Shown: in pieces, positions 1 to 64,000 of the stretch
Layout: each line of letters begins with the position of its first letter
Numbering within the stretch: position 1 is the first letter of the stretch
Origin: Hormiphora californensis
Taxonomy: Eukaryota > Animalia > Ctenophora
Direction: 5' to 3'
Assembly: GCA_020137815.1 (NCBI GenBank)
Contig: CM035361.1
Coordinates: 744,001 to 808,000, forward strand
Length of the DNA stretch: 64,000 bases
Translations under genes and position numbers: made by a program
The notes under the pieces: generated by a model
Told to the model about the DNA's origin: nothing
Seen by the model: the letters and a program-made list of their open reading frames with translations, nothing else
Database searches by the model: none

Positions 1-385
1 GATTCTCTACCACTTAGACCAATTCGTAATACTGAACACGATCAACGATTCAGTGAAGATCACATGACCTGACTAACTTTAAGAAACATGACACTGTGTC
101 TCTTGTGGTTGTCCAATTTAGCTGATCTTGGTCACATTGGAAAGCTAATCGATAGCCAAACATAATTGGTTAAATTTTGAACCGGAAAATATTTTTTCCT
201 GGAATGAATGACAATGTTCATTCCGTTCATGAAAATGAATTTTGAGCTAGAGCTCTGATTTTTCTGTCAGGATCAAGATAGACATAGTGGAGCAACCCTG
301 CCAAGTTACAGCCCTCCACCACATCGGCAACTATGGTGGTCTAGGGGGGGGGGGGGGCTTTTTTTTGCCGCACACGGTATAATAC

Positions 386-3300
386 CTTGTCGTTTAACCG
401 AAGTTTAGAATCATAACTTGGTGCAGTAGTAACATATCGATCTTCATTTGTATTCTCTGCCCTTTTATGTACACTCTTCCCTGAGAAGGGCCGGAGGGGT
501 TATTGCGGGGTTAATACAGATATTTACATACGGAGAAGAGGCGAATCTTAATAATTTGATTTAGTTAATTGACTCAAAATGTTACACAACTCAATTGAGT
601 TATTATTAATTCCAAATTGAGCTCAATTGAGTTATTATTTAGTTCCAAATTGAGCTCAATTGAGTTATTATTTAATTCCAAACCTTTAGTTGTATGGTGG
701 TAACTCCGGTAGAGACCCAGTGCTAACATTGAATAGTTATGGAGAAGAAACACAAAAAGCTCTCCGTATACCCTGATAGGAAAGGAGATCTGAATATCAA
801 ACTGGGTTTGAAAAGAGATAATAGAGATACTGCGATCAATAAACTAATTGCCATGGAAATGAAGTTCACCCCACGAAGCTGTTATGAGTGTTACCTGAAT
901 CTTGAAAACCGTTCATCTCGAAGTGATATTTGCGCAATTCGACAGCTCATCCTGGTCCGTAACCACGGCTGACAGTAAACAACGTTGGTGTCTTGATCTA
1001 GAAGGGGGATATCTATCAATGGGGGGGTTAGTTTTGTTCAGTTTTTGTGTACTCAACAAAATACAGGGGGTCTTTAATAATCTGTAGAGATGATATCTCC
1101 TTCCGGCTTCGATCAAGGTTATCAAAAACACGGATATTTTATTGTTCAGAACAGGGGGTTTTAGTTTCTATGAAGTGGAGGGGGAACGAATGAACAATCA
1201 GGGACTAATTCAATTCTGTGGTATGAAAGCACGTCAGTCATGAAATATTTTGTCAAGGTCATCATGAGTAGTAAGACTGTTGTAAATGTTGTTGTTGTTG
1301 GTTTGAACCAGTGCAGGAACCGACCGAATCAGGAAATACTGGTCCCTGATTGGCTGATAACCAGTCACGTGACCTAAATAACGAGTTCTGATTGGTTGTT
1401 TACTTTTGTCGTTGTCGTTAGTTTGGACAGGTGGTTGCAGCGGTCTGCTATCTCACTACCAGGAACCGACCGACACAAGTAAACAGCCAATCAGAACTCG
1501 TCATTTAGGTCACGTGACTGGTTATCAGCCAATCAGGGACCAGTATTTCCTGATTCGGTCTGTTATCTCACTACATTCGTTTTCTGATTTTCTGAGTAAA
1601 GGAGCTAACTTAGTAATTAATGGATGAGCCGCCGGTGCAAGAGTAACCACAAAATTCAGAGACTCATGATTTGGAATCTAAGTATTCTAAGCTTTTAGTT
1701 ATAGTTATAGAGAAAAGGAGGTAGTAATCGGCAGCTGTAGTAAACATTTAGATCAGGGACTGATGACTGATGACAGAGCTCAAGGTCCTGAAGACAAGAT
1801 AAGAAAAGCGAGAGAACCTTTGAGGTTAATGGACTACAGCTGTGTTTATAGCTCGTGCTAGAGGGACAAATGACACAAACTCAAGGTACAAACTCAAGGT
1901 ATAAATAAAGTGGTTGTTCGATTTGAATTATTTGGATCGCAATACACAAAATGAGAATGTGTTTATTCTTTTGTGCTTGTGTTTTTCTTCTTTCTTGGGC
2001 ACCAGTTTCCGCAGGGCCCGCCACAGGTAAATTTCAAATTCAAGGCAGTCTATTAATTTTATTGTCAACTTCATTTTCAAAAACATTACGCAGTGGTTTG
2101 TTTCAGATTGGACTGATGTTCCTACTCTTAAAGGTGAACTTATTCCGTTTTCTCTACAAAGATATATGCTGAAAATCAAGACACCAGAAACCATGATTAG
2201 TGATATAGGAATAATCAAAGTAACACTGTTTTACGATAACGAAGCAGAGACTGGTAAGTTTTGCTAACCATTCGCTAGTTTAATTTGTGACTTAGTATAT
2301 TAGGTTCACCAATTTAAATTCCGACTTTTCGCAATACTAATCCGTCATTTCTAGCGACGTTGTCTATAAGAATATGGACCGGTCACGTTAAAGCTGAATA
2401 CAATCTTGACGCATGTACAACTAACTGGACTGGTTTTTTTGGAGGAGCCTGACTTTTCACTTATACGAGTCCAAACTTGGTCTATAATAAAGACACAGGG
2501 AGCCCTTGTGATCAACTGGAACCACACGACACAGCTGCTTAAGCTCAAATATTCTGAAGGACAGAAGAAAGATTCCTGTGAAGCGTTCGGGAAAAATGAA
2601 GTGACATCCATAATGTTTAATGAGGAAGATAATGCATCAGACAAATACAAAGCTTATCCGCGAACAAATAACGGTAATATATCCACAGGACTTCCATCTT
2701 TCAAAATTATTTTTCTGCACTCCCGTGCCGTTGAACGGTCAGTGGTAAATAACCCATCGTACGGGCTTGATAATGTGTGCGTGTGTGTAAAGTCCCTATG
2801 TTGAAATTTGGATTATCGTCGTTTTAACTCAGATATGAAAATTTAACAGGAAATTACAGAATTTGTTGATCTATATCCAGCTATGGTGTTTTGAACACTA
2901 AACTGGATCTAGTTTAGTGTTCAAAACACCATAGCACTGGCAAGTGCCCCGGGGCCCTTTACCATCTAAAACCTCTCTCTATATCTAACACGGTGCCCCT
3001 GAAGGACGTTCAACCTCGACCGAGTCCCCCAGCAAAACGAACGGTTGTGTGACCTAAAGGGGACCTCTGGGAACTACGCAGGACCGTGGGGGAAAAGATA
3101 CAAAAGTAGCCTAAAAAATTAAAGCGATAGAAAGATAGCTATCGTTTTTTTCACTTTGAAAATACGACATTTCTTTAAAAAAATCCTTGATCAGGAAGAT
3201 ACAAGTGTCTCCCACCTATTTTTTGACGTAGAATCGAATGCCGTTGAAGTCAAGTCTCTAAAATGTTGGAAAAATGGTGAAAATCGCGTTTTTAGGTGTT

Positions 3301-6300
3301 TTTTGGTGAAAAACGTTCAAACTGGTACTAGATGATGAGATAGAGTCCCAAAAGTATGACAAATCGCTTTTTTGGGACATATTCGCCCTAGAAGCGATTT
3401 TTTATGAAAATCTGGTACAGCGCCTATCCTCTGTATACTTTCAAAGAAGGTGAATATTGCTCTAATTTAGCCAATTTTGAAGAAAAGTCATCCAAAATAG
3501 TACTAGATGATGAGATAGTGGCCCAAAAATATAACTAATCGATTTTTTGGGTCTTTTTCGTCCTAGAAACAAATTTGAATGGCGGTCGGATGATAAGTTT
3601 CCTCTCGGTAGGCCTCTGAAGTAGGTGGAAATAGCCAAAATATAGCGATTGCGGCAAATGAATGTGAATAAACGTTTACCAAACCCACTTTAGCATCATG
3701 TATGACCTATCTCTGGGCTACTGGACTATGCAAGAGCCATATATGATGCTGAAGTGGGTTTGGTAAACGTTTATTCACATTCATTTGCCGCAATCGCTAT
3801 ATATTTTGGCTATTTCCACCTACTTCAGAGGCCTACCGAGAGGAAACATATCATCCGACCGCCATTCAAATTTGTTTCTAGGACGAAAAAGACCCAAAAA
3901 ATCGATTAGTTATATTTTTGGGCCACTATCTCATCATCTAGTACTGTTTTGGATGACTTTTCTTCAAAATTGGCTAAATTAGAGCAATATTCACCTTCTT
4001 TGAAAGTATTCAGAGGATAGGCGCTGTACCAGATTTTCATAAAAAATCGCTTCTAGGGCGAATATGTCCCAAAAAAGCGATTTGTCATACTTTTGGGACT
4101 CTATCTCATCATCTAGTACCAGTTTGAACGCTTTTTTCACCAAAAAACACCTAAAAACGCGATTTTCACCATTTTTCCAACATTTAAGAGACTTGACTTC
4201 AACGGCATTCGATTCTACGTCAAAAAATAGGTGGGAGACACTTGTATCTTCCTGATCAAGGATTTTTTTAAAGAAATGTCGTATTTTCAAAGTGAAAAAA
4301 ACGATAGCTATCTTTCTATCGCTTTAATTTTTTAGGCTACTTTTATATCTTTTCCCCCACGGTCCTGCGTAGTTCCCAGAGGTCCCCTTTAGGTCACACA
4401 ACCGTTCGTTTTGCTGGGGGACTCGGTCGAGGTTGAACGTCCTTCAGGGGCACCGTGCTAAAGCAAGCAATGTCAATCAACAACTGGAATGTTCAAGACC
4501 TTTCTTTCTCTGGATTTATTGGTAGATTGCAGGAACCGACCGGACCAAGTAAACAACCAATCAGAGCTCGTTATTTAGGTCACGTGACTGGTTATCAGCC
4601 AATCAGTAACCAGTATTTCCTGATTCGGTCGGTTTCTGGTAGATTGAAGTACGCTGGTGTAGTTAGTACGGTGGAAGTTTACCGAGAGAGATAGATCCCG
4701 ATTCTCAGAAAACAAGCTCGGACAGATGACGAAACCAAAATCCTTTTCTTGACGAGCAACCTTTGGATTTTTGATACAATATCAAGGACTGCTACTGATC
4801 ACTACTCATAAACTGATGTTGTGTAGAATGAAAACAAACTGAGACTATTTTATATCTGTTTACCACTTTTGTTTTCAGCGAATAATAGTAACAAAGTTTT
4901 TTGCCTTATTTTATACTCAAAACCAACTGTCATCTGTTATGGGTCATCTGTCATGTCATTCCTGGTAATTTCACGGTGACTATATCAACTTGCTTGTATA
5001 TACTGAAGTGTGTGAAGACTGAAGTATCAAGTAGGTGAAACCCCAAGATGGCAAGATGTTACCAGTTACAGTGTTTGGCGTATTGGAGAATTTGTAATGG
5101 TTTACATGTCTGCAGGCACTGATAGGAGTCACAAGTGTGTACATGTATTATACCTGGGAGGCAGTTCTCAGCGGGTGCTTCATTCCGGTGATTCCCAATC
5201 CCCGTAATTAACGTCCTGATGATCCTCATTAACTTCTCATTGTAAAACGTCTGCGGGGGGAGGGGGTGGGTTAAAATATACAGCTATATAGGTTCGTGGG
5301 GTCATGGGCGGAAACAACTTGGAAGGAGAGATAAGAGAGAGATAAGAGAGAGAGAGAGAGAGTAATGTATAGCAGGTGCTGGTTGTGCTTGTAGATGAGG
5401 ACATGTATAGACATGAAGCTGGCAGGATAACTACAAATATTAGTAGAAGTAAGAGCAGGGAGATCCTGCATCTTCCTAATCTAGCTGAGAATCGGAGAGA
5501 GAGAGTTTTAGCTGCATGTATAGCACATTGAATCCTATACTTAAGCTTAGCCGAGAGTAGCCCATGTATTTGCTGTCTGACGGCGCCGATCTTCCGTTTG
5601 ACATGGTGCACTCAGACCGGGTCGGACCGGGATCGGTGCCGACAGACAGTGTATTATTATTAGTATAGCTGCAAATATATGTATAGCAGATATTATATGT
5701 ACAGCTGTCATTGTATAGCTCTGTCCCTACTTCTCTATCCCCACTGATACAAAGAGAGAGCAACGAATCCAACACGGACACAATGAATGCCTGGCCCCTT
5801 GAAAAGGGAAGGCTCATCTGCAGAGGTGGGGAGCCCTGGGTATAACCCTCCTTGGTTTGGGATACCATGAACTGGACGTTACTATCAGACACTGAAAAGA
5901 CACACAAAATGACCAAATATGGAGTTATAGCCCCCTATTTAGGACCATATATGGAGAGGTGGGGAGCCCTGGGTGTAACCCTCTGACTTGGTTTGGGATA
6001 CCATGAACTGGACGTTACTATCAGACACTGAAAATTAGACACACAGAGTGGACAATGGGAGGAAAACCTAAAATGACCATATATGGAGCCCTGGGTATAG
6101 CCTCCTAACTTCTCGTTGAGTAGTACTGCATGTATGACATATGGCTATGAAAGTTACAAATGAGCACTTTAAAAACATGCAGTTCCTACCAACTTCCTAG
6201 ACCAGTCTTTTATTTTACTAGGAACACCGATAACGAATAAGGGAACCGTAATTACTCATTAAGATAAATAGTTAGATTATGCCGTGGATCGACAGGGAGA

Positions 6301-9300
6301 ATGAAAGATGAAGATCTGCTATATAATTGGGCCAATGATGGTTGAATGCTTTAAACTCCGGGTAGAATTCTGCTTTCACTTTCACACACACAGAGATATT
6401 CACACACAGGGGAAAAAAGTCGTGCCTGAACCTCATGTTTAGGCCATGGCTATTTTCCACAGAGACCAGAGGTATATCAGATCTCAGTGAAAATAGCCGT
6501 GGCCTGAACCTGAGGTTCAGTTTCCCCCCACACACACATTAAAAACTTGTTTATCATGCAAAGAGTAGCCAAAAACAGTTGAAAATATTAGTTTTCTCAG
6601 AAACACACACACACACGCTACACAAGAGAAAGATGTTTATTGTTGTACTCGTACCAGATCTTCTCGTGACTCAGAGAGATATATTCACACTCTCGTGTGA
6701 TCAGATCGGTCCGGTACAAGCTAGACAACAAGAGAATGGAAAAGGGGAAAAGATTCGCGAAAACTGTTTTTTTCCCAGAGAGTAAAAGAGAGATTACACA
6801 CAAACTTTTATAGAAGGCTGTCTGGCGCCGCCAGTGCCCTCGGGTTAACGCCGCCAGACAGCCAGAGAAGACATGATGTATATCACACGCACACACACAC
6901 GATGCAATGATTCTCACCAATGACAATATAGCATCTAGGACGGACACAATGAAGGCCTGTCCCCGGGTAAAGGGAAGCGCCATGTATAGCGCCCCCATGC
7001 CGTTCCCCTTAGATTTCTCCATGAATTGAACGTTAGAGTCGTTTACTGGTGGGGGTGTTACGAGCTGTTTTATAGTGAGACTGTATTAGCATTAGGAGTT
7101 TATACAGTCGGACCCCGATATACTGGGCAACCCGATTTACCGGGAGGACAAACCCTTTCCCGGTGAATCGGGGACTGACTCAAGTGGTATCATGGTGAAC
7201 TGAATGGAATCATATTGATATCACCACCTAATTCAGCTCCGAACTCCACTAATTAGGGCTTAATTAATATAATTATTAATAATTAATTAATAATTAGGGT
7301 TTGATTAATAAATCAGCTCGAGATCTGAGAATTAAGAACACACATTTCAGCGCAATTACTTACCGATTTCTGAGATTATAGGAATCTGTGTCCTATTCCT
7401 AATCGGTTTCTCTGATAACCTATATTTGGCTGTGTTGGACGTATCAGTGATATCCGAACCACGGCAGCCCTTTATCTGAAAACATTTAATTCTTGTTAAA
7501 TTTGTTAAATTATAAATACAATATTCGGTTTGCCAGACTTATAACAGGGGATTTGGAAGGTAAATGAATTTTTACATTTTTTACAATATATGGTGTGTAT
7601 CGTGGTTTGACTGCCCATTCGGACCCCTATTTATCGGGCAGAACCTTTTCCCCCGAGTATCCTGGTAAATCAGGTTCCGACACTACTGCATCTTCTAGAC
7701 AACTGTTTGGTACTTTCAGTACAGCTGCTATTGATCGGAAGCGTCTCGTGATAAGACACTCTAAAAAGATTAATATGAATTATTTCATTTCTACTGTGTT
7801 TTTTGTCTTCATTTCACCTATTGAATTTACGCTACACATACTATCCTTGTGTTTTAATAAGACATAGTGGAGCAAACTTGATCTTTATTTAATTTTGTGT
7901 TTTCCCCCAATACTCAGAACACTCACAGCACGGCGACACACGACACACTGACACGCATCGCATCATGAACACCAAGCAAAGCAAAGCAGGCCAGCTAGGA
8001 TAAATCCATTGCAGGGGTGCTGATATCCCTTTCAATCGCGTCAGCCACGGTCCTTCCGGTACATATTTCTCTGCAGCGTAGTCAGGCGCTACCCCACAAC
8101 ATACGCCCTCGTGTTGCTCTCGGGTCTCTCAAGAGAGCCCCTACCAATCATAGCTTGGTCGGCTAGACGACATGTGCTAGACCAGGATCGAACCCGGGAC
8201 CTAGTGCGTGAGAGGCGAGTGTACTAGCCACTACACCACCCTGCCGTCAATGAACACCAGTCAATGAACACCAGTACAGCTCTAGTATTGAGTTGATTGA
8301 GCAGGATAACCGCTGGTGAGGGGTGTATCAGGAATGGTAGAGAGGAAACTACATCATGTTCTTATTAAAACACAAGGATGGTTTGTGTCAGGTAAATTAA
8401 ATGTGTTGGCAGATATTTTGAATCTAAACTCTCGTTCGAAAAGTTGAACTAATCTTTTTAGAGAGTGTTTTTACAAGACTCTCTCGTTATAAAACCTAAA
8501 ATCAGAAGCTCTTGCAATGGCTCTGTTATACAGGTCGGACTCCGATTTACCGGCCCTAGGAACCCCGATTTACCAGGCAAGACCATTTACTCCGAGCATT
8601 CCAGTAAATCGGGGTTCGACATAGTAGCATGTGATCACACGACCTTTCTTATTAAAACACAAGGATGGTTTATGTAAGGTAAATATAATACGTGATGGCC
8701 GTTACCCAAACTTTTGATGACTTTTTCGATGTTTTGAAAATTTGAAAAAAATCTTTTTAGAGTGTCTTATATCACAAGACTCTCCCAATGTAAAACCAAA
8801 TTTAAATTGTCCTGCAGTAGTGGCCTATAATATTATATGTGTCGAACAGCTGGGAAGCAGAGCTGTCCCAACAAGGGCGCCACCCAACTACCATGATATT
8901 GATCCTGCTAATCTCATCCTTGATTCTTTTAATTAATAAGTAATTAATTAATTACCTGTAAAAATGAGAGGATAGTTTCCTTATCAACTAAATTAGGATC
9001 GGTTGCCTTGCTCTGGAGGGCCGAGGAGAGAATGAGGCACATGAGGCAGTTCTGAACACCCGCAGATATCACATCTTCTCGCCGAATGGGTGAGCCCTGG
9101 GAGGGGGAGGGGGTTAGGTGAATGGGGTAACAACAATTGGGGGGAGGGGGAGGTGGATGGGGCTATTATTATGGGTAAAGGCAGCATTGGACATTAGCAT
9201 TCTCTTTGGAGAATTTGTGTAGTTAAACTCAAAAACCCTTAATTAATTACATGCAATTAATTTCGAAATCATTAATTAGTTGTCATTACCTCCATGAAAT

Positions 9301-11011
9301 AGACATCCTGAAACTCATCAATATCACTCCATTCCTTTTCAATGTACTCTTTCCTACCCAGCAGCAGCACCTTTTTCACCTGAGAAGAGCAATATACAAT
9401 AGAGTTTCGATAGTTAAAGGGATACTGACATATTCAAATCGACCATCTCAAATTTTAGTAAAACATTGCTCAATCAAATCATCTGAGAGAATAAATACAT
9501 TGTATCGAAGTCCGAGCTCTCTACTCCCTCTACTTCTCAAGATATAGGGACCCGAATATTAGCACCTCCTAATTGGTTATGGTAAGAGGAGGAGACCAGT
9601 ATTACAGATTACAGGTAAACACGAGCCTGTTTATATGTCATTATCTCAGCTAATACACATGCGATTTTGACCGGGTTTTTTCTAAAAACTTTAAGACCAC
9701 TTCTAGTTTCTGTTTTTTATTTCCATTTGTCTCTAGTCTTGTCATGAATAGATAGAACTATGACTAAGCAAGACCGTGATTTATTTGAAATGTATGCCTT
9801 CTTAGAACAATATTATCATGGTATTCAGTAACTAATGTCAATCAGACTTGGCTGTACTTCCTCAATTTTACATACAAATTGTTAATATTTAGCCCATAGT
9901 CAATAACATAGTCAATAGTTATTAACTATTCAGCCCTGAAATGAATATTGTATCCTAGGAGAGGATAAACTGAAAAATTTAGCCAACTAATTGGTATAAA
10001 AGGCAAAACCACTATACCCGACTAATTCTGATACGTTGAATCACGTGAGCAACTTTGGCAAGCGCTCAGGGGTGGAGAAAGTGCCCTAATTGAGCATAAT
10101 CGGGTCTAATTGATCGTAACTATAACTTATCGCATGAAAACATTATCAATTCATGTGAGAGCACTATCCCCACTAATTTTGATACGCTGAATCACGTAAG
10201 CGGCTTTTCCAAGCCGTCAGAGGTGAAGAAAGTGTCCTAATTGAGCACAATTCAGTCTAATTGGCGATACTTGCATTTTCAACTGGAAGATCGCATGTGA
10301 GGGCACTTTACACACTAATTTTGATACGCTGAATCACATGAACAACTTTTCCAAGTCCTTAGACGTCGGCAAAGTGCCCTAATTGACCATAATTGGGTTT
10401 AATTGATAATGCACTCCAGTTCACACTCCAGTTCACCTCAAACTGCAATGTTTACTTGTTTATTTACTGATATTTTTGGTCATTCTGATACATCATAAGA
10501 AAATACTAAAAATTTAAAACATTTCTAACTTCCAGAAAAAAATCCGGTCAAAATCGTGCATGTGAAAGTTGAGATATTGACAGATAAACAGACTCGTGTT
10601 TACATGTAATTTGCAATACAACTCTCCCCCTTTACCATAACCAATTACGAAGTGCTAAAAGGTGGGGCCCTATATCTTGAGAACGAGAGGGAGTAGAGAG
10701 TTCGCACTTCGACTAATCCTATTTTTATCTCCCAACCAGTTACCACACCCAGGATCGTTGAAAAAGTCAAAAATTTTTGAATATGTCAGTATCCCTTTAA
10801 CCATGTAGTGGGGAGTTGTTATGTTCAGTATGACCAGTATTTCCTGATTCGGTCAGTTCCTATTTGTGGGACGGAGAATGTCGGTCTGTCGGAGAAGATG
10901 GAGAAGAGAAATTGATCAAGATGGAAATCAGAAAGTGACTTTATAATGATGTACTGTCGTAATTTGTTCCAGAGCATATTACGGCATGTAAATGATATGC
11001 TGACCACAGAT

Positions 11012-11106
<95 letters not shown>

Positions 11107-14100
11107 TACAGTAATATGCTCGGCTATTATAATTGCTCATTATATATTTTGAATGTAACACCGCACACACACACGTTCAATGAACAATCAACTCTCAGTA
11201 ATTATAAATCTGCTAGATTGAAAGGAAAAGAAACAAGAATTAGGAAAATAATTAGACTCAGATATAGAGTGAATCGTTCACCGTTTGGTCACAACAAGGC
11301 TCTAAACTAATAAGGTTGTGTTTTCGCATCACACGGCTCTAACGGGGCTCTACTAGCTAACTCAAAATAGTAGAAAGGTTAGAAAGAACAATTAGTATAC
11401 CTCATCTGTAGGGAGGTTACTGTTCCGTAACGGGAGCAAGAGATTTCGAAGCCCCACTGTAGGGGCATTAGCATCCCCAAAAACACACACAATAATGTGA
11501 TCTGAAACACAGTTTCAGTTAGAATCGTAGAAAATAAGGGACAATTGGTTATGGAAAATTATGAAGGATGTTCAAACCTATATCCGCTAACTATGTACTC
11601 CGCCGTGATACTCAGGGTTAAGTCTCACTGAGTAGAGCCTCGAACTGCACACTTACCAGTGAGCGTAGCAACATCTTCCTTCGTCATGGTAACATCTTCC
11701 AACGCACAGGGCTCTCTCCAATGGAAAGTACCACTACCATCCAGTGTTAACCTCTCATCCAACCTGTAGGTGCAATCGATATTATACACCCATATTAGGA
11801 GATATTGTATACACACATAATATGGAGATGCTGATATATACTCATATACGGAGATGCTGATATACCACTCACTTGGCACGTTCCTCCTGGCTGAGTTGTT
11901 TCCAGTGGGGCGTGTACTCTGCCACCTCTTTTGGCCTCCTTGGTGCAGCCACGGCAGTCGAGTGGTTGTTATTGTTGTTGTTATTCGCATTCGGCATACC
12001 TCCTGGATGAGAGAGAGAGAGAGATGTTACCATGGCAACAATATATACTGATGACATATATATACTGATGACATATTTAAACTATATGACGTCATAACAA
12101 TTGCACCACATTAAATCACGTGATGATGACGTCATAATTACCGTGATGACGTCATAATTACCGTAATGACGTCATAATTACCGTAATGGGTGTTCTTGTC
12201 ACAGTTACACTTGACAATATCAGCCTGGGTAGCGTACTCGTGACACTTGAAGCAGTAGTAGGCCGCACTGTTGGAGGGGGTGGGTGTGTGCTAGTGGGTT
12301 AATACATTTAATACAAGCTCCTAATCTACGTAAAACAGTTATTATAGGACCCCGATTTACCGGGATGCTCGGGGGAAATGGTTTTGCCCGCTACATTAGA
12401 GTCCGGTAAATCGGGGTCCGACTTTTACGGGATCTCTCATAAACAACGTTTCTTTAAATGTCCTAATTTATCGATCTTAGAACTATCTCATGCTCACAAT
12501 ACCTTTTCACTACGGTTGGGTTTTGAGCGATGAAAATTCCCTGGGTCCCGTGAGAGAATGTAAACACGTGGGGGCTTGGATTGAACAGGATACTGGAAGA
12601 TATTCTACGTGTTGGTATTAGTTGTCTATTTGCAAACAATAAATCAAGATTTGATATTCATCATAATGGTTTATGTCACAAAATGTGCTACTAAATCTGG
12701 GTCTGACTGCAGTAGTTTACGATCATTACCTATAAACATAAAAGTTATTATTTAACTTATTATACCCGCTTGATGAATTAGTTTCCACTCCAATCAACAA
12801 GATATGAAGTTTGATAAGACACAACTCCGCAACTTCCGGGAAGGTCATCCCCAGAAAATCACTTGATATTGGACCGGTATAAAGCTCGTTGCTTGCTCCA
12901 AATCCGTATTCATACTCCCAATTTGCACGGCCATCCTTCGCTTGAGTCTGATGGGGGAATCATATTAGCGAGATGATACATAACAATGTGATGTCAAAAT
13001 CAAAACTGTGCGTTGCAGTTCTACTAGGAGGATGTACAATTCATAGCTTGTTTGATATAAACATGATAATGTGTGCTGTGATGGGGGTTGATTACTTACA
13101 AAGTTGTTTGGATGGAAGGAGCTCATCATGATGAGATTAGCGATCATAGTGCTGAACCCAGGACACAAACAACTCTTTCCAAGTAGACCCAACTTCAACT
13201 GAAATATAATACATGGAAATATTGTGTTATACTAATTACATAGTAACTATCCACCGTCGATGCTTGTATAGACAATGTCAGTCATGTTCAATAACAAGGG
13301 GTCCAAAATCTTCAAATTACCGTATAAAACTAATTTAATTACCTAACTATCTAACTACTAAAACTCCACCCTCATTAATTACCTACTTACCTAAGTATCT
13401 AATTAATTACCTAATTATCTAATTAATTGCCTAATTATCTAATTAATTACCTCATTAATACAGATGACCTCATCGCCGTGTAACTGATGATTCCAATCAG
13501 GCACATTAAACAGGTGTTCCTCATTGTGATAATTTAAAATCTGAATTATAACCCGAACATCTGATTTATAGTTCTTCAAAGATATCACTCTGAAGAGAAG
13601 GGGTGTTTTGGTTTTTAGCTTTGTTTAATCAATTACATAATTATAATTATTAATTAAATTTAGTTCGGCTGGAATTTAAATTCTTGAAGTTGTCTAGTTT
13701 GTATTTGGCCCTCTTTTAGTTTTCACTCAGAATAGAGTTATCATTGGATCGTGGGGGAGAAGGGAACAATATAACCAACTTTCAGACAAACTGTGAAACT
13801 CACAAATCACACCCAATTTATAGGCCAAATCACACATAAATCACACACAAATCACACATAAATCACACACAAATTAGTGTGTGATTAGTAATCACACTTT
13901 TGTACCTGAGAATGTTAGCGGCGTCCTCTGCATCTGGCTCAGCGCTGTGTTTGTTTGCGATTACCAGGCATGCCTTGGCCGTCGTTAATTTTACCCGACT
14001 TAAATCGTTAGCACGCAACGGAGATCCCTGTGAGATATAATAATACTTTCTGCACGAACACAGTGTCAGGCGACTCAAGTGAGATAGAAGGTTGGATTTA

Positions 14101-17100
14101 GGCTTTAGCCGGGAGGGTTCAATTTCCTCATATTCTGATGATTCAGACAAATTAATTTCATTTCCCACCATTTCCCCAAACATCTCTACTTGACGAATGT
14201 CGGGCTTTCCCAATTTTAGTGCCCTAAAATCTTGGTACAAACCTAAAATCGATCACTCACCTGATAGTACTGGCATCGGTAAAAGTTTCGATGCATCAAG
14301 TTTTGCAGATCTTCCGGGGGTGGTATCCTGTAATGGAGGAAGGATAATAATAATAACAATAATAATATCAGCATTTGTATACACGCTCAGACCCTGTAGA
14401 ATACTAGAATCTAAAAAACCCTAGTAACACAGAGCATCAGAGCGGTTCACCTTATGATAGTATAGGTCTTTTTATATCTTTATGAAAAAGCTGCGGTGGC
14501 AGCAGCGTGAGACACGGTAGTAGGGAACTATGCAGCTTTATAACTTACGATGAACTAATGGAAAAAGGGAATCAGCATAGTAAGGATCCTTTTGGGGAAC
14601 ACACAAAATCCGACAAATTGCTGTTAGCATGGCAGAATTTACCGGCAAAGTAAGTAATTAGTAAAACTTACGTGTTAAGAAATACAGCGGTTGTTTCGTG
14701 ATCTTCATTTTCCGGATGAAGGAAATCCCTCATAAAGTTACTGACGGTACTGGTATTGATATACCCGCAAACCACCTGGAGGGAAAGATGTAATCTTTTC
14801 CGGGAAAAAAGGAAATTAAGATTTGTTGAACTCTTAAGAGTTGCAGCTCGATGGTAATATCAAGACGTTCCCGTGATTATAAATCTAACGCATTACTACA
14901 TAAAATCACGCGTGACATTGTGTAACAGCTATGTAAAGTTTAGAAACACCATATTAGGGAAACACCATATTCGGGCATACATACCACGTGACTACTTTTG
15001 CTGTCATCGTATTCCATCAAATAGGGAGGGTTCTTTTTAAACATCTCCACTAAGGCCGGACCGAAAGATGCAAACACCATCTGTATAGATGGTATGGGTG
15101 TTGTTATACATGTGTTGTTAGTGTACTAAGGTTTTAGCTGTAAAATATTCGCTGAGAGTTTTAGAGAAAAGTTGAAAAGAGAGCTCATGCACATTGAAAA
15201 CAAGAATTGGATCCAGTGATCATCATCATCAGAGATGAAAAAGTTTATGAAGGAGCAATATCATATGATCACTGGATCCACAAATACGACAAAACTGCGG
15301 TAACACTTAAAATCACACGCTGAGTATAACATCTAGCTCGGCCGACCCTTAAAATGGAGGAAAAATGGAGAGAGTTTCAACCTTTCACCAAAGGATCTTC
15401 ATTCGATGACTTTACTGAAATATTGTATTTACCAGAACCCCAAATCATGATCTTAAACACTGAAATTTCCGCTGAATGATGTTTCCGTGTAAGGGTCGAC
15501 CGAGTTTTGTGTTTTTTGTTGAAGCGGGCACCAGATCAGAACATGTTGAAGAGTGCGTAAATTGATAGATTTGGGGGATGCAAATACTCGAATTTTCGGA
15601 TCCCACACGTGACAACATATATGGTATGTGTTTATTATGTCCATATATGGTACATGTGTTTGTATAAACCCACAAGAAACAGCTATCTCTCTCGAGCTGG
15701 ATATGTTTAGCACCATATTTGGGCATATGTAACTCACCACTCCGAACGCAATGAGGAAGATGATAACGATTCGGGTGCTCATTACTTTGGGAGATATGTC
15801 ACCATACCCAATTGATGTCACCGTTACCTAGGTGATTATTCAGTGAACGATTCATCATTCAGTGACAACCTACACGATGAACTCGATTTAGGTGGACAGT
15901 TTTTGTTGGGTATACATTGTTTTGTAAAACCACCCATCAGAATCGTCTGATTTTTTCTTGCCTTTTGCGCCTGATCCCAGCCGGTAACCACCATTTCCTT
16001 TTAAATTTTCAAAGAGATACATCACACATGTAAAGTTCTTCTGGTGCCCGCTTCAAAGACACAATGCTGCACTGCTAGCCGGATGGGAATGATATATCAT
16101 TCTGACACTCACCAGACCTATTCCAATGAGAATGATAATAACAGCCTTGCTGTACGGTGTCTCTGGGTTTATGTCTCCGTACCCGATTGTCGATATTGTG
16201 ACCTATTGCAATATAATATGACCCGTTTAATATCTGTTCGAGAGCTCAGATATAGCCTAGAGCCATTCAGATATATACCCAGTTTTGTTAAATTACGCAT
16301 TTTCTTCAATCTGAGCTTTTGTACCCTCTAAACTAACCCAACAACGTTGCCCCATCCCCATCAACCCACAATTATCATTCCACCCCCGCCCCTCCCACCC
16401 CACCACACCCCACCCAACCTCACCCCTCCCACCCCACCACACCCCTCCCACCCCCGTATACCCCCTTTGGAACTCACAATGAGAAAATAAAGACACTGGA
16501 AAAAGTCGAGACTGCTGACCGGATCAGACATCTTAGCGACAATGTAGTATAGACCCGCTGCCGATAACCAGAAACTGACGAACTGGCATAACGTCCGAGA
16601 GAGGGTCAACATTTTACTGAGGGAGGGAGAAGGTCAACATTTTACTGAGGGAGGGGAGAAATAGGGTCAACATTTTACTGAGGGAGAGGGGGACAGCTTG
16701 ATAATCATTGAAAAACGTTAACTCGGAGATAAATTAATTGTTCATACTCATTTATGAGGTTAATGATAGTGTTCTCCGAACATAAGAGAATCTAATCAAG
16801 TCAAGATGAAATAGTATGGATCTGCATATATATCTTGTTTTAAAAATAGAGCTCGAAATGAGTCCTGTGGTCCGAAGTTCGAATGTTCAATTCTAATCAA
16901 CTCACTGTGAGGAGATAAGCTTCACTGCAGCCACGTCATCTCCAAAAGATAAAAGCTTTAACGCCCGGACAAACCGTAAACCTGGAAAAATTTGTTAAAT
17001 TGTTGCCCTATTTAAAAAAAGAAGAAAAATCTGAATTGTTGTCCGCTATATAATGCGTGACACACAGCTGACCCAAGATTTGCTAAATGTTTCTTTCTAC

Positions 17101-20100
17101 TTGAGTCGCAGCTGTGCCCGCGTGTATTATCAAGTACATGAATAACATTTCAACTCTTATCACTTACCTAACCAGGTTTTTCCGATTCCTATGGCAACTA
17201 TTGCTGGTGGAATGGTACAAAAATCAATAAGGGAACCAACCTCAACCCAAAAACACAGCTTATCTTTTGATACGATATACTGAAACATAAATCAGATGTA
17301 ATGATCCCCCATGCTGACCTGTATTACATGTATTGTAAAATTAAGAAAATAAAATAAGTTCGGTACATTTTGAAAATTGCTCAACAGCAAACTCGATCTC
17401 ATCTGTTAACTTTTATCAACAAACACATGAACTGAATATATCAAAACTCTTATAAAACTGAACTATCTGATCTCTCTTACCATGATAATGAATCTCCAGA
17501 GAAAAAATAAGTTGCAAATTAGCTCCGTAATAATAATGGCATCGGTGTACTCAACACACCTTTCCGTCTGGTAGAAGGTATTTGTAACAAACATTCCTGG
17601 GGGAAGGTATTTGTAACAAACATTCCTGGGGGGGAAGGTATTTGTAACAAACATTCCTGGGGGGAAGGTATTTGTAACAAACATTCCTGGGGGGAAGGTA
17701 TTTGTAACAAACATTCCTGAGAGAGATTGGGTGAGAGAGGGGAATTAAACAAACATTCCTGGGGGGAAGGGAGAAATTAAGAGGAAAATATTGGCCTACG
17801 CTGCAGTCCCCTATTATACCAGCCCTAGTATTAGTAAAAAAGCAGCCTGGCTGCACGTCGCGAAGCGTGGCTTTTTGAGCGAAAAGCCTGGTTTCCGAGC
17901 CCACCGAACTTTTGGGGTGGTTATTGACGGAGAAGCCTCGCTCAAAAAGCGAGGCTGCTTTTTTACTAGTGGCCGTCAAAAAAGTGTGTAGTGGTGGTCT
18001 GCAACGTATGCCAAAGGGAAATCATGCTTGATCTCCAGAGAAAGAAATTAAACAGTTTCTCCGGATAAGCTGGAATCATTTCCCTGTGGAGAGGGGAATC
18101 CTTGAAAGGATCGGGAGTGACAAGTGTCTCAAATATATGACGACTCCCAAACACAGACCTATTTATAGAAATAAGATTCATTATCACTAATATTACCTAT
18201 AGCAATTAGATTCATAATGATTGACATCCAAGTCATAGTCCGTCCTTTTTTAGTTTTCGGATAACTTATATCCTCTGCGAACTGCACCACCTTCCGTTGT
18301 ATGTTGTACACTCGTCGTAAAAATCTGGGAGACACAACAGCTCTGTCGGTTTGTTAGGTACGGGTTTTTTTCTTGTGCAAAGATGAGGTGGGAAGATAGT
18401 ATACGGAATCGAGAAGAATGGTTAGGTTTTTTCTTGTGCAGAAGATATTATAGGAAGTTGTTAGGTACGGGTTTTCATTTTCTTGTGCAGAAGAGGGTAG
18501 GAGCAGTTTGTTCAGTAAGGGGCCGGGACTCTCAACAAGGAGCAGTATATAATAGGGAAGTAATGAGAAGAATTGGGAATGTGTAAAGGAATATATTGGG
18601 ATCTCAAAAGACTACCTTGAATTGTGCTTCAAGGAGGGGAAGGATCAGAACGAATTTACTGTGTTTGTTCAAGGTCAAATGGGGTAACGAATAATCAAGA
18701 AGGTTAAATGATCAAAATTAGTTTGATGTTCACTTTGATTTACCAGGATCGATTTGGTGCTTTGATTGATTTGTTTTGATTTAGGAAGTATATAATTAGG
18801 ACATCAAGTGGAATCACTGATTCAATCAGAGAGAGAGACAGATGAATAATATATAATTGACAGTGATAACCTACATATAGGTAAAGTTAACTCTCATATT
18901 AAACGTTGGACCATCATGATCACTGCCATCAGAACTAAGTATTGATGGACGTAATGCTTTCCTTCGTCCACTGTGATAGAATTCGAGAGATAGAATTCGA
19001 GAGATAGAATTCGAGATATAGAATTCGGGAGATAGAATTCGGAAGATAGAATTTGGGGGGATTGAGATGTATTAGAAGAATAGAATTGAGATAGATAAGA
19101 AGAAGGAATGGCCTCTAGATAAATTTTGGGTAGTTTGTCAAATACCACACCTTGAATGTCTTTGATTTCCAATCAACATTCTGAGTAAATCGAAATGGAA
19201 ACATTGGATCGGTTCAGCTCAAAGAGAACTGAAAGCAAAGCTGTGGCCTGCACAACTGCTATGAAACGATTAAGTTCCACCATGGAGGTGAAATTAAACT
19301 TTTGATGAAAAAGCAAACACATTTAACGAAGTTCACGTTTGTGTCTAACCATCATCAACGCCGAAATAGGGAACAACGTGATGAAGGTCAGAGCCTAGTT
19401 CACGCGGTGTTTATTTCGAGGTGTCTGTAGCAGTAAAGTACGGTACCTGATACAGCTAAAATTAATTTCTTCCTGCTCATAATCTCTTCTTCTTCTCCGT
19501 TGTCGCTGCTTGTTCCACTGTATCAGTTGCACTGTTGAGAAGAGAGAGAGGGGACGATTATTATGGAAGTATCAGCTGTCCAGCTACCTTGTCGCATATA
19601 AGACCGTCCTCTTCGCACCGGGCGAGGCAGGGAGGGATCCTCATTTTTCTAGAGGGTTTCGGCAGGGGGAGGGTGGGGTTGGGGAGGGTGGGGGTTTGTT
19701 GTACACTTACAGGTGAGACGCCAGCTCATGATGACCATAAGACCCCCGATAAAGGGGACCACGGATGAAATTATAAAAATTATCCATGTCCCCTCTGGCT
19801 GGCAGGTCGCTCCGCTCTTAGTCAGGAAACCGCCTGAGTACAGGTGTTATTAGTTGGGATCGGAATGGATTGAGGAAATGGTAAAAGGTTTCATCAAAAT
19901 AAAGACTACAAAGCTGATCTGGGACAAGTCGAAAGAAGTATGAAGGGGAAATCAAATTTTCAATAAATGAGAGTTTGGAAATTGGGAACTCCAACAAATT
20001 GCAATTGGTGAATTGGGGTTTTGGTTAATAGGATACGAGTAAATGGGGGTGAACACTCCAGTGAATTTTAGAGGCTCCGACTTGTTGGTATGCTACACTT

Positions 20101-20124
20101 GGTTTGTAGGGCTTACTTACCCAT
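386..20124 (-). CDS. KCNMA1: Slo/BK (KCNMA1-family) potassium channel alpha subunit, multi-exon, divergent; 3' end probably beyond the window start
   Basis: In-phase GT-AG exons on the minus strand: 20121-20124 (ATGG), 19711-19833 (S0: TWIIFIISSVVPFIGGLMVIMSWR), 19447-19531, 18197-18324, 17481-17596, 17168-17279 (DKLCFWVEVGSLIDFCTIPP), 16906-16981 (S4: GLRFVRALKL), 16478-16616, 15738-15827 (pore: VTVTSIGYGDISP), 14985-15080, 14672-14775 (VVCGYINTSTVSNFMRDFLHP), 14261-14327, 13906-14027 (DAEDAANILR), 13451-13589 (RVISLKNY), 13100-13198, 12766-12947, 12503-12592, 12182-12267 (YCFKCH), 11873-12002, 11657-11763, 11401-11501, 9290-9379, 8956-9096, 7364-7475, 6918-7045, 5154-5250, 895-997 (CRIAQISL), 684-772 (YGELF..LGLYR), 386-480 (RYVTTAP). 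Colinear with S0-S6, RCK1 and RCK2 of Slo1. Confidence 0.93.
1314..1562. mobile_element. Two adjacent, oppositely oriented 109-bp hAT MITE copies (1314-1403, 1460-1562)
   Basis: Same sequence family as 28144-28252; both partly truncated. Confidence 0.85.
1900..1907 (+). promoter_or_regulatory. Candidate TATA box of the nested secreted-protein gene
   Basis: TATAAATA about 50 nt upstream of the ATG at 1951. Confidence 0.4.
1951..2673 (+). CDS. Nested antisense gene for a secreted uncharacterised protein, with a frameshift at a T7 run (possible pseudogene or assembly error)
   Basis: TATAAATA at 1900. Signal peptide MRMCLFFCACVFLLSWAPVSA. Exons 1951-2026, 2107-2253 and 2355-2673 with GT-AG in phase. 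Removing one T at 2434-2440 joins YNLDACTTNWTG to FLEEPDFSLIRVQTWSIIKT...IMFNEEDNASDKY. Confidence 0.6.
2989..4457. mobile_element. Fold-back non-autonomous DNA transposon, Chapaev/CMC-like
   Basis: About 700-bp near-perfect inverted arms, termini CACGG...CCGTG, 4-bp TSD CTAA. Confidence 0.85.
4530..4638 (+). mobile_element. 109-bp hAT MITE
   Basis: Family match; 8-bp TSD GTAGATTG. Confidence 0.88.
5476..5891 (-). CDS. Duplicate, alternative Ca-bowl-region exon (exon B) of the BK gene: mutually exclusive or alternative terminal exon
   Basis: A tttcag acceptor in the same phase as exon 6918-7045 gives VSDSNVQFMVSQTKEGYTQGSPPLQMSLPFSRGQAFIVSVLDSLLSL. There is a possible phase-0 donor at 5731 (GAA|gtaggg); otherwise it reads through to a stop at 5476. 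Confidence 0.65.
7975..8249 (-). mobile_element. tRNA-derived SINE
   Basis: Minus-strand head with A box TGGTGTAGTGG and B box GGTTCGATCC, a ~190-nt unrelated body, a (GCTTT)n tail and TSD ATGAACACCA. Confidence 0.8.
9418..10796. mobile_element. Non-autonomous DNA transposon, Kolobok-like
   Basis: TTAA on both sides, TIR AGGGATACTGACATATTCAAA, long imperfect subterminal inverted repeats, internal ~135-150 bp direct repeats x3 (10000-10405). Confidence 0.8.
17570..17770 (-). repeat. ~30-bp tandem repeat of a BK splice acceptor plus exon start
   Basis: (CCTTCCCCCCAG|GAATGTTTGTTACAAATA)n on the minus strand. Confidence 0.9.
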
Positions 20125-20619
20125 TCTGCTGGAGGGATGGACGGATCACATGACAGCTCTCACCGCGTGGGTCTCTCAATTACATATTGTGCTATAATAA
20201 CATGTGGTCATTAGAATTTAATTGATAAAGATTAGGAAACTATAAAGTAATTTTTAGATTTAGAAGAATATCTCTGTAAATTGAACTTGCAGAACCAACA
20301 ACAACAAGGATATCCACACTAATATTTCATGAATATTTAATGCGAGGATATGAGACAATCTAACATCCGCAACTCACAACACACATGACCACATCACAAA
20401 TTATGAGAGGATACAAAGGAAGCATAATTAAATGCAAATAAATTAAATACAACTTTGTTTCGTATTATAGGAGAGCAGTCCAAGCTAATTAGAAATGAGA
20501 TATCGGTAAGAACGCTTAGTCCGATATCGTGACCATGAAGATGGGAAATTAAACTGAGGCACCTGTGGAGAGAGATAGACACACAGACGTAAAACAGTAG
20601 TAATGCGAGAGAGATAGAC

Positions 20620-20763
<144 letters not shown>

Positions 20764-21472
20764 TGGTGGATAGTACGATGGACAGACGGCAGGAAACGAG
20801 CAGAATCTATTACACGCACAGGCCAAGTCAAGCCATCGCTGACAATAGCAATACATTATGGACAGACAGTGTAGAGAGAGCGAGCGAGCGAGGGAGATAG
20901 AGAGAAAGATAGATAGAGATAGGGAGAGAGAGAGAGGGGGAGGGAGAGCGGGTAGACATTATTATATAGAGACATACAGACTGATAGACATACAGACTGA
21001 TAGACACATGTAACAGAGCTGAGGAGGTGCGTGACAGAGAGATGCCGGAAAAGACGCCCAATGTTTTGTGACACATTTATCACGACAATAATTTGATCTG
21101 ATATGACAAGATTATCTGGGGTATTTATACTGAGAAAATAGAGACAGTTCTAATATGATATGCCTGGATAAAAAGTCTAACGAAATGTGAAATGGAGACG
21201 AATTCCAGATGTTAATTTGTAGTACAAATTTTGTACTGATGCTACTGCTGGGGAGTTTGTACGTTACCTGAGACGGTCCGCACAAGACAGCCAGGACGAT
21301 GGCAGCAAGAAAAGGAAAGCTGAACGGGAAAACAGTTGTGAAAAGATGAGTTGTTTGCGGAGTGGAAAGGCATGCAGCTGAAGGGAGCAAATGCTCAATG
21401 ACCGGGAGAGATTGCCATTCGGAGAGAGACACAATGGATTGGTAGTTGAGAGATAGGGAGATATGGAGAGAG

Positions 21473-21640
<168 letters not shown>

Positions 21641-21777
21641 TGGCAAAGGGAGAGAGGAATAGCGAGAGATCAGGGAGACAGAGAAAGGAAACAAAGACAG
21701 GATTAATAAGCCAAATTGTGTATACACGCACACTGTCACATCAGGTGCATGCCGTATAGATGAACGTTGGTCGCTAA

Positions 21778-21998
<221 letters not shown>

Positions 21999-22147
21999 TA
22001 GACAGGTTTCTATCGACAAGGAATTCAGAATTATCAAATGAACAATGGAGAATAAATAGGGTAAACACATTTAGAACAGTAGAACACCATCCAGTGGGTT
22101 TCATCATAACAACTGAACAATAAAACAAACATAAATTGAGCACATGC

Positions 22148-22352
22148 CACATAGCGGGAAAACAGTCGTGCCTGAACTTCAGGTTCAGGCCACAGCTATT
22201 TTCCACTGACACCTGAGATCTCAGGTTTTAGTGACGGCCCCTGAGATTTAAGGGAATGGCCGTCACGTCACTGAAACCTGAGATCTCAGGTCTCAGTGGA
22301 AAATAGCCATGGCCTGAACCTGAGGTTCAGGCACGACCTTTCCCCCAGTGTG
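22148..22352. mobile_element. Palindromic MITE (degenerate copy at 6404-6535)
   Basis: CACA...TGTG ends; arms GTCGTGCCTGAAC(C/T)TCAGGTTCAGGCCA..GCTATTTTCCACTGA. Confidence 0.65.
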
Positions 22353-23033
22353 TTAGTAAAACCGAAAGGGCAACGTTATTATAAGTACCAAAAAGTTGAA
22401 TCTTTGAAACATATCAAGGAGCCAGGATAACCTCTGCTTTAGATATAATAGAGAGCATGAGAGATCCATATCTAGTGGACGAATGGCATGGGGGAGAATG
22501 TTACATGTGTTTATCCTTCAAATATCTTTCCAAAGTCCAAACTGGGATTTAAAGTGTATTCCTAGCTTCACTAGATTTTCAATGAAACTACCAAAATCTA
22601 ATGAAAATAAAAAACAGGAAAAAATTGAGCTCCATGATGGGTCTCGTGTTGGCAACGTGTAGCTGTGTGTCTATTAACCTGCTCTCCATTTCTCGAGAAC
22701 GAGCTCTCTCCCTCTGTCTCTCTTGTAGACTATTAGACTCTGGAAAAAGAAGGTGAGGAGAGAGACAGGGGAAGAGCTACAGAAGGAGATATAGAAGGAG
22801 GGAACGAGAGAGAAGGAGAGAGAGAGATAGAGAGAGAAACATAGAGATAGAGAGATGGAGATGGAGATAGAGATAGAGGGAGAGAAAGAGACAGAGAAGG
22901 GGAGAATGAGAGTGAGAGCACGAGTAAAAGATGCCAGAGAAAAATAAGGTATATAGATAAACTGCAGGCCAGGTGAGAGAGAAAAACAAGAAAGATAGTA
23001 GTAAAAAGATAGGGAGCGAGTAGGGCAGGGACT

Positions 23034-23134
<101 letters not shown>

Positions 23135-23259
23135 TGGAGAGATAGAGAGGGAGAGAGAGAGCTCTCCCTGGATACGACGAGGGAAGGATAGAGAGCTTGT
23201 ATATAGGCACACATTAGAGACAGATCATGGTGGACCTACACACACACACCAGAGGCGCA

Positions 23260-23334
<75 letters not shown>

Positions 23335-23586
23335 TGAGAGATAGAGGGAGAGAGTGTGTCTTATATATGCGTACATGTGTATGTGCTCTCCCTCCTCTAA
23401 GCGCTCCATCACGAAGGGGAAGGACAGGCACATGGCAGCGAATATTTCCTCTTCGCTGGGTACATCATCATGAATTGCCAAGGGACAGTTCGCAATTCCT
23501 CGAGTGAGATGGGAAGAGAGGGACAGTGCAAAATTCCTCGAGTGACAAGAGATCAAGGTTTCGGTCTTGCATGACCGACAGCTCGT

Positions 23587-24142
23587 AACAAGAATTATTG
23601 CATTATGTGTTCATAATGCTGTGTTTCCCTGCCCTACCGTTTCACGTATCACTGCAAACAGGATCAAGGCTTGGTCATAATGTAATGTGAGATGCATACG
23701 AATACGATCTAGCTGTCAGTATACTTCTCACATAGCTTAGAGTTAGCTAACTCCCAATCACATGACACTTGCTAACCAGCTTTTGACATTCCAACTTAAC
23801 TACTTATCTAACATCTCACACTCGACTCGCAAGATGAAAATGTGTATGTAACACGCGAAACGCGCGGCAGAGCATTTCATGTTTTGTTGAGTGGCGCGCG
23901 CACACACGTCCATCAAACTGTATCAATGAGGTGTTTGATGAAGGAGTAGCTCGTCACTGTGCGCGCGGCTCTAGTTGCTACACCGTTGCCCCTCGCAACG
24001 AAAGTGTGACCAAAATGGTCCCTCTACCGATTAGTTAGTATACCAAAATGTCGTTTTCGAATTCTAACCCTGCTATGCCTTTTTACAAAGTAAAAAGGCA
24101 TCCGGGTGAATGCCTTCGGCATTCACCCGGGCAGGGAAAAAA
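23587..24142 (-). mobile_element. Helentron/DINE-1-like element (same family as 45821-46416; partial copies near 53333-53700 and 57300-57555)
   Basis: Same subterminal IRs, terminal stem-loop and double hairpin, in reverse orientation. Confidence 0.65.
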
Positions 24143-24611
24143 TGATGAGGTGGATCGAATGTTACGAATGAAAACACAAGTAAAGGTAGTTTTGTCAATT
24201 TTAATCATTGGTTTTCTGCAGCTATAGTGTGTGTAGCAGTTTCATTATAATCTACAACTCCATCTATCACAGTGAACTGTCGATAGATCTCATTTTCCGT
24301 AGCAAAGCAAAAACATAAGAAATTATTGACAACATGGCATTTAGAGACAACACAGCTAGGGCAACATATTATGTACATAACATAAAAGAAAGAAAGAAAG
24401 AGAAAGAAAAGGAGACAGACAGAAAGACAGAAAGGATGGGAGAGAATGAACATTTAGACGAGGATTTACCGTATGACATATACTCGCCTTGACCATGATA
24501 CATGTATGTGTGTGTTTAGCACAGTTTGATTACAGCCCACATCATAACCCCTGTAACCAGCTCCAGCAGCACACATTGTAAGTAACAACATTGTGCACAT
24601 GTCCCTATGTA

Positions 24612-24696
24612 CAGTAGGACCCCGATTTACTGGAACCCCGATTTACCGGGCAAAACCTTTTTTCCCCCAAACATCCGGTAAATCGGGGTCCGACTG
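24612..24696. mobile_element. ~80-bp Tc1/pogo-type MITE (other copies near 7105, 7615, 8531, 12346, 35190/35835, 42777, 56697, 60883)
   Basis: TA|CAGT(C/A)GGACCCCGATTTAC...GTAAATCGGGGTCCGACTG|TA. Confidence 0.8.
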
Positions 24697-25849
24697 TAAT
24701 ACTGTGAGCTGATATAGTTGGGAGATATACTAACCAAACTAAAACAGTTGTCAGTCAATTGAGTCACCAACAAATTATCGTAAAGCCGATATCGAAGTCC
24801 GAAACTGAAAACTGAGGCTCAGTAATATCAATAGCATTATACATGTTTGACGTCTAAAGAATTATCGTGATATCGTGATTGGTATAGACTGAACTACAGT
24901 ATCACTCTGCTCGAGGTGGCTTGTTTACTTTTGGACAAATTTGTTGCAGTTACATGGATGCACGCCTTTTGTGTATCAAAGGCCAAAGCTTCCTGAAATA
25001 CCAGCTATGCACTTCTAAGATTAACGAACCTGATTATCTTGAGCTGATTGGGTAAACAAATCTAGAGCTGATCTACAGCATGTTATTAACAAATTTAGAG
25101 CTTATACTGTTATGGTTCTATATGTGATGCTGTTGAGTTATTAAACATACTGTAGAATGTTATTAACTAAGAACTCACATCAAAGGGCTTGCGCGAAGTC
25201 AACTAGTAGAGATATTGGTGTGTGATATATCCCGCAATGCTATATCGTGAGACAACAAGTTACTGTGTTATAGAAGAATGTGATGATGTGAGAGAGATAC
25301 AGCTACAACTCAGGTAAATTCTACTACAATGGAATCTGCACACCAGCAGCATTGGATATATATCAGTTACCTACGCGTTACGTACATGGCATGATCTAGA
25401 ATATAGCAATTGAAAGTATAAAGCAAGAGAAAATTCAAGAATAAAGTTGGTACTTGGTGATGACATCACCTCTTACACTCTAAGGTCTCAGCCCGCTCCG
25501 TAGGGGTGAATGCGTCACAAAAGAATAATGCAGTAGTTGAGATAAAAGAAACCTCGGTAACTTTTAACCCAAAGTTATTTATCGAATCAAAAGACCAAAA
25601 GGACCAAGATGCTAGGTCATCCTAGCTAGGTCATACATCCATGTTTAATAAACATTGTTTAATGTTTATATACTCCAGGGAATATAACAGCTCTTGGGCC
25701 AAGATTGCAGGAACAGGTCATAACATATTATATAATAACACATTATATATTGCTGGTGGAGGATTGTAATAAAGATCTTGTAGCTATAATAGTGGGTGTA
25801 CCTATAACCCCCATCAGGAGCACCTTCTCAACCTTTCTATTACTGCCTT

Positions 25850-25947
<98 letters not shown>

Positions 25948-26611
25948 ATTATTCCCCCGGGTCCCTTATAAAGTTATATAGTCCCGCTACACAACAGTGG
26001 TATGCATTGCTGGGATTCAGTAAAAGAAGCACTCTCGAGTCTCGGTCTTCGAGAGGAAAGAAAGGGGGAAGAAGGGGAGAACTACAAGGACGAGGGAAAG
26101 AAGGGGGAAAGGAGAACTAGAAGGAAAGGAGAAGTAGCAGGAAAGGAGAACTAGAAGAAGGGGAGACCTAAAAGAAGGGGAGAACTAGAAGAAGGGAAGA
26201 ACTAAAAGGAAAGGAGAACTAAAAGAAGGAAAGGGGAACTCGAAGGAAAGGGGAACTAGCAGGAAAGGGGAGAACTCTGAGGTATCATTATAGCCAGGTA
26301 AACGATTGAAGCTTAGCAGTCAATTGTCCAGATGACGTAATAATTGCTAACAAATAATTCTAACGAAAATCCATTAAATCTGACTCCCAACGGCATTTAG
26401 CTTTAAAGCAGCTTCAGTGCAGGGAGAACTTAAAAATAGAAGAAATTATAATATTGAAAAAGAGAGACAGAGAGAAGAAAACTGATAGAAAAGAGATAGT
26501 TATAGGGGTATCGGTGTTATAGCATAGTGCAATTGTATAGTCCTTTCTTCCTCTCCTTTACTTTTTATTTATTTATCGTCCTCTCTCTTTCTTTCTCTCT
26601 CACTCTCTCTT

Positions 26612-26643
<32 letters not shown>

Positions 26644-26647
26644 TCTA

Positions 26648-26733
<86 letters not shown>

Positions 26734-27475
26734 TCCCCCTCTACTTCTCTATCATCTGTCTCTATTTCCAATTATTAGCGAAACACGTAGCTCTCTATCT
26801 TACAACTGGTGCCACTTTTTAATATAAAATGCGTGCAGATTACAGAACAAAAATAGTCCAACCTTACAAAAGCAACAAACACGCACTGCAGCTCTGAGGA
26901 GAAAACGCCAAAATATTTATAAATTATTAAATTATCGGTAACCCATTCAAGTGCAAAAAAGAACAAGCTTTTTACGGAGCTGTCCGAATTTTATAGGTTT
27001 CAGTGCAATATATTTTGTTGTAGAACATGTCATGGTCTGCATAAGGGTCGGTTACCGTGGTTACTTACAATTCATGCAACTCATAGAATCTATACAGTCT
27101 AGAGTTGTAGGTTGAGCTGGTTACCACTGCCTGAACAAGACCAGCTGCAAGATGAACAGATCTGTTCACAACACAATTGAGGTAGATTTGTAGGAGAGAA
27201 AGACTGATAGCAGAGCGAGATGATGAACCGAGAAATGAAAGAGAGAAACACGTAAAAAAAGAATTTGACATCAATATGGAGAAATGAAGAGAGATTGAGA
27301 TGGAGAGAGAAAAGGAGAGAAACATGAGAAATAAGAAGAGGAGCAGCTCTTGTGCACTGTCTCCAATTATATGGACGAGTAATTAGCTAGAATTGAGAGA
27401 GAATAGGCCATAGGGAGATAGAGAGAGCGAGCGAGCGAGCGAGAGAAAGAGAGAAGGGAGAGGGAGAAAGAGAGA

Positions 27476-27506
<31 letters not shown>

Positions 27507-27704
27507 GAGAAAGAGAGAAGAGAGAGAGAAAGAGAGAAGAGAGAGAGAGAGAGAACAAGGATCGCACTTCGGTTAGGAGAACAATCTCAGTCATAGGCGG
27601 AGCGAAAATGAGGATATACATATGCTATGATGGTTAATTAAATGATAATTACCAACGAACAAAAAGTAGAGATGCATCGAGGAACCAATTGACGGCATTT
27701 AAAT

Positions 27705-27910
27705 TTAACTGTTTGAACAGTACAGAACTCAATATAAATAATAATAAATTTTACTGTTTGAACAGTACAGAACTCAATATAAATAATAATAAATTTTACT
27801 GTTTGAACAGTACAGAACTCAATATAAATAATAATAAATTTTACTGTTTGAACAGTACAGAACTCAATATAAATAATAATAAATTTTACTGTTTGAACAG
27901 TACAGAACTC
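27705..27910. repeat. 45-bp minisatellite, about 4.5 copies
   Basis: TTACTGTTTGAACAGTACAGAACTCAATATAAATAATAATAAATT repeated. Confidence 0.9.
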
Positions 27911-28143
27911 GATTATAACGAGAGACACACAGTGTACGTGTGTTCATTACTCACATAAACCGATTGAGTCATAGGACCGAGAGGAAAATAGAGAAATGAT
28001 GTAGGAATACCGCACATTATAATAATGTATTGCGACTATAAATGGCAAACACTAATGCACAGATTTATACCAGTTATACTGCTATAATCGATGTATCACA
28101 TTATGCTCATTCCCTAGATATAATGTGGATATAATATGTTAGT

Positions 28144-28252
28144 CAGGAACCGACCGAAACAAGTAAACAACCAATCAGAACTCGTTATTTAGGTCACGTG
28201 ACTAGTTACCAGCCAATCAGGGACCAGTATTTCCTGATTCGGTCGGTTCCTG
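28144..28252 (+). mobile_element. 109-bp hAT-type MITE (reference copy)
   Basis: TIR CAGGAACCGACCGAA, perfect 8-bp TSD ATGTTAGT. Confidence 0.9.
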
Positions 28253-29028
28253 ATGTTAGTCATTACTCATACAGTCACACAAGTATTAGTTATGTATATA
28301 TCGATGCAAACAATAACCAATATCTATGGTACACTGGTACATCGACGCGAACAATCACTTATGGTACATCGACGCGAACAATCACTATGGTATGGTACAT
28401 ATTTTATTGCGACTAAATCAAATACAGCCATTTAAATCAAATCGATTTAAGCTGGAAACAGCATAATGAAGGCTTACACTAGTAGCACTAGGTTGATGCA
28501 TCATATATCTTGATGACTGTATCAACACGTTTATCCGTTATATGTTTACTATCGCAGTTGACACTGAAGTGCACACTCAACACGTGATATACTGATATGC
28601 AGCCCAATGGACTATAGTTCATTGCCTCATTGGGCTTCATTGGGCTGCACATCAGTATACTGACTATACTGACTATACAATCGTTAAACTCAGTATTAAC
28701 TGTCACATATATTGAAGATAGTTGTAGAAAGCTCCGGAATGATGCAAGAAGTGAGTCAGTGTGACGGCTGACATTGTTAAATCTAGAAAGCTTCAGAAGA
28801 GGGAAGTGAGGAAATCAGTGTGAAGTGAAACTAGGCTGATATGACGGTCCCTCCACATGAATCAGGTTAATACTAGGTTCTATACATGGGAAATAATATT
28901 AAAAGCCGGTGCAAAACGGTCAGTGCTGCAGCAGTGGGATATACCGTACGGAGCTGAACGAGCGTGTTGACATTTGCATTGTACGGTATGGCAAAAAGAG
29001 GCTGAGACAGAGTGAGAGAGAGAGAGAC

Positions 29029-29096
<68 letters not shown>

Positions 29097-29268
29097 GCCC
29101 ACAGTATTTAGCACAACAAGCTTATAAAATATATTCAACTCTCTCCTCGAAGACTATCCGGGGTTGTCAACAACAATCTTCATTACTAGCTGAGCTGTAT
29201 GAAGGACATGTAGTGCCGCATCTGTGCAGTGTGATACGAAACTGTTTCCAACTATATTTATCGTCCTA

Positions 29269-29372
<104 letters not shown>

Positions 29373-30268
29373 CCTTTATCTCTATCTCTCTCTCTCTCTA
29401 CCTCCCTTTCCACTCTCTTACTATTGTAACAAGTCTCCCATAATAGTCGACCAAGCAGCTTTTTTGCAACACTTTCTAACAAATGCAGGAAGGGAACATA
29501 TTATATATTCGTATTGCTGCTATAATATGAGTTGGCACACTATAAGCTGCTATTCTAAAATATATTTAGACGGAACTTTCAGGGAGTGTGCGATATGCGG
29601 AAGCCAAACGTCATAAAATGTTTTTTTAGGTTATTTTTCATTGGGTACAAAACCGAGCTCCGCGATCAAATATTGGTGACGCAGTCACACTCAACTACCA
29701 GCCGCGCGAAGCCACCAAGATCAAATATGCTCCATTTATGAAAAGACGTGTGTCACATTGTACGCAAAATAACTGTTCCTATTCGTCACAGTTCACTTTT
29801 TTGTGTTATTACAGCTACAGCTCGCTTCTCTCTCTCTATCTATCTCTCTCCCCCCTCTCTCTATTTTTCTCTCTCATAACGCAAAATAGAATTACAAGAC
29901 AAGTGCACTTTTTTGGCGACACAAGCTTTTCCCTTAAATACAGAGCAACAGCTCACACCACTGCTGCTGTCAACATAAAAAACACAAAAAAGCCGGAAAA
30001 AAGAAAGGAATAATAAAAGTTGAAATATTATGTGAAGTTTGTTGAGTAAAATGATGTATATAATGAAGGAACAAGTAATGATGGATGAGCGCTCAGTAAT
30101 GAAGCAGCCAAAAATCAGGTCAATATAATGACTTTCCCAACACGTTTTCATAAGAAAAGAAACGGTAAAACAGTTTTCAAACCATGTTCCATGATGTCCT
30201 GCAAAACATAACTGTGATTTGACTGAACTGTGGTCAGAGCATTGGCCTGACAATGACTGCAACTGAAG

Positions 30269-30377
30269 CAGGAACCGACCGAAACAAGTAAACAACCAAT
30301 CAGAACTCATTATTTAGGTCACGTGACTGGTTATCAGCCAATCAGGGACCAGTATTTCCTGATTCGGTCGGTTCCTG
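30269..30377 (+). mobile_element. 109-bp hAT MITE
   Basis: Full-length family match with TIRs. Confidence 0.88.
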
Positions 30378-30539
30378 AAGGAGTATTTGTAGGATAATAT
30401 CTTACAGTTACACACCATGCAATAACAAGTCATGAGTCTGTGTACTAAAGTGAGAATGTTTCAAGTAAAGTACAGCAACAATAATAGAAATCATCGTACA
30501 TATATTGAGCTCGTTATATATAAATATATAATCTACTAT

Positions 30540-30612
<73 letters not shown>

Positions 30613-30883
30613 TCTATTTCTCTCTTACTTTCCTTACTTATAAGTTCTAAGAATGTCTGAAGACAAAAGATCCCACTCATAATGTATACATACATCGCAA
30701 TCGGCTGCTGTGATCGAACTGAAGAGAAAGAGAGAGAGAGGAAAAAAAGAGAGGCAGAGTGAGAGAAAGAAAAAGAGGAAGAGTAAGAACGAGTGCCTGG
30801 AGATGTATTGGGGAGCTTCAACAATATATAGAGGAGTTAGAGGATGGTATGGTTGAGAGATTCAGAGAGCTCAGAATGGTGGG

Positions 30884-30989
<106 letters not shown>

Positions 30990-33900
30990 ATAGTTTAGAG
31001 AACAGTTATAAAGTGCTTGCAGATAAACATACTTTATGAGGGTCGGGTGTCTTAGTTGCATGCATTACGAAAGTGAGAGACATCTAAGATGATCGCAAAA
31101 GATAAATAAACAGTCACAGTCTTCTAGGGTGTCCTAACTTCCAAAGAATGGCAGGATATTATCCTCCTCAGGATAACAATTATTGGACATGTATAACACA
31201 TCAGAGAGGTAGTTTAGTTCTCCTTCCAGTTGTACAAACTAAACTTCCTCACTGATTATGCGGCTAATAAACAATCAACCGATCTTTATTCTCTCTATAA
31301 CATGCATAAAATACATGATTGCTTCGCCATCTAGCACAGATCATAACTGCAAATCCATTACTACTAACTCACCAAGTCGATGAGCTGGGGTACATGGTAC
31401 TGTAATGAAATCAATTACATAATGTACACTATCAGGCTCCATTGTGGATACCCCTGCATGTATCGGATCAGGTTTAGTGAGGGAAGCAATTATCTGAGAC
31501 TATAAAGAGCTGCATGTGTCAATTGTTAATGAACCGATGAGACAAAGACCAGGTGACTGGGGGAAAGATGAATTCAATTAATGATCACCAGCAGAATTCT
31601 GATGAGGAATGATTCTGATTACTAGACGGACATGACATGATGTGATACCTTAGAGGTAAAGAAATCAGAATCTGATGACCATAACCAGGGATGTAGGAAA
31701 TAGAAGGAAAAGCAAATTTGTAAGACAACATTTGACAGTTTGGATGGGATATCATGGTTAGCATACGCTGCAAGCTCCTCGGCCCTCGTTGTGGGGGTAC
31801 GACATGAGGGGACTGCAGTGTATTCCAAGTAGCAGAAAAAAATTGGCATCGAGAAAATTAAAACTACAATTCTAAGAATCAATCCAAGGCGTCCAATATA
31901 TACAGCAGAAAATAATTGTAGAAGTGCTTAATTCCACGCCCGTTTACTCTCCTGCTATCTTTTCTATCTATTTCCCCCACTATCAGTGCCTTTCTCTCTC
32001 CCTTTCTCTCTCCCTCCCTTTCTCTCCCTCTGTTTGTTTCCGTTGTGCAACATAGTTAACACCTGTTAGCTGCGGTTGTTGACAGCAAAACTTCTACATC
32101 GTGCATTTTTCATTCCACCCCTCTCTCTCTTTCTATCCCTCTCTATCCCTCTCTAACTCTATCTCTCTCTCTCTCTCTCTCTCTATCTCTTTCTCTCTCT
32201 CTCTCCCTCTCTCCTTCGTTCTCCCTCGCTCTCTCCCTCTCCCTCCCTCTCTCCCTCTCTCCCTCTCTCTCCCTCAATCTCGTTTCGTATCTTACCAACT
32301 ATAGGAACTACCATTCCACTTCCAAAAATGAAAACTTTTCAATTTGTTTCATGTTCCTAACTGGTTTAGGTTCCTAACAATTATACAATTCCTTGTTATG
32401 TTCTAATCCTCCTTTACATTTGGGCCGAACAAGGCAAAATATTCCCCGGGGCTAAAACCTCGTTGGACCCTGATCTCGCTCTCCACGCCCCATGCAAATA
32501 TGTAAAGGAGGATACCACATAACAAACATGTACCAACTATCACAAGAATGATTCAGCAATATAATATTAATAATAATATCAGCAGTGCAGCAATGTGCAA
32601 TAAATATATTCGAAGCTCCTATTCGATAATGCAAATGAGGATTATACACAAGGTGTTGATCCACCTACACATATAATATTATTAATCACCTCTCATATAA
32701 TATATATAATATATATAATATATAATGAGCATCAGACCACACATGATACTACGTGTGGATAGTACACAATATCTAATTAGTGTCAGATATTATGTTGTAT
32801 CACAACTGTCATGTACATACATTATATTATTCATGTTCTTCAGAAGTATATAATAAACATAAATCATAATTCTGCATAATTATGATCTATGTTTACAGCG
32901 GGATTTCGTGTGGCAATATTTGAGAACCAACTCTGAAATATTTCGGGGTTTTAATACCTTTTTATTCGGGGCGCTGATGGTTCGTTTACTAATCTTACTG
33001 CGGTTCTAATAAGCTACACATGCAAAGTAGTTTAATAATGTACATGGATAAGTAACGAATTGTTAAACTGCTGTCGAATATTTTACAAAAACAGAAGTGG
33101 CCAAAACTTGTTTTGTTCAAACTCTTTTATAACAGTCTAACTTGGCAAGCCAAAACAAAATTAAACTCTCCGGAACTGCTAAACGTAGACGCAGCTCTAT
33201 TTTATAACTGAAGTTATTCCGTGGGTAAATCAGTCATTAGCTAAGTCTAAATAAGTTGTCTTAGCACTTCTACTACTCATCTCTCCCTTTTTAGTAAAGT
33301 CCTTTTTCTACATACCCTGCTATGTAAAAAAGCCAAGACGGAGCCAAGACGGAGCCTGCACGATCTCATGACTCTCTAGTAGAGAAGTTGTAGAGATCTC
33401 TCTAGAGAGTCTCTACAACTTCTTTTTATTATTACCACAGAGGATGAAGGTGCGAGTCGACTCTTGATCAAGAAGGGTATAGCATCTTGAGCTATATCAT
33501 GACTTATCCCAGAAACCCAATCCGATGTTTTTATGTATGGTATTTTTCGATTTTGTTCTGCTTTCATTTTATTCCATATTTCAACTATCTCTATCTCTCT
33601 CTTCTTCTTTTTTCTCACTCTCTCTTTCTCTCTCTCTTTCTCTCTCTATCTGCTTCTTCTCTCTCTTTCTTTCACAGTGTGACGCTAAGGACTTCAAGTT
33701 CATGATGAATTATTAACGAGGGGAGGGGGCAAGAAAAAGCGTGTACATAGCATCCTTCAGATCTTCAAGGAACATGGAGAGCAAGAGCCAAGAAATGATC
33801 TAAGAAAAATAAATTCTAAAAAAAGTTGCTTGAAAACAACACTCAGTCAGTAAAGTGCTCCGGGAAAGGGGGTCGGGGTAAGGGTAAAAAAAGGAACATG

Positions 33901-34182
33901 TTTAAATGATTTAAAAGTTTTTGAAGTCATGCCCTTTTGCCGTATAATAAGATTGAGAATCAACAGATTACAGAAAACATGAAAAGTATTGATTAGCTTG
34001 ACCGCGGTGAAAAGTATGAACAATTCACAAGAAAAGTGTAAAAAAATAGTTAGAACATAGAGAGCGAGTCATAACTTATAAAGGTTTTTTTGGAGAGCGT
34101 TTAGGCACGAGGAACAGGCAAAGTGTGTGTGTACCGGCTAATGATGGATAAAGCACATGAGTGAGAGCAGCTTGGATCCTAA

Positions 34183-34282
<100 letters not shown>

Positions 34283-34799
34283 GGGAGAGAGAGAGAGAGA
34301 GGGAGAGAGAGGCAGAGGCAGAGAGATAGAGGGACGGAGAGACAGAGAGACGGAGAGAAAGAGAGAAAGAGAGACAGAGGGAGACATAGAGACAGAGGGA
34401 GACAGAGGGACAGAGAGACAGAGAAATTAGAATCAGTTTTGTGTACTGGTATAAGAATGGCTTATCAAACCTTCAGCTTCATTTAAACTGGGCTATTATT
34501 TTTCACTGCATGAGCTGGTATTCACCAAGTAAAGCAGAACCAGGTCAAAATGATGAGAAAGAAACGAAGAGAGTGAAAAGAGAGAAAGAAAGAAAGAGAG
34601 AGATAGACAGAGAGAGAATAAGAAAAGAGACAAGGTAGTGCTAACAATACATTAATCCCCGGTCATAAGTTGGAAACGACTATTTGACCAATCATATCAC
34701 ACCTTCACCGGATCACGTGTCAACTCACGTTCTCTCTCTCTATTCGATCTCGCTAGCTACTCTCGATCTCGCTCTCTCTCTCTCTATCTCGCTCTCTCT

Positions 34800-34895
<96 letters not shown>

Positions 34896-36078
34896 CCAGG
34901 TAATCATTTCTTGACAAACACACTCACATTTTGACCGGATCATGATTATTGGGCAATAGACATGGCTGAATAACTAGACCATCTCTTGTGTGAACCACAT
35001 GGATGACTAGACCATCTCTTGTGTGAACGACACGGATGACCTGATCAGTGGTATTGCAGTAGAACAGATCATCTGATCATAACCTTGGTTACGAAATCAC
35101 CCCTTTTATTGCATATATAATACAGAGGGGTAATTTCATTACCAAATCATAACCAGCTGGTGGAGAACTATAAAGAGCACGTACTGCTGCAGTCGGACCC
35201 CGATTTACCAAATAGCTTCCCCTACATACTCTTGGTTACGAAGTCACCCCTATTATTGCATATAGGGGTGACAATACCGCCTACCTAAAAATGAAAATTT
35301 ACAGGACCTTCTTATGAAAAGTTATCGAAAACTTGTCTAAAACCTATCTAAAACGTATGGTACTAGTTTGTATAGTAACCAGGACCTGCATTCTACAGAA
35401 AGTAACGACCGGTAGCGATTCCACCACATGTTTAACAACAGAGGTGTGTCGCATAACTCCTTATATGGGCATAAAATTCCAATCTTGTGGAATTTATTCT
35501 GACTCGAATATAGCTTAGTTATCAATGAATCCACCTCTAATACCTTTGGAATGGCATTTTGCACATTTCTGAAGCTTTTTGTAGCCAAATTCCAGCATCT
35601 TCATAGTTTTTCAAAAACAAAAACAGTGTTAATGGCCAAAATATCGAAAAATTCCGGTATGTAATGGTAGCTCAGATAATTTCCTCGGTATGTTCAAAAA
35701 ATTAGAACTTTCTGTTTTGTAGTTTGGACACAGGAATTTTTTTCCCGCCGTACAAGCGATATTATTACCCCTCCGTGAGCTAGCGCAGAGGGGGAATTTC
35801 ATTACCAATACATACTCAGGCTTCCGCCGAGGATCCTGGTAAATCGGGGTCGGACTGTAATTATACTCATAGTCGATTGTTGTATTAGAAGTGAACCAAA
35901 TAAGGGAATTCCAGGAACAGGCCGGAGAACATTGTTGTAGGAGATGGAGACAGGAACCCCCTTAAAATCCAGCATAGGGACCTACAGACGTTCAACTGGG
36001 AGGAGACACACTGAAGTTGAGATCTCAACCGCATGACACACACTGAACTTCGAAGTTTCGCAGAAATATGTATTTAAT

Positions 36079-36556
36079 CATTTTTGACTGAAGAATCATT
36101 TGCAAGAGGCTAATTTCTTCACTGGTACATCTTTCATCCATACTGAGTATGAGTTAATTTCACCGTACTAAATCCCACCTAATCCCATTCAAATCCAATC
36201 AAATAATGTTTATTTTTATTCATAGCGTGACAATATTACTAATTCTATTTGTTATGTTCTAACCCTCCCTTTACATTTGTAACCCGAAACACAGTCTAGC
36301 CAGGCAAAATTCTATATAACTGCCCATAAAAGCAGCGACCCCTCCATGAGAGGTTCTTTGATCTTTGATTGAATCCAACGCGATATTTTGTCATTGAGAG
36401 CGACATTTATCTTAACAGCGTCAAAATGGTGTGCGTGGTGTACTGACCTCAACTGTGACCAAATTAGCCAAAAATGCTAAAAATGGTGAAATTGACTCAA
36501 TATGAATAAAGGAAACCTTTAGCCTCTTGCAAATTTGATTTATCAGTCAAAAATGT
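36079..36556. mobile_element. Probable old MITE
   Basis: ~35-bp terminal inverted repeat CATTTTTGACTGA..TTTGCAAGAGGCTAA. Confidence 0.5.
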
Positions 36557-38809
36557 TTTATTCCATGCGACCAACTTTAGTGTGTCTCCTCCCTATCTTG
36601 TACATAGGCTCGTAGATCCTCTTTTGAATTGTCAAAAAGGCCTGACTGAGTGACTCTATTCTCATTTCTTTCAAATGAGCACGAAGAACCGCGGTCAGAG
36701 CATTATATTGGCCTGACAGCAAAAGGCGAGCCTGTGTGCTCATATCAGGTATGTATAGAGATTGCAGAGAACTGCCTGGTCGCCGACTGACTCAAACTCT
36801 TGACACAGCTGCTTGTTCTAAGATGTTGAAAATATTTTATATGGAAGGTTTCGAGTAGCGACCATTAAAAGCGTTGAGAAGTAGCAAGGGGAAGACGAGT
36901 CCTTATTTAAACGTTGGCCTACGCTGCAGTCCCCTACTCCCTTGGGGCGTGGACCGTGGTGAGTGGGCAGGGGCACGTCACCTGAATCACACGAAAAGTC
37001 CCCATTTCCCATGCCAATCGCACCTCAGGTCCTCGAAAGGCTGTCTGGCGACCTGTCAAGTCTTGTGCTGCTATGATCAATTCTGTCGTACGAGCGATGA
37101 ATATTGCCTCCGACTCGCTGACGCTCGCATCTCGGGCCGGCCGCCGGGCTCTCGTAAGCTCAAACCACCCGGCACCCGGTCCACCGGAGAGCCGACAGAC
37201 TGGGAAGTGGGAACATATCAACGGCATTGTTTTTCATTTTTCAATCTGAACACGTGTCATATCAAGATTAAAGATTACTCTCTCGTTACATTGCAATTCG
37301 TTTCACTTTTGCTTGTCTCGGACACCAATATTCATATTGGTGTCCGAGACAAGCAAAAGTGAGCTCATGAGCTCTTCTCCTCATTAAAATGCTACTTAAA
37401 TCTGCCTCAAATACCAATATTCTAGCACATATGATCTCTCTGCTACCCGTCAGCACTCTCCCCGGCAGGGCCTAGTCCAATCATTAGTTTATGGCAGCAT
37501 TTTTGGTCAATACTACCCACCGTCCCACCCGACCCGCCCCGCCCCGCCACCCCACCCGCCTCCCCCGCCCTGACCCGTCCCAAGGTAGAGGACTTTCTGA
37601 AACAGCTCACTACAGCGACAATCCTTGTGTTTTGGTGCACTAACTCTAAGTCGCTTATCGCGTGTAACAACTCAGAAATATTCTTATCTGCCCCACCAGT
37701 CTTGTCTTCTAGCACATTTTACATCCTAGTGGCCCTGCAAAGTGTCCTACCCCTTATTTGTGTTTGATTGTTCTCATTTATCTTTATCTCTAACGGAATT
37801 GGATACACCTCATCTCCATTCTCATCACCAACAACATCACCGTACCAATCATCCATCAAAATTCTGTAAGTTCACCTGTTCGTATGTGACGCCAGAAGGG
37901 TCATGATTCACTCCGTGTGTTCCGATGTTTGCCATGTTATGGGTGATTTGTGAGGTATCCTATTTATCCCACAAATGTATCTATAATCTCAAAACACAGA
38001 AAGGTTTGGTTTGGGTTGGGTGAACGTTAAGATATACGGCTAAAACACTAACAGCTATAGCGCAACAATATCTTGACTTCGTTATCAATTACAAAACACT
38101 GTTCCAGTCCACACCAAGTCAACTTCACTGAGTATCACTCCAACAGTCAATCGTCAACCTCAACCTCAACCACTCAACCTCAACTGCAACACTCAACACT
38201 TTCTTCTCCAAGTCCGTTCCTTTTATCTGACTTCTTCAGCAGATCACATGACCCGAGCACCTCTACGTGGCAGTCTCTCGTTCTCCCCACTCGTCTCATC
38301 GTGATTGGCTGGGGCGCCCTGACGTAGGTAGTTCTTGCTCTCCTTCGTCCAGTGATCTGTATCTCACTCCGCTTGGTTGTCGGATCAACACCTCGTCGTT
38401 CTACTTTCTCTCTTCGTACTGGGTTCTCTCTCAGCAAGCAACTAAAATCTAACCCTTCACTTATCACTTTTAACATAACAAAAGAACCCTAGCGATCTTT
38501 CAATTTCAGCTTCTTCCCTCACACACTAACAACCTAACAAACAAACCATTATAACTCAAGTCTGTTAGAGTATAATTGAGGGTGGCAGTTAGTACCATGA
38601 TGTGCATATGATCATTGCATTGCAGGTCGGAAAATAGCTTTCCTTATCAGACGCGTAAATGTCTGTCTAACAAAGATTACAGGCTATTAACCCCAAGGGG
38701 TGCAACCCCGCACGTATTGTCTGTTCACAGATTGTGTAAAGTGTGTGTTTGAAAGTAATTGGCCACTCAAAACACGGTATACATCGGGATGCCAGACCCA
38801 AACCCAAGG

Positions 38810-38947
38810 CACTCTCAAAGGCAAAACGTTACCTTGTTCCAGACCAAACTAAACTCAAGACACTCACAAAGGCAAAACGTTACCTTGTTCCGGACCAAAC
38901 TAAACTCAAGAAACTCTCAAAGGCAAAACGATACCTTGTTCCAGACC
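38810..38947. repeat. 51-bp tandem repeat, about 2.7 copies
   Basis: ACTCTCAAAGGCAAAACGTTACCTTGTTCCAGACC... repeated. Confidence 0.85.
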
Positions 38948-39552
38948 CTGTAACTTTATATGATAAAGCTTGCGTAATCATTGAAATCTATGTATTATTA
39001 TGATCAGTTTTTAACTATCTAAATGACTGACTAAGACAGACACAAGACAAGCGTAGGGCCCTCCAATGTGCACTGCTCTCCCTTGAATTTTCAAGCGAGT
39101 TCGTACAAATACAAATACAAATACAAATATACATTTATTGTCCGCTTTTCATTGTCCATATTATAAAGAACAACACGAGTTCTGTTAGGTCTTGACTACT
39201 AGCATCACTTGGTGCGGACTTCGTCTCACTAACTCTCGTTTCAAAAGCGGTTAGTTTTATACCAAGGATTTCCAGATATTTTTCAAGAAGATATTTTCTG
39301 AGGGTAATTTTTATTAGTTAAACCATATTTAAATCGGATGATGAAATATACTGTCTCTGCTTACTGCAGATTAATAGAATATGCTCTTGGATCTAGAGAT
39401 CCAGAAATGAATATTTTAGCTCCAGGGCTTTAGCCCTTAAACAATCGATACTGTCTTATACAACTTGGGTGAGGACTGAGGATCCGACTGCTTCACCTGT
39501 AGGAGAACCAAGGAGCGGAAGAGAAGTCATACTCGCTGTAGCCTGCATCTCA

Positions 39553-39920
39553 CCACACTGGCTGTACTTCTATAAGTAAAGCCCAACACACTCCACTGCA
39601 CCACACCATACTGGCTGTACTTCTATAAGTAGAGCCCAACACACTCCACTACACTACACCATACTGGCTGTACTTCTGTTAGTAAAGCCCAACACACTCC
39701 ACTGCACCACACTATACTGGCTGTACTTCTATAGGTAAAGCCCAACACACTCCACTGCACTACACCATACTGGCTGTACTTCTATAAGTAAAGCCCAACA
39801 CACTCCACTGCACTACACCATACTGGCTGTTCTTCTATAAGTAAAGCCCAACACACTCCACTGCAACACACTATACTGGCTGTACTTCTATAAGTAGAGG
39901 CCAACACACTCCACTGCACA
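39553..39920. repeat. ~53-bp minisatellite x7
   Basis: ATACTGGCTGTACTTCTATAAGTAAAGCCCAACACACTCCACTGCA... repeated. Confidence 0.9.
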
Positions 39921-40039
39921 ACACCTCACTGCAACCCTTCCACCCCCATACCCCAATTTTGGTGTCCATTTATAATTTATATTTCCCCCTTTTTTCTTTA
40001 CCGCTTTTTTTTTTTTTTTTGGATCTTTTCTGCTTTACT

Positions 40040-40071
<32 letters not shown>

Positions 40072-40795
40072 CTTTTTTTTTTTGATTTTTTAGCCCAGGC
40101 TATGCCGTCTATACCCGGGTGGTATTTGTTGAGTAAGGGGGAACACTCTTCCCCCTTACTCAACAAGGTGGTATGAGACTTGGTACGCCTTAGCTTAATG
40201 CCCCAAAAAATATCAAGATTAAAATTGAAAAGGAGGAAAAGGCATTCCAATTTTTTTTAAATCTAACGAAATTTCGCGAAATTAACTAAAAAAGTTAACT
40301 TTTTGCATTGCATAGTCTCATGAACGTGCGATAAATACACAGTTACGATGCAAAATAGCGCCGCGCGGAATAAAAGGACATGCGCGTGACTTGACATGCA
40401 TTTGCATTTTTCAAAATCAGTTTTGTTTTTTAAATTTCAAAAATTGAACTTTGGGTTCTCCGTTCTTTGCTCTCCTTAGGGGCTAGAGCTAAATTTCTTA
40501 CAAACACTGAGAATAACTTATTTCCACTTTCTTTGTTTAATTAGTGTGGTGTTTTTGCTCAACGTTTATTTACAGCATAGAGGGAGCCGGGAGGCACGTC
40601 CACCCACCGGGATTTGGGCTTTGAAACTGCTGGAGTTGGCCCAACTCAATTGGCTTTGTCTTAAGTTTTTAGGATAAAGGACTATTTTAAAATATACCTT
40701 TTGCATCACTAAAACATACAAACAATCTTTAATTAGTCAATGCAACAATCATTATTACAAATCTAAAATACAATGAAAAACATCTAGGCTCTAGC

Positions 40796-49864
<9,069 letters not shown>

Positions 49865-50316
49865 CTCTCAATTGTTAGTCATGTCACATTGTCATCTTGT
49901 CATCTTGAACAATCTCCTGGTGTTGTGGTTTTGATAGGGCAATGATGAGAGGAAGTTAGTTAAGAAGCAAGAAAATCTAAAGCCATGGGTATAAAACATA
50001 CACCCGCGATTCTAGTAATAGAGTCTATAATTAACAATAACTGTCGACTGATTGGAAGATGTACAGAACTAGATATAATAGAAAGGCCAACAATTGGTGT
50101 GTACAAACGAGTGAAGACTTTTTCAGTTTTCCAAAACAATGTTTGCCACCCCTTGACTACAGTACATCCTAATTTATGCAACGTGTCTGAAATGTGGTAG
50201 ACAAAGTTAACAGACTATAGAACGATTCATAGATGCACAAGTAGTGTAACCTGGACTAAAGAAAGTGTATGATGAGGGACAGTGGTTTCCGGGTTCTTTT
50301 TGTCAACTTTGCAGTT

Positions 50317-50372
<56 letters not shown>

Positions 50373-50408
50373 TAACACACACTTTCTGTTCAGCGATGTC
50401 AATATGTC

Positions 50409-58161
<7,753 letters not shown>

Positions 58162-58435
58162 GTATACAACCTTGCCTTGCTCGACCCTCTTTCACCGCAC
58201 ACCACACGGCGAAACAAATTTAAAGGAGGGTAGTAGAACATAACAGTTGAACTTCAGTTGCTCACCTGTAGTTAAGGTCTGACGTGATCTGACCCACAAG
58301 GAAAATTTTGATTAGCTCAAATAGACAAATTCGTGGTTCACCAATCACCTTAGCTTCATTAGTGAAATATTGTTTCAGTCCTTGATGGGTTCAAAAAAAT
58401 GGAATTTTGTTTGATCCTAAAAGTGCTGCATTATG

Positions 58436-59906
58436 CACGGCGTGCCCGAGGGTAGTTTAACATTTGTTTTGGTGTCCATCTCCAATTCCGGTTGTAACTG
58501 TTGGGGAAGACCTTCCTGAACGTCGTGGCGGAGCGGGAATAATCATGTAGACCCGCTCCGGCTTCAGAAAATCGAGAAAAATATAGCTATCTTTTTTTTC
58601 ACTTTGAAAATAAGACGTTTTTTATTAAAAGATCCTTGATCAGTAAGATACGGTTGTCCCCCACCTATTTTTTGACGTAGAATCGAATGCCGTTGAAGTC
58701 AAATCTCTAAAATGTTGGCAAAATGGAGAAAATCACGTTTTTAGGTGTTTTTTGGTGAAAAAAGCGTTCAAACTGGTAGTAGATGATGAGATAGAGTCCC
58801 AAAAATATCAAAAATCGATTTTTTGGGTCTTTTTCGCCCTAGGAACAGAGTTTCATGAAAATCTGGACTCTGGTACAACGCCTATTCTCCGTTTGCTTTC
58901 AAAGAAGATGAATATTGCTCTAATTTAGCCAATTTTGAAGAAAAGGCGTCCAAAATGATACTAGTTGACATGATGTAGTCCCAAAAACGTGAAAATCATC
59001 AATTTTAGGCATTTTATACCCTAGAAACAAATGGACATGGTGGTCGGATGATATTTATTATCTCGGTAGGCCTCTGAAGTAGGTGGAAATAGCCACAATG
59101 TAGAGATTGTGGTAAATGAATGTGAATAAACGTTTACCAAACCCACTTTAGCACCTGCTAAGTTGAAGAGTGGCTCTTGCATAATCCAGAGGCCCACTAA
59201 AGTGGGTTTGGTAAGCGTTTATTCACATTCATTTACCACAATCTCTACATTGTGGCTATTTCCACCTACTTCAGAGGCCTACCGAGATAATAAATATCAT
59301 CCGACCACCATGTCCATTTGTTTCTAGGGTATAAAATGCCTAAAATTGATGATTTTCACGTTTTTGGGACTACATCATGTCAACTAGTATCATTTTGGAC
59401 GCCTTTTCTTCAAAATTGGCTAAATTAGAGCAATATTCATCTTCTTTGAAAGCAAACGGAGAATAGGCGTTGTACCAGATTTTCATGAAACTCTGTTCCT
59501 AGGGCGAAAAAGACCCAAAAAATCGATTTTTGATATTTTTGGGACTCTATCTCATCATCTACTACCAGTTTGAACGCTTTTTTCACCAAAAAACACCTAA
59601 AAAACGTGATTTTCTCCATTTTGCCAACATTTTAGAGATTTGACTTCAACGGCATTCGATTCTACGTCAAAAAATAGGTGGGGGACAACCGTATCTTACT
59701 GATCAAGGATCTTTTAATAAAAAACGTCTTATTTTCAAAGTGAAAAAAAAGATAGCTATATTTTTCTCGATTTTCTGAAGCCGGAGCGGGTCTACATGAT
59801 TATTCCCGCTCCGCCACGACGTTCAGGAAGGTCTTCCCCAACAGTTACAACCGGAATTGGAGATGGACACCAAAACAAATGTTAAACTACCCTCGGGCAC
59901 GCCGTG
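58436..59906. mobile_element. Fold-back non-autonomous DNA transposon, Chapaev/CMC-like (related subfamily)
   Basis: About 720-bp inverted arms, CACGG...CCGTG termini, 4-bp TSD TATG; internal core homologous to 3130-4320. Confidence 0.85.
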
Positions 59907-60311
59907 TATGTGGTAGCTTCTTCCAGTAACCAGGTTTAAAGGTACCGCCTCTAAAGCAAAAACAAACCGGGCCTAAGAGAAGAGGTTCCACGAAACCCCA
60001 AACCCGGTTTTCCCCATGTCTGTAGCACGCGAGAACACAAGTTGTACTCTAACCGCGCAGGGAACTCCCGCGCGCAGGTCACGTGATCAATTGGGTACTG
60101 GATAAATTGACAATTTTATTGAGATTTGAGAATGACTCGGTCGTTTTAAAATTGGCTAAGTACTGCCCTGTACTGTATACATTATTTACACTTAACTTAC
60201 CATGATTCCCCAGTTTCAACTTTCATAGCTCCCAAATCCACCCTTGCTTGTGCGGAAAGTTTGGGTGCTCAAACTTAACCCACCCCCGAACTGCGTCCCC
60301 CTGCCTCATAC

Positions 60312-61538
60312 CTACAAACTCCATTTTACTACTGTCTGTGGTTGTTGGAGGTGCTGCTGTTGTAGGGAACGAACTCCAGTCTCCTGTGATCCATGTTGTC
60401 GGTCCAATTGGTCCTGTAATATTGAAGGGGGATGGGGAGGCCCTGTTATTGATTAGTATCGGGTGTTGAGAAGTCTGGCAAGTCAGACATACCCGAAATT
60501 AAGATAGACCCTAAAATTCAGTACTACCCCAAGTTCCACTCACCTGTTGTTGGATCATCCGTTGGCCCAGTGTCCCCCTCACTATCCGGATCTACCCACA
60601 CCAGTACCTCCGCAATATGCATTACAATGTGTTTCTTCCTCTCCTTCTGAATGGGTTTATTATCCTCTAATCGCACCCCGGTAACCACACCAAACTCTGA
60701 TCCTGCCCTAGAGGGGATGTTTGGTTGCGATGTTAGGGCTGTATTAGGGTCTGATCCAACCCTAAAGGTTTACATCTTAGTAGTGTTGGGTTCGATGTTA
60801 GGGCTGTATTGTGGTTGGATTGAGTTTTACCAAATTTCATATACAAGAAGATTACAATATGTACAGGGAAGATTATCCTACCGTTAAATCGGGGTGCCGT
60901 TAAATCGGGGGTCATTAAATCTGGGTCCGACTATTATACCAGAACGTCCTAATATTTACCGCTTACCTACAGGGGATGTGATAGGTTTGCTCCTCAACAG
61001 ATGCCGCATCAGGGTTGGTTTTAGTGATTGTTCCACATGTCTTCTTTGTGCCGTTTGTGCCAAGGAGAATTATCTGGGTTCCGATGATTCTGTCTCGCAG
61101 TCTTGTTGTGCTCATCGTATCGGAGGGTGTGTAGATTCTGAGGGAATGAGGTTCATAAAACCACCTCCATGATCAGGATGGGAATATTCTTAGGACGGCA
61201 CTCCTACCCTCCCTACTAAAATACTAAATTAATTGTTGAGTTAAAAACTTACATCATCGTTCCTCAAATGTTCGAGAATGAAGACCTTACCTGTTAATAA
61301 CAGATACACCAGTGACATCAGACCTTGGAGTCTCGAGCAAGGCCTGCCACCACTTCTTCGTATTCCACTTCTTGCTGTAGTAGTACGTGCTTACTGAACC
61401 GTCAACTGCTTTCCAGGCATACCCTTTTCCACGATGTCCTATTGCTGATGCCGTTGTCAAGGGAACGGTAACAGGAGCAGGATAGCATTGTCCAAGAAAG
61501 AGTAGGAGAAGGTAGGGCATCCTTGGCATGATTAGCAA
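60312..61538 (-). CDS. Secreted F-type lectin/discoidin (F5/8C)-like protein with a Thr/Pro-rich stalk; 3' end unresolved
   Basis: Signal peptide; exons 61291-61538 (AWKAVDG..WWQALL..VSVINR), 60967-61137 (RDRIIG..CGTI..TYHIPC), 60544-60707 (MHIAEVLV), 60312-60413. Confidence 0.65.
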
Positions 61539-62113
61539 AATGAAATTGTAACAAACGAAAATGAAAGGTGTTATCTGGGCGTTGTAGACAGCAACTTAGC
61601 TCTCTTTTAGGCATGTGCTTGCCCGTCATCTATCATTTAGCGATAAATGATATAATTGTTTCTTTCTTTCTTCCTCCTTCTACCTACTTACCTATCTATT
61701 TCCTGGCTCTCTACCGTCCACTTTTCATACCTCTTTGGCTCTCCATCTAACTATCTCCTTCTGCTAATTATAGCTAACCCCATTTAAGCCACGGGGTAAT
61801 TGCCAGTGAAGTGATTAAAATGAATTTCACTTTCACCACTGATCTGCTATAAAAGTGAAGTACATACACGGTTCTAGCAAGTTAACCGGTCGAAGGGTCC
61901 GTGTCGCGTTTTATCTTTGTTAGGATTATTAAAAGCAATGTTTGTTAGCAATATGAATCAGAAGCAGAGAGGAAAAGAAAAGGACACTCAAACCAGCATA
62001 AATACGAGAATCATGCTCAGTTTTATCACTCTATCTTGTACATAGAAAAGTTATACATTCTAAATGATTTGGTTTGAAAAATCAAAGCTAATCATGGGTT
62101 GTTATAAACTTAC

Positions 62114-62794
62114 CAAACCCGTAAAGAATAACTTCAGAAACATGAAGAACGTTTGTGTCTAGGCGTTCCAGTATCACACCCATCACTTTCTCCGTTGTCT
62201 TGTCGCAGGTTACCCGGTATGTCTGGTCTTTAACTGAGGTTGCATCTGGTAGGGTGACGTTGATCCACCCACAAGTGGTGGTCACAGTTTCACCGAGCAG
62301 AGAAACCTTCGTACCTATGATCCTGTCTCTACATTTAGTGGGATATTCCAACGCCCACCAGTCTTGCCCTGTGGCGATCCTAATAGTACGGGAGATAAAC
62401 AATTAAGAAATTACTTCTATACACCATTAAGCGACAGAATCTTGACCACTATCACTCAATCGTTGTCGTCGGAACTGGCGTGATCATGATAAGAAATGAA
62501 CAATTCTAACTATATCCAAACCTGTTGATAATGTCCACATAGACAACTTTACTGGAGGGTGTTTCTAGGTACAAGGCTAGCCACTCTGTGACAGATGTGT
62601 TGTGGCCAGAGTGATAGAAAGTCGCTACTTTGTCATCAAACGCTTTGTCTGGCGAATACAACGGCTTGGCTCTGCGCTGGTCTTCTTCATAGAGTGATCT
62701 TGATTTGCCAAAAGATACTGGAAGTTTGGAATATCCCGAAATTGTCTGCAGGACTGAGTATTATGAACAAAGTTGTTGGGGACACCACCATCAT
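62114..62794 (-). CDS. Second F-type lectin/discoidin-like paralog; apparent 2-nt frameshift in the signal peptide (possible pseudogene)
   Basis: 62522-62745 (SPDKAFDD..TFYHS..WLALYL..DIINR) and 62114-62379 (RDRIIG..CGWI..TYRVTC..LHVSEVILYG). The upstream MMVVSPTTLFIILS is out of frame with VLQTISG. Confidence 0.6.
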
Positions 62795-63216
62795 TCATTA
62801 CTAGAAAGTTTCAAGAAATAAAATAGGTAGAAAATTAGACATATGAAAATAAGGTGTTTTCAGTAAGAACAGTTTCTATGTCTATCTATCCGGCATAGTA
62901 CAAGTAGGGGATACTAGCGCAGTATGCACACAGAATACAATACCCCTGTAAATGCTTGTTTTGTTCAAACCCATTCGAACAAGGTAAGAAAATACAGTTG
63001 TCTTACGGCTTTTATTTTGTCCCTACCAGTAACCACGCCAGTGTCCCTGATTGCACTAGTAAACGACAATTAGGCTTTATTATCTAGAGCACCCAGCAAG
63101 GCATGAGGGGAGAAAGAGCCAATAGGTAAAGAGGAACACCGGTATTTCAGAATTTCGTCTGGTGGTAGAGAGATAGGAAATACAGCTGGGCGATGGTAAA
63201 CTTGGTAGATTTCAGT

Positions 63217-63961
63217 GGGGGGTACGTCACCTTTTTTTTTGCCCACTGCCCACATTATTCTTAAATTTTGAATTTGCCCACATGGGCAAAAGTGGGCAAA
63301 AGTAGGCAAAAGTAGGCAAAAAAATTAAATCCATAAAAAATATATGCTATCAACCAGGTAATCGTCTGTGACAAAGGTTTTTCACCACTAATGTCCTCCT
63401 AGAGGTCCCCCCTATCGATTCCAACCGATAATTTATTTGCTCAGGGTTGATAAGGCTCCATATCCAACTGGGAAAAATGGGCAAAATATGTTGGTAAAAT
63501 TAGGAAAATTGGTCATTTTAGGCACGTTTCTCACATAATTGGAGTGGAAAATTTTTCTGGTTTTTCTGGGACCCCATTGGAGTACAATGCAAGTGGAAAA
63601 CCTTTGTTATGTATCAGTTCCCTAAATAGCCCCAAAATGACGAAAAATCACTGGCCTTTGCCTAATTTTGCCAAAAATTTTTGCCCACTTTTGTCCAGTC
63701 GGACATGGAGCCTTATCAACCCTAAGTCATAAGTAAGTACATTAATTATCGGTTGGAATCGATAGAGGGGACCTCTTGGAAGACATTGGAGGTGAAAAAC
63801 ATTTGTCACAGAGGGTTTTCTGGTAAAGTTTTGATGCTTATAATATTTTTGCCCACTTTTTGCCCACTTTGCCCACATTATACCTGTTTTTTGAGATTTC
63901 AGTTTGCCCATGTGGGCAAATGTGGGCAAATGTGGGCAAAAAAAAAGGTGACGACCCCCCC
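63217..63961. mobile_element. Fold-back MITE with G-run termini (MULE- or Merlin-like)
   Basis: TIR GGGGGG(TA)CGTCACCTTTTTTTTTGCCCAC, 8-bp TSD ATTTCAGT, internal (aaagtgggca)n subrepeats. Confidence 0.75.
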
Positions 63962-64000
63962 ATTTCAGTAGTACAGCTGAGCTATGAAATAGTAATCAGG

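What the first reader, a model, noticed from the sequence alone, without database searches (positions are those of the whole stretch)
12766..17279. Concerted loss of RCK1 Ca2+ and Mg2+ ligands in the same channel
By eye-alignment to mammalian Slo1 numbering, the RCK1 Ca2+ site shows D367>E (LHPENED), R514>S (MMSSF) and E535>G (NELYTG). The Mg2+ site shows E374>T, E399>Q (RCQYYQ) and N172>K (IVSKDK). With the missing bowl, all three known divalent sites are altered while the fold motifs remain intact. This suggests a change of ligand rather than pseudogenisation.
Basis: partly seen in the sequence, partly recalled or inferred. Interest (0 to 1): 0.7.

Follow-up and report, generated by a model that had tools for sequence, protein, structure and literature searches.

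The report
Comb-jelly potassium channel lacking calcium bowl
An intact, spliced comb-jelly gene for a BK-type potassium channel lacks the calcium-bowl loop and the magnesium site but keeps two acidic residues at the second calcium site, so it likely works as a voltage-gated channel with weakened, single-site calcium control rather than one that has lost all metal sensing.

Summary
The interval is part of an intact, spliced minus-strand Slo1/BK-type gene of a ctenophore (82% identical to Mnemiopsis and Bolinopsis proteins). The key one is wrong: E535 is kept (codon GAG, 12887-12885); the glycine cited is position 539. D367 becomes another carboxylate (Glu) and R514 binds Ca2+ through its backbone, so the RCK1 site is altered, not shown lost. 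The missing Mg2+ site is not special to this gene: the bowl-bearing ctenophore paralog, a sponge and a sea anemone Slo1 lack it too. What is real is a ctenophore clade (two of three Mnemiopsis KCNMA1-like genes) with no bowl, D367E, both ends of the R514-E902 link gone, and mutually exclusive exons at pore and bowl. It is separate from Slo3 in the tree. Likely mechanism: voltage-gated K+ channel with residual RCK1-only Ca2+ control (0.5). Bowl-less Slo channels are known (Slo3, plant BK), and this scan noted two in other genomes. New variant of a known kind; interest 0.42.

The parts
386..19833 (-). Slo1/BK-type channel gene, 30 exons located (28 per isoform); start-codon exon and last exon(s) not located
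   Evidence: tblastn with Bolinopsis protein; all listed exons flanked by AG/GT, 1015 and 1026 residue frames without stop
19711..19833 (-). Exon with S0 transmembrane helix
18197..18324 (-). Exon S0-S1 loop and S1; D99>Q at 18284-18282
17168..17279 (-). Exon S2-S3 loop and S3; N172>K at 17267-17265
   Evidence: spliced in run X7
16906..16981 (-). Exon S4; R207 and R210 kept, R213>K at 16958-16956
   Evidence: spliced in X7
16478..16616 (-). Exon S5 and pore helix
   Evidence: spliced in X7
16113..16202 (-). Pore/S6 exon A (90 nt, TIGYGD filter), mutually exclusive with exon B
   Evidence: two pore versions in Bolinopsis and Mnemiopsis isoforms
15738..15827 (-). Pore/S6 exon B (90 nt, SIGYGD filter)
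   Evidence: use in this species not shown by RNA
14672..14775 (-). RCK1 exon: D362 and H365 kept, D367>E (14712-14710), E374>T (14691-14689)
14261..14327 (-). RCK1 exon: Q397>R (14278-14276), E399>Q (14272-14270), H394>N
13906..14027 (-). RCK1 exon
   Evidence: RNA joint in X9
13451..13589 (-). RCK1 exon with N449 kept (13573-13571)
   Evidence: RNA joint in X9
13100..13198 (-). RCK1 exon: M513 kept, R514>S (13123-13121)
   Evidence: RNA joint in X9
12766..12947 (-). RCK1 exon: S533 (12893-12891) and E535 (12887-12885) kept; E539>G (12875-12873)
   Evidence: RNA joints in X9
12503..12592 (-). RCK1 exon: S600>Q (12525-12523), a backbone ligand position
   Evidence: RNA joint in X9
12182..12267 (-). 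Exon with CxxCH heme motif (human 612-616) kept
   Evidence: motif listed in PMC4319557 table 1
6918..7045 (-). Bowl exon A: flanks conserved, acidic loop replaced and one residue shorter; E902>A
   Evidence: used in spliced X9 contig
5731..5891 (-). Bowl exon B: in-frame alternative, also without an aspartate run
   Evidence: matching exon in 5 of 11 Bolinopsis isoforms aligned

Best explanation
This is a working gene for a BK-type K+ channel subunit from a ctenophore clade that has no Ca2+ bowl and no Mg2+ site, and it likely opens on depolarisation with weakened Ca2+ control through a remodelled RCK1 site alone. Shown: intact S0-S6, GYG filter, both RCK domains; bowl aspartates absent in both alternative exons; Mg2+ ligands replaced; E367, E535, M513, S533, D362, H365 present. 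Inferred: Ca2+ is still held by E367 and E535 plus backbone carbonyls at 514, 533 and 600; R514>S reflects loss of the R514-E902 link to the vanished bowl (E902 is Ala here; both are kept in the bowl-bearing paralog); the fixed positive charges K172 and R397 would partly stand in for bound Mg2+ and shift activation to less positive voltages. The bowl was most likely lost after a gene duplication, independently of Slo3.
For: Ungapped alignment of the exon to human 523-572 and of the ortholog to Aplysia Slo1. RCK1 ligands are the D367 and E535 side chains and the R514, S533, S600 backbones; R514 side chain contacts E902/Y904 (PMC5677106 section 12). Bowl-neutralised Slo1 (5D5A) keeps about half of the Ca2+ effect on the voltage sensor (10.1101/520429 passages). 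E367+E535 in all 7 ctenophore relatives scored and the window protein, whereas a mammalian Slo3 has Lys at both. Q397R mimics Mg2+ (PMC5677106); E399C/N172R activates at V1/2 132 mV against 201 mV for E399C (PMC3557308 figure legend). Model of the Bolinopsis ortholog: RCK1 site segments at pLDDT 80-91, bowl loop 851-854 under 50; gating ring TM-score 0.88-0.92 to BK rings.
Against: No functional data. The effect of D367E on Slo1 could not be read (Zhang 2010 not held; no BK paper in the D367E search); from memory, unchecked, that site tolerates changes of side-chain length poorly. The whole RCK1 is conserved in this clade, so retention of E367/E535 is not specific evidence of Ca2+ binding; E535 is kept in 67 of 82 other rows and acidic residues at 367/535 are frequent in the remotest hits. 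The R514-E902 contact may help keep the RCK1 site intact, so its loss could disable the site. R397 is common (20 of 80 rows), so the Mg2+-mimic idea is not special to this gene, and its partner R213 is Lys here. Model coordinates could not be inspected.
Confidence: 0.5

Rival explanations
1. The channel is insensitive to Ca2+ and Mg2+ and is gated by voltage alone or by voltage plus pH, heme or redox (a functional analogue of mouse Slo3 or plant BK). This is the surviving form of the first reader's idea.
For: Bowl and Mg2+ site absent; D367E is rare (3 of 80 other rows); R514-E902 link gone; H365 and CxxCH kept; Marchantia BK lacks these sites and responds to pH but not Ca2+, Mg2+ or Na+ (10.1101/2021.06.01.446568 passages).
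Against: Both RCK1 carboxylate positions stay acidic, unlike Slo3; H394, the second proton sensor, is Asn in this paralog; no positive sign of any new ligand site.
Confidence: 0.3
2. The protein acts mainly as a modifier subunit: it co-assembles with the bowl-bearing ctenophore paralog, supplies N449 to its neighbour's bowl and dilutes Ca2+ sensitivity.
For: N449, the inter-subunit bowl ligand, is kept although its own bowl is gone; a bowl-bearing paralog exists in Mnemiopsis and Bolinopsis.
Against: N449 is kept in most Slo1-like proteins; the paralogs are only about 31-34% identical; pore and S4 look competent for homomers; no co-expression data seen.
Confidence: 0.12
3. The clade never had a bowl: it is a relic of a pre-bowl stage of animal BK.
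For: It branches outside cnidarian plus bilaterian Slo1, and in the best tree outside the sponge and the other ctenophore paralog (support only 78/49); plant BK has no bowl.
Against: Long branch (1.0) with a long-branch warning; FastTree put it beside the bowl-bearing ctenophore paralog (0.22); bowl flanks, loop length and N449 are close to bowl-bearing Slo1; the second paralog's alternative exon still has three aspartates in the loop.
Confidence: 0.12
4. A decaying or non-functional copy.
For: Several functional residues differ from Slo1.
Against: Open frame, canonical introns, spliced RNA contigs, 42 of 43 scored differences silent, same substitutions across the clade.
Confidence: 0.02

Closest known systems
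Slo1/BK (KCNMA1, slowpoke); human 6v22, Aplysia 5tj6
   Same: S0-S6, GYG filter, RCK1/RCK2, E535, M513, H365, N449, CxxCH; best sequence (E about 1e-200) and fold matches for the ortholog
   Different: No bowl, D367E, R514S with E902A, no Mg2+ ligands, R213K, R167 absent from S2, E321 absent; about 37% identity
Bolinopsis XP_063691788-800 and Mnemiopsis ACHWQZ_G000068 (orthologs), G000824 (sister paralog)
   Same: 82% and 68% identity, same residues at all RCK1 and Mg2+ positions, alternative pore and bowl exons
   Different: Annotated automatically as calcium-activated or hypothetical; they keep one Asp in bowl exon A that this species lacks
Ctenophore bowl-bearing paralog (Mnemiopsis G000808, Bolinopsis P0338)
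   Same: Also lacks the Mg2+ ligands (P172, R374, S397, Q399)
   Different: Keeps acidic bowl, D367, R514, E535 and E902
Slo3 (KCNU1)
   Same: S0-bearing Slo with degenerate bowl
   Different: Nested in vertebrate Slo1, far from this clade; the Slo3 examined has Lys at 367 and 535
Marchantia MpBK2a (plant BK)
   Same: Voltage-gated Slo without bowl or Mg2+ site
   Different: RCK1 Ca2+ residues reported essentially absent; shown Ca2+-insensitive; sequence not compared here

Membership tests
S0-bearing Slo (Slo1/Slo3) subfamily | Seven transmembrane helices including S0, with K+ filter | tested here: met
   Exons for S0-S6 and TIGYGD; helices in ortholog model
S0-bearing Slo (Slo1/Slo3) subfamily | Two RCK domains forming a BK-type gating ring | tested here: met
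   PF22614, PF03493, PF21014 above cut-off in the ortholog and PF03493 in a window exon; TM 0.88-0.92 to gating rings
Canonical Slo1/BK | Ca2+ bowl with D895 and D897 | tested here: not met
   Lys and Asn at these positions in exon A, no aspartate run in exon B
Canonical Slo1/BK | RCK1 Ca2+ site (D367, E535 side chains; 514, 533, 600 backbones) | tested here: inconclusive
   E535 kept, D367E, backbone positions aligned without gaps; geometry not inspected
Canonical Slo1/BK | Mg2+ site (D99, N172, E374, E399) | tested here: not met
   Q, K, T, Q; also absent from bowl-bearing ctenophore, sponge and anemone Slo1, so it is not universal in the family
Canonical Slo1/BK | Activation by micromolar Ca2+ and voltage, large conductance | not testable with these tools
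   Needs electrophysiology
Slo3 (KCNU1) | Descent from the vertebrate Slo1 duplication | tested here: not met
   Slo3 rows nest in chordate Slo1 (100/100); this clade lies outside cnidarian plus bilaterian Slo1 (100/99)
Slo3 (KCNU1) | Loss of RCK1 carboxylates as well as bowl | tested here: not met
   E367/E535 here against K/K in P0171
Slo3 (KCNU1) | Activation by alkaline pH | not testable with these tools
   Needs electrophysiology
Slo2 (KCNT) | No S0; closer to KCNT than to KCNMA1 | tested here: not met
   S0 present; KCNT1 E 1.7e-35 against Slo1 7.8e-202

The most novel reading that the evidence does not exclude
Comb jellies keep an early-branching BK lineage that senses Ca2+ through RCK1 alone, possibly from before the bowl arose, and use mutually exclusive exons to swap the loop that sits where the bowl is; the Mg2+ site is a later, bilaterian addition. 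BK's three metal sites would then have been assembled stepwise, with a living one-site stage to test.
Probability: 0.12. Interest if true: 0.72.

Novelty: new variant of a known kind. Interest (0 to 1): 0.42.

Why it matters
Two of the three ctenophore KCNMA1-like genes lack the Ca2+ bowl, yet a 2026 study of Mnemiopsis muscle treats all three as activated by voltage and Ca2+ (PMC13749725 passages). The clade is a natural one-site BK: it tests whether the RCK1 site works with Glu at 367 and without the R514-E902 link, and it points to the bowl-bearing paralog as the likelier carrier of strongly Ca2+-dependent current. The survey also suggests that the textbook Mg2+ site is not ancestral to animal BK. 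It is not a new kind of channel.

Tried and rejected
No whole genome is held for this window, so paralogs in this species were not counted; tblastn of the bowl-bearing paralog on the window hit only this gene's exons. Small indels as markers of ctenophore monophyly were inconsistent. The AU test of 'all ctenophore Slo genes form one clade' and a motif tally across ctenophore isoforms could not be run: the script machine was lost. The ESM Atlas search added nothing beyond Slo-like RCK. No complex prediction was sent: no binding claim is made and full subunits exceed the size limit. RNA contigs for pore exon A or B and bowl exon B were not among the listed pieces (table cut), which says nothing about their use. 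Zhang 2010, Yang 2007 and Yang 2008 are not held. PMC4112547 and PMC3966514 gave nothing on D367E. Pseudogene, Slo2 and Slo3 readings rejected as above.
Full report
Gene. Six-frame reading and tblastn with a Bolinopsis protein show one intron-rich gene on the minus strand from 19833 to 386. Thirty exons were placed, all with AG before and GT after; 28 are used per isoform and give 1015 or 1026 residues without a stop. The start exon and the last exon(s) were not located. The model is 82% identical to Mnemiopsis ACHWQZ_G000068 and Bolinopsis XP_063691794, 67-70% to a second ctenophore paralog group and 37% to a bird Slo1, so the source is inferred to be another ctenophore. Contigs of two seawater RNA runs of one study (X7, whose RNA status is a guess, and X9) lie on exons only, with 0-4 differences per piece; X9 shows three GT-AG joints at 13906/13589, 13100/12947 and 12766/12592, around the R514 and E535 codons. 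Of 43 exon differences from a related organism's DNA run X8 that I scored, 42 are silent. These come from cut tables (40 of 552 and 40 of 43 rows shown); I left out intron rows, rows seen only in other runs, and four X8 rows at 19485-19503 (read by hand they also leave the residues unchanged); X8 may include paralog contigs.

Observation. The ortholog aligns the same Glu to Aplysia E525, the equivalent of E535 (PMC5677106 passages). D367E, E374T, E399Q, N172K and R514S are as stated. PMC5677106 sections 12 and 16 list the RCK1 ligands as D367 and E535 side chains plus backbone carbonyls of 514, 533 and 600, and place the R514 side chain against E902/Y904 next to the bowl. Here S533 and M513 are kept, 600 is Gln, and E902 is Ala. 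The bowl exon keeps its flanks but has no acidic residue at 894-898; its best PDB match is the engineered bowl mutant 7yo2. All four Mg2+ ligands are changed (D99Q, N172K, E374T, E399Q; the D99 alignment is the least sure), and Q397 is Arg.

Relatives. A library-wide phmmer with the Bolinopsis ortholog, three word searches and name look-ups found three Mnemiopsis genes on one contig. G000068 and G000824 share the window's residues at every RCK1 and Mg2+ position and lack the bowl. G000808 and its Bolinopsis ortholog keep the acidic bowl, D367, R514, E535 and E902 but also lack the Mg2+ ligands; so do Oscarella (sponge) and Actinia (anemone) proteins. Of 94 rows examined, 67 had ungapped context; of the 60 outside the bowl-less clade, 28 have bowl plus D367/E535 without E374+E399, 14 have all three sites, 13 lack an acidic bowl and 5 have a bowl but other residues at 367/535 (the set is enriched for divergent paralogs). 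Glu at 367 occurs in 3 of 80, Glu at 535 in 67 of 82, Arg at 397 in 20 of 80. The Mg2+ site is therefore often absent, and its absence here is not part of a concerted event.

Tree and model. IQ-TREE (LG+G4, no mixture model, 30 rows, 990 columns) gives the 8 bowl-less ctenophore rows 100/100, outside cnidarian plus bilaterian Slo1 (100/99); Slo3 rows nest among chordates; the order of this clade, G000808 and Oscarella is unresolved (78/49, 55/36) and the program warns of long branches. A FastTree of 149 rows was no clearer. An AlphaFold2 model of the Bolinopsis ortholog (the spliced window protein could not be sent) has mean pLDDT 75, under 50 in the bowl loop, and matches BK gating rings at TM 0.88-0.92.

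Alternative exons. The window has two 90-base pore/S6 exons and two bowl exons, each pair in the same phase. Both pairs recur in Bolinopsis isoforms (bowl B in 5 of 11 aligned) and the pore pair in Mnemiopsis. The X9 contig uses bowl exon A. Neither bowl exon restores the aspartates.

Mechanism. Shown: an intact channel gene without bowl and Mg2+ site, with two carboxylates at the RCK1 site. Inferred: gating by depolarisation with reduced Ca2+ control through RCK1 (0.5). In Slo1 a neutralised bowl leaves about half of the Ca2+ effect (10.1101/520429 passages; PMC2234011 abstract). Positive charge at 397 mimics Mg2+ and N172R on a neutral 399 lowers V1/2 from 201 to 132 mV (PMC3557308 passages), so K172 and R397 would favour opening; R397 is not special to this clade. 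Against: I could not read data on D367E, the R514 link may support the RCK1 site, and E535 may be kept for structure. Ca2+-insensitive gating is the main rival (0.3). In Mnemiopsis muscle cells, intracellular Ca2+ raises outward current, but the gene is not identified (PMC13749725 passages).

Novelty. Searches for ctenophore with BK channel or calcium bowl, ctenophore with Slo1, Mnemiopsis with KCNMA, wider combinations (listings only) and passages of 10.1101/2025.02.15.638427 showed no description of bowl loss in ctenophore BK; PMC13749725 has no occurrence of 'bowl' in its main text. The library lacks most subscription papers, and supplements were closed. Bowl-less Slo channels are known from Slo3 (PMC5677106) and plants, and two earlier notes of this scan report bowl-less paralogs in other genomes (not checked here). 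Verdict: observation partly confirmed, headline overstated, a new variant of a known kind. Interest 0.42.

Noticed in passing
window 15827-15738 (-): Pore exon B has Ser in place of the filter Thr (T287S; SIGYGD), while both Bolinopsis pore versions keep Thr; could change ion occupancy or block.
   Followed up: partly
window 6105-5816: The 5' part of bowl exon B is tandemly duplicated upstream (48 nt identical, spacing 136); the upstream copy has an acceptor but runs into a stop.
   Followed up: partly
window 17567-17481 and 16981-16906 (-): Voltage sensor is rearranged: S2 has Arg at 163 and Met at 167 (R167 in Slo1), R213 is Lys in this paralog but Arg in the sister paralog, E219 is Asp.
   Followed up: no
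window 15080-14985 (-): E321 of the inner ring of charge is Ala and the RKK motif after S6 is replaced; lower conductance would be expected (recalled role of these residues).
   Followed up: no
P0031 (Bolinopsis XP_063692571): The sister paralog also has an alternative bowl exon, with three aspartates in the loop: a possible partial bowl switched by splicing.
   Followed up: no
P0157, P0176, P0198: A shark-type Slo1-like clade has Glu at 367 together with an acidic bowl and no Mg2+ site: a second natural D367E.
   Followed up: partly
P0175, P0178, P0182, P0189, P0193-P0195 and kin: An unnamed expanded Slo clade from ENA assemblies has Trp at position 213, often Ser at 514, and partly acidic bowls.
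   Followed up: no
window 17800-17520: The acceptor and start of the S1-S2 exon (17596) lie in a tandem array of about 31 bases that offers several look-alike acceptors.
   Followed up: no
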